Shown here: positions 1 through 64,000 of the stretch, piece after piece
Position numbering within the stretch: the stretch's first letter is position 1
Layout: each line of letters starts with the position of its first letter
Source of the DNA: an archaeon
GTDB lineage: Archaea; Nanobdellota; Nanobdellia; Woesearchaeales; GCA-2686295
Reading direction: 5' to 3'
Assembly: GCA_043822105.1 (NCBI GenBank)
Contig: JBDRCD010000010.1
Location: forward strand, 86,685-150,684
DNA: 64,000 bases
The notes under the pieces: model-generated
What the model saw: the letters and a program-made list of their open reading frames with translations, nothing else
What the model was told of the DNA's origin: nothing
Databases searched by the model: none
Translations under genes and position numbers: made by a program

Positions 1-194
1 TCGACCTTTCGAACAAAGTCCTCCTTCAGTTCAGAAGCAATCTTAAGAATGACTCCCTTGCCGTCACCTTTATACTTATATAATTGCAGGAAAGCGCAGG
101 TTCCGTCAGGGTCATCGTCAAAGAAAAACAGAGGTCTCGCAGACTTGTCAAGAGCTTTTCTAATTTCCAAGATTTCTTTTTGAGTTAGAGCCAT
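1..194 (-). CDS. DHH-family phosphoesterase, N-terminal part (runs off the window)
   Basis: Manual minus-strand translation from ATG 194: MALTQKEILEIRKALDKSARPLFFFDDDPDGTCAFLQL; DxDxDG is DHH motif I. Confidence 0.7.
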   Translation of the reverse strand, partial: MALTQKEILEIRKALDKSARPLFFFDDDPDGTCAFLQLYKYKGDGKGVILKIASELKEDFVRKV

Positions 195-403
195 AAAATA
201 AAATAACATGGCTTGTTTCAAAAACTTTTTGGTTTTTCAAAAACTTTTGTTTTTGGAACATAGAAACTGAACTTTTCTGATTGTTTGAATTTGAAAAAAC
301 AAAGCTTTTTGCAATTTTTAAAAGTTTACTAAGTTTTAGCTAAAGAAAAGTTTATATACTAAATCTTTATCTTAAAAATAAAGTAATTGAGGGGTATACA
401 AAA

Positions 404-2341
404 ATGTTGGAATATTATATTATAGCAATCAGCGTTATTGCGCTTGTCTTTGCCATTTTTCAGGGAATTAAGGTAAAAAAATATGAACAAGGAACTGAAA
501 AGATGAAGGAGATTTCTGCAGCCATAAGAGAGGGTGCAATGGCCTTTCTCACAAGAGAGTATAAACTTCTCGTATTTTTTGTAGTGGCGGTTTTTCTAGT
601 CCTGTTTTTTATAATAGGAAAAGAAATATCCTATGCATTCTTGGCAGGAGCAATCATGTCAGCCGTTGCAGGCAATATTGGCATGAGGGTTGCAACTTCT
701 GCAAACGCAAGAACAGCCTATGCAGCTGACAAAAGTCTAAACAGAGGTTTGAATGTTGCATTTACCAGCGGAGTCGTCATGAGCATGACCGTTGTTGGTC
801 TTGGACTTCTGGGTGTGACTGTTCTTTACATGATTTTCAAGGACCCAAACATCATCTTTGGTTTTGGTTTCGGAGCATCAAGCATTGCACTTTTCGCAAG
901 AGTTGGTGGTGGAATCTACACAAAGGCAGCAGATGTTGGAGCTGACCTTGTTGGAAAGGTTGAAAAGGGAATTCCTGAGGACGACCCAAGAAACCCTGCA
1001 GTAATCGCAGACAATGTTGGAGACGTTGCAGGAATGGGTGCAGACCTTTTTGAAAGCTATGTTGATTCTATTATAGCAGCAATGGTTCTTGGAGTAATTG
1101 CCTTTGCATCAAAAGGAGCACTATTGCCACTAATCCTTGCGGGATTTGGAATTTTAGCATCAATTCTGGGAACCTTCTTTGTAAGAGCAAAAGGAACTAA
1201 CATTGGTTCAGCTTTAAACAGAGGAATGTTTGCAGCCTCAGCAATTATGATAGTGTTTTCATTCTTTGTGATAAAATACTATATGGGAAGCCTTGGACTA
1301 TTTTGGGCATCTCTGGCTGGACTTGTCTCAGGAGTTGTAATTGGTCTCTCAACTGAGTACTACACTTCTGCTGATAGAAAACCAGTAATTTCAATTGCAA
1401 AGGATGCACAGACAGGCGCTGCAACAGCCATCATCAGAGGACTTGGTGTTGGTATGATTAGCACAATTATACCTGTACTTGCGGTTTGTGGAGCAATTAT
1501 TCTAGCATTCTACTTTGGTGGACTCTATGGTATTGCAATCGCAGCAGTTGGTATGCTTTCAACACTCGGAATAACACTTGCAATGGATACCTATGGACCT
1601 GTGGCAGACAATGCAGCAGGCATTGCAGAGATGGCTGGAATGGATAAAAAAGCAAGAACCAGAGCAGAAGCTCTTGACGCAGTTGGAAACACAACAGCTG
1701 CAATCGGAAAAGGTTTTGCAATTGGTTCAGCGGCTCTAACTGCACTTGCACTGTTTGTAAGCTTTACAAAGGTTGCAGGCCTTGCAGTAATTGACGTTAG
1801 CGCACCTCTTGTAATAGTTGGATTGTTCATTGGAACACTTATGCCTTTTGTCTACAGCGCATTGACCATGAACGCTGTTGGAGCGGCTGCTTTCAAAATG
1901 ATTAATGAAGTCAGAAGCCAGTTTAAAAACATAAAAGGTCTAATGGAAGGAACTGCAAAACCTGACTACAAAAAATGCGTTGACATAAGTACAAAAGCAG
2001 CATTGCATGAAATGATACTTCCTGGATTGTTGGCAGTAATAATTCCTGTTTTGGTTGGAATTTTCCTTGGTGTGGAAGCACTTGGCGGACTACTTGTTGG
2101 AGTAACAGCCACAGGATTTTTAATGGCAGTATTCATGGCAAACGCAGGTGGTGCATGGGACAACGCAAAGAAATATATTGAAGCAGGACATCTTGGTGGA
2201 AAAGGCAGCGATACACATAAAGCAGCGGTCGTTGGAGACACAGTTGGAGACCCATTCAAAGATACAAGCGGACCAAGCCTAAACATATTAATCAAACTTA
2301 TGAGCATAGTAGCACTTGTATTTGTGCCACTGTTCTTGTAA
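404..2341 (+). CDS. hppA: Membrane-bound Na+/H+-translocating pyrophosphatase, probably K+-dependent
   Basis: [34 protein letters not shown] and [10 protein letters not shown] motifs; many TM helices. Confidence 0.95.
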
Positions 2342-2429
2342 GTTAATTTTTTTTATTTTTTTCTTTCGCAATTTTTCCGTCTTTTTTTCCAATAAATTTA
2401 TAAATAATAACCATTACATTACAATTACT

Positions 2430-2687
2430 ATGGTGATGGAAACTTTACAGGTGAGATTGAGTGGGGGATTGCTTAAAACAATAGATGAGCTTGTGAAAGA
2501 AGGAATATATGCCAGTAGATCAGATGCGATTAGAGAGGCTGTGAGAGCTAAATTTTTCTGGCAAAGTCAAATTGGATTAATTCGTAATGATGGAAAAGAT
2601 TCTGTTAATGAAATCAGTCGGCTTAGAAAAAAATTATCTAAAGAAATTAATGATTATGAAGATATTCGAAAAATTAATTCTCTATGA
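2430..2687 (+). CDS. Ribbon-helix-helix (CopG/MetJ-like) antitoxin-like protein
   Basis: LQVRLSGGLLKTIDELVKEGIYASRSDAIREAVR is an RHH signature; start moved to ATG 2430 (or 2436). Confidence 0.8.
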   Translation: MVMETLQVRLSGGLLKTIDELVKEGIYASRSDAIREAVRAKFFWQSQIGLIRNDGKDSVNEISRLRKKLSKEINDYEDIRKINSL

Positions 2688-3105
2688 AATCCTCGGGTTT
2701 TCCAATTTCCACATTATATTGTTTCGCGATAGACACTAATTTTTTATCTCTTGTTATAAGAATTGAATTTGTTTTTTTTGCAAGTAAAAAATGTATTATG
2801 TCAAAGAAGCTTATTTCAAAATTTGTTTCAAATTCTATAATTCTTGCAAGTTCATATTCCTGTCTGGAAAGAAATGTTTTTTTGAAATGATTTTGACTGA
2901 ATATTTTTATTTGTTTCTTAAATTCTTTTTCAGTCAATTGAAAACTTAATTCTTTTAGAATAAAACCTGAGTAATGAATAGTTCCTTTGGTAACTTCAAC
3001 TTTTTCAAAGAAATCAGAGGTATATTTCCATAAAGAAATTCCTTTTCTCACTTCTTTTTTCCAAAGATTCAAATAAATACATGTGTCGATGTAATATTTG
3101 CTCAT
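2674..3105 (-). CDS. PIN-domain (VapC-like) ribonuclease
   Basis: YYIDTCIY at the N-terminus; SFFDIIH and LITRDKKL acidic PIN motifs. Confidence 0.85.
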   Translation of the reverse strand: MSKYYIDTCIYLNLWKKEVRKGISLWKYTSDFFEKVEVTKGTIHYSGFILKELSFQLTEKEFKKQIKIFSQNHFKKTFLSRQEYELARIIEFETNFEISFFDIIHFLLAKKTNSILITRDKKLVSIAKQYNVEIGKPEDFIEN

Positions 3106-3172
3106 AGAGATTATAATTAATAAAAATTGTTTATATGTTCTTTCTAAGAAATCTCGGAGAATTTTTGAATAA

Positions 3173-3829
3173 CTAAATACTAATCCTTCTTATCTGGTCT
3201 TTCCAGACATCAAAGACAATAAAGTTATCTGTGACTTTTTCGTTAACCAATGTTTTTAGTGTTTGAGAAACAATGACTCCTGCTGCAAGGTGTACGGTTG
3301 CATTGATTAATCCTTCATCTTTCATGGTTCCAATCTTTATCTTGTCAACGACATCTTTGAAAAGATATTTTTTATCACCTATGAAGATTGCTCCCTGTGA
3401 ACCCGCGTATTTGCAGTTTATGAGTGGTTTTTTCTTTTTTATGTAATTGCCGACTATTTCCATGGCTTCCATGTTGTTGGAACAGTCAATTATTACATCT
3501 GCAGCGTCAAGCAGAAACAGATTTTCTTTCATAAGGTCTTCATGAAATGTTTTTACAGTGTTTTTTGAATCAATTTCTTCCAAATGCTTTTTTATCTGTT
3601 TTGCTTTGAATTTATTATCATCTTCTTCTATGAACAAAGCCTGGCTTTGCAGATCAGGTATATCTATTCTTCCTTTGTCGACTATTCTTAGTTGAACTCC
3701 TTCTCTGTGAAGCATCTCTGCAACGACAGATCCAAGAGCTCCTGCTCCTATAATCATTACAGTCTTTTTTCTCATGTCAGGTCCCATTTCGCCTATTCCT
3801 GAGAATTTTTCTTGAAATTTATATCTCAT
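3173..3829 (-). CDS. ThiF/MoeB/E1-like adenylyltransferase family protein
   Basis: IIGAGALGS Rossmann motif, VDKGRIDIPDLQSQ and DVIIDC; lacks the Zn-binding CxxC pairs; start uncertain. Confidence 0.8.
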   Translation of the reverse strand: MRYKFQEKFSGIGEMGPDMRKKTVMIIGAGALGSVVAEMLHREGVQLRIVDKGRIDIPDLQSQALFIEEDDNKFKAKQIKKHLEEIDSKNTVKTFHEDLMKENLFLLDAADVIIDCSNNMEAMEIVGNYIKKKKPLINCKYAGSQGAIFIGDKKYLFKDVVDKIKIGTMKDEGLINATVHLAAGVIVSQTLKTLVNEKVTDNFIVFDVWKDQIRRISI

Positions 3830-3865
3830 TTTAGTAAAAAGTGAGTGGAGCCGCATATATAAAGT

Positions 3866-5101
3866 TTACCCTCTTGGATTAACAACTTTCCCCATAAATA
3901 GTATGCTTCCTGTTGATTTCTCCTGTATTATGAAGATGAATGGGTGATCTGCTTTGAAAATAGGGTACATTGGGCCTGCAGATGTTGCACCCATCATGAT
4001 TGCTGTTGCTGCAGCTGCTTCAGTTCCTTGTTCGTCGACTTCTACAAATGCTTTGTGGATAACTTTTGATATGAATAAGTCTTTAGTTCCATCCATTCCT
4101 GAAAAATCAGCTATGCCTTCAGAGAATGCTGTTGGCATTCCTAAGTTTATCATGTTTTCATTTAAACCATAGGTTGTTTCTAACTTAAACTTTGGAAAAT
4201 ACAAATCTACTCTTTGTTCTTCTAGCATGCTATTCCATACCGCCAAGTTGGCAGTATTTAGTGATTCTTCAAGAGCAGTTAAATCATCTTCTTTTGGAAG
4301 AAGAACTAACATTGAGACTTCTTTACTTTTATACTTCATCTCAAGTATCTGTAATTCATCTGTTTCAGCGTAATTGAACTTTGCATCACTGTCATCTTGA
4401 ACCATCATGTCTATTTTGATTTTGTTTTCAGGTGTTATTTTGAAGTTAGTTTCATATGTGTCTTTTGGTTCAAATTGCTTTATCCAGTCACCTTTGAAAT
4501 AAATAGCATTTGTTAGAACCATTTTGGTCATAGGATTTATTGCTGATTCAGGAACAAGATTCTTTATCTTGTTGTTTGTCTGATCTTCGACCCAATCATT
4601 TATTATTTTAGCGGATTTAGTACTCTTACTGAAATCAAGGTTAGTTGTTTTTCCACCATAATAATTCTCTATAGTGTTCAAATATTCTGGTAAAAACTCA
4701 TAATCTTTATTTGTCCACAACGCATTTGCAGTGCTTAGTTTGTATTCCTTGTCTTTTTTGTTTATTGTATTATATAAACTTGCAAAGGATGGTCTTCTGT
4801 CATCATCATTAGTTGAAAAGCCAAATACTTCTTCCATTTCTTTTGCAGTTTGTCCTTTTGCACCTTCATAAGTCATTGCAAAGGCTGTTGAAATGCTGTA
4901 GGGTGAGAAAAACAGGTTTTCTCCTTCTTTGTTTATCTCTTTGTACAGCTTAATTGCAAGCTCATTATTGTCTTGAATAACTCCGTTGACACCTTCGACA
5001 GTTGCATTATCGTCGTTAACAGTTATTGGATTTGGTGTGCTGCTACAGCTTATTAAAAATAAGCTAATAATAATTCCGAGTAATAGTATTTTTGTTTTCA
5101 T
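3866..5101 (-). CDS. Serpin with lipoprotein signal
   Basis: NLFFSPYSI, NAIYFKGDW, hinge EQGTEAAAAT, FKADHPFIF and LFMGKV; N-terminal LFLISC lipobox. Confidence 0.95.
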   Translation of the reverse strand: MKTKILLLGIIISLFLISCSSTPNPITVNDDNATVEGVNGVIQDNNELAIKLYKEINKEGENLFFSPYSISTAFAMTYEGAKGQTAKEMEEVFGFSTNDDDRRPSFASLYNTINKKDKEYKLSTANALWTNKDYEFLPEYLNTIENYYGGKTTNLDFSKSTKSAKIINDWVEDQTNNKIKNLVPESAINPMTKMVLTNAIYFKGDWIKQFEPKDTYETNFKITPENKIKIDMMVQDDSDAKFNYAETDELQILEMKYKSKEVSMLVLLPKEDDLTALEESLNTANLAVWNSMLEEQRVDLYFPKFKLETTYGLNENMINLGMPTAFSEGIADFSGMDGTKDLFISKVIHKAFVEVDEQGTEAAAATAIMMGATSAGPMYPIFKADHPFIFIIQEKSTGSILFMGKVVNPRG

Positions 5102-5198
5102 GGGTTTAGTAATGTATATTATGTATATAAATACTTTTAAGACTTTTAAATGAGTTGAAACTAATAATATTTTAATAGCCTTGTTTCTTCCTTTTATC

Positions 5199-6419
5199 AT
5201 GGTCAAACCTTCAAAGAAGAAAAACGAAGAACATCCTGTTCTGAAGAATGCTCATTTGTTCTATGAACGTATTAATGAGATGACTAAAAAACATAAAGAG
5301 CCGAAAGAAGACTTCTTTGGCGCAGCTCCAAATATCTTTGTCGGCAAGTATGGTTATCCCAATGTTAATGTTGGCATTCTTTCCAATGAAAATGTTACAG
5401 AGGACTATGATGACCCTCTTGTGTGGTATAATAAAAAGTTTGACATTCCTAAAATTGTTTCCATGAGAAGTTTTCTTATTAATTCCAACTTTAAGTCCAG
5501 AGTTAAATCTTTCGACGATCGGTTGATTGAGATGACTCAGGAGATTGGAATGGCTAAAAATCCTGTCGATGTTGAAGTAAATTTAAGCAAAAAGCCTCAT
5601 TACAAACTGGAAGTTGGAACCGACATTACTCCCTATGGACCAAGTGTAAAACTGAAAAAAGCCCAGATAACTGAGAATCCCAAGATTCCTCAGAAAGTTG
5701 ACAAAGTTGTTTCAGACACTGACCTGAAAGCCGTCGATGCAATTGATTATCTTCAGAAGAATGAGTTTGATGAGCATTATCTTACAAAGCTTCTTAGTGC
5801 AGGAACTCTCGGTATAAAACCACAGAGAAAACTTGTTCCAACAAGATGGTCAATAACTGCAGTTGATGATTCTCTTGGAAAACGAAACATTGCAAAGATA
5901 AAGGATTTTTCAAGTCAGATGGACTATTGTGTTTACTCTGGCGAGTACATGGGTAATTTCTATGTGATAATGTTTTTTCCGGATGTTTGGACTTATGAAT
6001 TGTTTGAGTCCTATATGCCTAACGATGCTTGGAAATTGAAAGAACTGAAAACATTTACTGATTTTGAGAATTATAATGGCAGAAAAGAATATGCTTACAA
6101 TACGGTTGGTGGATACTACGCCGCAAGACTTCCTGTTACAGAACTTTTGTTGAGAGAAAAAAGACAAGGTTCTGCTTTATTATTGAGATTCGTAACTGAT
6201 GACTATTGGGTTCCTCTTGGTGTTTGGGTTGTAAGACAAACTGTTAGAACAACACTGTCAAATAAACCAATAGAATTTTCTTCAAAAGAACTAATGTTAA
6301 AATATGTTTGGGCTCTACTTAAGAAGAAGTTTGGCTATGATGTTACTGGAATGCTAAATAATAGTAAACTACTCAAAGAAATTAAAACTCAAATGAAGAT
6401 TAATTCGTTTTTCTCGTAA
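5199..6419 (+). CDS. Nre family DNA repair protein (PCNA-interacting)
   Basis: FVGKYGYPNV, RKLVPTRWSITAVD, GGYYAAR and PLGVWVVR; C-terminal PIP box QMKINSFF. Confidence 0.9.
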   Translation: MVKPSKKKNEEHPVLKNAHLFYERINEMTKKHKEPKEDFFGAAPNIFVGKYGYPNVNVGILSNENVTEDYDDPLVWYNKKFDIPKIVSMRSFLINSNFKSRVKSFDDRLIEMTQEIGMAKNPVDVEVNLSKKPHYKLEVGTDITPYGPSVKLKKAQITENPKIPQKVDKVVSDTDLKAVDAIDYLQKNEFDEHYLTKLLSAGTLGIKPQRKLVPTRWSITAVDDSLGKRNIAKIKDFSSQMDYCVYSGEYMGNFYVIMFFPDVWTYELFESYMPNDAWKLKELKTFTDFENYNGRKEYAYNTVGGYYAARLPVTELLLREKRQGSALLLRFVTDDYWVPLGVWVVRQTVRTTLSNKPIEFSSKELMLKYVWALLKKKFGYDVTGMLNNSKLLKEIKTQMKINSFFS

Positions 6420-6499
6420 ACATTCCGAAAATTGTTTGAAATAATATTTAAACTTATTTCTGTGCAAAATAATAAACTTTATATAGAAAGGGATATTAA

Positions 6500-6736
6500 A
6501 TGATATCATTAGATATTACTAAGTGTGAATTGGAGTTCAAGCAGCACGTTTTTGAAAGAGCAAATGAAAGGGATATTGATTTAGAGGATATATATTCAAC
6601 GATTTGGAATGGAAAAATATCAAGGTTTGGAAAAAATTTTGTAAAATTTACAAAAAACTACAAAAATCAAAAACTGGTTTGTGTCGGAATCCTTAGAGGA
6701 ACTAGGTTAGAGATAATAACTGTATATAAAAAATGA
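6500..6736 (+). CDS. DUF4258/RelE-like putative toxin
   Basis: FKQHVFERANERDI...EIITVY pattern; 4-bp overlap with the next gene. Confidence 0.65.
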   Translation: MISLDITKCELEFKQHVFERANERDIDLEDIYSTIWNGKISRFGKNFVKFTKNYKNQKLVCVGILRGTRLEIITVYKK

Positions 6737-7029
6737 AAAAATGCAAAGACTGCGGAAGTAAACTTGTTGTGAAGGAAAAAAGGACAAAAGAAGGCCTTTC
6801 TTATAATTATTATAGTTGTAGATGTGGAAATGACTTTCTTGATATGAAGCAACTAGAAGAAGTTGCTGATAAATTTAGAGAAATGAAAAAACACAGAGCA
6901 AAGCTTTCTAGATGGGGAAAAAGTCTTGGAGTAAGAATCCCTAAGGATTTAGAAAGAGAATACTTTAGAGATAAAAAAGAAGTTGACTTTATTCCTGAGA
7001 AAGATTGTATAAAGATTATTCCTGTGTAA
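6733..7029 (+). CDS. Zn-ribbon plus AbrB/MazE DNA-binding protein (putative antitoxin)
   Basis: CKDC...CRCG followed by KLSRWGKSLGVRIPK (AbrB motif). Confidence 0.75.
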   Translation: MKKCKDCGSKLVVKEKRTKEGLSYNYYSCRCGNDFLDMKQLEEVADKFREMKKHRAKLSRWGKSLGVRIPKDLEREYFRDKKEVDFIPEKDCIKIIPV

Positions 7030-7038
7030 ACAAAACCT

Positions 7039-8706
7039 TTAAAATTTTTTCTTTGTTCTTTTAAATTCATGCCAAGATATGAACTTATTCTTTTTTTGTT
7101 CAGATAGCATGCATATTTTTGTTTGATTTTTTATGAATTCTAAAAACTCTTTTTTGTTAAATTCTAAATTGCTGCATTTGGTAGCTAGTTGTTGAAGTTT
7201 GATTCTACATTCTTGTCTTTGTTTTTTGTTGTAGTAACATTTCCTGTAACAGTTTGTCTTTTGATACCATTGCGAGTAGTATGTTAAACTCTTTTTAGAT
7301 TGTTTTCCTTTTTGATTTGCAAGTACACAGGCTATTTCATCATAGGAAATATTTTCATCATTAATTCTCTCCTTAATTTCTTTTAATTTGTCGTTTGGTG
7401 AATTAATATTCCTCAGTGTTGTTTTAATTTTATAGTTCGGCAGTATTTCCTTAAGTTTTATTTTATGATTCTCTATGAGAATAGCTAGATGTTGCCAAAT
7501 CGTTCCTACTTTTAAATTTCTTTGGTTTGCAATTTGTTCTATTGTTAGTCCTTTTATTAGTTGTTGTAACGTTTTTTGAGTGCTAAACTTAAATTTAGTG
7601 TCTTCTATTTTTTGGTTGAAGTTTTCATGTTTTTTTACTGAAGAAATAGTGGTTTCTTTTGTTTCTGAGAATTCTTTATTGAATTCTTTTGTTATTTTTC
7701 TTCTGTATTTGTACGTGTTTGCGTTGTTGCTGTATGCCAGATGTCCTTCAAAGCTTTCGATAATTTTTTCTCTGTCGATTACTCCTTTTTCGTATTCTAT
7801 TCTTAGTTTTTGTAGTTTGTGTTTGAATTTTCTTATGTTTCTTTGGTGTAGTAATTTGTGATGGTAGAATATTCTGAATCCTAGAAAGTTCACTCCTTGT
7901 TTTAGGGTTATGATTTTGGTTTTTTCTGGGTGTAATTCTAATTTTAGGTTTTGTTTCAAAAAGTTGTTAATTTGGATTTTTTGCTTTTCTAGTATTGTTT
8001 TTGTGTTGTTTAATATTACAAAGTCGTCAACGTAACGGATGTAGTATTTGGCTTTTAGTTGGTGTTTCAAATATTGATCTAACTCGTTTAAGTAAACATT
8101 AGCAAAGAACTGACTTGTGAGGTTTCCTAGTGGCATTCCTTGTCCTGGTTTTTTTGAATTATGATTTTCTAAGATTATCTTTATTAAGTTTATTATTTGT
8201 TTGTCTTTAATATTTTTTTCTAGTAATTTTAATAGTGTTTCGTGGTTTACATTTTCAAAATAATGCTTAATATCAGCTTTTAAAACGTGGCATTTTATAC
8301 TGTTGTTTTTTGAAACTTTTCTTTTGAAAAAATCAAATCTTTTGATAGCGTTTAACCCTCCTTTGCCTATCCTATTAGCATAACTATCATATATGAATGT
8401 TTTGTCAAATATTGGTTCTATAATGTTGCAGATTGCATGGTGAACTACTCTGTCTCTGAAATCTGACTTGCTGATTTTTCTGGTTTTAGGATCTCGTAGG
8501 ATAAATGTTTCTAAAGGTTTTGGCTTGTAGGTTTGAATTAATAATTCGAACCTAAGTTTGTTTAGATTTTCATTTAGGTTTTCTTCAAATTCTTCTACGT
8601 AGGGTTTGAGTGTTTTACCTCTTCGAGCTTTGGTAAACGCAAACTCCAAGTTTTCTTTAGAACATAGTCTTTCGTACGTTGTTTTTTTCTTGGGGAGCGA
8701 TGTCAT
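7039..8706 (-). CDS. DGR reverse transcriptase with C-terminal HTH_40-like extension
   Basis: RDRVVHHA, LKADIKHYF, GMPLGNLTSQFFANVYL, YIRYVDDF and FLGF motifs. Likely start is ATG 8706, because the longer ORF reads through TR. Confidence 0.93.
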   Translation of the reverse strand: MTSLPKKKTTYERLCSKENLEFAFTKARRGKTLKPYVEEFEENLNENLNKLRFELLIQTYKPKPLETFILRDPKTRKISKSDFRDRVVHHAICNIIEPIFDKTFIYDSYANRIGKGGLNAIKRFDFFKRKVSKNNSIKCHVLKADIKHYFENVNHETLLKLLEKNIKDKQIINLIKIILENHNSKKPGQGMPLGNLTSQFFANVYLNELDQYLKHQLKAKYYIRYVDDFVILNNTKTILEKQKIQINNFLKQNLKLELHPEKTKIITLKQGVNFLGFRIFYHHKLLHQRNIRKFKHKLQKLRIEYEKGVIDREKIIESFEGHLAYSNNANTYKYRRKITKEFNKEFSETKETTISSVKKHENFNQKIEDTKFKFSTQKTLQQLIKGLTIEQIANQRNLKVGTIWQHLAILIENHKIKLKEILPNYKIKTTLRNINSPNDKLKEIKERINDENISYDEIACVLANQKGKQSKKSLTYYSQWYQKTNCYRKCYYNKKQRQECRIKLQQLATKCSNLEFNKKEFLEFIKNQTKICMLSEQKKNKFISWHEFKRTKKKF

Positions 8707-8758
8707 TGGAGAATTGTTTTTTGAAAAAGATTGTCCCAGTATTGGTGGCTTGACTATT

Positions 8759-8841
8759 CCAACAAAAACCCCATTGTTATTGATGTTGTTATTATTACCA
8801 TTAACACCATTGTTGTTACGAAACAACGGACGCCCCACACA
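8759..8841 (-). repeat. DGR template repeat (TR)
   Basis: Eleven AAY codons (FRNNNGVNGNNNNINNNGVFVG); aligns without gaps to 9241-9323. Confidence 0.95.
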
Positions 8842-9077
8842 TGTAGCCCTTCCACTTAGTATTAGTCACCACCACTTCAATCGCTTGTCGTGGTTGAATT
8901 TTATAACAACACTAACGTGTTGAATGTCGCGCGAAACGTGACATAACAACATTGTTGCTTTAGTGAAAGGACGTGTAGTTCCAAGCCACTCCATTAATCT
9001 TTATCAAAAAGATTGATAAAGTAACTGGGACAAAAACAATACTAAAAGAAGAAGTATAAAAAATTATTGAAAAAAAT

Positions 9078-9995
9078 TTATTTATTGTACAACTCTGTGA
9101 CTTTCTTAATCATGCCTTCTCTATTAAGATCAGGATCATTCAGTACATCTATAGTTTGTTCTAGAGTTGGCTTAACAACAGTTGAATAATTAGTTTTTTG
9201 CGCGGTCGCGTCTCCGACGCTAGCGACTCCGTCGCCTACCCCAACAAAAACCCCAACGCTATCGATGTCGTCATCAAGACCATAAACACCATTGTCCCAA
9301 CAAAACAACGGACGCCCCACACACTTTTTGAATCCTACTTCATTAAATCTGTGAACATTATAAGCTGTTAACCTATTCTTTGTGTTCTTAAAAAAGTTAG
9401 ATAATTTTTCAGCATTCTTAATTGATCCTGCCCGCATGTGAACAATTGAATCATTCTCAAAATCATTAAGAGATAATTCCCCTGATTTATTATAATTAAA
9501 CTTTGAGTCATTAACTTGTGCTATGATGATATATGGCTGAGATAAATCAATATCCTTTTCTTGCAAAATATCATCGTATGTTAAAACTTGTACTGAATCT
9601 GTTTTCACTAATTCTCTCCAAGAATCCTTATCAATAGGTACAAAACTGTAATTTTTTGATTTTTGCAACCAATTGTTATCTACTCCCTTGGCAGTTGCAA
9701 GAGGGCCAAAGCCATGAGCCACAATATACTTGTGTCCTTTGAAAGTTCCTTGAAATTCTGCACTTGTAGTGTCAACCCAAGTTTTATCAAGAATTGCATT
9801 GAACTCGGGATCATCTTGCAATAAAATCGTTTGTGGTAAAGTTGCAACATTTCTAAGCTTATGTTTTTCTACTAATGCATCAGCTTCATTTCTGGCTGTC
9901 AAGTAATTTTGATAACTTTCATCAGAATTAATACTATTTGAAGTTGTAAAAGCAAACTTTGCTTTTGGACTTGTTTCATGAATAATTGTCGCCAT
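9078..9995 (-). CDS. DGR target (variable) protein, ~305 aa
   Basis: Contains VR in frame (GRPLFCWDNGVYGLDDDIDSVGVFVG); AAGGAGGA RBS upstream of ATG 9995. Confidence 0.9.
   Translation of the reverse strand: MATIIHETSPKAKFAFTTSNSINSDESYQNYLTARNEADALVEKHKLRNVATLPQTILLQDDPEFNAILDKTWVDTTSAEFQGTFKGHKYIVAHGFGPLATAKGVDNNWLQKSKNYSFVPIDKDSWRELVKTDSVQVLTYDDILQEKDIDLSQPYIIIAQVNDSKFNYNKSGELSLNDFENDSIVHMRAGSIKNAEKLSNFFKNTKNRLTAYNVHRFNEVGFKKCVGRPLFCWDNGVYGLDDDIDSVGVFVGVGDGVASVGDATAQKTNYSTVVKPTLEQTIDVLNDPDLNREGMIKKVTELYNK
9208..9235 (-). promoter_or_regulatory. Two tandem stem-loops downstream of VR (probable DGR homing/cruciform elements)
   Basis: Minus strand reads GCGAC-GGA-GTCGC-TA-GCGTC-GGA-GACGC; absent downstream of TR. 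Confidence 0.8.
9241..9323 (-). repeat. DGR variable repeat (VR)
   Basis: 68/83 identical to TR; differences almost all opposite TR adenines. Confidence 0.95.
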
Positions 9996-10161
9996 TTTTT
10001 GAATAAATCCTCCTTTTAAACATATAGTAATGGCTAAAAGTAAGAACAACTAATATATAAATGTTTCTATTTAGTTGTCACTTAAAAGTGATTAAACTTC
10101 TTATTTTTTTAAAAACATTGTTTCCAAAACCTTTTTTAATCACCTAATGTTCTTTCTCTAC

Positions 10162-10899
10162 ATGGATTTGGGGGTTTTTGAGGATAAATTCAGAGAATCT
10201 ATTGCAAAGAAAGAATTCATTACTTTTTTTTGCAAGTGTAGGATAATTTATAGTGGAAGAGCCGAAGCACAGCTTGAGAAAGGTGATAGACTTGTTTCTG
10301 TAAAACAGGATGGAACAATATTTGTTCATCAGCCTGAAGGTGGAAACCCAATAAACTATATGAAGGCGGGCGGTAAAATAGAACTTCTGAAAAAAGACTA
10401 TGGGGTTTTGTTTAAAGCCCACAATTCTGCAACCAGAGAATACCTTGAGTTGGAAATATCCAGAGTTTATGATTACATGTCTAAAAAGCTTGAAGATGGT
10501 GCAAAGCAGCTGATTGCAGGGACTGAAGCAGACATGTCTGACATGATAAAGGACAACCCTAAGTTAATAAGCGATGATTTCAAGCCTCTAAGCAGAGAAG
10601 AACATACAAAGTTTGGTTTCATAGATGTTTTTGGTCATGATAAAAAAGGCAATTTGATAATTGTAGAATGTAAGAGATACACCGCAGGACTTGACGCTGT
10701 ACAGCAGGTCAGAAGATACGTTGAGAAAATAAAGGAACTCAAAGGCACAGACAAGGTAACCGGAATAGTTGCTTCTCCAAGCATAAGTTCCAACGCTGAA
10801 GAAATGCTAAAGAAGTGGGGCTTTGAATGGAAAAGAGTCGAACCACCGATGAGGATGCTGAGGCATAATAAAAATCAGAAGTCACTCTTAGGTTTCTAG
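10162..10899 (+). CDS. nucS: Mismatch endonuclease NucS/EndoMS
   Basis: YSGRA, KQDG..VH, PINY, G.ID..G.D, IVECKR and AVQQVRRY; C-terminal PIP-like QKSLLGF. Confidence 0.92.
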   Translation: MDLGVFEDKFRESIAKKEFITFFCKCRIIYSGRAEAQLEKGDRLVSVKQDGTIFVHQPEGGNPINYMKAGGKIELLKKDYGVLFKAHNSATREYLELEISRVYDYMSKKLEDGAKQLIAGTEADMSDMIKDNPKLISDDFKPLSREEHTKFGFIDVFGHDKKGNLIIVECKRYTAGLDAVQQVRRYVEKIKELKGTDKVTGIVASPSISSNAEEMLKKWGFEWKRVEPPMRMLRHNKNQKSLLGF

Positions 10900-11649
10900 C
10901 TTTTTTTTTAAAAGCGAACTGTTTTCTCCCATGTCTTTTCTCCATTTTTTTGTGTTTCTTTCTGGGTGTTCATAGAAATCTTCATTTCCAGGAATTGGTT
11001 TGAAAATATTGATTTCTTGCCATTTGTATATATTTTCAAGAATAACTGGAATTGCTGCTTGAGTTATTTCTTCTCCAGTCATCCATTCTTTTTCTATTTC
11101 TTCTAAAGGTTTGTTTGGCCTTACCAAACGCTCTTTTGCTGTGTCAACTGAACTTATGAAAAAATATACTCCTTGCATATTAATGTTTGATTCAATTTTT
11201 CTTTTCAAATACTCTCTGTTCATTTCGTGCGCTTTGTCAAAAGAATACCATGCAGGCATTCTTCCTTTGCTAATTGATCCTAAGTTGCACACTTTCAGAG
11301 TTTCGTATTTGTTTCCAATCTGTGTTTCTAATGCTTCAACCATGTTTTTTGATGTTAAAAAAATTGACTCTAGCACGCTTGGCTCAACTGGCTCATTGGT
11401 CAGATCTTTCTTTCCTATTTTGTCTTCTTCCCATATAAATTTAGACACTAAATTTAGATAAATAAGACGCTTTGAGTTAACATTTAAATCATTTATATAT
11501 TCATTAATTTCATCTTTATTTCGTAAATCTAGTTCTTTGTGTCCTTGAATTGCCAAAACTTTTTGAGATAAGGTTTCTTCTAAACTTTCTTGAAAATATT
11601 GGCCCATTTGACTTCCCGCTCCTGAAATCAAAATTTCTGTTTCTTTCAT
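10888..11649 (-). CDS. Divergent SDR/Rossmann-fold protein
   Basis: ILISGAGSQMG and ELDLRN; Y-x3-K (YSFDK) motif. Confidence 0.55.
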   Translation of the reverse strand: MKETEILISGAGSQMGQYFQESLEETLSQKVLAIQGHKELDLRNKDEINEYINDLNVNSKRLIYLNLVSKFIWEEDKIGKKDLTNEPVEPSVLESIFLTSKNMVEALETQIGNKYETLKVCNLGSISKGRMPAWYSFDKAHEMNREYLKRKIESNINMQGVYFFISSVDTAKERLVRPNKPLEEIEKEWMTGEEITQAAIPVILENIYKWQEINIFKPIPGNEDFYEHPERNTKKWRKDMGENSSLLKKKLET

Positions 11650-11769
11650 TTTTCTTTTACCTCTTTTCAGTTTTACTACTTTATAGTGGGCCAAAACAAT
11701 CTTATCTATTGTTGGTTCAATAAAAATTAAACCAAAAAGTTTAAAAAGATAGTTAAACTACTTAGTTTA

Positions 11770-12624
11770 ATGGCTTTGAATTTAACACTGCCTTTTGGCA
11801 AAGAAGATAATGTGAAAAATTTGGTATTTACAATTCTCACTAAAGAATATCCTCTCAAAATAATAGAACTTACAAACTTTATTAGAAAGAGATATGGGAA
11901 GGGTGTTACATTTCAAGCTGTAAGAAAAGCAATTCTAGAACTTGTCGAAGAGGGGGTTTTGCTTAAAGAAGGAAAAGAATTTCTAATAAATAAAAAATGG
12001 GTGATTCAAAGCAAGAAAGAATTAGATAATCTTTATGAAACATTGAATAAAGAAAAACAAACACAAAGCGTTGACTCTATTTCAGGGGATGTTTCTGTAT
12101 TCACTTTTTCAAATATAACTAAACTAATGGCTTTTTGGCAGGAAATCATTGATGTCTGGTTTAAAGATTTCAAAAAAGGAGATCCAAACGTAAATTGTTA
12201 TCAAGCATTTCATATTTGGGAAGTTATTTCTCACCCTGAAAAAGAAATGCAAGTTATGGTTAAACTAAAAAAGAAAGGAATAAAATCTTATGCAATCACT
12301 ACAGGTACAACTATGCTTGATAAAAGTGTTTTTAAATCCTATAAAAAAATTGGTATAAATGTAGGTGTAAGTTCTTCAAGTTCAACTTTTGATAAGAGTT
12401 ATTGTGTTGGAACTTATGGGGATATGATTATTCAAACAATGTATCCAAAGAAATTTGTCAAGAAGATTGATGATTTCTTTAAGAAAAACAAATCTCTTGA
12501 ATATTTAGATGTGACTGAACTAATTAATATTGTTAATGAACCTGTTGAAGTAAAATTAACAGTCATAAAAAACCTTGAAATGGCAAAACAGATTAACAAA
12601 TCCATTATTTCTCAGATAGAGTAA
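11770..12624 (+). CDS. Winged-helix transcriptional regulator-like protein
   Basis: VTFQAVRKAILELVEEGVL wHTH at the N-terminus; divergent from the SDR-like gene. Confidence 0.65.
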   Translation: MALNLTLPFGKEDNVKNLVFTILTKEYPLKIIELTNFIRKRYGKGVTFQAVRKAILELVEEGVLLKEGKEFLINKKWVIQSKKELDNLYETLNKEKQTQSVDSISGDVSVFTFSNITKLMAFWQEIIDVWFKDFKKGDPNVNCYQAFHIWEVISHPEKEMQVMVKLKKKGIKSYAITTGTTMLDKSVFKSYKKIGINVGVSSSSSTFDKSYCVGTYGDMIIQTMYPKKFVKKIDDFFKKNKSLEYLDVTELINIVNEPVEVKLTVIKNLEMAKQINKSIISQIE

Positions 12625-13158
12625 TTAATTACAATTATAGCATGGATCAAGACCCATGTCTTCTGCCTGTTTGATTGAGTTGTAAACAATAAGACTTTTT
12701 TTCTTTGCTTTCTTCACATACCCGCAGGTTTGTTTATGGTATTTTGTGCTGCCTTTCACAGAAACTATTGGTTCTTCTGGTCTGTCAACTTCTTCTACTT
12801 CAATATCTGTTATTTCAAGTCCTCTGAATTCTTGTTTTGGTGCGCCTGTGAATATTGTTATGAAGAATCCTATTATTAATGCAACGACCATTTCAACTGA
12901 AAGCGTTGCGGTCACGGTGCTGAAACCTTCGATTAGTTGTGCCACAAGAAATAGCAGTATTATTGAAAAGATTGTGAATGCATACCACTCTTCAGTTTTC
13001 CATTTTCTTTGGTTGAGAATAATTGTGAGTATCAGTGCTTCTGTAATTAAAGTGACTACAATAACCAGCCCTTTTAGCCATCCGGTTACCTGCAAGAGAA
13101 CAATAACTAGTATTATCTGCGATAGATATGCTATTAGAATTGGTCCTTTATTATGCAT
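12625..13158 (-). CDS. Membrane protein with C-terminal Ada-like metal-binding motif
   Basis: About 4 TM helices, then KYHKQTC...GLDPCYNC. Confidence 0.6.
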   Translation of the reverse strand: MHNKGPILIAYLSQIILVIVLLQVTGWLKGLVIVVTLITEALILTIILNQRKWKTEEWYAFTIFSIILLFLVAQLIEGFSTVTATLSVEMVVALIIGFFITIFTGAPKQEFRGLEITDIEVEEVDRPEEPIVSVKGSTKYHKQTCGYVKKAKKKSLIVYNSIKQAEDMGLDPCYNCN

Positions 13159-13405
13159 TATGTTCCCCTTAACGTTTCAAGAATTCAAAAGAATATAAAA
13201 AGTTTTTTATTTTTTCTATTTTAGAGTGGTTAAGTTTTTTTTTGATGCGAAGCATCTCGACCGAAGGAAGATATACAATGTCAGCTCAAAAATCAAAAGG
13301 TTTTTGGCTCCCAAAGAGCTATGCTCTTTGTGGAACGAATGAGCGTCGTTGTCTCCGAAACATTTATATACTTTTCACGCATAAACATAGCAGGAGGGTG
13401 TGTAT

Positions 13406-14008
13406 ATGGCAAAGCATAATCATGATGTTCATTATTTATTTATAACTATGATTCTAGGTTTTTTTGTATTTGCCATGACAATGACACATTTTGAACCCTC
13501 TGTTACAGCCAATGTTGTTCAAACAGATTCTGATTATTCTATAATTGACTTTTTTAAAGCGGCCTCCAGATCAAACGAATTCGTCGTTGATCCAAGTCCA
13601 ATTCTTAAACCAATAGAGTTTAACATTGTTGGTAATCCCTGGAAAGAGGCTCTTATCCCTCCAACGATTAATATTGGCGGGGCAGCAACTGCAAATCCTG
13701 TACTGTTAGGCAATCTGAATTGTGAATGGATTAACCTTGACAATGGTCTCTATGATAAATTAAAGACTCTTACAGGTTATTCGGCCTGCGAAGTTTCAGG
13801 TTATTCCTCCTGTCTTATGACCAATACTCTAAAGACAGTTAACTATTACAAATCAGTTGACGGCACCTGTTCAAACCTACAGTTTAAAGACGAATCAAAC
13901 CATTTCAATAACTGTGATGAAATTGTAAGAAATGCTGCAACTCTTTGTGAAACAGATTCAACCGACAACATAGAAACCCAATTTACAACTGTTTTCTGCT
14001 GTAACTAG
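13406..14008 (+). CDS. Hypothetical membrane-anchored, Cys-containing exported protein
   Basis: N-terminal TM followed by a SVTANVV motif; ends FCCN; GGAGG RBS upstream. Confidence 0.6.
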   Translation: MAKHNHDVHYLFITMILGFFVFAMTMTHFEPSVTANVVQTDSDYSIIDFFKAASRSNEFVVDPSPILKPIEFNIVGNPWKEALIPPTINIGGAATANPVLLGNLNCEWINLDNGLYDKLKTLTGYSACEVSGYSSCLMTNTLKTVNYYKSVDGTCSNLQFKDESNHFNNCDEIVRNAATLCETDSTDNIETQFTTVFCCN

Positions 14009-14017
14009 AACTTGTAA

Positions 14018-14644
14018 CTAAAGTCTTCCTTTAGAAATATATTCATTGACATCTTCTTTTGACAGATGTGTTGTTGTTCCAAATGCTCTTTTGTAGTTTC
14101 TCTTTTGACTTCTAAGATATACACCGTAAAGAAATCCTACTGCCATTCCGACAAGGTGTGCAATGTTTGCAGTTCCTGTAGGGTGGAACACTCCGAATAG
14201 GTCCAGCAAAACCCATATTACTCCTGCAACCCAAAAAGGCATTGGTATTGCGTAGAAGAATAGAACTCTAAGCTTTGGCATTAGAACTATTAATGCTGCC
14301 AAAATTCCCATGACTGCTCCACTTGCACCTAGAGATGCATTATATACTTGGCTGGATATTGCACCCGCGATTATTCCTGCTGAAAAATATAAAATAAGAA
14401 ATCTTTTTGTTCCAATTCTTTGTTCAAGTATACCTCCAAACATCAGAAGTGCGTACATGTTAAACAGTATGTGCATAAAACTTCCATGCAGGAACATGTG
14501 TGTAACTAGTATCCAGGGCCTTGCAATAATATCACTTTTAAGTAAAAATGCGCCTGTTAAAGGTTCATACATCAGTTGCAGAATGAATACAACTATGTTT
14601 ATTCCTGTCAGCCACATCACAGCGCTTCTCGTATTTCCATTCAT
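14018..14644 (-). CDS. Rhomboid intramembrane serine protease
   Basis: HMFLHG..HILFNM, GASGA and AHLVG motifs. Confidence 0.95.
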   Translation of the reverse strand: MNGNTRSAVMWLTGINIVVFILQLMYEPLTGAFLLKSDIIARPWILVTHMFLHGSFMHILFNMYALLMFGGILEQRIGTKRFLILYFSAGIIAGAISSQVYNASLGASGAVMGILAALIVLMPKLRVLFFYAIPMPFWVAGVIWVLLDLFGVFHPTGTANIAHLVGMAVGFLYGVYLRSQKRNYKRAFGTTTHLSKEDVNEYISKGRL

Positions 14645-14812
14645 GCTACTGCTGTTCTAATCTGTTTTTTAAATATTTTGATTAATTTTATCGGAATATT
14701 TATATATTAGTTAAAATAATAATTAGTATTGTTATTAAGTAAAAGAAAGCGTTTTTAAGCTTCTTTTAGTAAAAATAAGTGTTTTTAATTGTTATAAAAG
14801 AGGAGAATCAAA

Positions 14813-14992
14813 ATAATACCTGACAAAAATAAATTCATAGATTTCTTGAAAAAGAATCCAAATCAGACCTATACATCAATCTCTAAACATTTTGGAATAG
14901 AAATGGGAACTGTCCGTGATTTGATTAAGATGTATAACAATCTGCTTGTAATTACAAAAATAGGTACAGCTTTAATGGTGAATCTAAAGTGA
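14813..14992 (+). CDS. Small HTH-like protein with apparent non-canonical (ATA) start
   Basis: GAGGAG RBS then an open frame IIPDKNKFIDFLKKNPNQTYTSISKHFGIEMGTVRDLIK...; TGA overlaps the next gene's GTG. Confidence 0.45.
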   Translation: MIPDKNKFIDFLKKNPNQTYTSISKHFGIEMGTVRDLIKMYNNLLVITKIGTALMVNLK

Positions 14993-15300
14993 ATGAAAAC
15001 ATATTAGGGGGAAAAAAGGAATTCATATCCAGACTTATTCATATTTATCTATCACAGGGTTTTGGCGAGGAAAACACTAAAAGTCAGATGATAGTTGATG
15101 GATTTAAGGAGCAGGACATAGATGCAGTAATGACAGAGATAGTGAGAGACAGAAAAGTTCAAGAGATTTGTGACTACATGGATTACTATGAAAACAAAGG
15201 TCACGAAGTTGAACACTTGAGTGATTGGATATTAGATAATGGAGTAGATGGTGACTTGGTTGAAGAAGCATTGGTAAAGAGACAGAAGAAATTTTTATGA
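14989..15300 (+). CDS. Hypothetical protein with two repeats of a 'Y...G.....I...L...G' helical unit
   Basis: ORF track; internal duplication visible in the translation. Confidence 0.6.
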   Translation: MNENILGGKKEFISRLIHIYLSQGFGEENTKSQMIVDGFKEQDIDAVMTEIVRDRKVQEICDYMDYYENKGHEVEHLSDWILDNGVDGDLVEEALVKRQKKFL

Positions 15301-15366
15301 TTACAATGATTAATAGTGGTGGTCGGCTACTCCGACTTTCCATCAAAAGTTTAGGAGGTATGAAAA

Positions 15367-15567
15367 ATGTGTTTGTTTAAATGGGTTGAAAAAGGAGTAA
15401 AAAAAATGCACTGGTATGACATATCATTTGTCAAATTATCCACTGCGGCATTCATTTTGATGATTGCAAAGCTGTGGAATGGTATACTTTACCTGGAATG
15501 GTACTGGTATCTGGTAATTGGTGTACTGGCTGCAATTGAACCAATGTGCAAACTGCTTAAAAAATAA
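15367..15567 (+). CDS. Small membrane protein
   Basis: GGAGGT RBS; two hydrophobic segments. Confidence 0.65.
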   Translation: MCLFKWVEKGVKKMHWYDISFVKLSTAAFILMIAKLWNGILYLEWYWYLVIGVLAAIEPMCKLLKK

Positions 15568-15674
15568 TTTTTTATTCTTTTTTTCTTTTAGAAAAATCGT
15601 TCAAAAATCTTTGATTTTTGTTATATATTTTCATTTACAATAATGTTTATATAGTATAATCTATCTCTTTATCT

Positions 15675-17267
15675 ATGCCGAGAACAAAATGGATTGTTTT
15701 TACTGGGGGCGTTCTATCCGGTCTAGGAAAAGGAATCGCAGCTGCAAGCATCGGAGGGTTGTTTTCTTCAAGAAAAAAAGTTGTTCCCATAAAATGTGAT
15801 GGTTATCTGAATGTTGATCCTGGAACCATGAATCCGATTGAGCATGGGGAAGTATTTGTTCTGGAAGACGGTGCAGAAGTTGACATGGACTTTGGTCACT
15901 ACGAAAGATTCATCGGTGTCAGCTGCAAGTCCGAGTGGAATCTTACAATGGGAAAAATCTTTGACGCTGTTCGAATAAAAGAGCGAAGAGGAGACTATCT
16001 GGGAAAAACCGTTCAGCTTATTCCACATGTAACTGATTTGATAAAGGAAAAATGGCTTAGTATTGCAAAAAAAGAAAAAGCTGATATTGTTCTGATTGAA
16101 CTCGGTGGAACAATCGGAGACATTGAAAACGAGCTTTTTTTGGAATCCGTAAGACAACTGAAAAAAGAAGTCGGTGAAAAAAATATTATGTATGTTCACC
16201 TGACCTATGTTCCGATACCTTATGGTGTCAATGAGCAGAAAAGCAAGCCAACTCAACAGAGTGTTAATCTATTGAGACAGAAAGGTATCTCTCCGGATTT
16301 AATAATTGGAAGATGTTCTGAATTGTTGGATGATAAGATTAAAGAAAAGATAGCTGTGTTTTGCGACGTAAAAAAAGAAGCTGTAATATCAGGTATTGAT
16401 GTTAAGAATGTCTACAAGATTCCGCTAACTTTTGAAGCAGAAGGAATATCAAAGATAATTGGCAAAAAACTTGGTCTTTGGTCAAATGGAAGTCTCAGAA
16501 AATGGAAAAAACTCGTCAGAAACATGGATGAGGCAGAGCAGGAAGTAAAAATTGCGATTTGCGGAAAATACACTCAGTTAGAAGACTCATATGCTAGCAT
16601 TGTAGAATCACTTTATCATGCATCTGCTCACCTGAAATGCAAAATGAAAATAACATTCATAGAAACTTCTGAAGAAAATAACCCTGAAAAAACATTGAAA
16701 GGATTTGATGGAGTAATAGTTCCAGGTGGATTTGGAAGCAGAGGAACAGAAGGAAAAATAAATGTCATAAAATATTGTAGAGAAAGTGGCCTGCCATTTC
16801 TAGGAATATGCTATGGAATGCAGCTGGCAGTTGCAGAGTTTGCAAGGAATGTCTGCTCACTGAAAGGTGCCAACAGCACAGAAATAAATCCCAATACAAA
16901 GCATCCTGTTATTGCAATAATGGACGAGCAAAAAGATATAACCGACAAAGGCGGAACAATGAGACTTGGGGCCTATCCTGCAATTCTCAAAAAGAATTCT
17001 AAGATATATAATCTGTATGGAAAAGAAAACGTTTCCGAAAGACACAGACACAGGTATGAAGTTAATCCTGTGTATCATAATGTAATTGAGAAGAACGGGA
17101 TGCTGTTCACAGGAATGTCGCCTGACGGAAAACTGGCAGAGTTCATGGAATTCAAGTATCATCCATATTTTGTAGGCTGTCAAGGGCATCCAGAACTTAA
17201 ATCTTCGCTTCTAAAACCAGCGCCGCTGTTCTATGGGCTTGTTAAGGCTGCGATGAAGAAGAAATAA
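15675..17267 (+). CDS. pyrG: CTP synthase
   Basis: GGVLSGLGKG, DPGTMNP, GICYGMQ, ERHRHRYE and QGHPE. Confidence 0.98.
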   Translation: MPRTKWIVFTGGVLSGLGKGIAAASIGGLFSSRKKVVPIKCDGYLNVDPGTMNPIEHGEVFVLEDGAEVDMDFGHYERFIGVSCKSEWNLTMGKIFDAVRIKERRGDYLGKTVQLIPHVTDLIKEKWLSIAKKEKADIVLIELGGTIGDIENELFLESVRQLKKEVGEKNIMYVHLTYVPIPYGVNEQKSKPTQQSVNLLRQKGISPDLIIGRCSELLDDKIKEKIAVFCDVKKEAVISGIDVKNVYKIPLTFEAEGISKIIGKKLGLWSNGSLRKWKKLVRNMDEAEQEVKIAICGKYTQLEDSYASIVESLYHASAHLKCKMKITFIETSEENNPEKTLKGFDGVIVPGGFGSRGTEGKINVIKYCRESGLPFLGICYGMQLAVAEFARNVCSLKGANSTEINPNTKHPVIAIMDEQKDITDKGGTMRLGAYPAILKKNSKIYNLYGKENVSERHRHRYEVNPVYHNVIEKNGMLFTGMSPDGKLAEFMEFKYHPYFVGCQGHPELKSSLLKPAPLFYGLVKAAMKKK

Positions 17268-17268
17268 A

Positions 17269-18009
17269 TTATTTAGGCTTTTCTGCAACTACAACTGCTT
17301 CTAAGTCATATTCAAAAACTGTTTTGACATTAATGAAACCTATATCTCTTAATTGCTGCATTCCTTCTTCTCGATACATTATTACATTTGGCTGTGCATC
17401 ATCGTGTTGGTGCTGTATCCACAACTCACAAGCTTCAGGATAGCCAATATCTTTAAGTCTTTCCATGTAACGCAGTTCTCTTGCAAAAGCAGGGTCAAAG
17501 TCTTTTTTCAAGTCAGGAGAATATTTATCTCCATTGACAAATAAACCGCCTGATTTTAAATTTTTAAAAATTTCTGGCAGTAGTTCATCTCTATAAGTTC
17601 TCTCAAAATTGTGAAGTGTCATTCCTGAAGCAATAACATCATTAACATAAGGAGGGACAGGCTCGTTTTTTTCTTTAAGATATTCTAAGACATCTGCTTC
17701 TGTAAACATTAAACGTCTTCTTTCCACATGTGCTTTTAACTTATTCTTTGCAACGGCTATCATTTCAGGTTCATTATCTATATCATGAATACATGCTTCT
17801 GGAAGAAACTTATATATTGATTCGGCTGTTTGACCAGTTCCGCTTCCAATATTTAATATTACAGGCGCTCGAGTATTTCTGTAATTTATCAATAAATGAT
17901 TTCTTATAGCCCAACCAATATTGTCTTGTAACGCTTTATAATGGGGCATTACTTGAGTATGGTTGTCAAAATCTTTTGCATGTGTTCCTATGAATCTTTG
18001 CTCTGTCAT
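17269..18009 (-). CDS. Class I SAM-dependent methyltransferase (CmoA-like)
   Basis: LNIGSGTG, IDNEPEM and LKSGGLF. Confidence 0.85.
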   Translation of the reverse strand: MTEQRFIGTHAKDFDNHTQVMPHYKALQDNIGWAIRNHLLINYRNTRAPVILNIGSGTGQTAESIYKFLPEACIHDIDNEPEMIAVAKNKLKAHVERRRLMFTEADVLEYLKEKNEPVPPYVNDVIASGMTLHNFERTYRDELLPEIFKNLKSGGLFVNGDKYSPDLKKDFDPAFARELRYMERLKDIGYPEACELWIQHQHDDAQPNVIMYREEGMQQLRDIGFINVKTVFEYDLEAVVVAEKPK

Positions 18010-18015
18010 CTTTTC

Positions 18016-18657
18016 TCACCTTGTATACTGCACTCCTGCAACTACTCTTGTTTTTTCTAAATCTAGATTTGTGTTCTCAATTCTTCCAACTAGGCTAAGA
18101 TCTCCAACCTTTGTTTTGAGTTTGTTTGTTGAAAATTCTAGTTCTGCAAAACTGTTTCCACCTGGTCTGTAAATTATGAATGTGCTAACATTTCCTTTTC
18201 CTAGAAACAGTGCTGCTTCGCCTTTTCCAACCCAATCTTCTTGCGGGTTAGTCCATGCGACTGCATCTAAGAAACCGTATGCTCCTTGTGGTAAGTATTT
18301 GTCAAGTGTTACTCTTGCGCCTACTCCATGTGCAACAGGTTTAGCTTTTTTTATGTTCTCTCCACCCATTCTAAGAACATAGAGTGGACCTACTGAAGAT
18401 TTTTCATGATTCAAAGCTACTGTTTCCCAACCGAGAGTGTATCCTGGCTCTGTCTGGTTCATTATCTTTGGATTTATTGAGAAATATTTAGATAGATTTA
18501 TCTTTGCTTCATTATACATTCTAACTAAATGTTTTCCTGAAGTCTGCACTGTTCCTTGTACTTTGTTAAAACTTGATTCTATAGTTTTGTTCTGTGCTTT
18601 TGCACTTCCAATTCCAATCAATCCGCTTAATATTATTTCTTTTAACATCTTTATCAA
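18016..18657 (-). CDS. Hypothetical exported beta-strand-rich protein
   Basis: Signal peptide ending AKA-Q; alternating beta-strand pattern; ends VVAGVQYTR. Confidence 0.6.
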   Translation of the reverse strand: MIKMLKEIILSGLIGIGSAKAQNKTIESSFNKVQGTVQTSGKHLVRMYNEAKINLSKYFSINPKIMNQTEPGYTLGWETVALNHEKSSVGPLYVLRMGGENIKKAKPVAHGVGARVTLDKYLPQGAYGFLDAVAWTNPQEDWVGKGEAALFLGKGNVSTFIIYRPGGNSFAELEFSTNKLKTKVGDLSLVGRIENTNLDLEKTRVVAGVQYTR

Positions 18658-18726
18658 CCTCTTTTATTGATACTACTATGAAGTGAATCGACATATTTAA
18701 ATATCTCCCTACCATTACTAGTAGGT

Positions 18727-19491
18727 ATGTATGAAGCAGAACTTGTGAAGGAAGCAGGTCTTACAGAAGGAGAATCTAAAGTTTACCTGGCATTGCTAGA
18801 AATAGGAACATCAACAACAGGGCCAATAATCGATAAATCAAAGATAGCAAGATCATTCGTATACAACATACTTGAAAAACTAATAGAGAAAGGCTTAGTA
18901 AGCTACGTTGTAAGAGAGAACACGAAATACTACGAGGCAGCGTCACCAAAGAGAATTTTGGATTATATAGAGAAAAAACGAAACAAACTCGAAGAAGACA
19001 AGCTAAAAGTTGAATCTTTGCTTCCTAAACTTTTCATGCTGAGAGAAAACGCACCTTCAACAGAAATTCACGTATTTGAAGGATATAGAGGATTGCAAAC
19101 AGCGTATTTACAATATCATCAAAGATTGAAAAAAGGAGATGAAATCGTCGCTTTTGGAATATATCCTGAGCAAGAAGATAAGTATCATGAATTTTGGAAA
19201 CGAGATCATGTGAAGAGAGATAAAGCTGGAATAAAGAACAGAATGCTCTTTAACAAAGGAACACCTAAAGAAACTCTAAAGAATAGAAATTCATACAAAT
19301 TTTGTGAAGCAAGATATATGAATTCAGATATTCAAACAGAAGCATGGTTCATGGTTTACAAAAATGTGACTTTAATTTCTCTACAAGATAAAAGTAAACC
19401 TATAATGATAGAAATAATAAACCAAAGCATAGCAAATACTTTCAAAGCTTACTTTGATGATTATTGGAAGAATAGTAAGAAATTTAGTTAA
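18727..19491 (+). CDS. TrmB-family transcriptional regulator
   Basis: GLTEGESKVYLALL...YNILEKLIEKGLVSY. Confidence 0.88.
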   Translation: MYEAELVKEAGLTEGESKVYLALLEIGTSTTGPIIDKSKIARSFVYNILEKLIEKGLVSYVVRENTKYYEAASPKRILDYIEKKRNKLEEDKLKVESLLPKLFMLRENAPSTEIHVFEGYRGLQTAYLQYHQRLKKGDEIVAFGIYPEQEDKYHEFWKRDHVKRDKAGIKNRMLFNKGTPKETLKNRNSYKFCEARYMNSDIQTEAWFMVYKNVTLISLQDKSKPIMIEIINQSIANTFKAYFDDYWKNSKKFS

Positions 19492-19927
19492 CTAAGTTTT
19501 CTTTTTCTATATCGCTAACATGTTTATTTGTAAGATATAATCCTGCTCCAGTTATAGCTAAAGTTTGATACAGTGGATCTGAGTCTCCTGTAAGTTGTGC
19601 GTAATAATAAAAGCCCGCGTTTACTCCTAAACAAACTGCGTTTGCAGCTACTCTTGCGCCTTTTGATTCTGAAATTAGATTTCCAATATATGTTGATAGT
19701 TTTATTACTGGACTATATGTGAAGTTTACGGCTAAAAAAAATGGTAGGTGTTTCACAGCAGTTTCAACTCCTGTTGTTACTCCTTCAATCACTTTTTCAT
19801 CTAATCCTGAGTCCGTTCCAAAAGCTGTTTCTATTCCTTTGACTATTCCTGTAACTATTGTGAAAGAGACTCCATACTTAACTCCGTGTTTTAAAATGTT
19901 GAGTGTTTTCTTGACTTTTTGACCCAT
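19484..19927 (-). CDS. Hypothetical membrane protein
   Basis: ORF track; several hydrophobic helices. Confidence 0.55.
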   Translation of the reverse strand: MGQKVKKTLNILKHGVKYGVSFTIVTGIVKGIETAFGTDSGLDEKVIEGVTTGVETAVKHLPFFLAVNFTYSPVIKLSTYIGNLISESKGARVAANAVCLGVNAGFYYYAQLTGDSDPLYQTLAITGAGLYLTNKHVSDIEKENLVN

Positions 19928-19990
19928 ATAGCTAGAATTATGCTTTTATCATATATAAATGTTTCTATTTTTACCACTTCATAGTGACAA

Positions 19991-20548
19991 TTAGACTTCT
20001 TTGTATCTGAAGCATGAAACTTCATGGTCATTGACCATTCCGACACCCTGCATCGCTGCATAAACAATTGTAGAACCAACAAACTTGAAACCTCTTTTCT
20101 TCATGTCTTTGCTTAACGCATCGGATTCTTTAGAAGTCGCAGGAACATCTTTCCAAGTCTTGAATTTATTTTTTATTGGCTTTCCACCTACAAAGCTCCA
20201 TAGATACTTGTCAAAGGATCCAAACTCTTTTTGAATTTCTAAAAAAGCTTTTGCGTTTCCAATGGCAGAATTTATTTTCAAACGATTTCTAATAATGCCT
20301 GTATTTTGCATCAATTCTTCAACTTTTTTATTATTATACTTGGCAATCTTTTCTGCATCAAAGTTATCAAATGCTTTTCTGTAATTCTCTCTTTTATTTA
20401 GAATTGTTTGCCAAGAAAGACCCGCTTGAGCACCATCTAGAATCAAAGCTTCAAATAATCTTGTATCATCATGCAGAGGCTTCCCCCATTCCTCATCATG
20501 GTATTTCTCCATCAGATTGTTGCCATGACACCAGGAGCATTTCTTCAT
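19991..20548 (-). CDS. tag: DNA-3-methyladenine glycosylase I
   Basis: YHDEEWG, QAGLSW, IIRNRLKI, GFKFVG and NDH...C. Confidence 0.95.
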   Translation of the reverse strand: MKKCSWCHGNNLMEKYHDEEWGKPLHDDTRLFEALILDGAQAGLSWQTILNKRENYRKAFDNFDAEKIAKYNNKKVEELMQNTGIIRNRLKINSAIGNAKAFLEIQKEFGSFDKYLWSFVGGKPIKNKFKTWKDVPATSKESDALSKDMKKRGFKFVGSTIVYAAMQGVGMVNDHEVSCFRYKEV

Positions 20549-20615
20549 GTAAAGAAGTTCTTATGATAATTATATAAAGTTTTTTATATTAATATTTTTT
20601 CACAAGTTTAGAAAG

Positions 20616-21971
20616 ATGATTAACATTTCAAAAAAAATAAAAAAATTCAATAGGAATCATTATATTTACATTTTTTTAATATTTTATTTCATACTTCTGA
20701 TATTTCTCATGAACTATTCCAAGCTTCTGGGATGGGATTCGGCAGTATACCTTGCAAATGCGAGATCACATATTTCTGATTCCAACTTTTCAGAGGATTT
20801 CAGGTTTCCTTTACTAGAACTTATGATTTCGGTTGTATGGTTGGTATTTGGAGAATCTGTTTTAATAATAAAATTGTTAATGATAATTTTTTCAACGCTT
20901 GCACTATTTGGCTTCTATCTTGTTTCAAAAGAATTCATGAAAACAGAGTTTGCTTTACTGGCAACCATATTTCTTTCTTTAACTTATGTATTTCTGTATT
21001 GGAGCCACAGGATATACACTGACATCCCTGCTCTTTGTATGGTATTGTTTGCGATATATTTTTCATTTAAGTATATCAATGGAAAAGTTTATTCAAAGAA
21101 AAAAATTAAATCTTTCGATAAATACATTTATTTTGTAGGAGTACTAACCGGACTAATTTTTCTTATAAGATACCCTTCAGTGCTTTTCATAATTCCAATA
21201 TTATTATTTTTGCTGAAAAAAGATTTGAAAGGACTTGCAAAACTTTCTTTGGCAGGAATGGTGGTTGTTCTTCCATGGTTTGTTTATAATTTTGTCAAAT
21301 ATGGTAATCCTCTGTGGAGTCTGATACAGCAGTTTCAGAGATTTTTAGAGTACACTTCTCCAGAGCCAATGTCTATTCTCATCCTATTTTTTATTTGGAA
21401 TGTATCATTTATTGGACTGCTATTCTTTTTTGGATACTCAAAGAAGAAAAACTACTGGATTGTATTCATGATACTTCTAATAAACAGCGCCTACTATCTT
21501 TTTTTAGTAAATTTAAAGCTAGAAAGGTATCTCTTGATGATAATGCCATTCTTCTTGATAATATGTTTTGTTGGAGCAGAGAACATATTTAAGAAGGTTA
21601 AAATGAAAAATTTTTTCCTCGCATCTTTGATTTTACTCATAATAATATTGTCAATTGTGTCTTTTTCAAAGACAATATTGCAGACACATCTTGAAAACAC
21701 ATCTCCACTAATTCCGGCGGTTGAATATGTTAAAAATATTCCTTCTGACAAAACAATAGTCTCAAACTATTTTCCATTGTTTGGATACTATGGAAATCAC
21801 AAAATAAGCAGTTTATGGTCAGATAACCTTCTTCACTTCACAGAATATGACTATTTTATTTATTTCTATGAGAGAGGAAAAAATAGTGATTTCTCAGTCT
21901 ATAACATAACCAAGATAGAAAGCTATGACGATGGCTATTACTTTCTAGATATATATGAGTTTGATAAGTAG
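20616..21971 (+). CDS. GT-C fold (ArnT/PMT-like) membrane glycosyltransferase
   Basis: WDSAVY, FRFPLL, YTDIP and ERYLL motifs; about 11 TM helices. Confidence 0.8.
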   Translation: MINISKKIKKFNRNHYIYIFLIFYFILLIFLMNYSKLLGWDSAVYLANARSHISDSNFSEDFRFPLLELMISVVWLVFGESVLIIKLLMIIFSTLALFGFYLVSKEFMKTEFALLATIFLSLTYVFLYWSHRIYTDIPALCMVLFAIYFSFKYINGKVYSKKKIKSFDKYIYFVGVLTGLIFLIRYPSVLFIIPILLFLLKKDLKGLAKLSLAGMVVVLPWFVYNFVKYGNPLWSLIQQFQRFLEYTSPEPMSILILFFIWNVSFIGLLFFFGYSKKKNYWIVFMILLINSAYYLFLVNLKLERYLLMIMPFFLIICFVGAENIFKKVKMKNFFLASLILLIIILSIVSFSKTILQTHLENTSPLIPAVEYVKNIPSDKTIVSNYFPLFGYYGNHKISSLWSDNLLHFTEYDYFIYFYERGKNSDFSVYNITKIESYDDGYYFLDIYEFDK

Positions 21972-22017
21972 GTTCAAAAGGTAATCTTTATAAACACCTA
22001 TTTTTTCCACAAAAACT

Positions 22018-22170
22018 ATGACAGAAGATAATAAAATGACCAATGAGTTTGGTTCAGTAACTTTCAAATGCCCAAGTTGTGGTAAGTATGATATTACTAG
22101 AACAAAGAACGAAAGACAGATAGTCAAGAAATACAAATGCCCTGGATGTGGCTTTGAAGGACCTAACTAA
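22018..22170 (+). CDS. Small Zn-ribbon protein (DUF1610/HVO_2753-like)
   Basis: Manual translation: ...FKCPSCG...YKCPGCGFEGPN; usual position upstream of EF-1beta. Confidence 0.85.
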   Translation: MTEDNKMTNEFGSVTFKCPSCGKYDITRTKNERQIVKKYKCPGCGFEGPN

Positions 22171-22172
22171 AA

Positions 22173-22451
22173 ATGGCAAATGCAATTGTTACAGTGAAGA
22201 TAATGCCAGTTTCTCCAGAAGTTGATTTGAAAGCTGTAGAAGTTATAGCTAAAGAAAAAATCGCGGCTTTTGCAGGAGAGGGTGAAACAAGAACAAGTAT
22301 TGAGCCAGTAGCATTTGGTTTAAATTCTCTAAGCATAACATTTGTTATGGATGAGAGTATAGGAAGCCCTGACATTGTAGCAGATCAAATAGCAGAACTT
22401 GAAGATGTTAACTCTGCAGAAATCTCAGATGTTAGACGAGCTGTCGGATAA
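22173..22451 (+). CDS. ef1b: Elongation factor 1-beta
   Basis: KIMPVSPEVDL and EPVAFGL. Confidence 0.95.
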   Translation: MANAIVTVKIMPVSPEVDLKAVEVIAKEKIAAFAGEGETRTSIEPVAFGLNSLSITFVMDESIGSPDIVADQIAELEDVNSAEISDVRRAVG

Positions 22452-23463
22452 GTACTAATAATTCTTCTTTTTCTATATTACTTCTAATTCCGAAACCAGA
22501 AAAGTGAGTTCTAGAGACAGAAAAACCTCTATTGGTTATTTTTTTCATTAAAACATCGTATTTAGGAACTGTTTTTTTAATATCTTCACATATTTGATGA
22601 ATATCATAAAAACCTATAGTATCAAGTTCTTCACTTAATATTGTGAGTAGTTTTTTAGCTTCACCATCTGAGTTTTTCAGCATTTTTTTAACAAGCTTTT
22701 TGTCATGTAGAAAACCAGTCCACATAGGACCTGCAGTGTGAAAGAACTCGTGTTTTTTTAACACTTCGTCGACCTTTGTCTTTCCTTTTTCGCATCTGAA
22801 GAAAACTCTGAAGTAATGCTCTTTACTATAGGATAATATAGGTACTAGCGCCTTTTCATACTGCGCAGCAACCAGCTGCACTTTTCTGATAAGTATTCTA
22901 ATGCCAACTTCATGCTTTAGTTCGTTTCTTAGAGGTTTGGCCCAGTATTTTCGTCTGCAGGCATTCTCGAATGTTCCTGACAATGCAGATGTATCGGTTG
23001 CAGTGACAGCTAAAATACCATTTCTGGAAAGTCTGGTAATTGCAGAATCGAGGAAAGGGTTGGGAGAGCCGAAAGGGTCTATGTCGATGTAATCAAAGCC
23101 TGAATTGTTCAGTATGAACAAATTAGCGTCATCATTTGAAAGAATGATGTCTGTTGAAGGAAGTTTGTTTAATTTGAAGTTCTCTCTTATAGTATTGTAA
23201 AAATCCTCTTTGTAGTCGTTGATGTACAATGTTTTTATCTTATTGTTTTTAAGTTCCAATAGAAATCTCAGACCTCTGATGCCAGAACCTGCGAGCGGAA
23301 GAGCAATCTGCAAATCTTTGTCGCTGACAGAGTTCAGCAAAAGAACACTGATGTCTCTATTCAGTTTCATAACAGGGTTGTAAAAAACAGGCAGTTTTTT
23401 GGAAATCTTCTTTTCACTAGCTACTTTAATAATTGCTTTTCCTTCTCCAACTATTTGTTCCAT
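22432..23463 (-). CDS. trm1: tRNA (guanine26-N2)-dimethyltransferase
   Basis: VFYNPVMKLNRD, GSGIRGLR, DIDPFGSP and VTATD. Confidence 0.95.
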   Translation of the reverse strand: MEQIVGEGKAIIKVASEKKISKKLPVFYNPVMKLNRDISVLLLNSVSDKDLQIALPLAGSGIRGLRFLLELKNNKIKTLYINDYKEDFYNTIRENFKLNKLPSTDIILSNDDANLFILNNSGFDYIDIDPFGSPNPFLDSAITRLSRNGILAVTATDTSALSGTFENACRRKYWAKPLRNELKHEVGIRILIRKVQLVAAQYEKALVPILSYSKEHYFRVFFRCEKGKTKVDEVLKKHEFFHTAGPMWTGFLHDKKLVKKMLKNSDGEAKKLLTILSEELDTIGFYDIHQICEDIKKTVPKYDVLMKKITNRGFSVSRTHFSGFGIRSNIEKEELLVLIRQLV

Positions 23464-23527
23464 AAAGAAAAGAAAACAATATAGGTTTATTTAGGTTTAG
23501 TAAAATAAACAGAAAAAAGAATTAAAA

Positions 23528-26500
23528 TTATTTGACCCAGGCAGTTGCTATTATTTCTCCGTCGTCGTTATTAGCCGTACAAGTGGTTTGGAAAAGAATA
23601 ACATTATCTTCGCCACTATGCTTTCCTTCAAGTCTCCATGTTGAAGCAAGGCCTTCCATATCTCTGGCATCTGTGTTTGACCATGGTCTGTCATTGTTGA
23701 CACATGTTGCATGCTCAATCCAGTCATTGTTTTCAAGATAATAACTTGTCTGACCTTTCCATAGAGCAATTCTTGGACACTGCACAATTGAAGTTGACCT
23801 TTCGAATTCAACTCTTACCTGTGTGAAAGGCACAGAAGTTTCTATAACTTTGAACAAATCACCATAGGTGTTGCAAGGTTTTCCTGGAATGTTGTTTGTC
23901 ACAAATTCATCATTGCTGTTGAAGTCAACAATTGCTGTGTCTGCAACATCTGTATTCAACCTTGTCCAGCCACCATCCTCCATGTTACAGTAGACTTCAA
24001 CTGGATTATTTTCATCTCCATAAGGATATATTATGTGAGGATTGTTGGTACTAAACTCATCTCTTTGCAGTATGTCTAAACATGATTCAGGAAGAGCTGG
24101 ACACTCCCATATTATACATCCATCATCACCTACGCCTGCGTTGTAATGATCAAATCCTCCTGGACATTCTCCAGGTGGTGGTGCATTTTGGCATTCTGGT
24201 TCTACGCAAGTAATATTACAGGTCGTATCATCCATCGTGCATCCGTTAGTACATTCCGAAGGGCAATCATATTCTAAAGGACATGTTGGCCCTACGCTTA
24301 AGCATGACCATATTGTGCATCCGTCATTATCGGTTCCGGTGTTTATAGGGTCTTTTCCGTCAGGGCATGGTCCAGGATGGTTCTCGCATGACGGTTCTAT
24401 GCATTGTCCTGTTGTGCATCCGTTTTCATCGAAAGTGCAACCGAGAGAACAATCTAAAGGACACTCGACGTCTGGGCATTGTGGTCTTTCAAGACATGCT
24501 CCATCTTCGCAACCGAATTCGCATTCATAGAAATTTGTTTCCAAATTTGTTCCTTCACAATAATACTCTACTAAGTTCCAAGGAGTTTCCCATTTAGGGC
24601 TAGGATCCTTGATGCAATAATCCTCCAATGAGGCAAGGTTTATCCTTTTAAAGAAACCACTTGTTATTCCCTTGTTATAATAGTCTTCTCCATCATCGGT
24701 TTCTTCGCATCTGAGTTCACAGTCTTCAGGACATAAAACAACGCTTTCATCTACATTGCAAAGTCCATCTCCGCAAGTTGAATTTTCAGTGCAAGCTCCA
24801 TCAACACAGTTACAGTAAACATTGTCATAATCTGTGTAGTCATATGGATCACACCTAATTACTTCCTTTAATAAACCAGACTGTGATACGATGTTTCCGT
24901 CATGTAAGTTGTTAAGACAAAAATCTTCTCTGTTTCCATAGGCTCCTTTCTCAAAGTAGTTTCTACCGCCATCTGAGTCATGACAAACTGGTGCTTCTAT
25001 ACACGCTCCTTTATCACATCCGAGTTCACATTCAACATATTCAACGTTAATTCCTCCTCCATTTTCACAAGATCCTTCAGCAAGAACGTTTTCTATGTCT
25101 CTTCCTATAACTATATTTGCAGAGGCATGTAATTCTGGAATCTGAGTTACAGATACATCTTCTATGTATACTTCCAACTTTCCAATTGTTTTTGTTTCTC
25201 CTTGTTCTAATTCTTTTGCAATTCCATTTATAGAAAGAATAATTGTTTCTGCATTAAAGTTTGCACCTACTATATCTATTTCGTAAGTACTTCCTCCAAA
25301 ATCAATATCTATTGGATTATTTATTTCTACAAATAGGCTGTTTTCAATTGCACGAGTGCCATCTTCACAAGCGTCAAAGAATAGTTGACATGAAGCTTTG
25401 TTTCCAGACAATGGGCAAGATTTGGTTGAACCAGATTTAAAGTAGTTTTTTTCACCATCAGTGTCTTTGCATGTTAATTCTACAGTTTCTACAACATCAA
25501 AGTAGATTGTCTCTTTCCACTGGTTGCCATTTCCGTTTGTTATGTTCCAGCACTTGCTGTACATCTGTGAACAGTAAACATCTAATTCGACATAGTAATT
25601 TCCAGGTTCTAATGGTGCAGGGAATTTTATATCCCATTGTTTAGTTTGATAGTTATACCCTGCATTGTAGTATCCTTCCTGGATGACGTAATATTCCCAT
25701 ATTCTGTTGTCATTTCCTACTTCGTAGATTTCAAACTGAACATGCCATCCTTCATTTCTCTCTGCAACAGTTCCGTCAACTTCAAGTGTTTCAGCAACTA
25801 TGCTGATATTTTCATTAGGCATAAGAATGTCTTTGTTTATTGAGTAATCACTTATTTTTTGATGATAGCAAGCACCCCACAGGCATCCAAATTCACATTC
25901 ATATTCTTCTTTTGTGGCAATGGTTTTAGCATTATCAGGTGGAATAAGGTGGCAAAAAGCTTCAGATACTCCACAATCATTACCTCTGCATTCGGTATGT
26001 GAAGCTATATAGTCCCATCCTACAAAAACTCCACCTTCGTATCTTTTCTCTGCACATTGATCAAATGCTCTACCTATTTCTTCACTGTCATCATATTTAT
26101 ATCCTTCTGCAACGCTTCTTGCATATAAGTTGAGACCTCCATCTAAATCTATACAGTCTCCTTCATTGTAAACAGTCAAAGATTCTGTGTAATCATTGTT
26201 GCCTTCATTTCCTTCTTGAACGTAATTATCAGGATTGACCTCAAAGATGATTTCTTTTTCCCCGGCTGTTTGAAGCAATGCTGGATATTGTTCGCTAGTG
26301 AAGCGATAGTTTCTTTCTTCTCCAACTTCAATGACAAGAGGATATCCTTCACTTGTCTTAGCTGAAGGTCCAATAGATCCAACAAATCCATCATTGTTTG
26401 TTGCTCGGATTACAACTGTATCGCTGTTGAAATAGACATCTTGATTACCAACGTTTTTAATGTTTACTTGATAAGTTACATAATTGTTTCCTACTCTGGC

Positions 26501-28810
26501 TTTGTCGAAATATTCTGATGCACCTGTATTTTCATTCTTTCTTTCTGACCCCGTATAGTACACTTCAGTAATCAACAGGTCCGGACCATCAGACAAACAC
26601 TCTTCATACATATGGTTATGGTCTCCGAAGTAGCTCCACACTCTTCTTTGTGTTCCATCGTAGTTTGTTTTCCAGTCAACGTCATCTACACCAGTTGTGT
26701 ACCAGTCAGACCATGCTCCTGAATACCACTGTATCTTGTATCTCTTGATTTCAGGGTGTGCTGAAGTGTCAAGACCAAGGTTCTGCCAATACTTATCATT
26801 GGTAGGGTCTCTTTCTATTATTGAACATCCGGATTCAAGAACGCAGGCACCCTCATCGCATCCATTTGGACAGGTGTAAGTAGTGCTTTCCATACTTGTT
26901 CCTTCACAATACAATTCTGTTAGTAGATTTCCGTTGCATGAATCAGAAGTTCCTCCGCATCCACCGCCTTGATTATTGTAAGTACAAGTACTTGTGTAAC
27001 CTTTTACATCATAGTCTATTCCACCATCTGAGTCTTCACAAATGGTTCCGCCACAGTCTTGTGGACAGCTAATTGTTTCTCCACCATAATATATGCTTGC
27101 AGAAGCACTGAACCCTCCTCTATTTGAGGTGAATATATAATCAACATAGATTTCAAGGCCGCCAACAATCTTTGCTTCTCCTGACTTGAAAGTCGCTTCA
27201 TCCTCTCCTACAATCAAGGTTATCTCAGTTTCTTCAGCATTTGCTGCAGCAAAGAATATTTCGTAGGATTCTTCTCGAAACTTTACTGGTTGGGTATAAT
27301 TGAACCATATGTCTATTTCTTCACCTAATTGACAAACACCATTGCCACACACTAAAGGTATTATACATTCTCCTCCCTCGCATCCATGTTCGCAGTAAAT
27401 AATTTTAGGTTTCGCACGGTTGTTTTCACAGACGTATTCTATTAGATTATCACCTTTAAACGCGCCACTATATCTAGAAATATTATCACAATCAGATCCT
27501 GAGCAGCAAGTATCTGAGTATTGGCCGAAACCCCACCTTTGATCGCCTATTTGTGCTTCTTCACTTACGTACTGTCTTTCATAGTAATCTTCACCGAATC
27601 TATCTTCACATGTTATATCCCCTGGTTGAGTAATACCTATGTCTCTAGAAATGTTTGTCTGAATCACTTCTCCGGTTTCTGTAACTCCTACTGCAATAAC
27701 CATTACATCATACGTGTCTGTTGGTGTATCCAGTGGGATTTCTAATTCTGGTTTTGAAGTTGGTTGATAGTAGTAATTCTCTCTTGGAGATGGTTCAAAA
27801 ACGTCAATTAGCTCTTCAGTCTCCAGACTTAAGGTTGGTATGTACATGCCAATGGTTATATTGTAGATATTTTCATCCATAAAGTTACGTAAATGAACAT
27901 CAGAATATACTCTATTCTTTTCTTCTTCTAAAACAACAACCCAAGGATGTATATATGCATTCATATCCAACTTTGGACAGTCTTTGATGCAGGAATCAGA
28001 ATTTTCTCCTTCTTCACACCAGCCATTTCCGCAAAATGCAGGTTCTGGAGGTAAAGTTGACACACAATTAATTGTTTCATTATCACAGTAGTGGAATTCT
28101 GGACATTCAAGTACTTCTATCTCGTTGCTGTAGTCATCACAGTATATTATCTTATTATCTGCACAGAAATTTGTACCTGGTTCACATACTGTTGGTTCAT
28201 CATATATAACGTCGAAGCTCTGTATCATCCAGTAGCCACAGTCATCCTCTCCTACACAACCGCATTTCCACTGATCATCGTGTTTTTTACAGCTGTATGA
28301 AAGGACATAGTGCTCTCCAGCACCGAGTTCTTCTCCAAGCTCCCGAAGTTCTTCTCCTTCCCAATCTAAGATTGTGAATTCTCCATAGTCTTTTAACCAG
28401 TTTGTTCCGGAAATTCGTTCTCCATCAAATCCGATAGATTCCCATTGTCCCCACTCAGGAAAATAAATATAACCAATTTCATATATTACTCCGCCTTCAT
28501 GATCAACAACTATCTCAAGATCATATAAATCATCAGGGTCTATGTTTTGAACGTCAATTGTTTCAGGTTTAAATGTGAATATCATCTCATTATCGTTAAA
28601 GACATCCCATGGTGGTGCATAGCTCTGTGGTATGGCATCGCCTGGATAGAACGCCAGCCCGCCTACATTTGTGTCAGTCTTTACAGGCTGAACAGGGTTT
28701 AAAGGAACATCTGAACCTGATGAAAGGAACATTGAACCAATTGCGATGATCACTACTACCAAACCAAACAATAGAATTTGTTTATCTTCTTTTTTATTCA
28801 CACTCAACAC
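23528..28810 (-). CDS. Giant (1760 aa) membrane-anchored Cys-rich surface protein
   Basis: N-terminal TM; repeated CxDxDGG...Y..KG and CxxGCxxGAC units; CGNGxC units; CARDB/Ig-like segment; fibrinogen-like VYCNMEDGGWT near the C-terminus. Confidence 0.85.
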   Translation of the reverse strand: MLSVNKKEDKQILLFGLVVVIIAIGSMFLSSGSDVPLNPVQPVKTDTNVGGLAFYPGDAIPQSYAPPWDVFNDNEMIFTFKPETIDVQNIDPDDLYDLEIVVDHEGGVIYEIGYIYFPEWGQWESIGFDGERISGTNWLKDYGEFTILDWEGEELRELGEELGAGEHYVLSYSCKKHDDQWKCGCVGEDDCGYWMIQSFDVIYDEPTVCEPGTNFCADNKIIYCDDYSNEIEVLECPEFHYCDNETINCVSTLPPEPAFCGNGWCEEGENSDSCIKDCPKLDMNAYIHPWVVVLEEEKNRVYSDVHLRNFMDENIYNITIGMYIPTLSLETEELIDVFEPSPRENYYYQPTSKPELEIPLDTPTDTYDVMVIAVGVTETGEVIQTNISRDIGITQPGDITCEDRFGEDYYERQYVSEEAQIGDQRWGFGQYSDTCCSGSDCDNISRYSGAFKGDNLIEYVCENNRAKPKIIYCEHGCEGGECIIPLVCGNGVCQLGEEIDIWFNYTQPVKFREESYEIFFAAANAEETEITLIVGEDEATFKSGEAKIVGGLEIYVDYIFTSNRGGFSASASIYYGGETISCPQDCGGTICEDSDGGIDYDVKGYTSTCTYNNQGGGCGGTSDSCNGNLLTELYCEGTSMESTTYTCPNGCDEGACVLESGCSIIERDPTNDKYWQNLGLDTSAHPEIKRYKIQWYSGAWSDWYTTGVDDVDWKTNYDGTQRRVWSYFGDHNHMYEECLSDGPDLLITEVYYTGSERKNENTGASEYFDKARVGNNYVTYQVNIKNVGNQDVYFNSDTVVIRATNNDGFVGSIGPSAKTSEGYPLVIEVGEERNYRFTSEQYPALLQTAGEKEIIFEVNPDNYVQEGNEGNNDYTESLTVYNEGDCIDLDGGLNLYARSVAEGYKYDDSEEIGRAFDQCAEKRYEGGVFVGWDYIASHTECRGNDCGVSEAFCHLIPPDNAKTIATKEEYECEFGCLWGACYHQKISDYSINKDILMPNENISIVAETLEVDGTVAERNEGWHVQFEIYEVGNDNRIWEYYVIQEGYYNAGYNYQTKQWDIKFPAPLEPGNYYVELDVYCSQMYSKCWNITNGNGNQWKETIYFDVVETVELTCKDTDGEKNYFKSGSTKSCPLSGNKASCQLFFDACEDGTRAIENSLFVEINNPIDIDFGGSTYEIDIVGANFNAETIILSINGIAKELEQGETKTIGKLEVYIEDVSVTQIPELHASANIVIGRDIENVLAEGSCENGGGINVEYVECELGCDKGACIEAPVCHDSDGGRNYFEKGAYGNREDFCLNNLHDGNIVSQSGLLKEVIRCDPYDYTDYDNVYCNCVDGACTENSTCGDGLCNVDESVVLCPEDCELRCEETDDGEDYYNKGITSGFFKRINLASLEDYCIKDPSPKWETPWNLVEYYCEGTNLETNFYECEFGCEDGACLERPQCPDVECPLDCSLGCTFDENGCTTGQCIEPSCENHPGPCPDGKDPINTGTDNDGCTIWSCLSVGPTCPLEYDCPSECTNGCTMDDTTCNITCVEPECQNAPPPGECPGGFDHYNAGVGDDGCIIWECPALPESCLDILQRDEFSTNNPHIIYPYGDENNPVEVYCNMEDGGWTRLNTDVADTAIVDFNSNDEFVTNNIPGKPCNTYGDLFKVIETSVPFTQVRVEFERSTSIVQCPRIALWKGQTSYYLENNDWIEHATCVNNDRPWSNTDARDMEGLASTWRLEGKHSGEDNVILFQTTCTANNDDGEIIATAWVK

Positions 28811-28924
28811 CTCACGAGAGCTATAGCTTTATTTCTGGATATATTACTATATAAATATTACGAAGTAAGATTTTTGCTCAAAAATCTATTTTTTTGATTT
28901 TTGTTGTATAAAGTTTACCAAAAT

Positions 28925-29506
28925 CTAGAACAATTTATTCACTATCTGTACATCATATCCATTTTTAAGCAACTGAACTTTTATTTTGTCGTCTTCAAAA
29001 CCCTGTGATCTACATTCTCTGATGTATTCTCTCACAGGTTCAAGTCCGTCGTAGATTATATCGTCTGAAAATCCTTTTTTCTCTGTAGTCTGAGTAACAA
29101 CTGGTTTTTGTTCATTTTTTTTCATAAGATAAATTATTAGGAAGACGATTACTCCTATAAGTAAGATATCAAGTATAAATAAAAAAACCGTCCAACCACT
29201 TGTCTTTGTTGGGCATTCTAAATTTGGTTCTTTTGGCTCTTCTTGATTTGCTGCTAAACCTCCAACGTTTGGTGGTGGAGGAATATCAGGTATATCTGAA
29301 TTTGTATTATCATCTCCTTTATCGTCTCCAAAGTCAAAGCTTGGAGGTGGTGGTAAATCATCACTATTATAACTTCCTCCGCCGCTACCACTTCCACTTG
29401 AACTGTCATCCCCAAAATCAGGCGTTGGTGGCGGTGCTGGAACTTCAGCCATAATCATAGGTAATAATAGAATCAAAATAACAAGTGAGACAATTATTCT
29501 CTTCAT
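28925..29506 (-). CDS. Pro-rich exported single-pass membrane protein
   Basis: Signal peptide, three PPPP repeats, a TM helix, C-terminal YIRECRSQGF...LLKNGY. Confidence 0.7.
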   Translation of the reverse strand: MKRIIVSLVILILLLPMIMAEVPAPPPTPDFGDDSSSGSGSGGGSYNSDDLPPPPSFDFGDDKGDDNTNSDIPDIPPPPNVGGLAANQEEPKEPNLECPTKTSGWTVFLFILDILLIGVIVFLIIYLMKKNEQKPVVTQTTEKKGFSDDIIYDGLEPVREYIRECRSQGFEDDKIKVQLLKNGYDVQIVNKLF

Positions 29507-29585
29507 GTTTCATTTCTAGTAATCGTTTTATTTAAATATTTCCATGTCAATAATGTTTATAAAGGGTTAATTATTACTTTATTAC

Positions 29586-31346
29586 ATGTCAACGAGAAGT
29601 CCTATTGTATCGGTTTTGGGTCATGTAGATCATGGAAAATCATCCATTTTGGATGCAATTAGAGGAACCAACATTGTTTCAGGCGAAGCAGGTGCCATAA
29701 CCCAGGCAATCGGAGCTTCAATAATTCCATTGGATGTTGTTAAAAAGAAATGCGGAAAACTTCTCGAAGCATTGAATATGAAATTTACAATTCCAGGACT
29801 TCTTTTTATTGACACTCCAGGCCACGCAGCCTTCACAACCCTTAGAAAAAGGGGAGGAAGCCTTGCAGACATTGCAATAGTTGTGGTTGATATCAACGAA
29901 GGTTTTAAACCTCAAACAATTGAAGCAATTGAGGTGCTCAAAGGCTACAAAACACCTTTTATAATTGCTGCAAACAAGGTGGACAGGATTGCAGGGTATA
30001 CAAAACATTATGATTCCTTGCTCCAGGACGTCAAAGCACAGCAGCCAAATGTCCAGGGGGAGATTGACAAGAAACTCTACGAGCTTGTCGGACAACTGCA
30101 TGACAGATTTCATCTGGTTGCAGAAAGGTTTGATAGAGTTTCAAGCTACACAGAACAAATAGCAATAATTCCATGTTCTGCAACACAACAGATAGGACTG
30201 CAGGAACTTTTGATGGTAATAACTGGTCTTGCACAGAAATACTTGGAAGAAAATCTGAAAAGCGACGTAACCGGCAATGCAAAGGGAACAATTCTTGAAA
30301 TCAAAGAAGAAAAGGGTCTTGGAAAAACCATTGATGTGATAATATATGACGGTATGCTATCTGTCAATGATACAATTGTGATAGGATCCTTGGGCGGCGC
30401 AGTAACAACAAAAGTAAGAGCTCTTCTGGAACCGGATTCACTTGCAGAAATGCGAGACAAAAAAAGCAAATTCAAAACAGTAAGACAGGTGTGCGCTGCA
30501 ACAGGAGTGAAGATTTCGGCGCCGGAACTTGATGGTGTTATGGCAGGTATGCCTCTGAGATCATGCAAACCAAACGAAGTTGAAGCTGTCAAGAAAAACC
30601 TGATGAAAGAAGTTGAAAAAGTAATGATAGAAACCGATGACACAGGAATTATAATTAAAGCAGACACTCTGGGAAGTTTGGAAGCAATGATTAATATTTT
30701 GAGAGGAAAAAAGATTCCCATCAGAAAAGCAACAATCGGAAACATCACAAAGAAAGATTATACAGATGCAGAGAGCAACTATGAAAAAGATCCGTTGCTG
30801 TCTGTGATTCTGGGTTTCAATGTTGTTGATGAAGTAGAGCTTAACAACAAGCATGTAAAAATTTTGATAAATGAAGTAATCTATCGGTTGGTTCAGGACT
30901 ATGAAGTATGGCAGGAAGAAGCTAAAAAAGCCGAGGAAGCAAAACAGTTAGATTCTCTAGTTAGGCCTGTGAAGATGGAGGTTCTAAATGGTTGCATATT
31001 CAGGCAGAGCAATCCCTGTATAATGGGTGTTGAAGTAATGGTCGGAACACTTAAAGCAGGAACACCTGTTCTAAGCAAATTCCGAAGACTTTCAGAGGTA
31101 AAGTCAATGCAGGCAGAAAATGTTAATGTTGCAAAAGCCGAAAAAGGAAAACAGATTGCGGTATCAATCCCAAACATCATGGCAGAAAGGCATGTCAACG
31201 AAGGGGATATTCTATATTCAGACATTCCTGAAGAAGACTTTATCAAACTGAAAAAACTTACAAAGTTCTTATCAAAAGAAGAGATTGAAGTTATGAAGGA
31301 AGTTGCAGAGATAAAAAGAAAAAATAATCCTATGTGGGGTGTGTGA
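29586..31346 (+). CDS. infB: Translation initiation factor aIF5B (IF-2)
   Basis: GHVDHGKS, ITQAIGA, DTPGH, NKVD and ADTLGSLEA. Confidence 0.98.
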   Translation: MSTRSPIVSVLGHVDHGKSSILDAIRGTNIVSGEAGAITQAIGASIIPLDVVKKKCGKLLEALNMKFTIPGLLFIDTPGHAAFTTLRKRGGSLADIAIVVVDINEGFKPQTIEAIEVLKGYKTPFIIAANKVDRIAGYTKHYDSLLQDVKAQQPNVQGEIDKKLYELVGQLHDRFHLVAERFDRVSSYTEQIAIIPCSATQQIGLQELLMVITGLAQKYLEENLKSDVTGNAKGTILEIKEEKGLGKTIDVIIYDGMLSVNDTIVIGSLGGAVTTKVRALLEPDSLAEMRDKKSKFKTVRQVCAATGVKISAPELDGVMAGMPLRSCKPNEVEAVKKNLMKEVEKVMIETDDTGIIIKADTLGSLEAMINILRGKKIPIRKATIGNITKKDYTDAESNYEKDPLLSVILGFNVVDEVELNNKHVKILINEVIYRLVQDYEVWQEEAKKAEEAKQLDSLVRPVKMEVLNGCIFRQSNPCIMGVEVMVGTLKAGTPVLSKFRRLSEVKSMQAENVNVAKAEKGKQIAVSIPNIMAERHVNEGDILYSDIPEEDFIKLKKLTKFLSKEEIEVMKEVAEIKRKNNPMWGV

Positions 31347-31349
31347 TCT

Positions 31350-31808
31350 ATGCAAAACCTAAAAATCCTTAATTCAAAAGAAAAAAAGAACATTCTTAAA
31401 GTCCTAAAGGAGCAGTTTAACTACAAGGAAAAGCCAGACTATGTGTTTCTGCAAAATTCTAACGACAGAATATATGTCATCCACAGGGACATGGAGAAAA
31501 TGGATCTGAAAAAACTAAGAATTGATTCCATTGGAATTTATTTTGCAACCCTAATGCCAGAAGGCATAAGACTCAGCATTGAAGGAAGCCAAATCGTCGG
31601 AAAGACTGCAAAGAAAAACATTTTGGAACTTAACAAAGAACAGTTTGAAAATTGGTTGAAAGGAGCTGATTTTGACATAGAAACAAAACTAAAAAACTTT
31701 GTTCTGGTAAAATATAAAGGCGATTTTCTTGGTTGCGGTAAGGTAAAAGATGGCAAACTTCTAAACTATGTTCCGAAAGCGAGAAGGCTGAGTGTTGTTA
31801 ATATTTAG
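31350..31808 (+). CDS. PUA-like protein (RsmF/NOL1 C-terminal or NIP7-like)
   Basis: RLSIEGSQIVG and LGCGKVKDGKLLNYVPKARR. Confidence 0.7.
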   Translation: MQNLKILNSKEKKNILKVLKEQFNYKEKPDYVFLQNSNDRIYVIHRDMEKMDLKKLRIDSIGIYFATLMPEGIRLSIEGSQIVGKTAKKNILELNKEQFENWLKGADFDIETKLKNFVLVKYKGDFLGCGKVKDGKLLNYVPKARRLSVVNI

Positions 31809-32985
31809 GAGTTTTCATTATTAAATCCATTCTATTAAAAATAGTCATTAGGTAGGGCTTCAAATGTTCATATATTGGATTTCTTTTTTCTCTTCGAAGC
31901 ATTTCCTGTTTTTCAACATATCTGTCGTGATTTATTTTTTTATTCTCTTTTTCAGTATGTTTTGCAAGTTGGTCCATTATTTGAATTTCGAAAACTTCAT
32001 TGTAGAAATTTCCTTTGAAATCACTGACTTTCATAGGGAAGTTTATCTTGATTCTTGAGTGATCAGGACTTACTTTATAGTCTTTTCTTGGAAAATTCTT
32101 AAATTCAGGCTCAATGATTCTTCCATAGTTTTGTCTAGCTATTTTTACAATTTCATCACTAATATATTTACAGGCTTCTTCGTCAATTCCTATTATTCTT
32201 AGGGCTGCCAGATCAAACATTTGATTGCTTCTTTCCGGATTCATATTTGTTATTATATCAATGAATTTTTCTACGAATCTTCCTGCAGATTTCATCCTTC
32301 CGCCCATTTCAACTGCATATTTTGATACAATGTCTTTTATAACTTTGAATTGGTTTCCTGCTGATACATAGAATGTTTCTCCGTTGCATTTCTTGGTTTC
32401 ACAATCTTTGTCAAGTTCTCTTTTTTTGAATTTAATGAAAAATTCTTTGTCTGTTCTTGGAGTATTAACATTGTCAGCTTTTAGTGTTGTCTCATTGCAA
32501 CTCTGACATCTAATTTCGTATGTGTGTAGAACTTCATATTCTAATTGATTTCCTTTTCCATCAACAAAGAACTTTCGGATAAGTTGATTTTCAATGAATT
32601 TAAGCATAGTTTGTTCTTTTTGTTCTATAATATCTGTTACTGCATAATAAATATCTTCCAACTCTTTTTTTGGAAGAGCTTTATCAAGAACTTTTGTAAT
32701 GTATTCTGATTTTAAGTTTGTTGTATTTTTTCCTAATTTTTCCAATTCTTTTATCTTTATCTGTTTGTTTGCTATCTCTTCAAGATCCGACTGATTTACA
32801 TAACTTCGAAGTATTCTTTTATTTGTCTCTGCTTGTTTTGGAGTAAGGCTTGTTTGGTATTTATTTGCATCATCAAGTATTTGTTCAAGCAACTGGACCC
32901 TGCAGATTATTTTTTCCAAACTATCCTGCATTCTTTCATCTGGAAAGATTGGACTTGTTTTTGTTCTTTGTTTTGTTGCTTTCAT
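31798..32985 (-). CDS. RelA/SpoT-type nucleotidyltransferase (alarmone-synthetase-like) with Zn-ribbon
   Basis: GRMKSAGRFVEK, DLAALRII and EIQI motifs; CQSC...CETKKC. Confidence 0.65.
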   Translation of the reverse strand: MKATKQRTKTSPIFPDERMQDSLEKIICRVQLLEQILDDANKYQTSLTPKQAETNKRILRSYVNQSDLEEIANKQIKIKELEKLGKNTTNLKSEYITKVLDKALPKKELEDIYYAVTDIIEQKEQTMLKFIENQLIRKFFVDGKGNQLEYEVLHTYEIRCQSCNETTLKADNVNTPRTDKEFFIKFKKRELDKDCETKKCNGETFYVSAGNQFKVIKDIVSKYAVEMGGRMKSAGRFVEKFIDIITNMNPERSNQMFDLAALRIIGIDEEACKYISDEIVKIARQNYGRIIEPEFKNFPRKDYKVSPDHSRIKINFPMKVSDFKGNFYNEVFEIQIMDQLAKHTEKENKKINHDRYVEKQEMLRREKRNPIYEHLKPYLMTIFNRMDLIMKTPKY

Positions 32986-34532
32986 TTTCTCTCTTCCATG
33001 AAATGAAATGTTAAAGGATGATATTTATCGCCCTGAAGTATATCACTTTGGTAATGAACAAATAAGCTCTTGAATATTTCCAAGTGAACATATTGTTCTT
33101 TATGATCTCCCTTTATTTCGTTCTTAATTTCTTTTTGACCGTGAATTATCTTGTTATATATTGGTGCTAATATATCAAAAGGATGGGTTATTTTATCTCC
33201 TCTGTCAGTGTTTTCTCTGAATAGCCAACCTGTTTTTTTATATCCTTCAAATTTGTTGTCCAGATATACTTTGTCAAAAACGTCAAATTTCTTTTTTCGC
33301 CATCTTGTTCTATAAAAACTTTTTTGAATTACTTTTTTTGATAACTGTTCGGAATCCATATCCAGCTCTTTTTGTTTTCCTATTAACCATCTATGATCGG
33401 CTTTTTTTGAAATCTCTAATTCTATTTTTTTATATTTTGAGTCAAATATTTCTGCACCTATTTTATTTATTTCATGCATGATATCTGTGTCCAAAGAATG
33501 TCTGTTGTATCCTTCGCAGTGATATTTTAACAGATGATTTTCTTGGGTTTGAATTCTCATCAATGCTTGTAAGATTATGTTTTGTTTAACTTCATTTAAT
33601 GGCTCCAATGACTCATCGTAACCTCTTTCATTAATGGTTTTATTGATTTCGTCAACTATTCTGAAGGCTTTGTAAATTGTGAATAATTTTTGCTCGTTTG
33701 GAATTGATACACTCAGATTTAATTCGTGACTGCTGTTTTTAAACATCTTTTGATATGCCAGTTCTTCTAAATCCTGTATTTTCTGACTCAATGGATTTGT
33801 TGGAGTTTTGTGTTCTCTCTCTGGAAAGATGCTCATGACTTTTCTTGCTTTTGAGTAAATCCATCCTTTTGCTCCTTTTTTTATGTCATCCAATTCTTTC
33901 AGGTTTGCTATGATGTCGACTCCTTTTACAATCATTGTTGGAACTATGTATTTGTTCATCCCTTTCTTTTTCTGTTCTGCTGTAAGATGTTTGATGTTTG
34001 CTATGAAATCAGGATAGCTTCTTGCTTTATTTGTTTCTAGATTATACTTTGTAAGCTTACCAACCATGAACTCGAGTCCGTCGGCATCTTTCAGGAATTT
34101 ACTTTGTTTGTTTTTAGTTATATTTTTTTCAATGTATTCTTTAAACTCATCTTTAATGTCTGAAGGAAGAAATCTATTTTCCCCATGATAGGTTTCTTCA
34201 GGTATGTCGTGCATGAATGCGGTAATTATGTCTAAGTATGTTACTTTGTCTCCTAGAATTCCTGCAAGTAATCTTGCTACGTCAAGAGGATGTCCTGAGT
34301 AAAGTCTTCCTGTCTTTCTTTCTGCGTCGCCATGCTTCAGAAGAGTGTATTTCAGAAAATGAGTTATTATTTTTATCTCGTCGTCGTTGATATTTTTATA
34401 TGTGCCAAATTGTTTTGTTACACAGGCTTCTAAACTATCGTAATCTCCTTCTTTTGCATTTTTATAGAGATTTTCAACATTTTCTGGTCTGGTGAGATCT
34501 TTATCCTGTTGAACAATGAAAGCTAGCGACAT
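32982..34532 (-). CDS. HD-domain protein with RelA/SpoT hydrolase-like N-terminus
   Basis: H...RKTGRLYSGHPLDVA, FMHDIPEET, LTK and VKGVDIIANL. Confidence 0.75.
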   Translation of the reverse strand: MSLAFIVQQDKDLTRPENVENLYKNAKEGDYDSLEACVTKQFGTYKNINDDEIKIITHFLKYTLLKHGDAERKTGRLYSGHPLDVARLLAGILGDKVTYLDIITAFMHDIPEETYHGENRFLPSDIKDEFKEYIEKNITKNKQSKFLKDADGLEFMVGKLTKYNLETNKARSYPDFIANIKHLTAEQKKKGMNKYIVPTMIVKGVDIIANLKELDDIKKGAKGWIYSKARKVMSIFPEREHKTPTNPLSQKIQDLEELAYQKMFKNSSHELNLSVSIPNEQKLFTIYKAFRIVDEINKTINERGYDESLEPLNEVKQNIILQALMRIQTQENHLLKYHCEGYNRHSLDTDIMHEINKIGAEIFDSKYKKIELEISKKADHRWLIGKQKELDMDSEQLSKKVIQKSFYRTRWRKKKFDVFDKVYLDNKFEGYKKTGWLFRENTDRGDKITHPFDILAPIYNKIIHGQKEIKNEIKGDHKEQYVHLEIFKSLFVHYQSDILQGDKYHPLTFHFMEERK

Positions 34533-34590
34533 AGGTGTTTGTAATAGTCAGACCTTTATAAATATTGCTATTTTTACCACTGTTAAGTAA

Positions 34591-34836
34591 CTAAAGTATG
34601 TCTTCGATAGGTTTTTTGTTTGCCTTAGGTGTTTTGGCCATCTCATTTGCCTGTTTCTGCAGGTCGATGCCCATATCCTTTAAAGCACCAATGTGCATTT
34701 GCATCAACTGCTCGACAATCTGTAGAATTCTGGAAAGTTCCTGTCTCTCCTTTGCAAGTGTGCTTAGTGATCCTTTGTGAAAACCTATTTGTTCTTGTTT
34801 GCCCTGGGGCTCTGCTACGTTTTTTTCGTCTGCCAT
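34591..34836 (-). CDS. Small coiled-coil hypothetical protein
   Basis: ORF track; GGAGG RBS upstream. Confidence 0.7.
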   Translation of the reverse strand: MADEKNVAEPQGKQEQIGFHKGSLSTLAKERQELSRILQIVEQLMQMHIGALKDMGIDLQKQANEMAKTPKANKKPIEDIL

Positions 34837-34983
34837 CTTATCCTCCTATAAATGTAATGTTTTTATGAAATGATGCTTGTTTTATAAATATTTCTGAACA
34901 TAAAATTCGGAAATTCAAAAAATTTATTTTTTGTTATTTCTCATAGCAAAAACATTATAAACCATAAGATTTTTTCATAATAC

Positions 34984-36912
34984 ATGATTTTAGGACATAT
35001 TATTGGAAAGATAACTCCGACAGATTTCTCATTCAAGCTGGAAAAAGAGACAAAGAAGTTTGAATATATTCAGGTATATCATCAGGTATATGATTTTGTG
35101 CTCTGTCAGATAGTGGACCTCGAAACCACCGGCGATGGAACAATCGCAAAATGCAAGACAATCGGTTTCAAGGACAAGGACGAAAAAATAAAACCCATGA
35201 GAATGCCGTTTGACCCGAGTGCAGAAGTTCTAAAGGCGGAAAATGACTTCATAAAAGAGATAATAAAACTCGATAAAAAAGAAGACGGAGCATTCATAGG
35301 AAAACTTGACGGAAAAGACATTGACGTGTATCTTGACCTGAAAAAACTGCTGACAAAACACTGTGCAGTTCTGGCAAAGTCGGGAGCAGGAAAGAGCTAC
35401 ACAGTAGGAGTGCTTGTTGAAGAAATACTTGAAAGAAGAATACCGTTGCTAATCATTGATCCGCACGGTGAATATTCAAAGATACGCTATGAAAACACAA
35501 AGGAAAAAGATAAGCTGGCGGAGTTTGGAATAGAACCAAAAGCATACGACGTAAAAGAATACGGCGATCCCAAAGTCAATGAAGGAGTGATACCTCTAAA
35601 ACTGACAAAGAACATAACCGACTCAGAACTAATACATCTGCTTCCTGCAAAGCTCTCAAGCACACAGCTTGGAATACTCTACAGTGCCCTGAAAAACATT
35701 GATAATCTAAACTTCAAAAAACTGCTTTTGGAATTGGAGCAGGATGAGAGTTCAGCAAAGTGGAGCATCATAAACGTGATAGAATACTTGGACAATCTAA
35801 ATATATTCTCAGATTCACCCACATCATACAAAGAACTAATTTCACCGGGAACCTGCTCCATAATAAACGTCAAAGGCATGCCGCCGGACATACAGAGCAT
35901 AATTGTCTACAAACTTTGCAAGGATTTGTTTGAGATGAGAAAAAGAAACGAAATACCTCCATTCTTTTTGGTTTTGGAAGAAGCACATAATTTTTGTCCT
36001 GAAAGAAGCTTTGGAGAAACAAAAAGCTCACAGGTACTTCGAACCATTGCCAGCGAAGGAAGAAAATTCGGGCTGGGATTCTGTGTCATAAGTCAGAGAC
36101 CTGCAAGAGTCGACAAGTCGGTTCTGAGCCAGTGTACAACGCAAATAATACTCAAAGTGACAAATCCAAACGACCTGAAAGCCATCTCCAACAGCGTCGA
36201 AGGAATAACTTCAGAATCAGAAGGAGAAATAAGAAACCTACCAATAGGAACAGCGCTTGTTTCAGGAGTTGTAGACATACCGCTTTTTGTCAACATCAGA
36301 CCGAGAAAAAGTATGCACGGCGGAGAAGCAGTGAATATTCTAGATGGAGAAGAAAGAGATGCCATGGAAGAACTGAAAAGCTTTGAGAAAAAAGATTTGC
36401 TTCCAATAATCAAGCCGAGAACTTCTGTAAAAGACATAAAGCTGATGAGCGAAAAAGAAGTCAAGGTAAAAACAAAACTCATCCCCGCAGCAATTGTGAC
36501 CTGTGAGGACTTTGAAGGAGAGTTCAAGGTGCTGATTGAAACAGTAGGTGGAGAAATAGTTGTTGACAAGGAAAAATTCGTGACGAAAAAAATTCCTGAC
36601 CTGGGTGAACTTGGCAGTGACGGTTTGAGAGTCATAAAGAAAGTTTTCAAGCAGATGCCGGTTTATGATGACGAAGCAAAGATACTGATTGATAAGGGTT
36701 ATCTGAAAAAGAACAAGAAATTATCAGATGATTACATTTTTTCTAAACTAAGAACTGCACAGACCTATGAGAACATAGAATTTCTTAGTTTGTCATACGA
36801 TGACAGGATTGAAGCGGTGATGGGTGAAGAAACAATTAAAAATAAAATCTCAAAGGTTGTGAAGATAAAAAGTGTTAAAGAATGCTTCGTCGTGAAGTAT
36901 GAAGTTTCATAG
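34984..36912 (+). CDS. HerA/DUF87-family ATPase
   Basis: HAS-barrel-like N-terminus, AKSGAGKS, IDPHGEY, LEEAH, EGRKFG and SQRP. Confidence 0.9.
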   Translation: MILGHIIGKITPTDFSFKLEKETKKFEYIQVYHQVYDFVLCQIVDLETTGDGTIAKCKTIGFKDKDEKIKPMRMPFDPSAEVLKAENDFIKEIIKLDKKEDGAFIGKLDGKDIDVYLDLKKLLTKHCAVLAKSGAGKSYTVGVLVEEILERRIPLLIIDPHGEYSKIRYENTKEKDKLAEFGIEPKAYDVKEYGDPKVNEGVIPLKLTKNITDSELIHLLPAKLSSTQLGILYSALKNIDNLNFKKLLLELEQDESSAKWSIINVIEYLDNLNIFSDSPTSYKELISPGTCSIINVKGMPPDIQSIIVYKLCKDLFEMRKRNEIPPFFLVLEEAHNFCPERSFGETKSSQVLRTIASEGRKFGLGFCVISQRPARVDKSVLSQCTTQIILKVTNPNDLKAISNSVEGITSESEGEIRNLPIGTALVSGVVDIPLFVNIRPRKSMHGGEAVNILDGEERDAMEELKSFEKKDLLPIIKPRTSVKDIKLMSEKEVKVKTKLIPAAIVTCEDFEGEFKVLIETVGGEIVVDKEKFVTKKIPDLGELGSDGLRVIKKVFKQMPVYDDEAKILIDKGYLKKNKKLSDDYIFSKLRTAQTYENIEFLSLSYDDRIEAVMGEETIKNKISKVVKIKSVKECFVVKYEVS

Positions 36913-36965
36913 ACGACAAAAATCTTTTCGAAAACTTTTTAAATAAATTCGGCTTATTTTTTTCT

Positions 36966-37236
36966 GGGGGTGGAGATCGCAGACGATTTTCAACTTGAAT
37001 CAAAACTTTCGTGATAAATGTTTTGAGAAATCAAATATGCTTCGGCAAATTTGAACGTGAAGTCTTCGGACAACACAATGCCAATAGGAACTAACCAAGC
37101 AAAAAGAGATGTGCTAGGAAAAGCCTAAAGGGAGCCAAGCTCATGACACGGAAACGATGAACCGGATTCTCTTCGAAGGTTCACCAGTAGGGATGATTCA
37201 CAAAAAAGTTGGATAACAGAAGCGATTTCAACCTCT
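36966..37236 (+). ncRNA. Unidentified structured non-coding RNA (~270 nt)
   Basis: 5' and 3' ends pair; nested helices; UUCG and GAAA tetraloop hairpins; TTTAAATA box about 25 nt upstream. Confidence 0.7.
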
Positions 37237-37244
37237 CTTTCTAA

Positions 37245-38237
37245 TCATGAAATAACTGTTCTCCAATTGTAATTTCTGACTTTTGCATGTCCTTGAGCCA
37301 TAAATGTGGATCCTGCTTTTTCTTTCAAAACAAGACCCCACAACAGAATTTCTTTTTCAGCAATTGTAAGTTTTCTGGCTTTTTCATCCTTTGAAGTCTG
37401 GATTAATACATTATGCAATAATTTATTATAGTAATCGACTGTTTTTTCTGATGGTATTGCAAATTGACTCATGTGCAGTGGAACCTTTTTTCCTCTTTTT
37501 ATGTAGTAATCAATTGTTGAAAGGTAGGCTGCTACATCGTGAGCACAGAAGTTGAATATCTTTGAGCTTTCTTTGGAATGTTCACTTGTATATCTGATAT
37601 TGTAAAATTTACTTTCGCAGTGGTGAACTGTACTTATTGCATAGGCAATTCCCCATTTGAATATTCCGTATTCAACCGGAACCGATAACAACTTTACTTC
37701 ATGTCTTTTGTGATTTTTTCTTCTAGAAGGTATTTTTGTTGTTACTTCTGCACCATCCATTCTTACTCTTGCGGCATCGCTGTAGGGTTTTACATCAATG
37801 TTCGCGGTAAACTGATTGCTTTCTGGCTGATGTGCATGTGTATAAATTTTTGTACCTTCAACATTTTCAACCAGGGAAATTTTTCTGGTTCTGAAATCAG
37901 TTCCGACGAAAGGTTTGAAACTAATTCCGCTTTTATAAGGATCCTTTATGTTGTTAAGGGCTTCTATTCTCCGTGAAGCAGGAAGCATGTCATCATCTAT
38001 TGCTTCATCGATGGATTTATACCTGTGGAGTTTAACATCGGCTCCGTGTTTCATAAAATGTCTTGACCCTTTGAATCTTGATGGAATAATATTTGCTTTG
38101 ATTATCAGACCTTCGTCTTCCTTTAAATTGATAATATTTTGTACAAGGTTTCTAGATACTTCTATAATTTTGCTATACTGTTTTATTTGTCCTACAGTCG
38201 ATTCCTTGAAGAAAGTCTTCTTCTCATCCTTTGCCAT
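37245..38237 (-). CDS. Hypothetical protein with SWIM-like Zn motif
   Basis: HHC...FCAH. Confidence 0.6.
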   Translation of the reverse strand: MAKDEKKTFFKESTVGQIKQYSKIIEVSRNLVQNIINLKEDEGLIIKANIIPSRFKGSRHFMKHGADVKLHRYKSIDEAIDDDMLPASRRIEALNNIKDPYKSGISFKPFVGTDFRTRKISLVENVEGTKIYTHAHQPESNQFTANIDVKPYSDAARVRMDGAEVTTKIPSRRKNHKRHEVKLLSVPVEYGIFKWGIAYAISTVHHCESKFYNIRYTSEHSKESSKIFNFCAHDVAAYLSTIDYYIKRGKKVPLHMSQFAIPSEKTVDYYNKLLHNVLIQTSKDEKARKLTIAEKEILLWGLVLKEKAGSTFMAQGHAKVRNYNWRTVIS

Positions 38238-38308
38238 AAAGAATGGAAATGAAAAGTTATATTAAAATGTTTACAAATGTATATAAATAACATTGATTTT
38301 CTGGATTT

Positions 38309-38980
38309 ATGGGAAGTGAACCAATATTTGTTCCTGATGATCAGAGGTATGCTTTGAATCAGTTTGAGATTCCTAAAAAGTATGTTAAGGATTTGTCTTC
38401 TATTATGATTTCTAGTGGTCAGATAAATAATAGGATAGAAAAATTGGCTAAAGATGTTAATGAGGTATACGCCGGTAAAGACATTTTTTTGTTATGTGTT
38501 TTAAAAGGAGCGTTTAACTTCTTTGCTGACCTAGTGCACTTCTTGGATAAGTATGATGACACTTTTGGTTTTGATTTCATAAGAGTAAGTTCCTATGACG
38601 GAAGAAAAAGCACTGGTGAACTGATGATTACTGAAGAACATGTGCTTAAGAATGTTGTTGGGAAAGATGTGCTTGTGGTGGAGGACATTGTTGATTCGGC
38701 ACTCACCATGTCTGGGCTTAGCTATATTCCTGGAAAAGAAATAACTGGCGGACTTATTGGACTGATAAAAAAATACAATCCAGAATCCGTCAGAACCATA
38801 TCCTTGCTCACGAAAAGAACCGATGAGAATAATGGTTACCAACCAGATTTTGCAGGATTTTCAATACCAAATGAATTTGTTGTTGGTTACGGACTTGATT
38901 ATAATCAACGTTTCAGAAGCGTTCCTCATATTGCAATTATGAGTGAGGCAGGAATTAAAAAGTATGAAAAGAAGAAATAG
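38309..38980 (+). CDS. hpt: Hypoxanthine-guanine phosphoribosyltransferase
   Basis: CVLKGAF, VLVVEDIVDS and FVVGYGLDY. Confidence 0.93.
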   Translation: MGSEPIFVPDDQRYALNQFEIPKKYVKDLSSIMISSGQINNRIEKLAKDVNEVYAGKDIFLLCVLKGAFNFFADLVHFLDKYDDTFGFDFIRVSSYDGRKSTGELMITEEHVLKNVVGKDVLVVEDIVDSALTMSGLSYIPGKEITGGLIGLIKKYNPESVRTISLLTKRTDENNGYQPDFAGFSIPNEFVVGYGLDYNQRFRSVPHIAIMSEAGIKKYEKKK

Positions 38981-38983
38981 GCT

Positions 38984-41068
38984 TCATGGCCGGGCTAGTG
39001 TCTTTTCTAAGTCCATATATTCTCCCATTGATACCTGCATATCTGACCTTTTTGGCGTTGATTGGGGTGAAGGAGTGATGGCATCCATTAAACCAATAAC
39101 ACCTAGCTTTATATCATTGATTTTTTTCAAATCTTCTTTAGAATCAGAATATGTAAAAGTCAGATGGTCCAAAGAATGCATTGCATTATTGTAGGTGTCT
39201 TTTATTAGCTTTATATCCAAATCATCTTTCTTAAGCCTGTAGAACACCAGTGTCATAAACTTTATCGGATCCGCCTTTAGTTTGTTTCTCATGAAGTCGC
39301 CAAACTCTCCGATATCATGAGATTTTGAAACTTCATTGTAATATTCTAGCATAACTTCATATCTTTTCACATCACTTTTATCATCATGTCCAAAGAAATC
39401 TCCCTGTTCCATAAGTTTAGAGAGTTCATAGACAGGAAGTGTTGAGTCTCTGGCAACGTTGTCAATTTTTGTGTAACGGTAGTCTCCTTTGTTCCAGTTG
39501 AAAGCATGTGCATCCGTATCAACAACAGTATACATTCCTGCAAATTCTTTTACAAGGAAATCAAGATTTTCAAATATTTTATTGGCAGCTTTCCTGACTC
39601 TTAACTGATCCATGTCTGCGGCGCTGTTAATTATTTTTTCAATGTGCTTTTTCTTGCTGACTTTTTTGTAAAGTGGATTTGAACCATGAATCCTTCCAAG
39701 GAATCTAGCAACGTCTTTAAGAGAATCAATATCTTTTGTTTCATTGAGATAGTCGTATAGTATTTGTCCTTCTTCAAAACTACTCACTGCCAGATAATCA
39801 TTTTTATATTCAATGTTCATTGGATTATCAATGATGTGAAACCTAGTATCTTCGTTGACTTTGTTAAAATTTGTTTTTATTTTATCATTAAAATCCCTGT
39901 CGTATTCTAAAGTTTTGATGTTATCACTTTTTTTCAGAATCATAACTCCATTATCAAATCCTCTGCCTTTTAGCATACTAACTTCATGGTTTCCTATCTG
40001 TTCAATCTGGTCTTCCAATGAAGATGCAACTTTAAAAAAACTCTTTTCAAATCTATCTCTGTCGTTTATTTTCTTCATAAGCATTGAATAGGCAAGAAGT
40101 GCATTGTCTTTGTTAGATTCATCTTTTTCAGCTTCAACCAAATAGTCATCGAGAAGCTTTAAACCAACTTTTCTCTCACCGATACTGTCAAGTGTTTGGA
40201 ATAAACTAAGATAGTTTACAAATAATTTAGGATTATCTTCAATTCGTGAGTGAAAATAATGAATAGTATCACATATGGTTCTTATTCTATTATAATCGCC
40301 GTAAAGAATAACATCATTAGTTTTCTCTTCGGTTATTCTAAGAACCGTTTCAAAAGCCTTAGCAATGTTTCCTCTTTCCATGCAAGCTAAAGCATATTCA
40401 TGCGTAAACATTGAAACATTTGTTTCATCAGAAGCTCTTTTTATTTCTTCATAGAATTTTTCTTTGTTTTTTGATTTTTTTAATTTGATTAGTTTTTTCT
40501 TTCTTTTTTTTATACTTGCATTTGAAGAATGGTTTAAACTGGTTCCTGTTTTGAAAGCTGCAAACATTACTGCCCAGAGTACAGGAAGTAGACCATAATA
40601 ACTCATTGAACTAGGATTGTTCAAAACATATTCTAAATGTTCTGACCATCCTTTGTCTATTATGTTAACACCTTCTCCAATAATTGGACCTGCTGAAGTT
40701 ACTATGGACGCATCAACAGCAGGATGTTCTATTAAATAGTCTTTTATTCTTTGACCTAAAGTTCTATTTTCTGTTTTTACAAATTGTTTTCCTTTTACTC
40801 TTTTTTTTATTGTCTTGTATTCAACACCTATTTTTTTCAAAGTCTGAAAAGTAAGTCTTTTTTTGTAGCTCAGATCGCCCATAAGTTTTCCTCCGATTAT
40901 TGAAGGAATATAGAGTATTTTGTAAAATGGATTATCAGGAATATCAAAAGTATACACTCCTCCACTCCATATGGCTATAGTGTTTATTGTTGATATTCTT
41001 TTTGCAGTTTTTGGATGTTCTGTCAACCAATCATCTGCTCTGCTAATTATCTTTTCAAGTCCCCCCAT
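38984..41068 (-). CDS. Membrane-anchored protein with TPR-like region and APH/kinase-like C-terminal domain
   Basis: TM helices; ARFLGRIH, DTDAHAFN and KIDN resemble phosphotransferase motifs. Confidence 0.55.
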   Translation of the reverse strand: MGGLEKIISRADDWLTEHPKTAKRISTINTIAIWSGGVYTFDIPDNPFYKILYIPSIIGGKLMGDLSYKKRLTFQTLKKIGVEYKTIKKRVKGKQFVKTENRTLGQRIKDYLIEHPAVDASIVTSAGPIIGEGVNIIDKGWSEHLEYVLNNPSSMSYYGLLPVLWAVMFAAFKTGTSLNHSSNASIKKRKKKLIKLKKSKNKEKFYEEIKRASDETNVSMFTHEYALACMERGNIAKAFETVLRITEEKTNDVILYGDYNRIRTICDTIHYFHSRIEDNPKLFVNYLSLFQTLDSIGERKVGLKLLDDYLVEAEKDESNKDNALLAYSMLMKKINDRDRFEKSFFKVASSLEDQIEQIGNHEVSMLKGRGFDNGVMILKKSDNIKTLEYDRDFNDKIKTNFNKVNEDTRFHIIDNPMNIEYKNDYLAVSSFEEGQILYDYLNETKDIDSLKDVARFLGRIHGSNPLYKKVSKKKHIEKIINSAADMDQLRVRKAANKIFENLDFLVKEFAGMYTVVDTDAHAFNWNKGDYRYTKIDNVARDSTLPVYELSKLMEQGDFFGHDDKSDVKRYEVMLEYYNEVSKSHDIGEFGDFMRNKLKADPIKFMTLVFYRLKKDDLDIKLIKDTYNNAMHSLDHLTFTYSDSKEDLKKINDIKLGVIGLMDAITPSPQSTPKRSDMQVSMGEYMDLEKTLARP

Positions 41069-41153
41069 TCAATTAAGAAATTCAAAGAAATATTAAAACC
41101 TATTTATTTTCTTTGCATAAGCCTTAAATATGAATTGAGGATTCTTATTTTGC

Positions 41154-42101
41154 ATGAGTAAGGAAGAAATTATTTACACTATGATTACAAATTGGGAAGA
41201 ATTATCTGATTTAGTTTTTAATGAAAGTAGTAAAGGAAAAACAATCTTTAGGGAACTCGAAAATCGTTTACCTAAAGAATACAAAGAAACACTTAATGGA
41301 AATATGTCTGTTGAACAATTCTTTGATTTGGTTCAAGAAGAAATGGGCGTACAATTAAGAAGACCTACCCTTAACTCAAAAATTGTAAATGAGAAAAAGG
41401 CTGTTGAACTCAATCAGAAAGGAATTCAAATTGTGAGAGTCTTAAATAAGAAAATGATGGATAATCTCTTGCCTGAAAATGAAATTAGAGATTTAACACA
41501 ACTAAGAATTCATCATGACGAAGCAAATCCTATTTATTATGAAGCTTTACAATCATCAAATACATTCGAGTTAATTGTAAGTAAAAGCATTGCTTATGCT
41601 CTTTCAAGCGTGGCTTATTTTAACAAAAGAAGAAATAATGATGTTGACTGGATTGTTTCAAACATTAATAATTATGAAAGCCCAGTAGTTATAGAGTCAG
41701 GCATATCTTGGGGGGTTAATGTAGACAAAATTTCTGAAAAATTAAAATCCACTCATAATGTTCAACTTAAAATTCTTGAGCAGATTGCTGTTGAAGGAGA
41801 AAATTGCAATCCAGATGGATATTTATATGCACCACATGTCAGACTAAGACGTGGTCTTATAAAAGGGACTTTAAGTCAAACAGAAATGGAATATCTTGCT
41901 GCGCAAGATATTGTTTATTCTCAAATAATTGATTCAAAACCAGAAAATTATGATGGGCATTTCCCAAAGTCTTACATGTCTTCAATTGCAAAAGAAATAT
42001 GTAAAGAATTGTCTATTACCAAACTCAAAACATTATTTCCTATTTTGAGAGAATCAAATGGTTGTTCTTTTGAACAAAAGATTGATATTGTTAAAAGTTA
42101 A
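41154..42101 (+). CDS. Hypothetical protein
   Basis: 315-aa ORF with a TATA-like element upstream. Confidence 0.6.
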   Translation: MSKEEIIYTMITNWEELSDLVFNESSKGKTIFRELENRLPKEYKETLNGNMSVEQFFDLVQEEMGVQLRRPTLNSKIVNEKKAVELNQKGIQIVRVLNKKMMDNLLPENEIRDLTQLRIHHDEANPIYYEALQSSNTFELIVSKSIAYALSSVAYFNKRRNNDVDWIVSNINNYESPVVIESGISWGVNVDKISEKLKSTHNVQLKILEQIAVEGENCNPDGYLYAPHVRLRRGLIKGTLSQTEMEYLAAQDIVYSQIIDSKPENYDGHFPKSYMSSIAKEICKELSITKLKTLFPILRESNGCSFEQKIDIVKS

Positions 42102-42355
42102 TATTTTCTATGATGAAAGTAAAATATTCCCATTGCCATGGATATCATCAACAGACCAATATATCCTGTCGCATAGTTATTCCAACTTTCTGGATTTTCT
42201 AAATGTGGTGTTGCAGCCTCGCAGAGATATTCTTCTGGGCAGTCTGGTGGGAAGCAGCAGCTCTGAGAAATGACTTCTCCGGTTATTCCCGAGCTTAAAA
42301 AATAGACTCCTGAAATAGCCATTATTACAAGAATTATTGCAAGTCCGTTTTTCAT
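42098..42355 (-). CDS. Small two-TM protein with Cys-rich loop
   Basis: GITGEV motif followed by CCFPPDCPEEYLC. Confidence 0.65.
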   Translation of the reverse strand: MKNGLAIILVIMAISGVYFLSSGITGEVISQSCCFPPDCPEEYLCEAATPHLENPESWNNYATGYIGLLMISMAMGIFYFHHRKY

Positions 42356-42630
42356 GGTTTTTTCTTTGTTTTCTTGATATAAAAACTTTGTGTAAATTGG
42401 TGCTGAAAATTCTCCTTATTTGAAAACGTTTTTTGTTTTTAAATACAACAAAATCTCTGATTTTGAGTTTCAAAAAGCTTTTGCTTTTTGTCATCCCAGA
42501 AATCTATGATTTCTGTTATTTTCATCGAAAGTTTTTTAAACGAATCAGTATCCTAAATAATAGGGTATCAGGGACGATAAAAAATGGCAGACATCAAAAA
42601 TATAAAATTTTTGGATCTCCATAATTTTGA

Positions 42631-44529
<1,899 letters not shown>

Positions 44530-44579
44530 AAAGCGCAATCTATTTAAAGGCCCTATATTTTCTGCCGACTATAAGAAAA

Positions 44580-45377
44580 ATGGCTAAAAAACAAGTATCA
44601 ACAAAAAAAATTAAGAAGAAGTGGTTTCCTATTGTAGCTCCAAAGATGTTTGGAGGAAAAGTACTGGGTGAATTGCTGCTTGCAGACGCAAATATGATGA
44701 AGGGCAGGCACATAACACAGAACCTTTCAAATGTTCTTAATGATCCTAAAAAACACAGCATAAACATGCAATTCCTGATTAAAGATGTTAAAGAAGGTCA
44801 GGGTATTACAACAATTACAAAATATGAATTAATTTCTGGCTACATAAAAAGACTTATTAGAAGAGGAAGAACAAAAATAGTTGATTCTTTCATTACAAAA
44901 TCTGCCGATGGCAAAAGAGTAAGAGTAAAGACCATAATTCTAACAAATTCATATGCTCACAAATCAACCCAGACAAAGATTAGAATGAATGTTCGGGAAT
45001 TGATGAAGAAAGAAGTTGCTAAAAACACCTTTGAGAAATCAATCGAAGAGCTGTTGAAACTCACAATACAGAAGGAAATAAGAAAAACCATTTCCAAAAT
45101 CGCACCTTCCAGAAACTTTGAAATCAGAGTCTTTAAGCTTGAAGAAGGTAAAGCGGGCGAAGATGAAAAAGTTGAAGAGGTTAAAGTTGAAGAAGAGAAA
45201 GAAGAAGTTGAAGTGAAAGAAGTAAAAGAAGAGAAAACAGAAAAGAAAGAAGAGAAACCTGCTAAAAAAACACCTGTAAAAAAAGCAGAGAAAAAAACTG
45301 CGGTCAAGAAAGCACCGGCAAAAAAGACACCTGCTAAAAAAACAGCAGCTAAGAAGTCTCCTGCTAAGAAGAAGTAA
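44580..45377 (+). CDS. rps3ae: Ribosomal protein eS1 (S3Ae) with Glu/Lys- and PAKK-rich tail
   Basis: KKKWFPIVAPKMF and RLIRRGRTKI. Confidence 0.9.
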   Translation: MAKKQVSTKKIKKKWFPIVAPKMFGGKVLGELLLADANMMKGRHITQNLSNVLNDPKKHSINMQFLIKDVKEGQGITTITKYELISGYIKRLIRRGRTKIVDSFITKSADGKRVRVKTIILTNSYAHKSTQTKIRMNVRELMKKEVAKNTFEKSIEELLKLTIQKEIRKTISKIAPSRNFEIRVFKLEEGKAGEDEKVEEVKVEEEKEEVEVKEVKEEKTEKKEEKPAKKTPVKKAEKKTAVKKAPAKKTPAKKTAAKKSPAKKK

Positions 45378-45422
45378 ATTTTCTATAACTTTAAATATAA
45401 CCAACTTTTTTTCTAATATAAA

Positions 45423-45677
45423 ATGTATAAATACGATTTAAAGAAAGCAATAGAAGAAATTAATGCTCAAAAGGCAACCAAGGTTTTATTGCACCTGCCT
45501 GATGGTCTTAAACCGAAAGCAGCCGAGATACAGGCAGAACTGAAAAAAGAGACTGAAGCAGAAATATTCATATGGGCTGGTTCCTGTTATGGTGCATGCG
45601 ACCTGCCAATAGAAAGCGGAAACATAGGAATAGATATGATTATACACTTTGGCCACACAAAATGGAGATATGATTAA
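45423..45677 (+). CDS. Dph2-like protein, N-terminal domain only (84 aa)
   Basis: LPDGLK, CYGACD and HFGH motifs, then a stop codon. Confidence 0.8.
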   Translation: MYKYDLKKAIEEINAQKATKVLLHLPDGLKPKAAEIQAELKKETEAEIFIWAGSCYGACDLPIESGNIGIDMIIHFGHTKWRYD

Positions 45678-47048
45678 ATGATTAAGGCAAAGAAACTAAA
45701 AGAAATAGCAACCATATACGACTTGATTCTGAACCAATGCTATGTTGGAGAAGCAAAAGGAGAATGCATACAGTTAAGTGATAATATAAAGATAAAGACA
45801 GGACAAAAAAGAGAAGGATTTATCGCTGTAAGAATAAGGAGACTTTCTCCGCCAAATATGGTGGAAGTGGAAATTGTAAATGAACCCTATACTGTTATCA
45901 GTGAACTGCAGCCAAAAACAAAACTTCATCTAAAAAACGATTTGATGAATAAGATGGAGTCTAGAATCAGAAAGGCAGCCATAATGATAAAAGATGCTGC
46001 AGAGAAGGGAAGAAATATTTATCTAAGACATCATGCAGATGCAGACGGCTACTGTGGCGCACTTGCACTTGAGAGTGTTATAATTCCTATCATTGAAAAA
46101 CAGACCAACAAAATTTGGCAGAACTACAGAAGAATGCCTATGAAAGCACCATACTATGACTACTCTGATGCATTGAAAGACATATCTTTTTTCAAGGATC
46201 AGACGGCTCTTAGGAAAAAACCGCTGTTAATAATAGTCGACAACGGATGCGGAGAACAGGATTTGCTTTCTCTGGAAAGAATAAAGCTCTATGATGTTGA
46301 CGTAATAATAATTGATCACCATTTGTACTCAAAGAAAGTTGATGAATTGGTTGAGGTTCATGTTAATCCAAGAGTTTTTGGTGGTGAAGGAGATATCTGC
46401 AGTGGTATGCTTGGCTATGAAATAGCTAGTCAGATAGGAAAGCCTGATCCGATGTTTGCAGCGGTTGCTGGAATAGCAGACATGAGTGGAAATGAATTTG
46501 TTGAGCCCTATGTAAAACTTTCCGGGAAAAAAAGGGAACTGCTTGAGAACGTTGCAACCTGTCTTGATTTTGAAGCATGGCAGTTAAGATTCATGGAATC
46601 AAATGCAGTCTATGATCTGTTCAATGAAAAACAGGAAAAAGTGATTGCACTTGTTCTGCCTGAAGTAGAAAAAAGCATGGAAAAATACAAAGTTGTAATC
46701 AAGAAATTTTTGAAAGTCGAGAAACTTAGAAAAGGAACTCTGACAATACTTGACCTTGACAAAACCGTATTGATGAACAGCTACCCTTCTTCAGGAAAAG
46801 TCACTGGTATTGCAAGAAGAATGCAGAAAGGTCCTGGAGTGACACTTGGAATTGCAGAAGATTTCATAACAATCAGAGTTGACGGTCTTAAATTTTCCTT
46901 GGAAAAACTGATGACAACGTTGAAAAAGAAGTTTCCATACGCCATGATAAATGGTGGCGGACATGACTATGCAGCGACTATAAAATTTATTCCTGCAGCA
47001 AAAGAAGAAGTTAAACAAGAATTCTTGAGATACATTAAAGGATTATAG
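45678..47048 (+). CDS. RecJ-like DHH/DHHA1 phosphoesterase
   Basis: HHADADG, VDNG, IDHH and GGGH. Confidence 0.88.
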   Translation: MIKAKKLKEIATIYDLILNQCYVGEAKGECIQLSDNIKIKTGQKREGFIAVRIRRLSPPNMVEVEIVNEPYTVISELQPKTKLHLKNDLMNKMESRIRKAAIMIKDAAEKGRNIYLRHHADADGYCGALALESVIIPIIEKQTNKIWQNYRRMPMKAPYYDYSDALKDISFFKDQTALRKKPLLIIVDNGCGEQDLLSLERIKLYDVDVIIIDHHLYSKKVDELVEVHVNPRVFGGEGDICSGMLGYEIASQIGKPDPMFAAVAGIADMSGNEFVEPYVKLSGKKRELLENVATCLDFEAWQLRFMESNAVYDLFNEKQEKVIALVLPEVEKSMEKYKVVIKKFLKVEKLRKGTLTILDLDKTVLMNSYPSSGKVTGIARRMQKGPGVTLGIAEDFITIRVDGLKFSLEKLMTTLKKKFPYAMINGGGHDYAATIKFIPAAKEEVKQEFLRYIKGL

Positions 47049-47057
47049 AAAAAATTA

Positions 47058-47252
47058 TTATTTTTGTTGTTCCTTTTTTTCCATGTAACCTGATTTACCA
47101 CAAGATCTTCTATTGGAATGCTCTGCTAGGAAGTCACCATCTGATTTTGGAGAGAATTTGTTTTTTCTTGTGATGGTCTCTCCTTCAACCTTGTAGTTTT
47201 TCCAGAGTTGTCTGGTTTTCTTCTTTTTTGCTGGAGCTTTATGGTCTGCCAT
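47058..47252 (-). CDS. rps27ae: Ribosomal protein eS31 (S27ae), Zn-ligand-poor form
   Basis: YKVEG...RKNKFSPKS...FLAEHSNRRSCGKSGY. Confidence 0.85.
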   Translation of the reverse strand: MADHKAPAKKKKTRQLWKNYKVEGETITRKNKFSPKSDGDFLAEHSNRRSCGKSGYMEKKEQQK

Positions 47253-47388
47253 AGCTTTAGTGGAAAAATAAAGGGTTTATAAAACTTATTGTTTAAAATT
47301 AAATTTTTGGAATACAAAGTCTTTGACTTTGTTATATAAAGATTACTAATTCACAACTTTTTTAAAACAACTTCTTTTTCTTGCCCAC

Positions 47389-49560
47389 ATGACTTATGAA
47401 TTAATCATCACTGAGAAACCTTCTGCAGCCATGAAGATAGCCTATGCTCTCAGCGACGCTAAACCTGTCAAAAAAACACTTGGTGGAGTGTCCTATTATA
47501 TGCTTTCTCATGACAAGAAAGACATTGTTGTTGTTTCCGCAGTTGGTCATTTGTTTGGTGTTGCAGAAAAAACGCACGGTTATGAATACCCTAGCTTTGA
47601 CATTGAATGGAGACCAACAAGTCAGACAAGCGGTGCTTCCTACTCAACCAAATATGCTACAACCATAAAAAAACTTTCTGAAGATGCAAGTAGTTTTACG
47701 GTTGCATGTGACTATGATATTGAAGGAGAAGTCATCGGACTTAACTGTGTCAGGTTTCTTTGCAAGAAAAAAGACGCGGGCAGAATGAAATTCAGTACCC
47801 TGACAAAACCTGACCTGATTGAATCTTACAATCACAAAGCAAAAACTTTGAATTGGGGCCAGGCAAACGCTGGAGAGACAAGACATTTTCTGGACTGGTT
47901 ATACGGAATAAATCTGAGCCGAGCCCTAACTTCTTCAATAATAAAAAAAGGCCATAAAAAAACACTTTCAACAGGCAGAGTTCAGGGTCCAGCACTAAAA
48001 CTCATCGTCGACAAAGAAGAAGAAATACAAAAATTCAAAGTCGAACCCTACTGGCAGTTGGAACTGGACGGAACAGTTAAGAATGAAGAAATTAAAGCAA
48101 TGCATGAAACAGAACAGTTTTTCAAAGAAGAAGTTGTTGATGAAATACTTAAGAAAACAAAAGGAAAAAATGGTGTGGTAGTGGAAAGTGAAAGAAATGA
48201 AAAAACACACATTCCACCATATGCTTTTGATCTGACAACTCTTCAGATGGAATCCTACAGAAGTTTGAAAATCTCTCCTAAACAAACACTTGCCATTGCT
48301 CAGAATTTATACTTGGCTGGAAAAATATCCTATCCGAGAACAAGTTCCCAGAAACTTCCGCCAACAATAGGCTATAAAAGAATACTGGCGGAGCTGCAGG
48401 AAAATAAAGACTATGCAAAAATCTGCAAAGAAATACTTTCAAAAGACAAGGTTTATCCACGACAGGGAGCAAAGGATGATCCTGCCCACCCAGCCATCTA
48501 TCCAACAGGAAAACAATCAAAAAGTCTAAAGGCCAATGACCAAAAGGTTTATGATTTGATTGTCAGAAGATTTCTTTCGGCATTTGGAGAATCGGCAGAA
48601 AGAGTTGAAACAATTCTGAAAATCAATGTGGAAAAAGAACTTTTCATTGCAAAAGGAACAATCACCATCAAAAAAGGATGGTATGTTTACTATGGTAAAC
48701 ATAATAATGTCAGAGAAATAAAGATTCCGGATGCAAAAATTAAAGACATTGTAAAAGTGAAAGAAATCATAAAGTATGAAAAAGAAACTGAGCCACCAAA
48801 AAGATACAGTCCGGCAAGCATAATCAAAGAGCTTGAAAACAGAAATCTTGGAACAAAAAGTACACGTGCAAACGTTATAGATACATTGTATCAAAGAGAT
48901 TTTATCAAGGGAACAAGACTGGAAGCAACACTCATGGGTATTGGAGTTATCAAAACATTATCAAAATATAGTCCAAGAATTGTTGAAGAAGAACTGACAA
49001 GGCATTTTGAAGAGGAGATGCAGGAAATAAGAGAAGAAAAAAAGACAAAAGATGATGTTTTGGATGAGGCAAAAGAAGTTTTAACAGAAATACTTAAGGA
49101 TTTCAAGAAAAATGAATCAAAGATAGGTGGAGAACTCGTTACAGCACAGAAAGAAACAACTGAAAAAGAGTCAATGGGATCATGTCCAAACTGCGATCAA
49201 GGAACACTACTAATAAAAAGAGGAAAATTCGGACGATTTGTGGCCTGCGACAAATATCCTGACTGTAAAACAACCTTTAACATTCCTAATTCTGGTTTTA
49301 TAAAAACCTCTGGTAATAAATGCAAAGACTGCAAAGTTCCTACGATTTTGATTAAATTCAAAGGCCGAAAAGAAACCGAGGAGTGCATGAATCCGAAATG
49401 TCCTTCAAAAGAGCAAGAAGTTGCTGAAGAAGAGGAAAGACCCTGTGCATTGTGCAAAAAAGGTGTTATGAAGCTTCGAAGTTCAATGTATGGTAAGTTC
49501 TACGGATGTAGCAACTATCCAAAGTGCAAGAACACTGAGAAGATTGCTAAGAAAGAATAA
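47389..49560 (+). CDS. topA: Type IA DNA topoisomerase
   Basis: EKPS, DYDIEGE, GRVQ, SYPRT and GTKSTR; C-terminal Zn ribbons. Confidence 0.97.
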   Translation: MTYELIITEKPSAAMKIAYALSDAKPVKKTLGGVSYYMLSHDKKDIVVVSAVGHLFGVAEKTHGYEYPSFDIEWRPTSQTSGASYSTKYATTIKKLSEDASSFTVACDYDIEGEVIGLNCVRFLCKKKDAGRMKFSTLTKPDLIESYNHKAKTLNWGQANAGETRHFLDWLYGINLSRALTSSIIKKGHKKTLSTGRVQGPALKLIVDKEEEIQKFKVEPYWQLELDGTVKNEEIKAMHETEQFFKEEVVDEILKKTKGKNGVVVESERNEKTHIPPYAFDLTTLQMESYRSLKISPKQTLAIAQNLYLAGKISYPRTSSQKLPPTIGYKRILAELQENKDYAKICKEILSKDKVYPRQGAKDDPAHPAIYPTGKQSKSLKANDQKVYDLIVRRFLSAFGESAERVETILKINVEKELFIAKGTITIKKGWYVYYGKHNNVREIKIPDAKIKDIVKVKEIIKYEKETEPPKRYSPASIIKELENRNLGTKSTRANVIDTLYQRDFIKGTRLEATLMGIGVIKTLSKYSPRIVEEELTRHFEEEMQEIREEKKTKDDVLDEAKEVLTEILKDFKKNESKIGGELVTAQKETTEKESMGSCPNCDQGTLLIKRGKFGRFVACDKYPDCKTTFNIPNSGFIKTSGNKCKDCKVPTILIKFKGRKETEECMNPKCPSKEQEVAEEEERPCALCKKGVMKLRSSMYGKFYGCSNYPKCKNTEKIAKKE

Positions 49561-49592
49561 TTATTTAAATTCTAAAGCCTTACATGTAAGGT

Positions 49593-50237
49593 ATGTGGGT
49601 AGCAAAGTTTAAAATGAAGCATGATTGTATGCTTGGAAACAGATGTCAGGAGTTTAAAATAATTCTTCAGTCTATAATGTTTAATACTTTCAAGAAAGAT
49701 AATTTTATCTACACTTATTCAATGCACATAATGCAGGGAAAGAACAAAGAAAAATATATTGAAAGTCTGAAAAAAGACAAGGATCTTGTTGAACTTGAAA
49801 GAACTGGTGATACTTTTTTCCTAGTTGAGAAACAAAAACAAAAGGCAGGTGGGGCATACACAGGAGATATACTTTTTATCAAGCCTGCAGTAACTGATAC
49901 TGAGGGTGTAGAACACTGGGAAGTTGCATCGCCAAAGAAAGAGTCCCTGATGAAATACATTGAACAAACAAAGAAGCACATGGACATGTTTAAACTTATA
50001 AAGATGAAAAGAGAGGAACTATCGAGCATATTCTTTCCAAGACTTCTGCCTGAAATGACTTCTTTGCAGAAAGAGATAATTGAACTGGCAATAAACAAAG
50101 GTTACTATGAGATTCCAAAGAAAATTGACATTAGGAAGCTTGCAAATATAAAAAAAATATCGCATTCTACATTTCAGGAACATCTAAAAAAAGCTGAAAA
50201 GAAAATCATTCCTTCTTTGACGGATTATATGAAATAG
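49593..50237 (+). CDS. Regulator with C-terminal bacterio-opsin-activator-type HTH
   Basis: TSLQKEIIELAINKGYYEIPK...STFQEHLKKAEKK. Confidence 0.85.
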   Translation: MWVAKFKMKHDCMLGNRCQEFKIILQSIMFNTFKKDNFIYTYSMHIMQGKNKEKYIESLKKDKDLVELERTGDTFFLVEKQKQKAGGAYTGDILFIKPAVTDTEGVEHWEVASPKKESLMKYIEQTKKHMDMFKLIKMKREELSSIFFPRLLPEMTSLQKEIIELAINKGYYEIPKKIDIRKLANIKKISHSTFQEHLKKAEKKIIPSLTDYMK

Positions 50238-50295
50238 CCGAACATGTCAGGTATAAAATAAATATGTTGATAATGGTTACTACTTCTTGATTAAA

Positions 50296-51420
50296 ATGAT
50301 GGGAGAAATAATTATACCTTCAATTAGGGGAGGAATATTTTCAGAAAAGGAGAAAGCAGAAGCTCGGAGAAATAACGAAATACTTTTTATTAGCCCAATG
50401 CTAAATGGAACCTGTCAGTTGAAATGCTTTGCATGTTATACAGAGTCCGATGGTTCAATGAAAAGAGAATTTTCTTTTGAAGAATTAAAAGAAACGCTTA
50501 AAGAAGCAAAAAATCATGGTGCAAAAACAGTAAGAATAGCTGGAATAGGTGAGCCTTTTCTTGACAATGTTTTGTTTAATCAAAAAGAAAATACTTTTCC
50601 TTTGTTAGATGTATCTGAAGAGCTTGGAATGCAAACCGTTGTGTTTACAAATGGGGTAATATTTAATAAAAATCCAAATCTACTGGAAAGATTGTATGAT
50701 AGAAACATTTCTTTGTTATTCAAATTGTGGGGAACTAAAGATACACATGATTATTTAACTGTTAATAGAGGTGGAGATTTAGAACCTTGGATAAAAAATG
50801 ATGAATTATTTGTTCCAAAAGGATTGGATTATGCAATAAAATTAGGTTTTAACAAAGTTGAATATGATAATCAAAACAATGCTGTAACAAGACTTGGAAT
50901 TGAAACTTGCTTATTTAAAGAAAACAAAAACTTTCTTCCTGAAGGTCTGCGTTGGGCGAGGAGAAATTACATATTTCCTCATTTTGAACAACCATTTGTT
51001 GGAGGAAGAATGCAGAATAATCTTGATAAAAGAGTAGGTGACAAAGAAGCTCTAAAAATTAGTGAAGAGTTATTGAAAATAGATAAAAAAGAGTTTAATG
51101 ATGACTGGAAACCAGGACTGCCCTATCTGCTTAGCAATACAACTGTTTTTGGAGAGGCAAGATGTGATAAGAGAGACTATAATCTTGTTGTAAATCTGAA
51201 TGGAGATGTTTGGGCTTGCTATGGAACTCCAATAATTTATGGTAATATTCTCAAAAACTCATTTGATGAAATAATGAATCACCCTTTTAGAAAGAAGATT
51301 CTGGAAAGTAAAGTGTGCTGTGGATGTCAGGTTTCTGCACTTTCTGAAATGAATGGTGATCCTGTAAAAACACCTGATGACCTTAACAGAGCTGCAAAAA
51401 AATATGATTATAAAGGGTGA
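50296..51420 (+). CDS. Radical SAM protein with SPASM/twitch-like C-terminus
   Basis: CQLKCFAC, GEPF and C...NGDVWAC...GNI; start uncertain. Confidence 0.88.
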   Translation: MMGEIIIPSIRGGIFSEKEKAEARRNNEILFISPMLNGTCQLKCFACYTESDGSMKREFSFEELKETLKEAKNHGAKTVRIAGIGEPFLDNVLFNQKENTFPLLDVSEELGMQTVVFTNGVIFNKNPNLLERLYDRNISLLFKLWGTKDTHDYLTVNRGGDLEPWIKNDELFVPKGLDYAIKLGFNKVEYDNQNNAVTRLGIETCLFKENKNFLPEGLRWARRNYIFPHFEQPFVGGRMQNNLDKRVGDKEALKISEELLKIDKKEFNDDWKPGLPYLLSNTTVFGEARCDKRDYNLVVNLNGDVWACYGTPIIYGNILKNSFDEIMNHPFRKKILESKVCCGCQVSALSEMNGDPVKTPDDLNRAAKKYDYKG

Positions 51421-52766
51421 TTTCAATGAAAGTCATGCTCATACACCCTGCAAAAACTCTAAACTTGAAATTTGATTATCTAAAATCTTATCAACCGTTA
51501 TTTGCAGCTTACTTGTCTTCATATCTAAAAAATGATAATCATGAAGTTAAATTTCTGGATGTTTTTGCAAAAGGGTTTAACAGAAGACAGGAGAATGAGA
51601 AATTAACAAGAATCGGACTTTCACCTGATGAAATCTCAAAAGAAATAGAATCATTCGGACCTGAGGTGGTTGGTGTTTCATGCATATATACATTTCAATT
51701 TCCAGATGCCATTGAAATAGTTGATATTGTGAAGAATGTTGATCCTAGGATAGCAACTGTTATTGGTGGCAATCACATAACTGGTGTGTATAAAGGAGGC
51801 AATAAAACTGCTGAAGACTTTGCTAATTTAAATTTAAGATTGGGCATTACAGAGGAATCGATTGATTATAAGGTTATAGGATCTGGTGAGATTGCAATGG
51901 TCAATCTAGTTAATTCTTTGAAGAAAGGGATTAATCCTGAAAAAAATGTCATTGGAACAAATATTAACCTGAGCAATTCTCTCCTTCCGGATTTTTCTAT
52001 TTATGAGAAGAATGATTATCCTGCAGCAACTTTTCGAGCTTCTTCAGGAAAAGAAAAATTTTCCATGCCCTATATGTCTTCAAGAGGATGTACAAATATT
52101 TGTGATTATTGCACGACAAATATGATGTGGGGAAGAGGTTTTACACATTACACATCTGAACAGAATAAAACAAATTTGCTAAATATAAAAAAACAAGGTT
52201 ATGGTGAAATTGGTTTGCACGATGACAATATGTTGTTAAACAAGAACTATGCGTTGGAATTATTTGAACAGATTCACTCTTTGGATTTTGAATGGACTCT
52301 TTTAGCCATTGACAGATCCAGAACTGATGAGAAAATAATAGACTCAATTATAAAAAATGGTTGTTCTCATATGTTTTTCTCAGTTGAAACCCCAAATACT
52401 AAGAATTTGGTTGAAAGAGGAAAAATTACCTACAAAAACGCTGATAATGATAAAACAATTGAACACATAAAAAAGTTATCAGAAAATAGAATATCTATTG
52501 AAATGGATTTTATGATAGGTTTTCCTAATGAAACTATGAAAGATATACAGAGAACTGTTGATTATGGCAATAAACTTCTGGAAATTGGCGCTACAAATGC
52601 AATATATATACCTGTGACTCCTTTGCCAGGAACAGAACTATATAACAAAGTACGAGGAAAGATAGAATGGGAGAAAGGCTACGATGGTTTTACACTTACA
52701 AAATCAAATCTAAATTTGGGTTTTGACATCTCTAAAATCTTGCTCGAGAATACAAAATATTTATAA
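51417..52766 (+). CDS. Cobalamin-binding (class B) radical SAM protein
   Basis: VIGGNH, SRGCTNICDYC, MIGFPNET and PLPGTELY. Confidence 0.9.
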   Translation: MISMKVMLIHPAKTLNLKFDYLKSYQPLFAAYLSSYLKNDNHEVKFLDVFAKGFNRRQENEKLTRIGLSPDEISKEIESFGPEVVGVSCIYTFQFPDAIEIVDIVKNVDPRIATVIGGNHITGVYKGGNKTAEDFANLNLRLGITEESIDYKVIGSGEIAMVNLVNSLKKGINPEKNVIGTNINLSNSLLPDFSIYEKNDYPAATFRASSGKEKFSMPYMSSRGCTNICDYCTTNMMWGRGFTHYTSEQNKTNLLNIKKQGYGEIGLHDDNMLLNKNYALELFEQIHSLDFEWTLLAIDRSRTDEKIIDSIIKNGCSHMFFSVETPNTKNLVERGKITYKNADNDKTIEHIKKLSENRISIEMDFMIGFPNETMKDIQRTVDYGNKLLEIGATNAIYIPVTPLPGTELYNKVRGKIEWEKGYDGFTLTKSNLNLGFDISKILLENTKYL

Positions 52767-52850
52767 ACCGATTTCTAATTCTAGACGATACCATGATGCC
52801 GAAGGCCGCCGACTAAAAGGAGGCTAATGGTGTCGACGGAAATGACCGTC

Positions 52851-52968
52851 GGGGTTGTGGTGTAGCTTGGTCTAGCAAGAATCCAAGAGTTTCTTGGAGA
52901 TCGCTGGGAGCAATCTATCATCAGAGGTTTGGGACCTTTGGACCCCAGTTCGAATCTGGGCAGCCCCA
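52851..52968 (+). tRNA. tRNA-Pro(TGG) with ~43-nt non-canonical D-loop intron
   Basis: Acceptor stem GGGGTTG/CAGCCCC; T-arm CCCAG-TTCGAAT-CTGGG; anticodon TGG at 52930-52932; removing 52875-52917 restores the D-arm. Confidence 0.9.
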
Positions 52969-53136
52969 TAGCTTTTTAATAAATAGCAAAACTTGCGTTT
53001 TGTATTCCAAAAACGTAGTTTTTGTGAAACCTAGGAAAAACAGGTGTGGCATGAAGCCATACTGGACGCTTTTGAGCGTCTTGACTAGAGAAATTCACTA
53101 AAAAAGTTTATAAAGGGAGTAAATTTTCGAAAAAAC

Positions 53137-53388
53137 ATGGCTAAAAAAGCAGTATACGGCTCTGTAAAAAGATTTGGATCAAGATATGGAAAGAGACTTA
53201 GAGATAGATTTGGAGCCATAGAGATAAAGCAGAGGATGAAACACAAGTGTCCCTATTGCAATTATGATCAGGTAAGAAGAGAAGCTGTAGGTATCTGGAA
53301 GTGTGGAAAGTGTAAATCTAAGTTTACAAGTAAAGCATACACAGTTGCAAAACCAGCTGCCATCAAATTAGAGGTGGAAGAACAATGA
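53137..53388 (+). CDS. rpl37ae: Ribosomal protein eL43 (L37ae)
   Basis: RFGSRYG, CPYC and GIWKCGKC. Confidence 0.95.
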   Translation: MAKKAVYGSVKRFGSRYGKRLRDRFGAIEIKQRMKHKCPYCNYDQVRREAVGIWKCGKCKSKFTSKAYTVAKPAAIKLEVEEQ

Positions 53389-53522
53389 GTTCCTACAAAT
53401 GCTTTTCATGCAATAAAAAGATTTCAGACATTCAGATAAAAAAAAGAGTTAGATGTCTATACTGTGGTTCTAAAATTATTTTCAAAGAAAGAACCATAAA
53501 TACAAAAGTTAAAGCTGTATAA
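53385..53522 (+). CDS. rpoP: RNA polymerase subunit P (Rpo12)
   Basis: Manual translation MSSYKCFSC...RCLYCGSKIIFKER; ATGA overlap with eL43; conserved operon position. Confidence 0.9.
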   Translation: MSSYKCFSCNKKISDIQIKKRVRCLYCGSKIIFKERTINTKVKAV

Positions 53523-53568
53523 TGAAATCGCAAAATAAAATTTTGCAGTTCATAAATAGGGATGATTT

Positions 53569-53814
53569 ATGAAATACTCTGCTAAAATAATGGTTGAGGG
53601 TGATGCAAACAATATAGTAAAATTGTTTGAACCTGAAACAAAGAAGTTTACGAATAACAGAGCTGTTTATTCTGTTAACAAGAATAAGAACAGCGTCGAA
53701 TTCATAATAACTGCGGAGGACTCAACTTCTTTGAGAGCCGTTGCGAACTCAATAATAAAAAACCTAACAATTTACGAGAAAGTCAAATGGACAAAAAAAC
53801 AGAAGAAAAAATAG
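53569..53814 (+). CDS. pcc1: KEOPS subunit Pcc1
   Basis: ITAEDSTSLRAVANS; operon position. Confidence 0.85.
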   Translation: MKYSAKIMVEGDANNIVKLFEPETKKFTNNRAVYSVNKNKNSVEFIITAEDSTSLRAVANSIIKNLTIYEKVKWTKKQKKK

Positions 53815-54113
53815 CTGAACTGCAGATGATTGAGCAGAGCATGCAGAGATTTCTAAATCAAAAACAGCAGTTTCAAACTCAAATAGTTGAAGTTGACAAT
53901 GCTTTAAAGGAGTTGTCAGGTGCCAAACAAGCCCATAGGATCATTGGAAATATCATGGTTGAAGTTGATAAGAAAAAACTTGAGAGTGACCTTAAATCTA
54001 AAAAAGAAATACAGGAGCTAAGGCTTAAATCCATCGAAAAACAGGAACAGGACATTAGAAAGAAAGCAGACGATATTCAAAAAGAAGTGATGAAGGAACT
54101 TAATAGGAAGTGA
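53787..54113 (+). CDS. pfdB: Prefoldin beta subunit
   Basis: Coiled coil with HRIIGNIMV hairpin; operon position. Confidence 0.9.
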   Translation: MDKKTEEKIAELQMIEQSMQRFLNQKQQFQTQIVEVDNALKELSGAKQAHRIIGNIMVEVDKKKLESDLKSKKEIQELRLKSIEKQEQDIRKKADDIQKEVMKELNRK

Positions 54114-54118
54114 TTAGG

Positions 54119-54358
54119 ATGGAAATACAAGAAGTAATTGATTCTCTTATTGAACTTGAAGAAGATACCTCAATTCCAAAGAATACAAAGCTGAAGATTT
54201 CTCAGATGATTGTGGATTTAAAAAGCGATAAGGATATTTCTTTGAAAGTAAACAAATCTTTGAGTGATTTGGATGATATTTCCAGTGATATTAACATACC
54301 TGATTTTATAAGAACTCAGATTTGGGGCATCGCAAGCATGCTCGAAAAATTACAATAG
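54119..54358 (+). CDS. UPF0147 family protein
   Basis: EDTSIPKN...DINIPDFIRTQIWGIASMLE. Confidence 0.85.
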   Translation: MEIQEVIDSLIELEEDTSIPKNTKLKISQMIVDLKSDKDISLKVNKSLSDLDDISSDINIPDFIRTQIWGIASMLEKLQ

Positions 54359-54961
54359 CTATCTCTTTTTTCTCTTTAGAACTAAATTTTTTAGAAAGTA
54401 TGAGTTAGGAAGAACCATCAGGTCTTTTTTTCTGGTTTCAACGTGCGTGTCCAGAAGATTCATCTTTATTATTTTTCCGCTTATTTCTCCAACCTGCACC
54501 AGACTTCCAACTTTGAAAACACCTTTTCTTCTTACGGAATATCCTGCAACAAAGTTTGGCAGAAAATCTTTCACAGACAAAACTATTGAAATACTAATTA
54601 CCAGAATTATTATTATCAGTATAAAGCTTAGAATAAATGGGGCCAGTCCAAGATATTCAAAAGCTATAACGATGGTTGCAAAGTAAATCAGATAGGATAT
54701 CCAGTTTGAGATTGTATCTGTTAAATATGTTTTGTGTCCGATGGCTTTGCTTATGTTTTTGTTGAATTCTATCTCTTTCAGAAGTTTTAGAACTATTTTT
54801 CCGACTATTCTTCCTATTATAAAACCTATTAGTAATATTATTATGGCTGTCACTATTTTTAGCAGTGTCAGATTATTAACAAGAGCATTGCTCAAATTTA
54901 CAAGCCATTGGTTTAATTTCATAAAATTTCCTTGAAATAATTTTATGAACTCAGAAAACAT
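54359..54961 (-). CDS. MscS-family small mechanosensitive channel-like protein
   Basis: TM helices, NFVAG and FKVG...G...LPNS; start uncertain. Confidence 0.8.
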   Translation of the reverse strand: MFSEFIKLFQGNFMKLNQWLVNLSNALVNNLTLLKIVTAIIILLIGFIIGRIVGKIVLKLLKEIEFNKNISKAIGHKTYLTDTISNWISYLIYFATIVIAFEYLGLAPFILSFILIIIILVISISIVLSVKDFLPNFVAGYSVRRKGVFKVGSLVQVGEISGKIIKMNLLDTHVETRKKDLMVLPNSYFLKNLVLKRKKR

Positions 54962-54998
54962 AGTTTTCTGAATTTCATATTCTCAATAAGTAATTTGC

Positions 54999-57065
54999 TT
55001 ATATAAAGGTTGTTTTTTTCACGACTAAAGTTGCAGTGTTATCGTTCTCTTCATTGATTGAAAATTTATCTATTGTTATCTTTTTTTTGAAAATCGGACC
55101 ATCCAGAACCAATGTTTCAAATTCTCCGCCTTCACCGGCTATGTTTAGATCTACTTTTTTCTTCAGTTCAACGAGTTTGTCAATCATATTGTCATCTATT
55201 TCTTTGTTGAGCCAGCTTTTATTGAGACCCTCTGCAGCGACTTTTGTCATTATGCATTTGAATCCTTCTCTTACTATTTCTCTCATTTCTGTTTCCTGAT
55301 TAATGTGCCACAAAGGGGAGAATATCTTAAGTGACAGTTCGTCGCATATCTTTTCCACTCTGTCTCTTTGATAGTTTGAAAACAATGCGCCTGTGACAAC
55401 TCCTTCAATTTTATACTCCTTTTTTGCTTTTTCTATGGCTTTTTTTAGATCAACCAGTTCTTTTTCTTTTTCTCCTTTTGTCTCCTGAATGATTAAAGGT
55501 ATGCCCATTGACTCTGACTGTAGTTTGACCATTTCTATTGTGGGCGTGTGAAACATGTAGGAATCCGGATTCTCGCTTTTTAATGTGATAAAACATCCCA
55601 CTTCATAGTTCTGCTTCATCATTGTATAGGCTGCGTAAACACTGTCTTTACCAGAGCTTAGAAGTGCCCCTAGTTTGACATTATGCAAAGGATAAAATTT
55701 TCTCAGATAATCTGATTTTCTATCAAACTTGTTCTTATTGGTAAGTTTTTGTATTGCTTTGTGAAAGTTTGAGCCGTACTGTGCTGCTTTCTTTTTTCTC
55801 ATGGCGAATTCTTCCTTCAATCCGAGATTCAAAGCGACGAGTCTCAGTATGTATTTTTCATGTCCGTCTGTTAATTTATACTTCTCTGGTATTTTCAAAG
55901 AGTAGTCTATGAGTTCTTTGTCTAGAAGCGGGAGTCTTAGTTCTGTTTGATTATACATGGTTACAACGTCGTCTCTATAAAGGTCTCTCTCGTACATCTT
56001 TAGAAGCCCTGAAACGCATTCCTTGTTGATGTTTGTGGATTCCTTGTGTCTTTGATAGCCTGCGAATATTTCTTCGCTGCCAAGACCTGAGAACATCACT
56101 TTTACTCCGTCTTTTCTTGCTTCTTCACAGGCGGCGTAGAATGGAAGCGCGACGCCTACTTTTACAACGTTTGAATCCTCTATTAGTGGAACTATTTTCT
56201 TTAGATATTTTTCAACGTCTGAAATTTTTATCTTTACAATTTTCAGGTCTAACTTTAGATCCTTTGCAATTCTTTTGGCGTATGATAGGTCCTGAGGTTC
56301 TTTTAGTCCTGGATCGTCTAAGACTGCTGTGTAGCAGGTGAATTTTTGTCCTAGTTTTTTTAGAACCAAAGCAAGAACCGTTGAATCGATTCCTCCTGAG
56401 AACAGTATTCCAAATTTTACATCAGGTATTCTCTTTGCTATGGCTGATTTTATTTTTATTTCTACTTCTCTGGCAATTACTTCTATGGAGTCTCTGTGTT
56501 CTGGTTCTATTGAAAAAAACTTTCTGTCTTTGAATGTGATTGAATCATCTTCTGTGTTGTATTCTAGTATTTTTCTCGGATTAAGCTCGTTTATGTCCAG
56601 AATGCCTATTTTTTCAAGTGCTTTTTTTTCAGATGCGAAATGGAACCCTTTTGTGTGGCTGTACCACATTGGTTTTACTCCTATGATATCTCTTGCAAGG
56701 AATAGTTTGTGTCTTTTTTTGAAAGCTAGTGCGAAAACACCATCTAATTCATTTAAGGATTCTTCATTGACACCTTTCTTTTGCATTAGTTTGAAAATTA
56801 CTTCTGCATCGTTTCTTGCTTTGAATTTGTATTTTTTGTTGAGTTCTTTCCAGTTGTAAACTTCGCAGTTGACAACCATTAGTTCATCGTCCACAAATGG
56901 TTGTTCTACATGTCCGACCATTGCATGCAGGCAGTGTCCAAAAGAGAACTTTTTCCCTTCAAAAAAACCTTTTCCGTCCTTTCCTCTGTTCTCTAAAACC
57001 TTTAGACCATCCTTTACAAGTTTCATTGAATTCTCTCTTTTGAAAACACCGATTATTCCACACAT
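54999..57065 (-). CDS. AsnB-like glutamine amidotransferase/synthetase fused to diphthine-ammonia ligase (Dph6)
   Basis: MCGIIG (Ntn Cys), ARDIIGVKP, FSGGIDS and GSEEIFAGY, then LSSGKDS, SYMFH and GEGGEFET. Confidence 0.88.
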   Translation of the reverse strand: MCGIIGVFKRENSMKLVKDGLKVLENRGKDGKGFFEGKKFSFGHCLHAMVGHVEQPFVDDELMVVNCEVYNWKELNKKYKFKARNDAEVIFKLMQKKGVNEESLNELDGVFALAFKKRHKLFLARDIIGVKPMWYSHTKGFHFASEKKALEKIGILDINELNPRKILEYNTEDDSITFKDRKFFSIEPEHRDSIEVIAREVEIKIKSAIAKRIPDVKFGILFSGGIDSTVLALVLKKLGQKFTCYTAVLDDPGLKEPQDLSYAKRIAKDLKLDLKIVKIKISDVEKYLKKIVPLIEDSNVVKVGVALPFYAACEEARKDGVKVMFSGLGSEEIFAGYQRHKESTNINKECVSGLLKMYERDLYRDDVVTMYNQTELRLPLLDKELIDYSLKIPEKYKLTDGHEKYILRLVALNLGLKEEFAMRKKKAAQYGSNFHKAIQKLTNKNKFDRKSDYLRKFYPLHNVKLGALLSSGKDSVYAAYTMMKQNYEVGCFITLKSENPDSYMFHTPTIEMVKLQSESMGIPLIIQETKGEKEKELVDLKKAIEKAKKEYKIEGVVTGALFSNYQRDRVEKICDELSLKIFSPLWHINQETEMREIVREGFKCIMTKVAAEGLNKSWLNKEIDDNMIDKLVELKKKVDLNIAGEGGEFETLVLDGPIFKKKITIDKFSINEENDNTATLVVKKTTFI

Positions 57066-57267
57066 AACTTTATAGAAAGGAAATCTTTTTAAAAATGTTA
57101 GTGTATTATACAGAATTATGAAGTGGACTTGGAATCATACGATACTGTTGGTAATTGTTTCAATTCTACTAACAATAGTGCTGTACATAGTTTTTCATAT
57201 ACTTTTGATATTGATTCTTTTCATTCCACCAATTGTGATGTTGAAGCATATGAAGAAGTAAATTATT

Positions 57268-58125
57268 TTAGAAAGTGGCGAGATAAGTTTTTGGTTTTAC
57301 TTCTTCTATTTCGACTGTGAATTTAGGTATGTTGTTGGGAGGATTAAATTCAATCTTTAGGTATTCAGGTACAATTATTTCTCCTGAACCATTTTTTTCT
57401 ATTCTGGCACTCATTTTGGCATTATCAGCCCACATTGTTTCTGGAAAACCATTAAAGTTAGTGGAATATTCGACTGTATTATTTTTTAAAACCTTTTTTT
57501 TCACGTGAATGCTATGCACTTTTCCTGCGTATGCAAATTGTACATCTCCTTCCAAATTGTTTCTAAGTATGGACATGAAAATATCATTTACAATCATAGT
57601 GTTTTCCGGCAGATATTTTCCTACGTTTAACTTCTTTTCTTCAATTAGTTTCATCTCTTTTTTTGTTGGATTGTAGTCGCTGTCAATGTTATATGAAACA
57701 ATTTTATAGATTCCTGACTCATTTTGTTTAACAACTATATTTTCCCATGTCTGTTTTGAATTAAGGGTGTTTCCTTCTTTCTCAAAAATGAAATCTTTCT
57801 TTCCTAGTTTTAATGGTCCAACTTTTAAATATGCTTCAGCATTTATTAATGAATAAAGTTTGTTCACAACTATATCTATGAATCCTATTGAAACTTTGAA
57901 TGGTTTTGTTATCTTCATCTTGAATTTTTGGGAATAGTTATCGAATGTTTTATTGTATTGAGAATTTGTAATTGATCCTAAATCAATTTCTTTTGCAGAA
58001 GCAATTTCTGAACTTGATTTAGATGTAGGTATCTCATTCTTTGCAGCATACAGTGTCTGTCCTTTGACTTGAGAACTAAGTGCCAGTACTACTGTGGTTA
58101 ATGTTAAAGCTGCTTTTGCTTTCAT
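57268..58125 (-). CDS. Hypothetical exported protein
   Basis: Signal peptide ending VKG-Q. Confidence 0.6.
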   Translation of the reverse strand: MKAKAALTLTTVVLALSSQVKGQTLYAAKNEIPTSKSSSEIASAKEIDLGSITNSQYNKTFDNYSQKFKMKITKPFKVSIGFIDIVVNKLYSLINAEAYLKVGPLKLGKKDFIFEKEGNTLNSKQTWENIVVKQNESGIYKIVSYNIDSDYNPTKKEMKLIEEKKLNVGKYLPENTMIVNDIFMSILRNNLEGDVQFAYAGKVHSIHVKKKVLKNNTVEYSTNFNGFPETMWADNAKMSARIEKNGSGEIIVPEYLKIEFNPPNNIPKFTVEIEEVKPKTYLATF

Positions 58126-58127
58126 CT

Positions 58128-59027
58128 CTACATCCTCGTCGTGTAATATGGTCCGTAGAGGTTGCCAGTCATTTTTACTAGACTGGCAAGATTGTATATT
58201 AGATACAGCTCTTTCCTCTCCACAGTTCCCATTAGTTTCTCTGCTCTTTTCCCTAATTCCTTTTTCTTTTTTTGAAATTTTGAAGCGTTTTCCTTATCAA
58301 ACTTGTAGAATAATTTATGAAACCTTGAGAAGAACTCGTTTGCTTCCCTGTATAGCTCCATTGTTTCTTTTCCTGGTACAAATGAGTTTTCCATCATGTA
58401 TGTGCTCATTTTTTCATAGTGGTCTGCAATCTTCTCTAAATCCCTGATTATTACGTAGTAGAACTGCGTCTTGTTGTGGTCTTTGTGGCCTTTTTTGTTC
58501 AGTACTCTTTTGCAGAAGTCTGTGAATTTGTCGACGCTGTTTTCCAGAGATATAACTCCTTTTAATCTTGTTTTATCCTTGTTTTTTATTGCTTCTAAGC
58601 TGTTTTTTCCCATCTCTTCTATGAGGTAGTACACTCTTCGGAACATGTTCTCAAACTGTTCTTCAAGCTCTACAGACACATTCTTTATTTCTACATGATT
58701 TTCTCCCTGGTCTATTATCTCGTAGCCCATGAGGTCCGGCAGTTTTTCCTGCAGTTTAGAATATATTTCCTGGTCTTTGTAGTTGACTCTTATTTCATCA
58801 ACTCCTGCCTGGTATAGGTATGCAATATATAGTGGATTAAAATCTTCTTCTGCGTCTATGATTACTTTTTTGCTCTCTTTTGCTTTTTCTGTGCTGACTG
58901 TGAGACTTTTTTCTTCCAGTTCTACGTCTAGTTCGTCTCCTTTTTGAATATTGTTTTGTTTAACCCATTTGCTTGGTAATGATAGAACTATTGTCTTCCC
59001 TGCTAGCTGTATTGCTCGTCTCTTCAT
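58128..59027 (-). CDS. AbrB-PhoU phosphate uptake regulator
   Basis: RAIQLAG...SLPSKW (AbrB), then VDKF and DLEKIADH (PhoU). Confidence 0.88.
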   Translation of the reverse strand: MKRRAIQLAGKTIVLSLPSKWVKQNNIQKGDELDVELEEKSLTVSTEKAKESKKVIIDAEEDFNPLYIAYLYQAGVDEIRVNYKDQEIYSKLQEKLPDLMGYEIIDQGENHVEIKNVSVELEEQFENMFRRVYYLIEEMGKNSLEAIKNKDKTRLKGVISLENSVDKFTDFCKRVLNKKGHKDHNKTQFYYVIIRDLEKIADHYEKMSTYMMENSFVPGKETMELYREANEFFSRFHKLFYKFDKENASKFQKKKKELGKRAEKLMGTVERKELYLIYNLASLVKMTGNLYGPYYTTRM

Positions 59028-59194
59028 TGTCGTTTCTACTCTCTGTTTTAGCTTTTCTACTATTTAAACATTTCGTTTATTATATAATTATATAGTACTA
59101 TATATATTATATGCATAAATTATATATCTTTTTTTCCGGTAATAGTAATTGTTTTTCCGAAAGAAACGAAAAACAAATGAAAAAGGTGATGGCA

Positions 59195-59653
59195 ATGGAT
59201 AAAAAAGATATAATGTTTTTAGCACACTTAAGAAACAACGCAAGAGAAACACTGACAAAGATAAGCAAGAAGACACACATACCAATATCAACGCTCTACG
59301 ACAGATTAAAGCTGCATGAAGGTGACATTATAACAAAGCACACAACACTAATAGACTTTGCAAAGCTAGGGTATTTATGCAAAGCAAACATTACAATAAA
59401 GGTTGATATTGAAGATAGAGACGCAGTTAGAGCATATTTGTTATGTCAAAACAATGTGAACTCTCTGTTCAAGATCAACAACGGCTATGATTTTTTGATA
59501 GAAGGAGTATTCAAACACGTAAAAGAGATGGAAGACTTCATGGAAACCTTTGAGAAGAAATACAGAGTTTTGGAAAAGAATGTATACTACATAATTGAAG
59601 ACCTGAAAAGAGAGAGTTTTATGGCTGAGACAGAAAATGTGAGTGTTGTATAA
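59195..59653 (+). CDS. Lrp/AsnC transcriptional regulator
   Basis: LRNNARETLTKISK...STLYDRL and IDFAKLG; GGTGA RBS upstream. Confidence 0.9.
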   Translation: MDKKDIMFLAHLRNNARETLTKISKKTHIPISTLYDRLKLHEGDIITKHTTLIDFAKLGYLCKANITIKVDIEDRDAVRAYLLCQNNVNSLFKINNGYDFLIEGVFKHVKEMEDFMETFEKKYRVLEKNVYYIIEDLKRESFMAETENVSVV

Positions 59654-59729
59654 CGAAACGACGAAAGCTTTTTCTTCGATCAGTTATAATATCAAAAGAT
59701 TTATATCTTTATAATTTTTTTTACATAAA

Positions 59730-60917
59730 ATGAATTTTCATATTAATGGAAAAAATGTGAAAATAATTTTTAATTATAATAATTATTCTAAAAGAAAGTA
59801 TAGAAATGACTTTAAAGATTTCTTAGATTATCACACAAAAAGGGAGGAAAAAGACCCTGAGCAAGTTAGACAATTTGATTTAAAAAGAATTTTTTATAAA
59901 GAATTTCAAACAATTCCTTATAAAGGACTTGCAGCATATTTATCTGAAAGGTATAGCTATGAATTTTTCATGAAAACTGCTAATTATTTTTTTATTAAAA
60001 TACTTGAAAAAGTACTAAATGATTATCCAAAGATAATTACTTCTGAGGAATTTGAAATTCAAGTTCAAGTGATAAGGATTGTAAGAAGAGAATATTATGG
60101 GGCTTATGATCCCGAACCATCTGATAAAGATCATGCGTATATTGAGTTTAATGCTGTATGGGTTCTTAATAACATAGTTATGCCTTGGGCACTTTATAAG
60201 AAGATAAATTATCAACTGATATATAAATTTCTAGTGCATGAACTTTATCATCATGTTGATAATATAGCGGAAGCTTTTATTTATGAAGACAAACTAGAAG
60301 ATAAATTAAAATTGAAATCTAAAAAGATATCTAATTATGGAGTTTTATTCCTTTTTTCTGTATTATTTGAGTTGAGGGCAGAGGGTTTTGCAGAATTCGC
60401 TTCAAGAAATTCAAATCGTTTTGAAATAAACAAGAATAAAATATTAGAATTTAAAAAAAATCTTTGGATCCTTGTTACTAAAAGAAAAAAAGCAGATGCA
60501 GAATATTTCTTTAATAAAAAATTATCAACAGAATCCTATGCAACTTATTACTCTGGAAATCTTATGTGTTTTATAATAGCATTATTCTTTTGTAAAAATG
60601 TTACGAACCAACCTAAAATTATATTTGATGGAAAAGAATTTCCCATAATTGATTTAAATAGACTAATTGACACAAAAAAAACTGTTTCGATAATGGGAAT
60701 GCCTAGGGAGATTTATCAAAAAACATTATCATATGTGAACTCGATTGGGCCTGCGGAATTCTTAAATATGTATAATCATGCATGTGATCATTTAGAAATA
60801 TCATATGACAATCGAGTTTTATGGTGGAAAGAATTTATTAAGTTAAAAAAGAAGACAACAGAAATTTATGAAGCCGATAGATTAAAAAAAGTCATCAAAA
60901 AAGGATATACTATATAA
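59730..60917 (+). CDS. Hypothetical HEXXH metalloprotease-like protein
   Basis: LVHELYH...AEGFAEF (gluzincin-like); very AT-rich. Confidence 0.65.
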   Translation: MNFHINGKNVKIIFNYNNYSKRKYRNDFKDFLDYHTKREEKDPEQVRQFDLKRIFYKEFQTIPYKGLAAYLSERYSYEFFMKTANYFFIKILEKVLNDYPKIITSEEFEIQVQVIRIVRREYYGAYDPEPSDKDHAYIEFNAVWVLNNIVMPWALYKKINYQLIYKFLVHELYHHVDNIAEAFIYEDKLEDKLKLKSKKISNYGVLFLFSVLFELRAEGFAEFASRNSNRFEINKNKILEFKKNLWILVTKRKKADAEYFFNKKLSTESYATYYSGNLMCFIIALFFCKNVTNQPKIIFDGKEFPIIDLNRLIDTKKTVSIMGMPREIYQKTLSYVNSIGPAEFLNMYNHACDHLEISYDNRVLWWKEFIKLKKKTTEIYEADRLKKVIKKGYTI

Positions 60918-60965
60918 CCTCAAAATTAAATGATGCTGTACTTCTTATAATTTATTTTTTTACCC

Positions 60966-61142
60966 TTATTTTTTAGAATAAATTATGTATTCAATAATTA
61001 ATGTGAACAACGGAAACAGAATACTCAAAACAATAGAAGTATCTTTTCCTATATTAGTTGTTCCTAAAATGAAGAATAGAATTAATCCTAGAGTGATTGC
61101 TTGTAAGATTCCAAAAATGTAAAAAATGTTATTATTTTGCAT
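60966..61142 (-). CDS. Small two-TM protein (58 aa; below the ORF-track cutoff)
   Basis: Manual translation MQNNNIFYIFGILQAITLGLILFFILGTT...FTLIIEYIIYSKK. Confidence 0.55.
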   Translation of the reverse strand: MQNNNIFYIFGILQAITLGLILFFILGTTNIGKDTSIVLSILFPLFTLIIEYIIYSKK

Positions 61143-61195
61143 AATGTTAGATTAATTTCTTATGTATATAAAACTTTCGTCAGGGCAAAAATGAA

Positions 61196-61223
61196 ATTGA
61201 ACATAATTCCTGTTAGTTTCTTT
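61196..61223. repeat. dif/att-like site A
   Basis: ATTGAACATAA-TTCCTG-TTAGTTTCTTT. Confidence 0.75.
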
Positions 61224-61399
61224 GACCCTACAACGTGGGGTCAAATTTCGTCCGAAAAGTTCAGAAAACGGCCGTTCATCCACGGAGCGAATGCGACACA
61301 TAAATTTAAACAATGAAGGGCAAGGGTTATTCATTATTGTATCTAAATAGTAGTAACAAAATAGAAAGATTTATAAATCTATTATTATCTGCTATTGTT

Positions 61400-61957
61400 A
61401 TGTTAGATACTGGATTTCATTATATGAGCGAAAGAAGATGGAATGAATTAAATCATGATATAAATGATTCTAAAGTCATCAAACCTGGAAGAAGATTTGT
61501 GAGATTAAGAAGTATTGCAGATCCAGATATTCCTAAATTGCCAGATTGGGCACATGATGGTTATATTTTTGCATTTCCAGATAAAGAAGCACCAGAACCT
61601 TGGAAAGGATATGAACATTGGAAGGATGAATGGGACATTTTAACTGGAGATATTGGAGAAAAAATAGTGGGTGTAAGGTTTGAGATTCTTCCATCAGATG
61701 AGGCATATGTTGTAGATAGAGCACATCATGCAGATTTTCAATGGAAACACAATGGAGATAGACAAGATGCAATTAGAAAATATGCTTTATCAAGAGTTCC
61801 TGCAAGCGAATATGATGGAAGTTTTAGAATGCCAGAATTACTAATAAGAAATCCAATAGACTTAGAAAGATTAATACAACATAGTGCATTTACAAGAGAT
61901 ATAGTTAGAAATAATGGTGAATGGACTATCGAATATAAGCCCAGCCCTATAGACTAA
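61400..61957 (+). CDS. Hypothetical protein (cargo of module 1)
   Basis: ORF lies between sites A and B; start moved to ATG 61400. Confidence 0.65.
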   Translation: MLDTGFHYMSERRWNELNHDINDSKVIKPGRRFVRLRSIADPDIPKLPDWAHDGYIFAFPDKEAPEPWKGYEHWKDEWDILTGDIGEKIVGVRFEILPSDEAYVVDRAHHADFQWKHNGDRQDAIRKYALSRVPASEYDGSFRMPELLIRNPIDLERLIQHSAFTRDIVRNNGEWTIEYKPSPID

Positions 61958-61973
61958 TTAGGTCGTTTTCTGA

Positions 61974-62001
61974 ATTGAAACTAATCCTTGTTATATTCTT
62001 G
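61974..62001. repeat. dif/att-like site B
   Basis: ATTGAAACTAA-TCCTTG-TTATATTCTTG. Confidence 0.75.
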
Positions 62002-62089
62002 AGGCTTTTTTTTTAAGCCGAAACAAGAAACCGTAGGTTTCGCAGAGTAACGCCCAAGAGTTTGTAATTTTTTAACTCTAAAAGGCGTT

Positions 62090-62117
62090 ATTGAATATAA
62101 TCCTTGTTATATGAGGG
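62090..62117. repeat. dif/att-like site C
   Basis: ATTGAATATAA-TCCTTG-TTATATGAGGG. Confidence 0.75.
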
Positions 62118-62193
62118 TGAGCGAAGCGAAAGGCTACAAGCCGTCCCCGAGGATTTGCGAAACAAACCGCAGAGTTGAGAAAAGGCACTTAAA

Positions 62194-62421
62194 TTACTTA
62201 TTTTTTATTTCATATAATTTATTTCTTATAAATGAAAATCTGAATACACATAAGAAAAAAAACACAAATAAAAACCCTACCAAAACCAGCTTACTAATTA
62301 GAGTATTTCCAAATATTATTTCATTTATCTCGCTTGTAATTAATAATATACTTACAGTTATTCCTCCAATGAGTGAGAGATATAAATTCTTAGAATCTTC
62401 TGGGTCTAATGGCCATTTCAT
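62194..62421 (-). CDS. Small two-TM protein (cargo of module 3)
   Basis: ATGA overlap with the upstream lipoprotein gene. Confidence 0.6.
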   Translation of the reverse strand: MKWPLDPEDSKNLYLSLIGGITVSILLITSEINEIIFGNTLISKLVLVGFLFVFFFLCVFRFSFIRNKLYEIKNK

Positions 62422-62810
62422 TTTATTTGTAAACAATTAGATTTTATGAAATTACCTTCTTTATCAAATTCAACTGAATAACTAAGGTCTAATTTTTCTT
62501 TGATTGAACCATCCTGATTTAGAACAGTTTTATGTAATTTTGCACTATTTATTCCAGAAGAGTATCCACAGTAATAATGATCAGGAAATTCGCCTTGATT
62601 TGTACCCATTCTACATTTAGGAGTATTAAATTCAACTTTCCAATCAGCTATTTCTTTTGGCAATACTGCAAATGGAGATTGCATACTTGACCCTTCATTT
62701 AAAGTTGCATTTGTGATTGGACATTTAACATCATTGATTATACTAATGTCATTAACATTACATCCTGTTAGTAAAATCAAAAAAAAAATTAAAAGCATTA
62801 TTTTTTGCAT
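62418..62810 (-). CDS. Putative lipoprotein (cargo of module 3)
   Basis: LLTGC lipobox. Confidence 0.7.
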   Translation of the reverse strand: MQKIMLLIFFLILLTGCNVNDISIINDVKCPITNATLNEGSSMQSPFAVLPKEIADWKVEFNTPKCRMGTNQGEFPDHYYCGYSSGINSAKLHKTVLNQDGSIKEKLDLSYSVEFDKEGNFIKSNCLQIK

Positions 62811-62875
62811 AATTGTGATTTATAATGGATATTTAAATAATTATTGTTTTGTTAAGGCTTAAGTGCCTTTTCTCA

Positions 62876-62903
62876 ATTTCGTTTAACCCTTGTTATATTC
62901 TTG
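62876..62903. repeat. dif/att-like site D
   Basis: ATTTCGTTTAA-CCCTTG-TTATATTCTTG. Confidence 0.7.
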
Positions 62904-62992
62904 AGGCTTTTTTTTAAGCCGAAACAAGAAACCGTAGGTTTCGCAGAGTAACGCCATAAAAATTTCTAATTTTTAAATGAAATGTTGGCGTT

Positions 62993-63020
62993 ATTGAATA
63001 TAATTCCTGTTAGTTTCTTT
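62993..63020. repeat. dif/att-like site E
   Basis: ATTGAATATAA-TTCCTG-TTAGTTTCTTT. Confidence 0.75.
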
Positions 63021-63198
63021 GACCCTACAACGTGGGGTCAAATTTCGTCCGAAAAGTTTTTTCGGGGGCGTATTCCATCAAGCGAACACAGTGAGCCATC
63101 AAGAATAAACATCAAGGGGCAATTTTCAGTTCGTCGTTTCGTAGGGGGAAATTCCGAGTCCTATCGGACAGAGTGCTTTTTTCTGCGGAAAAAGAAAT

Positions 63199-64000
63199 TT
63201 ATAAAAATTCTTTCAAATATTTTCCTGTATAGCTTTTCTGGCATTTAATCAATTCTTCAGGAGTTCCTTCAAACAAGATTTCTCCACCCTTAGAACCTCC
63301 TTCAGGGCCTAAGTCTATAACCCAATCAGCATGTTTAACAACATCAAGGTTATGCTCAATTACAATTACAGTATTATCATTATCAACCAGATTTTTTATT
63401 ATTTTCATTAATTTGTCAATATCTGCCATATGCAAACCTGTTGTTGGCTCATCCATAACATATATATTTCCTTTTTTGTGTAGTTCAGATGCCAGTTTGA
63501 TTCTTTGGCATTCTCCACCAGACAATGTGCTTAATGGTTGTCCAAGTTCTAAATAATCCAGACCCACATCACATAAAATTTGTAGTTTTCTTTTAATTTC
63601 TTTATTCTCAAAAAAATCAACTAGCTCCTTAACAGTCAGGCTCAAAATATCAAAAATACTTTTTCCATTATACTTTAATGCTAAAACCTTTTCAGTATAT
63701 CTTTTTCCATTACATTCGTCACAAGTAACTTTGACTTCATCCATAAAACTCATTTCATAGCTTATTGTTCCGAGCCCCTTACATTTAGGACATGCTCCTT
63801 TTGAATTGAAACTAAACAGGGCAGGATTTGTGTTGGTTGCGTCAGCGAATTCTTTTCTTATTAAGTCGAAAACTCCTATATAAGTCGCTGGATTAGAACG
63901 GGAAGATTTTCCAACTGGAGATTGGTCTATAATAATTGCATCTTTATTCTCTTTTACAAAAATATCATTTATCAAACTACTTTTTCCTGAACCTGCAACT
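63199..64000 (-). CDS. UvrA-family ABC ATPase, C-terminal part (possibly UvrA2/DrrC-like)
   Basis: VAGSGKSSLI at the window edge, RSNPATY, CPKC...CDEC, LSGGECQR, DEPTTGLH and IEHN. Confidence 0.9.
   Translation of the reverse strand, partial: VAGSGKSSLINDIFVKENKDAIIIDQSPVGKSSRSNPATYIGVFDLIRKEFADATNTNPALFSFNSKGACPKCKGLGTISYEMSFMDEVKVTCDECNGKRYTEKVLALKYNGKSIFDILSLTVKELVDFFENKEIKRKLQILCDVGLDYLELGQPLSTLSGGECQRIKLASELHKKGNIYVMDEPTTGLHMADIDKLMKIIKNLVDNDNTVIVIEHNLDVVKHADWVIDLGPEGGSKGGEILFEGTPEELIKCQKSYTGKYLKEFL

Follow-up and report, generated by a model that had tools for sequence, protein, structure and literature searches.

From position 61196 onward, the window (the whole 64,000-nucleotide stretch of DNA analysed) carries an array of small gene modules joined by dif-type sites. 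The explanation that we favor, with a probability of about 60%, is that this array is an archaeal Xer/dif-based cassette platform, in which core sites of a XerA-family recombinase join small, non-autonomous gene modules. The array runs from its first site, S1, through modules M1 to M4 and a last module with a UvrA-like gene to a terminal site beyond the window. The same layout is seen across the order, a DPANN group whose homologues are labelled Woesearchaeota or Nanoarchaeota. Our literature search found no description of such an archaeal dif-cassette system.

The five sites S1 to S5 lie on the + strand at 61196..61223, 61974..62001, 62090..62117, 62876..62903, and 62993..63020, respectively, and share a 28-bp form: ATT-N5-TAA, six nucleotides ending in TG, and TTA-N8. 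These positions, this form, and the spacers (from S1 to S5: TTCCTG, TCCTTG, TCCTTG, CCCTTG, and TTCCTG) are all as given in the original prediction. S1, the left boundary of the array, consists of a left arm (61196-61206), a spacer (61207-61212), and a right arm (61213-61223), and fits the template without mismatches. S2 and S5 match both the pattern and the template; S3 has two mismatches to the template, and S4, the left arm of which is divergent, has three. All sites run in one direction, spacers and heads having a constant polarity on one strand. A 66-bp direct repeat (98% identity) includes S1 in one copy and S5 in the other, and neither this repeat nor the element shared by M2 and M4 has a copy elsewhere in the assembly.

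S1 to S5 are dif-type sites. Their layout of an 11-bp arm, a 6-bp spacer, and an 11-bp arm is that of archaeal dif, which passages of Cortez 2010 and Serre 2013 describe as a 28-bp site with two inverted 11-bp arms and a 6-bp spacer. Furthermore, the commonest left arm is identical at 10 of 11 positions to a P. abyssi dif oligonucleotide, and the inner right arm at 6 of 6; in the passages of Serre 2013 and Cortez 2010, this oligonucleotide is bound and recombined by XerA. The layout and the left arm thus bear out the Xer/dif architecture initially proposed. The setting is chromosomal: the array lies on a 161.7-kb contig and is adjoined by FtsZ, ligase, and further core genes. The sites do not occur as a single copy per chromosome, since the five in the window are accompanied by one terminal site beyond it and by a solitary site of the same kind on contig C4, found in an assembly-wide template scan.

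Whether the motif is commoner than chance depends on how much of it is considered. The short core TAA-N4-TG-TTA occurs 10 times in the window against an expectation of 5.9 ± 2.9, and 11 of 100 shuffles reach 10, so that it is not significantly enriched; five of these 10 matches share one strand within 1.8 kb. The 25-nt two-arm template, by contrast, has three exact matches in the 1.17-Mb assembly, all at the array locus. Allowing up to three mismatches gives 193 to 213 matches in five genome shuffles and a real count of the same order, which makes loose matches uninformative. The concern that the motif might be no more frequent than chance therefore holds for the short core and fails for the exact template.

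The modules follow a common plan: spacer, right arm, a hairpin “head” ending in AGT, a left inverted repeat (IR-L), cargo, a right inverted repeat (IR-R), and a left arm beginning with ATT. They range from 0.1 to 4 kb; some lack genes, and the others carry one or a few accessory genes. In M1, a head of type A (61213..61260, + strand), delimited by covariation and folding, comprises the right arm, hairpin 1 (61221-61228 with 61238-61245), hairpin 2 (61246-61249 with 61254-61257), and the final AGT. Its IR-L (61261..61273, +) pairs at 12 of 13 positions with IR-R (61961..61973, +), as judged by eye and from an 11-nt exact inverted repeat; IR-R abuts the left arm of S2. The M1 cargo gene (61400..61957, +) encodes 185 amino acids from its ATG, within a frame open from 61313. 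The protein has 17 homologues of 114 to 201 amino acids at 50 to 85% identity, and family searches matched it to no family. Upstream of the gene, a TATA-like AT-rich motif (61343..61378, +), matched in many relatives and by only a sub-threshold Rfam hit, is its putative promoter.

M2 (61985..62100, +; 116 bp) and M4 (62887..63003, +; 117 bp) are two copies of one gene-less element. M2 consists of spacer, right arm, two hairpins, AGT, a short inverted repeat around an AT-rich loop, and left arm. The structure predicted for its single strand (as DNA, −16.6 kcal/mol; z −2.96) is multi-branched, with the two arms of M2 closing it, and M4 has a fold z-score of −4.54. M3 has a head of type B (62107..62175, +) with 94% identity over 79 nt to a locus in a related genome (G009), a likeness that begins at the left arm’s TAA and ends where IR-L starts. 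Its 18-nt IR-L (62175..62192, +) is a perfect complement of its IR-R (62859..62876, +), which abuts the left arm of S4. The repeats enclose two open reading frames on the − strand: 62194..62436, encoding a hydrophobic protein of 80 amino acids for which no family was found, and 62418..62810, encoding 130 amino acids with a lipoprotein-type signal (LPAM_1, 18.7 bits, below the cut-off of 20). The start of M5 (63010..63198, +) has a head of type A, 98% identical to that of M1, to about 63060, followed by more GC-rich conserved blocks. The last module also contains a UvrA-like gene (−; about 751 to 755 amino acids), the 3' part of which occupies 63199..64000 and which extends to C10:152138. The cargo reading frames of M1 and M3 match no recombinase family, and the array itself contains no PF00589 match.

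The start of each module complements its own last arm, as had been noted from the sequence. The first 8 bases are the exact complement of the last 8 in M1, M2, and M4, and M3, already described as imperfect, reaches 6 of 8; the inner five arm positions are complementary at 5, 5, 3, and 5 positions in M1 to M4. Self-pairing module ends are general across related genomes, with perfect complementarity in 19 of 33 modules compared with 4.1 ± 1.6 by random pairing (maximum 12). The remaining 14, M3 among them, fall short of it, and the last module of the window is not self-complementary, its right arm mismatching the terminal left arm. Between the two arms of a single junction site, complementarity is found in just 7 of 42 cases. 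Of the 33 modules, 18 have exact cargo-flanking inverted repeats of at least 10 nt (2.2% in controls), and AGT stands before IR-L in 14 of 16. Arms and inverted repeats alike co-vary within a module and differ between modules. A folded strand or cruciform is therefore probably part of the reaction.

Heads are 92 to 98% identical across families, and heads and gene-less modules form GC-rich islands in DNA of 35% GC. Type A heads (eight copies from six genomes) show compensatory changes at 7 of 12 pairs, and 96.9% of head cells are paired compared with 76.5% in shuffles, none of 500 of which reaches 96.9%. The wobble counts (three G-T and eight A-C) give no strand call. Head orientation is fixed relative to the sites, and cargo genes lie in either orientation. 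Across eight small groups, spacer identity follows the right-hand head (five groups) and not the left-hand tail (three groups). The spacer thus appears to travel with the right arm and head, which makes exchange more likely at the boundary between the left arm and the spacer (TAA/spacer). We accordingly depart from the G/TT cut first put forward, which would join each spacer to the left arm and tail; with the putative exchange point moved to the left-arm/spacer boundary, all modules shift by 6 bases. Unlike spacers would be an obstacle to ordinary two-strand Xer exchange.

A tyrosine recombinase had been predicted outside the window, and one is encoded just beyond it (L007:2514-3371; 285 amino acids), 2.5 kb past the window end and in the same direction as the array. 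The dedicated terminal site (L007:2299-2326; C10:152298-152325) lies in front of it, about 215 bp upstream at the end of the array; in it, a normal left arm and a spacer are followed by a distinctive right arm, which starts with ATA instead of TTA. The best family of the recombinase is archaeal XerA (NF040815; 201.5 bits, below the NCBIfam cut-off of 220), and its best solved relatives are IntI4 and XerA. Integron-integrase models score far below their cut-offs (TIGR02249, 187.6 against 265; another, 115 against 435). The IntI-specific insert is not present in the recombinase: 12 residues (query 193-205) face 53 residues of IntI4 (185-238). The early view that the sites differ from canonical attC is thus supported by anatomy and matched by a recombinase that lacks the integron-integrase insert.

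The terminal pattern ATT-N5-TAA-N6-ATA is found upstream of the recombinase gene in 17 of 30 genomes and is missing from the other 13; the corresponding counts are 0.88 in shuffles, 3 on the opposite strand, and 0 in the gene itself. In five genomes with a core site adjacent before the terminal site (G006, G136, G118, G046, and G030), the terminal left arm is complementary to the last module’s right arm at 7 or all of 8 positions; the genome of the window (G000) is a sixth case and does not fit. Contigs end less than 700 bp upstream of the recombinase gene in 13 of 30 genomes, as expected beside an array that is repeated or variable. Some genomes encode a second Xer-like protein. In G000, such a gene on contig C11 exceeds the cut-off of the XerA model with 263.3 bits; for G006 and G157, the second gene has the higher Pfam Phage_integrase score, and that of G031 is a truncated frame where a contig begins. 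In G106 and G017, the array-side recombinase is the only strong Xer-like one.

Of 149 published genomes of the order, 28 encode a relative of the recombinase with at least 46% identity. In G006, G106, G017, G157, G030, and G009, an array is located upstream of the recombinase gene and has its direction, and G025 has a recombinase of 41% identity with a head-A match about 2 kb upstream. Loose pattern searches across the order are noisy: counts for the reversed-pattern control amount to a considerable part of those for the forward pattern. Modules vary in content, in keeping with the shuffleable cassettes first envisaged: the M1 and M3 cargo has no DNA match past short AT-rich stretches in 40 relatives (eight of the same genus), while boundary elements recur. 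In G106, cargo includes peptidases, LigT, an MFS transporter, and unknowns, in either orientation.

G106, a single contig, also shows where such an array lies on the chromosome. In this one genome, sampled in 20-kb stretches, GC and AT skew switch at about 400 kb, near orc1/cdc6 (440.6 kb), and again at about 1000 to 1076 kb; the array (1045.4-1056.0 kb) and the recombinase gene (1041.4-1042.2 kb) sit at the switch opposite orc1/cdc6. The cumulative GC skew of the window’s contig reaches its peak at the array, which is followed by another 11.7 kb of contig. The recombinase gene and terminal site are thus most likely the chromosome’s own xerA/dif module at the replication terminus. According to passages of a review, xerA and dif are said to form one module in some archaea.

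In the mechanism that we propose, the modules would be mobile cassettes exploiting this xerA/dif unit, and the neighboring recombinase would act on S1 to S5 and the terminal site. When free, a module would be circular, and its own left arm, spacer, and right arm would make up a palindromic site. Modules would be inserted and excised by strand exchange at the left-arm/spacer boundary, and a folded single strand or cruciform, as in integron attC sites, would probably join the module ends. This mechanism is read from the anatomy of the sites and modules; the sequences analysed showed no circular junction, no empty site, and no rearranged module order.

Our best reading is that the modules are akin in kind to bacterial IMEX and to the dif modules (pdif) of Acinetobacter and integron-like in effect. 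The sites flanking Acinetobacter dif modules stand in alternating (inverted) orientation, whereas all sites here point one way. Likewise, heads and internal inverted repeats are features of the modules described here and not of those in Acinetobacter. Published passages on the latter present them as small, non-autonomous accessory-gene modules in rows, with Xer sites as boundaries and host Xer proteins as the presumed agents of shuffling, much like the present array; they are, however, mostly plasmid-borne and served by XerC/XerD, whereas our array is chromosomal and adjoins the gene for a single type of recombinase. IMEX (the CTX, TLC, and VGJ phages and the gonococcal island) are, in passages of a review, bacterial, dependent on XerC/XerD, and mostly phages or islands with replication or transfer genes, some of which rely on a folded single strand and exchange just one pair of strands. 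Their anatomy as given there appears similar to ours: no recombinase of their own, insertion at dif, often in tandem, and flanking dif-like hybrid sites. The modules here are instead archaeal, are 0.1 to 4 kb long, carry accessory genes or none, and share a head and inverted-repeat plan. We found no archaeal IMEX in print, and the word is absent from the review PMC8371274.

The array shares with archaeal XerA/dif the 28-bp 11-6-11 site, the left arm (10 of 11), a recombinase whose best family is XerA, and, in G106, the skew-switch position. It differs in that dif is single-copy, whereas here five sites plus a terminal site stand in direct order with genes between them. Structured heads, cargo-flanking inverted repeats, and a terminal right arm starting with ATA are further differences, as are a recombinase below the XerA cut-off and a second paralogue in some genomes. 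Canonical attC sites are imperfect palindromes of 57 to 141 nt (R''-L''...L'-R') at the 3' end of each cassette. As described in passages of Ghaly 2022, integrons resemble the array in having a recombinase gene beside a special primary site, a promoter-poor cassette array with diverse cargo, complementary cassette ends, boundary elements that resemble each other more closely within a lineage than across lineages, and probable folding as a single strand. The terminal site may be regarded as an analogue of attI; homology is not implied. Unlike integrons, the array has dif-type duplex cores instead of attC hairpins, cargo inside the paired ends, no IntI insert, a recombinase gene downstream in the same direction, and a putative exchange point at TAA/spacer. 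Finally, review passages on bacterial XerS/difSL and XerH/difH describe one recombinase encoded next to its own dif site and acting as a unit, as here; these systems have other site lengths (difSL, 31 bp with an 11-bp center), and the passages mention no cassette arrays.

Other readings account for part of these observations. The modules could be non-autonomous transposable elements (MITE- or PATE-like), moved single-stranded by a transposase, with the dif region merely a target and the recombinase a bystander; terminal inverted repeats and subterminal hairpins would then be transposase signals. Inverted-repeat module ends, covarying hairpins that adjoin one end, and gene-less 100-130-bp copies in tandem and in several copies suit this idea, and dif- or pdif-targeting insertion sequences are known in Acinetobacter (passages of PMC10132070). 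We nevertheless consider it unlikely: a Y1 HUH transposase (PF01797) was found in none of five array-bearing genomes, while 6 of 14 control genomes were positive; the junctions are full 11-6-11 dif-type sites instead of target duplications, M4 having flanks that differ; and a dedicated terminal site precedes the recombinase gene in 17 of 30 genomes. It is a little more doubtful still that local duplication has spread heads and gene-less modules as genes for small structured RNAs or as regulatory elements, with dif-like words belonging to RNAs or promoters and nothing mobile. No Rfam family came near threshold, and heads keep a constant orientation to the sites with cargo genes either way. This reading would also leave unexplained the complementarity of module ends separated by as much as 4 kb of cargo, the terminal site, the recombinase linkage, and the likeness to a tested dif site. 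Such RNAs would agree with the GC-rich islands, the compensatory changes in hairpins, fold z-scores of −3 to −4.5, strong conservation across families, and the TATA-like AT-rich loop within gene-less modules.

Integrons have been reported from 75 archaeal metagenome-assembled genomes, including Nanoarchaeota (passages of Ghaly 2022), and the array might be an ordinary archaeal integron or CALIN with divergent attC sites among them. The best solved match of the recombinase, the integron integrase IntI4, and self-complementary cassette ends would fit. We judge this quite improbable, given the missing integron-specific insert, the low scores on integrase models, the 11-6-11 duplex-type cores, and an anatomy in which cargo lies within the paired ends and not outside a 57-141-nt hairpin. 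Chance likeness in AT-rich DNA or an assembly artefact has scarcely any credibility and is already largely refuted. The short core is not enriched and loose matches equal those in shuffles, and the M2/M4 and S1/S5 repeats could mislead an assembler. However, exact long matches occur at the array locus alone, and the same architecture recurs with other cargo in independent assemblies of at least nine other genomes, one a single 1.13-Mb contig. The statistics on end complementarity, head covariation, inverted repeats, and terminal sites are likewise all contrary to chance.

The genomes of DPANN archaea are tiny, and little is known about how these archaea acquire and exchange accessory genes. 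If the cassette-platform reading is correct, it would provide them with an integron-like route of gene flow built on chromosome-resolution machinery, and bacterial Xer-exploiting elements would have their first counterpart in archaea. The frequent assembly breaks beside the recombinase gene would also be explained, and within-module covariation of arms and inverted repeats would be a second, independent case, beside attC, for structure-specific recombination. The signature of site, head, and terminal site could then be used to find and delimit arrays and their accessory genes in thousands of metagenome-assembled genomes. A stronger version, which we put forward tentatively and think somewhat improbable as a whole, is that Woesearchaeales-type DPANN archaea turned xerA/dif into a gene-capture platform invented separately from integrons. 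Circular or single-stranded mini-cassettes with a palindromic dif core would fold with their arms and inverted repeats enclosing the cargo, inside the hairpin instead of next to it, and would be stacked at the terminus by one strand exchange at the left-arm/spacer boundary; interchangeable structured heads would serve as an accessory recognition element, and the platform would be a main accessory-gene route in these small genomes.

Boundary elements are also found in further data sets. Among public sequencing runs, none contained the locus as a whole; three contained 5 to 7% of sampled words, from heads or conserved boundary elements only, with no joints at the sites. In addition, contigs from three other metagenomes share the M5 blocks from 63053, 63073, and 63143, in one of them behind a different head.

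All five predicted 28-bp sites are present, on the forward strand, at 61196 (S1), 61974 (S2), 62090 (S3), 62876 (S4), and 62993 (S5). Each has an 11-bp left arm of the form ATT-N5-TAA, then six spacer bases ending in TG, then an 11-bp right arm starting with TTA. Archaeal dif sites are described as a 6-bp spacer between two 11-bp inverted arms, with cleavage at the spacer borders, and a Pyrococcus abyssi dif oligonucleotide is printed in the Methods of Cortez 2010. Relative to that oligonucleotide, the commonest left arm here differs at 1 of 11 positions, and the six inner bases of the right arm are the same. Because of the 11-6-11 layout and this likeness of the arms, we regard S1 to S5 as dif-type sites; the proposed dif (Xer) identity thus agrees in layout and sequence with archaeal dif as represented by that description and oligonucleotide. 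The short core word by itself shows no enrichment across the window (10 matches versus 5.9 ± 2.9 expected). A 25-nt two-arm template has three exact matches in the whole 1.17-Mb source assembly, all three at this locus; at up to 3 mismatches, its count in the genome resembles that in shuffled genomes. S1 and S5 are parts of a 66-bp direct repeat.

A tyrosine recombinase had been suspected outside the window, and we find its 285-aa gene downstream, at positions 2514-3371 of locus L007. Archaeal XerA is its best family (201.5 bits, under the cut-off of 220), and integron-integrase models score far under their cut-offs. Among solved structures, IntI4 and two XerA proteins match it best; opposite the 53 residues of the IntI4-specific insert, the array-linked recombinase has 12. 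A terminal site with a normal left arm, a spacer, and an ATA right arm lies at L007:2299-2326, ~215 bp upstream of the recombinase start codon. Since this site precedes the recombinase gene, the array spans S1 to the terminal site. A minus-strand UvrA-like gene comes after S5, within the last module, and the recombinase gene is next. The UvrA-like gene occupies 63199-64000 of the window and continues to position 152138 of the contig (G000:C10; the window spans 86685-150684). It is short (an open frame of 755 aa), and no second UvrA-family gene was found in the assembly. The UvrA model matches it in two stretches, skipping model positions ~120-266, which we take to be the UvrB-binding part.

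The recombinase and its array recur together. Of 149 published genomes of the order, 28 encode a relative of the recombinase at ≥46% identity (G141, G130, and G121, flagged as unpublished, are omitted from these counts and support no claim), and public homologues carry the source labels Woesearchaeota, Nanoarchaeota, or DPANN. Where the two share a contig, the array lies upstream of the recombinase in the same direction (G000, the source assembly, and its relatives G006, G106, G017, G157, G030, and G009). A further relative, G025, has a recombinase of 41% identity with a match to one type of module head (type A) ~2 kb upstream. In 13 of 30 genomes, less than 700 bp of contig precedes the recombinase gene. 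We find a terminal-type site upstream of the gene in 17 of 30 genomes, versus 0.88 in shuffles, 3 on the opposite strand, and 0 in the gene itself; the strict terminal pattern is absent from 13 of the 30 upstream regions. In the five genomes with an adjacent core site before the terminal site (G006, G136, G118, G046, and G030), the last module's right arm and the terminal left arm are complementary at ≥7 of 8 positions. In the source assembly, these two arms are not complementary. Shared flanks are limited to the recombinase gene, plus its upstream region in G006, so conserved neighbors do not define the array.

Many of 40 relatives, from different families of one order, have loci that match the GC-rich boundary elements, with heads or sites matched in about 19 genomes as read from the table of these relatives. 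For the cargo genes of modules M1 and M3, matches in the same 40 relatives are a few short AT-rich stretches only. Arrays with the same type of site were read in G006, G106, G031, G017, G157, G030, G033, and others. A loose site-pattern search of 151 genomes served only to choose loci, its reversed-pattern control reaching a substantial fraction of the forward counts.

The modules have a consistent anatomy, which we quantified across nine arrays. The original prediction held that the start of each module complements its own last arm; this is borne out for M1, M2, and M4 (8 of 8 positions) and partially for M3 (6 of 8). Across arrays, 19 of 33 modules have a right arm that exactly complements their own left arm at all five inner positions, versus 4.1 ± 1.6 under random pairing. 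A further 3 match at four of these positions and 11 at three or fewer; that is, 14 of 33 are not perfectly self-complementary. Of 42 junction sites, just 7 have two matching arms, and the self-complementary module ends include rare arm variants. The right arm is followed by a head of ~40 to 70 nt, built of hairpins and ending in AGT. An inverted repeat (IR-L) lies immediately 3' of AGT in 14 of 16 modules, and its counterpart (IR-R) directly precedes the ATT of the left arm. In 18 of 33 modules, the cargo lies between exact repeats of ≥10 nt (2.2% with swapped tails), and a perfect inverted repeat of 18 nt encloses the M3 genes. As an indicator of the folding strand, wobble asymmetry in the repeats around the cargo gave no signal (G-T 3 and A-C 8 of 288 cells in 16 modules).

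Heads are 92 to 98% alike between families, with the likeness running from the TAA of the left arm and ending at IR-L. Type A heads (8 copies from 6 genomes) have compensatory changes in 7 of 12 pairs, and 96.9% of their cells are paired, versus 76.5% in shuffles (0 of 500 reach 96.9%) and at most 59% with slid partners. Our statements on type D rest on reading by eye. M2 and M4 are copies of one gene-less 116/117-bp element; as single strands, such gene-less modules adopt a multibranch fold closed by their own arms (z = −3.0 and −4.5). Folds weakly better than shuffles are found for the first 147 nt of M5 (z = −2.17) and the first 64 nt of M1 (z = −1.41), and the type B head of M3 alone folds no better than shuffles (z = +0.67). 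Rfam searches of 58000-64000 at E values up to 10 returned six matches, all far under gathering scores, and ARAGORN found no tRNA within the window. Tandem gene-less modules also occur elsewhere. In G017, three sites at exactly 100-bp spacing (L050:394-621, contig C5) bound two near-identical gene-less modules of 100 bp each, and the recombinase gene lies 1.4 kb downstream of them; in G006, gene-less 116-bp modules stand in tandem at a contig end.

The cut had been placed at G|TT, and here our results differ. Sites with a common right arm and head have spacers that are the same or 1 to 2 bases off (five groups, including one of four copies whose left arms differ). In three groups with a common tail and left arm, the spacers differ. 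The spacer follows the right arm and head and is therefore part of the right-hand module, which, in these small numbers, points to strand exchange at TAA|spacer. With this cut, the modules would be M1 at 61207-61984, M2 at 61985-62100, M3 at 62101-62886, M4 at 62887-63003, and M5 from 63004 to the terminal left arm beyond the window. A complete Xer reaction on both strands would be impeded by partners with unlike spacers. Integron cassettes and CTX phage use a single strand exchange that is completed by replication. A similar route might operate here, as it would fit both the unlike spacers and the covariation within modules, and this covariation may in turn point to intrastrand pairing.

Three DNA runs contain 5 to 7% of sampled words, and their contigs, at 85% likeness, cover heads and a promoter-like motif only. 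These head-only read contigs have no joints at sites and two short-sided ones at 61261/61262, and are uninformative for or against excision. Neither circles nor empty sites nor reordered arrays were observed. In contigs of three other metagenomes, blocks of M5 (63053-63201) start or stop at 63053, 63073, 63105, 63131, and 63143, and in one of these contigs the block from 63053 follows the end of a head of another type. Exchange of heads at the AGT border is thus hinted at.

The position of the array was assessed in G106, a single contig of 1,131,583 bp. In sampled 20-kb stretches, GC skew has negative values over 1-380 kb, is mostly positive over 420-950 kb, and is below zero once more at 1036 kb and beyond; AT skew switches sign between 1036 and 1076 kb. 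The orc1/cdc6 gene lies at 440.6 kb, the recombinase at 1041.4-1042.2 kb, and the array at 1045.4-1056.0 kb. Given these skew flips and the orc1/cdc6 position, array and recombinase sit at the skew switch opposite the origin. On the window's contig, cumulative GC skew is maximal in the array's bin, with only 11.7 kb beyond it. The array-linked recombinase is the only strong Xer-like protein in G106 and G017, and xerA and dif have been reported as one module in some archaea. Taking skew position, sole Xer, and known modules together, we read array and recombinase as probably the xerA/dif module of the chromosome. The source assembly has a second XerA-like gene (G000:C11:52204-53133; 269 to 309 aa) that passes the NCBIfam XerA cut-off (263.3 bits), is only 36% identical to the array-linked recombinase, and has no dif-like site nearby. 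Such paralogues accompany the array-linked recombinase in several relatives.

Several other origins were weighed for this architecture. Chance or an assembly artifact is excluded by its recurrence in independent assemblies. The missing integrase insert and the different site anatomy exclude a canonical integron. A transposon origin is made less likely by the absence of a Y1 transposase in all five array genomes and by junctions that are complete dif-type sites. RNA genes would account for the hairpins but leave unexplained the complementarity of module ends across kilobases, the terminal site, and the linkage to a recombinase. Aloposons of Asgard archaea were set aside as unrelated.

In kind, as putative Xer-dependent module insertion, the array is like bacterial IMEX and the Acinetobacter dif modules, and in effect it resembles an integron; it departs from each of these on at least one defining test. 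In open-access papers and bioRxiv, we found no account of arrays of dif sites, or of elements exploiting Xer, in archaea, and the words "IMEX" and "dif-like" are absent from a review of archaeal tyrosine recombinases (PMC8371274). To a bolder reading, in which the array would be an independent, folding-dependent capture system, we give a probability of 0.35.

For the M1 cargo protein (61400-61957), there are 17 homologues at 50 to 85% identity. Most of them sit on very short contigs, and a single one carries an organism label, Nanoarchaeota. Neither Pfam nor NCBIfam assigns the M1 protein a family, and a protein atlas gives only weak leads, under the recognition mark, to ADP-ribosyltransferase-like clusters (DarT, Arr, and DUF3990). 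Left of the array are genes for a 395-aa protein without any family (59730-60917) and a 58-aa membrane peptide (60966-61142). Neither has a counterpart beside relatives' arrays, and both could be old cargo with decayed sites. On another contig of the source assembly, a solitary site of the same kind (G000:C4:8788-8815) overlaps the stop of a 310-aa ORF and is followed by another type of head (AGTGCAACG motif) and then by a gene for a 496-aa secreted protein; no partner left arm was found nearby, and that contig has no recombinase. An AT-rich TATA-like motif at 61343-61378, ~25 to 55 nt upstream of the M1 cargo start, is also the source of a sub-threshold CRISPR-DR27 match. It has single matches in many relatives (85 to 97%) and is probably a common promoter consensus.

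Follow-up and report, generated by a model that had tools for sequence, protein, structure and literature searches.

Cassette-specific inverted repeats in a putative array of gene cassettes joined at dif-like sites in an archaeon of the Woesearchaeales

We performed a detailed inspection of an array of repeated modules located at the end of a 64,000-nt stretch of archaeal DNA (the window; contig JBDRCD010000010.1, positions 86,685 to 150,684, of assembly GCA_043822105.1). The array comprises five modules (M1-M5) placed head to tail between six junctions, and extends from position 61196 to approximately 65614 (window-equivalent), i.e. past the end of the window. Three of the modules carry cargo genes (M1, M3 and M5), while two are gene-less (M2 and M4). 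A gene encoding a Xer-like tyrosine recombinase is located just beyond the last junction. The features of this region are as follows.

61196..61223 (+): junction 1, the distal end of the array, with the left arm ATTGAACATAA, the spacer TTCCTG and the right arm of M1 TTAGTTTCTTT; its 11-6-11 layout resembles the dif oligonucleotide of Pyrococcus abyssi, and the sequence to its left has no inverted repeat (IR) partner in the window
61213..61259 (+): M1 leader, with the hairpin TTTGACCC/GGGTCAAA (61221-61228 / 61238-61245), the hairpin TTTCG-TC-CGAAA and a terminal ..AAG; it is 98% identical to the M5 leader and is conserved in relatives
61260..61273 (+): M1 inner IR, 5′ arm; 13 of 14 positions pair, with one G.T
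61313..61957 (+): M1 cargo ORF of 214 aa, with no Pfam family and no relatives found
61961..61974 (+): M1 inner IR, 3′ arm, whose last base is the A of the next ATTG
61974..62001 (+): junction 2, ATTGAAACTAA / TCCTTG / TTATATTCTTG; the left arm is the complement of the right arm of M1
61991..62100 (+): M2, a gene-less module with an arm helix, two leader hairpins (including CCGTAGG at 62031-62037) and the inner stem-loop 62048-62054 / 62084-62090 (DNA fold z -3.65)
62090..62117 (+): junction 3, ATTGAATATAA / TCCTTG / TTATATGAGGG
62175..62192 (+): M3 inner IR, 5′ arm (18 nt); the M3 leader at 62107-62174 holds GCGAAGC at 62121-62127
62197..62810 (-): M3 cargo, two minus-strand ORFs of 130 aa (weak lipoprotein-like signal) and 80 aa
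62859..62876 (+): M3 inner IR, 3′ arm, a perfect partner of the 5′ arm
62876..62903 (+): junction 4, with a degenerate left arm, ATTTCGTTTAA / CCCTTG / TTATATTCTTG
62893..63003 (+): M4, a gene-less module 87% like M2, with the inner stem 62949-62956 / 62986-62993 (DNA fold z -3.97)
62993..63020 (+): junction 5, ATTGAATATAA / TTCCTG / TTAGTTTCTTT
63010..63165 (+): M5 5′ frame, with a leader, a degenerate first IR tier from 63057, a conserved region designated the K-domain (63069-63127), a second tier GGGGCAATTTTC (63116-63127) and a third tier (63144-63156)
63199..64000 (-): M5 cargo, a uvrA-like gene of 751 aa that runs past the end of the window to window-equivalent 65454, followed by the M5 3′ frame and the last junction, ATTGAGTTTAA / CAACAT / ATATGCGCATT, at window-equivalent 65614
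65829..66686 (+, window-equivalent): gene encoding the 285-aa Xer-like recombinase

An earlier note, based on the sequence alone, had claimed that each module carries an inner IR whose 3′ partner abuts the terminal arm, and this observation is confirmed. All four IRs were found at the positions given in the note (M1, M2, M3 and M4), including the perfect 18-bp repeat of M3 (18 of 18), and in M1 the single exception to pairing is a G.T on the + strand. The leader hairpins described there (one of them GAAACC-GTA-GGTTTC) are also present. Each 3′ IR arm ends on the A of the ATTG of the next junction, and each 5′ arm starts right after an ..RAG motif.

In order to determine whether this arrangement exceeds chance, modules were called automatically between 147 junctions identified in the window and in 44 loci of relatives. 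Of the resulting 96 modules, 43 contain an IR (score ≥10) anchored on the next junction, compared with 3 of 1440 controls in which the 3′ ends were swapped between modules. The offset to the ATTG is 0 in 40 of these 43 modules, the IR is preceded by GAG or AAG in 37 of 43, and the stem length is 12-20 nt, with a mode of 14. For the first 77 modules, a perfect IR of ≥12 nt was found in 31 of 77, against 0.02% of swapped pairs. The other 53 of the 96 modules show no IR at the threshold used; these include false or missed junction calls and modules with short IRs such as M2 and M4 (7-8 bp). A tally of mismatch types within the IRs gave 4 G.T and 0 others under a strict rule, but mixed types under a lax rule, and is too small or too noisy to use.

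The sequences of the IRs are unrelated between modules, while their pairing is kept. For nine gene-less modules of the M2/M4 type, 98.6% of the cells are paired, compared with 88.7% in shuffles (0 of 500 shuffles reach this value), and 7 pairs change on both sides, against 2.6 in shuffles (0 of 500). Slid controls give 31-45% paired. In addition, one conserved frame (IR, K-domain and second stem) encloses unrelated cargo in six genomes, and the homologous frames carry compensatory changes.

The note had predicted that M5 should end, downstream of the window, with a complement of its IR followed by a terminal arm. An initial search for an exact or near-exact complement of the M5 IR found nothing downstream. 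However, a homology-guided inspection and a duplex test revealed an imperfect, multi-tier partner outside the window, and thus the prediction holds in imperfect form.

The terminal arms of the note are the two halves of 11-6-11 sites (an 11-bp arm, a 6-bp spacer and an 11-bp arm). The junctions read ATTGnnnnTAA-6-TTAnnnnC.., and their left arm matches the tested dif site of P. abyssi (ATTGGATATAA TCGGCC TTATATCTAAA; PMC2958812) at 10 of 11 positions (compare the junction at 62090). The pattern occurs in 56 of 301 genomes of the order, with 93 matches (one of them in an unpublished genome, G216) against 15 for the reversed-pattern control. The arms obey a cassette logic: the 5′ and 3′ arms of the same module are perfect complements in 31 of 77 modules, compared with 7 of 77 for arms at the same junction and 5.3% for random pairs. 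Spacers differ between the junctions of one array and look array-specific. In a comparison of whether the spacer travels with the left or the right side, which would name the exchanged strand, the counts were 5 of 24 against 0 of 5.

The 285-aa recombinase gene is intact and lies about 215 bp past the last junction. Its product scores 201.5 bits on the XerA model (NF040815, cut-off 220) and 187.6 bits on the IntI model (TIGR02249, cut-off 265), the latter in two stretches. It is about equally close to IntI4 (2a3v), which it also matches in two stretches, and to P. abyssi XerA (4a8e), which it matches in one. A canonical XerA (262.6 bits) is encoded on another contig of this genome, whereas in three other genomes (G264, G297 and G178) the array-linked gene is the only strong XerA-like hit. 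Homologs sharing 39-60% identity are located to the right of arrays, in the same orientation, in 7 of 26 loci searched; most of the other loci end at contig ends. The cumulative GC skew of the contig peaks at the array, as expected for a terminus or dif location, although this turn rests on only the last roughly 10 kb of the contig and only hints at a terminus location.

No relatives were found for the M1 protein among the genome contigs searched, or for the 130-aa protein of M3 among the metagenome contigs searched. With the exception of the uvrA-like gene, the genes flanking this array were not found next to arrays in the retrieved loci of relatives. The longest cargo ORF is on the minus strand in 20 modules and on the plus strand in 8, with no ORF in 15. 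Cargo ORFs therefore lie mostly antisense to the recombinase strand, which gives the integron layout when the locus is flipped.

Folding of the circle-junction constructs, in which the two ends of a module are joined as in an excised circle, revealed that the + strand is the more stable one in 41 of 43 cases. There are 140 G.U pairs of 1679 on the + strand, against 49 of 1543 on the - strand. This asymmetry is partly an effect of composition, since shuffled + strands already fold better (-22.3 against -18.9 kcal/mol), but after shuffle correction the + strand still wins in 28 of 43 cases (p 0.007). With DNA parameters, M2 and M4 of the window fold equally well on both strands. The mini-hairpin motif x-C-GNA-G-x′ occurs 90 times on the + strand of 95 leaders, compared with 9 times on the reverse strand and 11.0 +/- 3.1 times in dinucleotide shuffles, i.e. 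a strand-specific excess of 8-fold. Such motifs are extraordinarily stable as DNA and much less so as RNA, and they occur at priming sites of single-stranded phage DNA (PMC13037366). Strand asymmetry and these motifs, although only indirect hints, favor folded single-stranded DNA over RNA.

A role at the RNA level is nevertheless conceivable. In this view, the array would be transcribed and the RNA of each module closed by the arm-plus-IR helix, which would serve processing at the single-stranded spacers, protection of cassette transcripts, or insulation and termination between cassettes, while the dif-like sites would serve only for DNA movement. The + strand carries the G.U-compatible pairs, including an invariant G.U next to the IR, and is the sense strand of the downstream recombinase gene. 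Moreover, long-range inverted repeats that flank genes are processed in archaeal rRNA operons. On the other hand, the folding strand is antisense to most cargo ORFs, and the genes of M3 have room for their own promoter inside the IR, so their mRNA would not hold both arms. GNA triloop mini-hairpins are DNA-typical and weak as RNA. A scan of positions 60800-63400 against Rfam at E ≤10 gave only sub-threshold chance hits, and no tRNAs were found in the window; split-tRNA, ribozyme, CRISPR and omega-RNA readings were therefore abandoned. A bulge-helix-bulge intron or processing stem was rejected, because the 3′ strand of the helix is continuous. We consider the RNA explanation unlikely.

Even less likely is a role in double-stranded DNA, in which the IR arms and leader would act as accessory sequences (analogous to the flanks reported around Thermococcales dif, or to the cer/psi accessory arms), bound or bridged by proteins or extruded as a cruciform, to control Xer recombination. 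The equal folding of both strands of M2 and M4 with DNA parameters is compatible with this. However, the IR sequences are unrelated between cassettes, so no sequence-specific protein could read them. The arms lie 300-4000 bp apart when integrated and 70-100 bp apart in the circle, which is poor geometry for cruciform extrusion, and the strong strand specificity of the mini-hairpins is not predicted by a duplex role.

It is also possible, though improbable, that the IR is a by-product or marker of how cassettes are made, with no present role in recombination; for example, genes may be loaded into the loop of a pre-existing stem-loop module such as M2/M4, or the two halves of a standard frame may be joined to new DNA. 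The gene-less modules indeed consist of arms, leader and a stem-loop, and the frame holding six unrelated cargoes resembles species-specific attC families attached to unrelated genes. In contrast, most IRs are private in sequence and so are not copies of one founder stem. The maintenance of pairing by compensatory change and the exact zero offset to the left arm argue for ongoing selection on the helix. A simple attL/attR duplication of a single integrated element, suggested by a 66-nt repeat, was rejected, because each junction has its own arms and there are five modules.

The explanation that we consider somewhat more probable than not is that the region is an integron-like array of five gene cassettes, joined at Xer/dif-type core sites and placed next to a Xer-like tyrosine recombinase gene. 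Recombination in the spacer would move whole cassettes. A cassette therefore carries (i) the right half-site, a hairpin-rich leader and the 5′ IR arm at one end, and (ii) the 3′ IR arm plus the left half-site at the other. In this view, the inner IR is the basal clamp stem of the cassette's own recombination element. On one strand (here the + strand, antisense to most cargo genes) it would continue the helix formed by the two half-site arms of the cassette and, together with an A-T and an invariant G.T pair, give a continuous helix of roughly 26-28 bp, from which the leader hairpins branch off as a three- or four-way junction. In the integrated state this helix would enclose the cargo, while in an excised circle it would enclose only the crossover site plus leader, about 90-120 nt. 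The mini-hairpin leader may have an added role as an SSB-resistant or priming signal.

The anatomy of the modules, the covariation, the strand asymmetry, the dif-like sites and the linkage of the recombinase gene are established by this analysis. It is an inference that the recombinase acts at these sites, that the structure forms in single-stranded DNA (a lagging-strand template or an excised single strand), and that it promotes or directs recombination as the folded bottom strand of an integron attC does. Double-stranded Xer recombination between directly repeated sites would need no IR. Furthermore, in the predicted fold the two arms pair with each other, which yields a half-site hairpin and not a full two-arm site, so it is not evident how a tyrosine recombinase would use it. 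No sequencing run contained more than 13% of the sampled words of the stretch, and no RNA run was among those containing them; contigs from these runs cover mainly the leaders and K-domain and run on unlike at the start of the IR, and the absence of trustworthy joints among them is no evidence on expression or excision.

The interpretation given in the earlier note, that the substrate is a folded single-stranded DNA or RNA recognized by its structure, like an attC with a gene in its variable loop, is supported only in part. Conservation of pairing rather than of sequence is borne out, and a folded single strand, more likely of DNA, is indicated. However, the note did not recognize that its terminal arms form a Xer/dif-type site that ordinary double-stranded recombination could also use, or that a Xer-like recombinase gene lies beside the array. 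Its placement of the cargo in a loop describes only the integrated state, since in an excised circle the same IR would close the site plus leader and the cargo would lie outside. Recognition of the structure by the enzyme remains conjectural.

A bolder possibility, which we regard as tentative and rather unlikely, is that DPANN archaea carry a previously undescribed cassette-capture system, an analogue or evolutionary forerunner of integrons, that still uses dif-type sites and a XerA-type enzyme. Its cassettes would recombine as folded single-stranded DNA, with the two ends of each forming an arm-plus-clamp helix and the mini-hairpin-rich leader a four-way junction, and the enzyme would read the structure rather than the sequence. 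This would show how attC-type folded substrates could have arisen from dif, and would tie gene capture to the chromosome terminus.

Integrons are the textbook gene-capture machines, yet the origin of attC sites, and of IntI from Xer-like ancestors, is unresolved. The system described here combines dif-type sites and a Xer-type enzyme with cassette-private, pairing-conserved stems. It gives a concrete intermediate to test, and its strict geometry (an IR abutting the half-site and DNA-type mini-hairpins on one strand only) makes clear predictions for recombination in vitro. It also suggests that the small, host-dependent DPANN archaea trade accessory genes through a dedicated platform at or near the chromosome-resolution site.

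The layout is related to several known systems, although our literature searches on archaeal XerA and dif sites, Xer/dif in DPANN, archaeal integrons and integron-like cassettes, and dif-like cassettes in Patescibacteria found no description of it. With integrons (IntI, attI and attC gene cassettes), including those reported in archaeal MAGs (Ghaly et al. 2022, PMC9668308), it shares an array of small, mostly orphan or gene-less cassettes beside a tyrosine recombinase gene, from which the cargo mostly points away. Cassette-specific inverted repeats keep their pairing but not their sequence, the folding strand appears to be antisense to the cargo, and one repeat family is attached to unrelated genes. 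It cannot be excluded that some of the archaeal attC hits of that study lie in arrays like this one. The recombinase, however, lacks the IntI-specific insertion and scores below the IntI cut-off. Judged from the sequence only, the junctions are not attC sites: they are 11-6-11 dif-like sites with TAA/TTA inner triplets instead of R″/L″..L′/R′ with AAC/GTT. The crossover lies in the middle of the folded element and not at its 3′ edge, so each integrated cassette carries about 60-90 nt of this element at one end and about 25 nt at the other.

In archaeal Xer/dif chromosome-dimer resolution (XerA; Cortez et al. 2010, PMC2958812), the site is likewise a 28-bp 11-6-11 imperfect palindrome, a XerA-like enzyme is present (the array-linked one scoring below the XerA cut-off), the location is at a GC-skew turn, and inverted repeats are reported to flank dif. 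Here, there are six sites in direct repeat within 4.4 kb, with genes between them, instead of one site per chromosome, and this genome has a second, array-linked paralog besides a canonical XerA.

IMEX elements and the pdif modules of Acinetobacter are also discrete modules bounded by dif-like sites and presumably moved by a Xer recombinase, which stack in tandem at one locus. The modules described here are archaeal, far smaller than phage or island IMEXs, and bounded by dif-like sites that are all in direct orientation, whereas pdif modules are bounded by sites in alternating orientation; their mobilization is inferred. Private clamp repeats and structured leaders have not been described for either.

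Finally, the integration of folded single-stranded DNA of the CTX-phi type by XerCD (PMC3089051) involves a Xer-dependent element whose active site may be a folded single strand, as proposed here. Only one strand exchange would be needed, which would tolerate unlike spacers. No phage genes are present in the array. In CTX-phi, two inverted dif-like sequences pair to rebuild a full two-arm site, while in the folds predicted here the left arm pairs with the right arm of the same site, with the spacer as a loop, and a private stem closes the element.

Detailed inspection of the window revealed that five head-to-tail modules, M1 to M5, lie between position 61196 and its end, separated by a repeat of the form ATTGAAnnTAATyCyTGTTA. 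The junctions, the cargo and the other elements referred to below are as follows:
61196, junction repeat
61974, junction repeat
62090, junction repeat
62876, degenerate copy of the junction repeat
62993, junction repeat
65614 (window-equivalent, just outside the window), sixth junction, ATTGAGTTTAA CAACAT ATATGCGCATT
61313-61957, cargo ORF of M1 (214 aa)
62418-62810, cargo ORF of M3 (130 aa, weak lipoprotein signal)
62031-62037 (+), mini-hairpin motif CCGTAGG in M2
62121-62127 (+), mini-hairpin motif GCGAAGC in M3
62932-62938 (+), mini-hairpin motif CCGTAGG in M4
62993 to about 63150, M5 unit
63069-63127, conserved domain of M5, designated the K-domain
63199-64000 and beyond, uvrA-like cargo gene of M5 (751 aa)
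63805-63815, exact copy of ATTGAAACTAA within the uvrA-like coding sequence

The inner inverted repeats (IRs) that an earlier note had described in M1 to M4 were all found where it had placed them, and the observation is therefore confirmed. The two arms pair at 13 of 14 positions in M1 (the exception being a G.T), 7 of 7 in M2, 18 of 18 in M3 and 8 of 8 in M4. Each 3′ arm ends on the A of the next ATTG, while each 5′ arm starts directly after ..AAG or ..GAG. No tRNA is present in the window, and a scan of the region against Rfam gave no match above chance. The cargo proteins of M1 and M3 have no Pfam family, and one scan for each revealed no relatives; they are orphan genes, as is typical of cassette cargo.

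Read in an 11-6-11 format, the sequences that the note had taken for terminal arms are the two halves of junctions such as ATTGAATATAA TCCTTG TTATAT... The dif oligonucleotide used by Cortez et al. to show XerA recombination in Pyrococcus abyssi is ATTGGATATAA TCGGCC TTATATCTAAA (PMC2958812). The left arm agrees with it at 10 of 11 positions, the spacer is of the same length, and the right arm starts alike. The only other candidate dif-like site that we saw in this genome, AATGGGCATAA CGGCCG TTATTGCAATC (contig C15, position 77916), shows 7 of 11 arm complementarity and has a spacer resembling that of P. abyssi dif. It might serve the canonical XerA described below. The exact ATTGAAACTAA (the left arm of M1) inside the uvrA-like gene has no IR before it, and we take it as a coincidence.

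The genome (1.17 Mb, 19 contigs) contains six tyrosine recombinase genes. One of these, an intact Xer-like gene encoding a protein of 285 aa (contig C10, 152513-153370), starts about 215 bp beyond the sixth junction. Its product scores 201.5 bits on the XerA model (cut-off 220) and 187.6 bits on the IntI model (cut-off 265), and is about equally close to IntI4 (2a3v, matched in two stretches) and to P. abyssi XerA (4a8e, matched in one stretch). A canonical XerA (262.6 bits) is encoded on another contig (C11, 52204-53133).

A strict junction pattern occurs in 56 of 301 genomes sampled from the order (93 matches by our count, compared with 15 for the reversed-pattern control), and several genomes hold clusters of such sites. 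One of the matches is in the unpublished genome G216, which is not among the 44 loci retrieved for further analysis. Many arrays (e.g. those of the retrieved loci L045, L046, L047, L048, L057 and L058) run into contig ends; assemblies probably break in them, so that array sizes and their frequency in MAGs are underestimated. Homologs of the array-linked recombinase (39-60% identity) lie just to the right of the arrays, in the same orientation, in 7 of the 26 loci searched. In three of five genomes of relatives checked (G264, G297 and G178) this gene is the only strong XerA-like hit, whereas in the two others (G157 and G277), and in the genome studied here, a second, higher-scoring XerA is present elsewhere. 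This looks like a duplication on the way to a dedicated cassette recombinase, although the MAGs are incomplete. The cumulative GC skew of the 162-kb contig C10 rises for 145 kb and turns at the array (about 145-152 kb; window about 58300-65600), as expected for a replication terminus. This hints at a terminus or dif location, but rests on only the last roughly 10 kb of the contig.

The right arm of a module (TTA plus 5 nt) is a perfect complement of the left arm at its own 3′ end in 31 of 77 modules, compared with 7 of 77 for arms at the same junction and 5.3% for random pairs. This is what is expected if each module once was a circle with one palindromic site that recombined, in the spacer, with a site in the array.

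Among 96 automatically called modules, an IR anchored on the next junction scores ≥10 in 43, compared with 3 of 1440 when the 3′ ends were swapped among modules. The other 53 of 96 include false or missed junction calls and short IRs such as those of M2 and M4. In the first 77 modules, a perfect IR of ≥12 nt occurs in 31, compared with 0.02% of swapped pairs. The geometry of the 43 IRs is strict: the offset to ATTG is 0 in 40 of 43, the IR is preceded by GAG or AAG in 37 of 43, its first base is T in 40 of 43, the stem is 12-20 nt long (mode 14), and it starts a median of 73 nt after the junction start. The IR sequences are unrelated between modules. For nine gene-less modules of the M2/M4 type, RNAalifold predicts that the arm helix continues into an A-U pair, an invariant G.U pair and the IR. 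In this alignment 98.6% of cells pair, compared with 88.7% in shuffles (0 of 500 reached this value), and 7 pairs change on both sides, compared with 2.6 (0 of 500), while slid controls gave 31-45%. On the 3′ strand, therefore, the IR, the ATT and the left arm form one unbroken predicted helix of roughly 26-28 bp, while on the 5′ strand the leader branches out. It might be argued that the IR is merely a relic of cassette genesis, but this view is weakened by the compensatory maintenance of pairing and by the strict offset.

The M5 unit is conserved in 26 of 61 relatives. Its K-domain, comprised of three ATCAAG repeats around a hairpin with tandem G.A pairs, recurs just inside the 5′ IR arm of many modules. 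One frame, consisting of the IR TAATTTTTAGTGGC/GCCACTAAAAATTA, the K-domain and a second stem GGGGGACATTTC/GAAATGTCCCCC, encloses unrelated cargo in five other genomes (loci L020, L065, L080, L084 and L093): (i) 300 aa, (ii) 209 + 95 aa, (iii) 100 aa, (iv) three ORFs over 4.1 kb and (v) 167 aa. Both stems show compensatory variants, and the cargo proteins give no BLASTP hits to one another. In the genome studied here, the sixth to carry this reusable frame, it encloses the uvrA-like gene. Homologs of this short gene also lie next to the recombinase gene in G178 and near a K-domain in the relative G025 (L067:6568-6918; L042:929-1282), and it may therefore be a habitual neighbor of the locus rather than free cargo. 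In another relative, G243 (L068:3297-3620), a small ORF whose C-terminus may resemble a RelE/ParE-type toxin ends a few bases before a near-perfect palindromic dif-like site, which is followed by a leader and a K-domain.

The earlier note had predicted that M5 would end, downstream of the window, with a complement of its IR followed by a junction arm. We found that the M5 5′ region (63050-63165) pairs collinearly, in three tiers, with the 85 nt preceding the sixth junction. The predicted duplex energy is -44.0 kcal/mol, compared with -25.4 +/- 4.6 for shuffled partners (0 of 300 reached it) and -22.6 to -30.4 for the 3′ ends of other modules. The prediction thus holds in imperfect form, since the first tier is degenerate and the arm is ATTGAGTTTAA rather than ATTGAAACTAA.

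In order to predict the structure of an excised circle, the 3′ end of each module was joined in silico to its 5′ start. The 43 resulting constructs are predicted to fold into three- or four-way junctions with the spacer as a hairpin loop. The + strand is more stable than its complement in 41 of 43 cases (mean -42.1 against -37.0 kcal/mol), and has 140 G.U pairs of 1679, compared with 49 of 1543 on the - strand. Part of this difference is due to composition; after subtraction of shuffles the + strand is still favored in 28 of 43 (p 0.007). Against a strong claim, M2 and M4 fold equally well on both strands when DNA parameters are used (z -3.65 to -4.70).

The leaders are packed with x-C-GNA-G-x' motifs on the + strand: 90 occur in 95 unique leaders (about 8-fold enrichment), compared with 9 on the reverse strand and 11.0 +/- 3.1 in dinucleotide shuffles. 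At least one is present in 64 of 95 leaders, and GCGNAGC occurs 32 times, compared with 0 for its reverse complement. According to a 2026 review, GCGNAGC and GCGNNAGC form extraordinarily stable DNA mini-hairpins (Tm about 76 C), the RNA version is far weaker (39 C for r(GCGAAAGC)), and such motifs sit at priming sites of single-stranded phage DNA and bind SSB poorly (PMC13037366). This raises the idea of an SSB-resistant or priming signal on single-stranded cassette DNA. Cargo ORFs lie mostly antisense to the folding strand (20 minus, 8 plus and 15 modules with none). Flipped over, the locus has the integron layout, in which the recombinase gene diverges from an array of cassettes and the folding strand is the "bottom" strand. 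An RNA-level role of the IR (processing, stability or insulation) is weakened by the antisense cargo and the DNA-type loops, while an accessory role in duplex DNA is weakened by the private IR sequences and the strand-specific motifs.

We read the inner IR as the basal clamp of a cassette-private, folded recombination element in a Xer/dif-based, integron-like cassette array. The anatomy, the covariation, the dif-like sites and the linked recombinase gene rest directly on our analysis, whereas recombination itself, the single-stranded state and any recognition of the structure are inferences; no public sequencing run contained enough of the locus to look for excision joints. This reading does not explain how a tyrosine recombinase would use a fold in which the two arms of one site pair with each other. 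Unlike spacers within arrays would fit a one-strand exchange, although our comparison did not assign the spacer to either side. The interpretation offered in the note, i.e. that a folded single-stranded DNA or RNA is recognized by its structure, like an attC with a gene in its variable loop, is partly supported.

Literature searches, including PMC9668308, PMC8138268 and PMC2958812, revealed no description of this arrangement, although overlap with the archaeal "attC" lists of PMC9668308 cannot be excluded. The locus does not satisfy the integron criteria concerning IntI and attC, nor does it conform to the one-site rule of Xer/dif. It differs from pdif modules, IMEXs and CTX-phi in orientation, size and fold. 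In our reading, it works most like an integron.

Follow-up and report, generated by a model that had tools for sequence, protein, structure and literature searches.

Near the right end of the window, by which we mean the whole stretch of 64,000 nucleotides of archaeal DNA that was analysed, two short modules without genes stand among units that carry them, and the question is what these modules are and how they are related to their neighbors. A sequence-only reading had described them as two modules with one scaffold and different inserts, alternating with gene-bearing units, and both parts of this description hold: direct reading and a global alignment gave identity at 86 of 86 scaffold positions, far above chance, and the modules, named E1 and E3, are interleaved with the gene-bearing units E0 (61207-61984), E2 (62101-62886) and E4 (from 63004). 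Neither module contains an ORF and both have dif-like sites on either side. We consider that E1 and E3 are probably two copies of a non-coding mini-cassette in an integron-like array whose junctions are of the archaeal Xer/dif type. The array consists of the following features.

61196..61223, plus strand, site 1, the left array boundary: left arm ATTGAACATAA, spacer TTCCTG, right arm TTAGTTTCTTT
61207..61984, plus strand, gene cassette E0, 778 nt
61207-61260, class A 5′ domain of E0, ending in AGT
61261-61273 and 61961-61973, clamp arms of E0, 13 bp, TTAGTTTC / GAAACTAA, perfectly complementary
61313-61957, ORF of E0, 214 amino acids, no Pfam match
61974-61984, left arm of E0
61974..62001, plus strand, dif-like site E0/E1: ATTGAAACTAA TCCTTG TTATATTCTTG
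61985..62100, plus strand, gene-less module E1, 116 nt
61985-61990, plus strand, spacer of E1
61991-61998, plus strand, first arm of E1, TTATATTC
62003-62019, plus strand, first hairpin of E1, GGCTT, T-run, AAGCC
62027-62041, plus strand, second hairpin of E1, GAAACC/GGTTTC
62046-62054, plus strand, AGT and clamp AACGCC of E1
62055-62083, plus strand, core of E1, 29 nt, AT-rich
62084-62092, plus strand, clamp GGCGTT and ATT of E1
62093-62100, plus strand, final arm of E1, GAATATAA
62090..62117, plus strand, dif-like site E1/E2: ATTGAATATAA TCCTTG TTATATGAGGG
62101..62886, plus strand, gene cassette E2, 786 nt, class B 5′ domain ending in CGCAGAGT, clamp of 17 bp, TGAGAAAAGGCACTTAA / TTAAGTGCCTTTTCTCA
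62418-62810 and 62194-62436, minus strand, ORFs of E2, 130 and 80 amino acids respectively
62876..62903, plus strand, dif-like site E2/E3: ATTTCGTTTAA CCCTTG TTATATTCTTG
62887..63003, plus strand, gene-less module E3, 117 nt, scaffold as in E1
62956-62986, plus strand, core of E3, 31 nt, AT-rich
62987-62995, plus strand, clamp GGCGTT and ATT of E3
62996-63003, plus strand, final arm of E3
62993..63020, plus strand, dif-like site E3/E4: ATTGAATATAA TTCCTG TTAGTTTCTTT
63004..64000, plus strand, E4, the last unit, of which only the start lies in the window, class A 5′ domain like that of E0
63199 to beyond 64000, minus strand, ABC-ATPase gene in E4, 751 amino acids in the contig
C10:152298, beyond the window, terminal (sixth) site, to which E4 extends, about 215 bp upstream of the recombinase gene
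C10:152513-153370, beyond the window, XerA-like recombinase gene, 285 amino acids

The segments 61986-62054 and 62888-62955 are identical but for the T-run (T9 versus T8), as had been noticed, while the bounds had to be corrected: the true unit begins one base earlier, at 61985 in E1 and at 62887 in E3, where the first spacer base is T and C, respectively. Both modules finish with the same 17-nt sequence, GGCGTTATTGAATATAA (62084-62100 in E1 and 62987-63003 in E3), and the two copies, which are 902 nt apart, are the only ones of the scaffold found by a search of the host genome. Their terminal arms are complementary at 8 of 8 positions, the AGT triplet is present, and the clamp AACGCC/GGCGTT, of 6-7 bp (9-10 bp when AGT/ATT is counted), closes on an AT-rich hairpin of 29-31 nt and not on genes, so that what had been called the insert is the apical part of the clamp hairpin. 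The predicted folds of E1 (MFE -32.2 kcal/mol, z -3.64) and E3 (MFE -31.8 kcal/mol, z -4.33) match the expected layout of an arm helix, two hairpins and the clamp. Since the minus strands fold about as well (z -4.95 and -4.22), folding alone does not single out a strand or a type of molecule.

Each of the five junctions in the window is a direct 28-mer with the architecture of dif, two 11-bp inverted arms and a 6-bp spacer; upstream of the site at 61196 no further site was detected even at a lower threshold. The oligonucleotide used as Pyrococcus abyssi dif is ATTGGATATAA TCGGCC TTATATCTAAA (PMC2958812), and its left arm is matched at 10 of 11 positions by three of the five sites, while the E1/E2 site agrees with the oligonucleotide at 18 of 28 positions by manual count. 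In the host genome the site motif clusters at this locus only, with three exact occurrences and the E1/E2 site among the matches with two mismatches; the other 14 two-mismatch matches are scattered over the genome. Within the order the motif was found in 89 of 401 genomes, as compared with 16 that had any match to the reversed control (row count). The 116 sites in 21 fetched loci all lie on one strand in each locus, with none on the other, and related loci have from 2 to 12 sites. Adjacent sites often differ in their spacers (TTCCTG, TCCTTG, CCCTTG), and a classical two-strand Xer reaction between them would therefore be blocked. The class A 5′ domains of E0 and E4 match in repeat D1 (61196-61261 versus 62993-63058), which includes the preceding left arm and has 98% identity over 66 nt.

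Comparison of 95 cassettes from these arrays, ranging in size from 79 nt to a few kb, disclosed a common order of elements: spacer, right arm, folded 5′ domain, AGT, a clamp that surrounds the cargo, ATT and left arm. By clamp we mean a private inverted repeat whose outer ends directly adjoin AGT and the ATT of the left arm, respectively. The full order is present in 47 of the 95. With or without a gene, cassettes start at the spacer and end with the TAA of the left arm, a pattern that places the probable crossover at TAA|N6 on the top strand. The variable positions of the two arms of a cassette are perfectly complementary in 35 of 95 cases, as against an expectation of 5.9 and a highest value of 14 when the pairings were shuffled 2000 times; arms that belong to a single site are so in 10 of 74 cases. 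An inverted repeat of at least 11 bp abuts the left arm in 40 of 78 cassettes of at least 400 nt, and in 38 of these 40 it is preceded by AGT; when the anchor was shifted by 25, 40 or 60 nt, only 8, 4 and 5 cassettes reached 11 bp and none had AGT. In the class A 5′ domain, 7 of 12 pairs are compensatory, 96.8% of the cells are paired, and 0 of 500 shuffles reached the covariation score. None of the 12 pairs has one-sided (G-U) intermediates, and the clamp helices are interrupted only by four G-T and one A-C. Mismatches are asymmetric (G-T versus A-C, 18 to 9 in arms and 4 to 1 in clamps), in numbers too small to pick the folding strand.

Leaving aside two cassettes larger than 4.5 kb, 132 ORFs of at least 60 amino acids were counted in 93 of the 95; 65 of these ORFs run with the array and 67 against it. 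Their products include NUDIX hydrolases (7), ParE (3), PIN, HEPN/nucleotidyltransferase, restriction-modification and GNAT proteins, a cargo that resembles that of chromosomal integrons. E1 and E3 have the same bounding sites as these gene cassettes and keep every non-coding element of the cassette, which supports the suggestion, made from the sequence alone, that they are minimal or empty cassettes.

The 285-amino acid protein encoded beyond the array has archaeal XerA (NF040815) as its best family, with 201.5 bits, below the equivalog cut-off of 220. A second, canonical XerA, with 263.3 bits against the same cut-off, is encoded on contig C11; both proteins pass PF00589, and the array-proximal one differs in layout from the canonical XerA only by a 12-residue insertion in the N-terminal domain. 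On the integron-integrase model TIGR02249 it scored 187.6 bits (cut-off 265), and on NF011946, 115 (cut-off 435). Its best solved relative is IntI4 (2a3v, E 7.7e-35), a match that falls in two separate stretches and is narrowly ahead of XerA (4a8e, E 3.8e-34); a protein of 285 amino acids leaves no room for the extra domain specific to IntI. Orthologues are located downstream of the sites and on the same strand in 17 of the 18 genomes that have both on one contig, and a terminal site with an ATATGCG-like right arm precedes the gene by about 160-245 nt in 17 of 22 genomes.

The cores had been called unrelated, and this was not confirmed. Those of E1 and E3 share 19 matches in 32 alignment columns (shuffle p 0.02-0.12, depending on gap scoring). 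The core of E3 aligns well with those of three sister modules of a congeneric genome, G006 (p = 0.0008, 0/5000 and 0/5000 in shuffles), and the likeness of the E1 core to the family is weak (p 0.02-0.14). The core is a member of a small family confined to the genus, found in only three of its six genomes. These results do not support newly formed cassettes that captured short sequences, since the cores align as diverged copies, strongly between E3 and G006 and weakly for E1, an outcome that the sequence-only reading had itself named as refuting. Across three genomes of the genus, the same clamp-plus-core follows one or another of four different 5′ domains, which suggests modular exchange. In G006 a sister module of 116 nt has the same ends behind three different neighbors, one of them the terminal site beside the recombinase gene. 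Among the 95 cassettes the only duplicated ones are the gene-less pairs, E1/E3 and modules d and f of G006, a count biased by the fact that duplicated long cassettes would break assemblies.

Metagenomes were consulted for additional copies. A scan for the conserved module end returned 13 loci, of which four came from one assembly matching G006; the other nine were, as judged by their flanks, chance matches inside genes, and nothing else was credible. A 152-nt metagenome contig spans 62029-62180 without differences, although the source sample itself may be its origin. Metagenome contigs on the array cover mainly 5′ domains and the stretch after the 5′ domain of E4, and within the covered parts no joint that removes E1 or E3 was found; the three DNA metagenome runs contain only 5-7% of the sampled words. 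Neither excision or insertion of cassettes nor polymorphism in their presence was observed.

These features suggest how the array might work. The XerA-like recombinase beyond the array, linked to it by the conserved neighborhood, would move cassettes in and out at the dif-like sites, and the mini-cassettes could be miniature hitch-hikers that spread inside the arrays, much as MITEs relate to transposons. The helix formed by arms, AGT/ATT and clamp, together with the existence of cassettes as small as 79-128 nt, suggests that the recombination substrate is folded single-stranded DNA. It counts against movement at these sites that a double-stranded circle of 116 bp is sterically difficult, given the spacing limits of Cre/loxP. 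As a tentative model that we hold with little confidence, the arrays could be an "inside-out" counterpart of the integron, operated by a XerA paralogue, in which a cassette recombines as a folded single strand with the cargo inside the hairpin, one strand is exchanged at TAA|N6 and the product is resolved by replication. The two site halves of a cassette, together with its AGT/ATT triplet and private clamp, would make up its stem, and the 116-nt modules would be the natural minimal substrate. On this inside-out model the gene-less modules would multiply within arrays because their content is the recombination structure alone.

The explanation that best survives beside the mini-cassette is that of regulatory cassettes, which we regard as unlikely, and which is compatible with mobility. 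The core would then be an archaeal BRE/TATA promoter that reads through the junction into the cassette after it, the T8/T9 run would stop incoming transcription, and the modules would be kept by selection. TATA-like boxes stand 32-39 nt upstream of this genome's tRNA genes, such as GTTAA-TTTTATAAA before tRNA-Met and tRNA-Leu; the core motif, (C/T)TAA-TTTTT(T)AA(A/C), is similar to them and is conserved between the E3 and G006 modules despite their different 5′ domains. By manual counts the box begins 30-36 nt before the cassette end in seven modules, which would put the start site of transcription inside the left arm. A plus-strand TATA-like box at such a distance occurs in only 1 of 78 gene cassettes; the box is therefore specific to gene-less modules, and an outward promoter as a general feature of cassette ends was rejected on the same count. 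Promoter activity has been recorded for gene-less cassettes of integrons (PMC6557892; PMC11014356, in the portions available). Against this explanation, TATA-like strings are frequent at the G+C content of this genome, about 35%, the cassette downstream has its first gene on the opposite strand in three of five cases, some modules precede another module, and a TATA-like box belonging to E2 itself stands about 30 nt ahead of the start codon. In E3 the core contains AAAAATT-TCT-AATTTTTAAA, which is palindromic as well as TATA-like, and since the motif lies within an A/T palindrome it may be no more than the tip of the hairpin. As to the possible terminator cassettes (GGC-T8/9-AAGCC) suggested from the sequence alone, T-runs recur in the first hairpin of the sister modules, but only three of six modules are preceded by a gene on the same strand, as read from the array layouts. 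Judged from its sequence, the core motif may serve as an outward promoter in a unit that we still take to be a mini-cassette.

It is improbable that each module encodes a structured small RNA, about 116 nt long and shaped as a four-way junction, of which the dif-like 28-mers would be only the conserved ends. The stable folds (z -3.6 and -4.3) and the compensatory pairs of the related class A 5′ domain agree with such a gene, but the opposite strand folds equally well, and the same ends bound cassettes with genes in either orientation. Switches between Watson-Crick pairs without G-U intermediates, together with the few interruptions of the clamps, indicate pairing at the level of DNA rather than RNA. 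An Rfam scan of 56000-64000 with E up to 10 gave eight weak matches, none near its gathering score, and no family for the modules (best, wcaG, 20.6 bits against a gathering score of 42). CRISPR, tRNA-like, ribozyme (hammerhead-like GGC...GCC GAAAC) and archaeal bulge-helix-bulge candidates were dropped by eye; they had no Rfam support and the bulges did not fit. A long inverted repeat around the ABC-ATPase gene of E4 was likewise discarded, with a local alignment score of 34 against a shuffle maximum of 36, which is not significant.

It is very unlikely that the modules arose by simple local duplication, as an artefact of assembly or as the MITE of an element driven by a transposase, even if two near-identical copies 902 nt apart whose 8-nt ends are inverted repeats would fit. 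On one and the same contig the copies differ in their flanks as well as in their cores, which makes an assembly error, a possibility left open by the sequence-only reading, improbable; moreover their ends coincide to the base with the junction sites of all the other cassettes, two other genomes have sister modules with these ends in different surroundings, and E1 and E3 lack a target-site duplication. A hardly tenable alternative takes the modules for canonical attC sites, or for empty cassettes, of integrons (a CALIN), such as have been reported from archaeal genomes: tandem small accessory genes beside a tyrosine recombinase related to IntI4, and a clamp that reads AAC...GTT, recall them, but the recombinase falls short of the integron-integrase cut-off and has no room for the IntI domain, the junctions are by eye 28-bp 11-6-11 sites and not 57-141-nt R″-L″-L′-R′ hairpins at the 3′ ends of cassettes, the hairpin has the cargo within it rather than before it, and ORF orientation is unbiased.

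If the mini-cassette reading is true, small archaea run a second, independently evolved system of cassette capture derived from the family of the chromosome-resolution recombinase, and its cargo, with toxin-antitoxin pairs, NUDIX hydrolases, restriction-modification genes and acetyltransferases, resembles what bacterial integrons carry. The modules would show the bare minimum of a cassette, and they bear on how cassettes are born. Since their 116 nt hold all the conserved non-coding elements and nothing else, they are the most useful part for experiments. In the literature on Xer/dif, XerA, archaeal and DPANN cassettes and integron-like arrays, taken without supplements, we found no description of dif-type cassette arrays in archaea.

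Several known systems share some of these properties. MITEs are miniature non-autonomous transposable elements, and like them the modules are non-coding, multi-copy minimal derivatives that keep only the ends needed for mobilisation in trans; here, however, the ends are halves of tyrosine-recombinase core sites, target-site duplications are lacking and copies occur within the array only. The phages CTX, TLC and VGJ and the gonococcal island are examples of IMEX, and CTX integrates as folded single-stranded DNA of which one strand is exchanged. By analogy, we suspect that a similar one-strand exchange may take place here. IMEX are mobile elements that exploit Xer and integrate at dif (PMC5357621; PMC9226527, in the parts available). 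The cassettes are like them in that they bring no recombinase, accumulate one behind the other at a dif-like site and have dif-like sites between them; E1 and E3 lack a recombinase and are flanked by dif-like sites, and their integration by Xer is presumed. IMEX are phages or islands of several kb with replication or transfer genes, in contrast with units of 79 nt to a few kb that follow a common non-coding grammar, include 116-nt modules without any gene and reside in an archaeon. The sites of pdif modules flank a module in inverted orientation, whereas all 116 sites of the 21 loci are direct. The pdif modules of Acinetobacter plasmids are small gene modules between Xer-type sites and are thought to be mobilised by Xer (PMC7399989, as far as its available text goes).

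The closest likeness in the sites themselves is to archaeal Xer/dif, with the same 11-6-11 architecture, a near-identical left arm, ATTG-R-ATATAA, and a recombinase of the XerA family (PMC2958812). According to the available portion of that source, the dif of Thermococcales is not beside xerA (PMC2958812), whereas the present array adjoins a XerA paralogue that scores below the equivalog cut-off. Besides, dif is a single site per chromosome that serves to resolve chromosome dimers, and here there are five to six direct copies per array (up to 12 elsewhere) with cassette-specific arms. In integrons, attC is an imperfect hairpin of 57-141 nt (R″-L″-L′-R′) at the 3′ end of the cassette with the crossover at G|TT, and cassette ORFs are mostly co-oriented and read from the platform promoter. 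In contrast, gene orientation is unbiased in these cassettes (65 versus 67), and the recombinase has no IntI-specific domain and remains under the IntI cut-off. The nearest counterpart of E1 and E3 is found in the gene-less cassettes of chromosomal integrons (PMC6557892; PMC11014356, bioRxiv 10.1101/2023.11.21.568050, each in the part available), which are likewise short non-coding units that fill a cassette slot beside a tyrosine recombinase and some of which carry promoters, a possible reading of the TATA-like core as well. Unlike them, the junctions of E1 and E3 are 28-bp dif-like core sites instead of attC hairpins, and the whole module is predicted to form one folded unit, closed by a helix made of its two recombination arms.

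The array consists of consecutive units, E0 to E4, whose joints are direct repeats of a 28-mer in which a 6-nt spacer separates two 11-nt arms, e.g. ATTGAATATAA TCCTTG TTATATGAGGG. Five of these sites lie in the window and a sixth, terminal one is found past its end on the same contig (C10); a cassette runs from the spacer of one site through the left arm of the next.

Features of the array (window positions, forward strand)
61196, start of the first site
61207-61984, E0, cassette with a gene
61974, start of the second site
61985-62100, E1, gene-less module of 116 nt
62090, start of the third site
62101-62886, E2, cassette with two genes on the other strand
62876, start of the fourth site
62887-63003, E3, gene-less module of 117 nt
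62993, start of the fifth site
from 63004, E4, cassette
65614 (C10:152298-152325), terminal site, ATTGAGTTTAA CAACAT ATATGCGCATT

In its own genome the site motif is found at this locus only, and a lower-threshold search upstream of 61196 found no weaker site. The left arm matches 10 of the 11 positions of the dif site of Pyrococcus abyssi, whose experimentally used sequence is given in the methods of PMC2958812 as ATTGGATATAA TCGGCC TTATATCTAAA. The terminal site, which differs in its right arm, precedes the gene of a 285-aa tyrosine recombinase by ~215 nt on the same strand and looks like the platform's attI-like, primary site of insertion. Between this site and the E4 5' domain, i.e. the folded part of a cassette between its right arm and a conserved AGT, the opposite strand encodes an ABC ATPase (Pfam: ABC_tran) that looks UvrA-like. 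The segment after the E4 5' domain (63053-63201) shows 85-95% likeness to many short contigs of three metagenome runs, with a summed depth of up to 119 in one bin, and most of the matching contigs then diverge into unlike sequence; it had no match in Rfam and is a conserved non-coding element. Elsewhere in the window, a 688-aa ORF (54999-57065, reverse strand) includes glutamine amidotransferase and asparagine synthase domains and a C-terminal diphthamide-synthase (Diphthami_syn_2) domain. In the genome (90.7% complete, 19 contigs), ARAGORN at its default tRNA settings detected no more than 19 tRNA genes, a count from which intron-bearing or split genes may have escaped.

The modules E1 and E3 are discrete, multi-copy units with the ends of gene cassettes and a whole conserved non-coding scaffold. 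Direct reading and global alignment confirmed the sequence-only reading in that 61986-62054 and 62888-62955 are identical save one T of a T-run, and that these segments and the same closing 17 nt enclose cores of 29 nt (62055-62083) and 31 nt (62956-62986); the true units start 1 base earlier than it had proposed, at 61985 and 62887. The 1.17-Mb genome has no further copy, the observation is real and no artefact, and Rfam has no family matching the two modules. Each module starts 6 bases before TTATATTC, ends in GAATATAA, and includes every non-coding part of a cassette without cargo, in the order spacer, arm, two small hairpins, GCAGAGT, the inverted repeat or clamp AACGCC/GGCGTT, ATT and second arm, so that the suggestion that they are empty cassettes stands. 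The arms are complementary at 8/8 positions, and structure prediction reproduces this four-helix arrangement exactly (MFE -32.2 and -31.8 kcal/mol, z -3.64 and -4.33, respectively), with the core forming the apex of the clamp hairpin. The opposite strand is predicted to fold about equally.

The site pattern was found in 89 of the 401 genomes of the order, two of them flagged as unpublished, compared with 16 that had any hit to a reversed control pattern. Twenty arrays were fetched and scored together with the own array, many of these 21 stopping at contig ends; all 116 sites are co-stranded within their locus, with 2-12 sites per locus. The array that holds E1 and E3 adjoins a conserved XerA-like recombinase gene and its terminal site. 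Recombinase matches with E 1e-40 or better were found in 221/401 genomes, including ten flagged as unpublished. Eighteen genomes, none flagged as unpublished, have a recombinase match of ~42% identity or more and a listed site on the same contig, and in 17 of them (G000, which is the own genome, G006, G017, G030, G046, G106, G115, G118, G157, G178, G247, G264, G277, G287, G297, G326 and G344; the exception is G394) the gene is co-stranded with the sites and follows them at 0.25-7 kb. A terminal site with an ATATGCG-like right arm precedes the start of the recombinase match by ~160-245 nt in 17 of 22 genomes (loci L087-L106). The top model for the array-proximal protein is archaeal XerA (201.5 bits, under the curated cut-off of 220), and the protein is far under the integron-integrase cut-offs. 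A second protein, encoded on contig C11, clears the XerA cut-off with 263.3 bits; the two are 34% identical, with 12 extra residues inserted in the N-terminal domain of the array-proximal protein. Among solved structures the latter is closest to IntI4 (2a3v, two stretches) and, at a nearly equal score, to P. abyssi XerA (4a8e).

Cutting the 21 loci at their sites yielded 95 cassettes, in which the starting right arm and the ending left arm are complementary: all five variable positions pair in 35/95, compared with a mean of 5.9 and a maximum of 14 in 2000 shuffles of the arm pairings, and the two arms of one single site are fully complementary in 10/74. The spacer moves with the downstream cassette (TTCCTG opens both E0 and E4, and TGTCGG opens every copy of the G006 module, behind three different neighbours), from which we infer a crossover at TAA|N6 on the strand shown. 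The clamp is private to each cassette and surrounds the cargo, with one end abutting the ATT of the left arm and the other the conserved AGT. It reaches at least 11 bp in 40 of the 78 cassettes of at least 400 nt, 38 of these 40 being preceded by AGT; when the anchor was moved by 25, 40 or 60 nt, 8, 4 and 5 cassettes reached 11 bp, none with AGT. The median clamp helix is 13 bp, Watson-Crick almost throughout. AGT and ATT could pair through a G-T wobble, in which case arm, triplet and clamp would form one helix of ~22-28 bp, from which the 5' domain would branch off. This domain belongs to several classes; for class A (E0, E4 and 11 others) covariation supports two hairpins, with compensatory changes in 7/12 pairs, one-sided change in 0 pairs and 96.8% of cells paired; the observed score was reached by 0/500 shuffles, and slid controls went down to 23-64% paired. 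Because one-sided changes are absent and the clamps are near perfect, pairing at the DNA level is a better fit than pairing of RNA. Short gene-free cassettes (79, 97, 98, 120 and 128 nt) are present in other arrays, the clamp of one closing on a loop of three bases. Of all 95 cassettes, only E1/E3 and the G006 pair have at least 1/4 of their 12-mers in common, a count biased by the fact that assemblies would break at duplicated long cassettes.

The cargo genes show no orientation bias: in 93/95 cassettes, 65 ORFs share the strand of the array and 67 are on the other. Pfam matches over these 132 ORFs include NUDIX (7), ParE (3), PIN, HEPN with nucleotidyltransferase, restriction-modification, GNAT, HAD and others; many had no Pfam match. 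Five successive cassettes of one array (L055, genome G079) each include a pair of 75-96-aa ORFs, and ParE and DUF2683 matches suggest that these may be toxin-antitoxin pairs. Such pairs are present in the chromosomal integrons of vibrios, which the L055 cassettes would resemble in this respect.

The sequence-only reading had also considered that new cassettes had picked up short sequences as their cores. This is not borne out, as the cores align as one family. Two other genomes of the genus include sister modules, six in G006 and one in G008, and three further ones (G001, G002 and G007) had no sister-module match; in the sisters, four different 5' domains are followed by the same clamp with a related core. 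Core subtype 1, with AAAAATT(T)-TCT-(A)AATTTTTAA, includes E3 and four G006 copies, and subtype 2, with TTTAGTTTTTTTAA(A)CTAAA, two G006 copies and that of G008. The E3 core aligns with subtype 1 at p = 0.0008 or better, and the E1 core is an outlier of the family (p 0.02-0.14), so that descent from one ancestral sequence, named beforehand as the finding that would speak against capture, holds strongly for E3 and weakly for E1. E1 and E3 have 0 mismatches over 86 scaffold positions but differ by ~40% in the core. This contrast within the genome is real, and is best explained by modular exchange or conversion of scaffolds, capture of foreign DNA being unnecessary. E0 and E4 offer a parallel, with a common 5' domain and unrelated cargo.

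E0 and E4 have in common 66 nt at 98% identity (61196-61261 and 62993-63058), running from the left arm that precedes each of them through the spacer and right arm to the AGT of the class A 5' domain; the far left arm of E4, GAGTTTAA, is mismatched to its right arm, as if a copy of the E0 5' part had taken the place of that of E4. In G006 the chromosomal flank before the first array site (L054:2200-2263) resembles the 3' half of a gene-less module (TTTTTCTAAATTTAAAC...GGCGTT ATTGAATATAA) without the 5' clamp arm; it would be either a truncated copy or, as the left boundary of the array, the origin of the modules. An identical 59-nt 5' domain (GTCTGACCAACGGG...TTTTAGAGT) is found in cassettes L054:8778 (G006) and L056:1352 (G174), which differ in clamp and cargo and belong to genomes of two different families, suggesting that 5' domains spread horizontally or are strongly conserved.

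We propose that the recombinase would insert and excise cassettes at TAA|N6, and that the mini-cassettes would be non-autonomous passengers, able to persist and multiply by virtue of having the recombination structure complete. Very tentatively, folded single-stranded DNA with exchange of one strand, integron- or CTX-like, may fit better than a classical duplex Xer reaction, given the heterologous spacers of neighbouring sites, the fixed crossover edge, the continuous arm-triplet-clamp helix and units of 79-128 nt. That the AT-rich core is a promoter, a role compatible with mobility, seems unlikely to us: it resembles the TATA boxes upstream of the tRNA genes of the own genome, and in seven modules a TATA-like core is located 30-36 nt ahead of the end of the cassette, compared with 1/78 gene cassettes at the same position, but the genes downstream of the modules are often in the opposite orientation. 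For the system as a whole, the 116-nt modules are the most tractable experimental handle.

The arrays operate like integrons, although they are not members of this group because the recombinase is under the integrase-model cut-off, the joints, inspected by eye, show no attC architecture and gene orientation is unbiased; the archaeal integrons reported in PMC9668308 have canonical attC and IntI. The sites are of the Xer/dif type, but their number and direct arrangement, together with a recombinase that is a paralogue under the equivalog cut-off, set the arrays apart from a plain dif system. The definition of IMEX formally applies, but the units here are cassettes, neither phages nor islands, and pdif modules differ in site orientation. 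We found no description of such arrays in searches of the literature on Xer/dif, XerA, archaeal or DPANN cassettes and integron-like arrays, and the system is a variant of known cassette and Xer systems and apparently unpublished. The closest analogue of its gene-less units is the gene-less integron cassette, some examples of which are reported to have promoter activity (PMC6557892 and PMC11014356).
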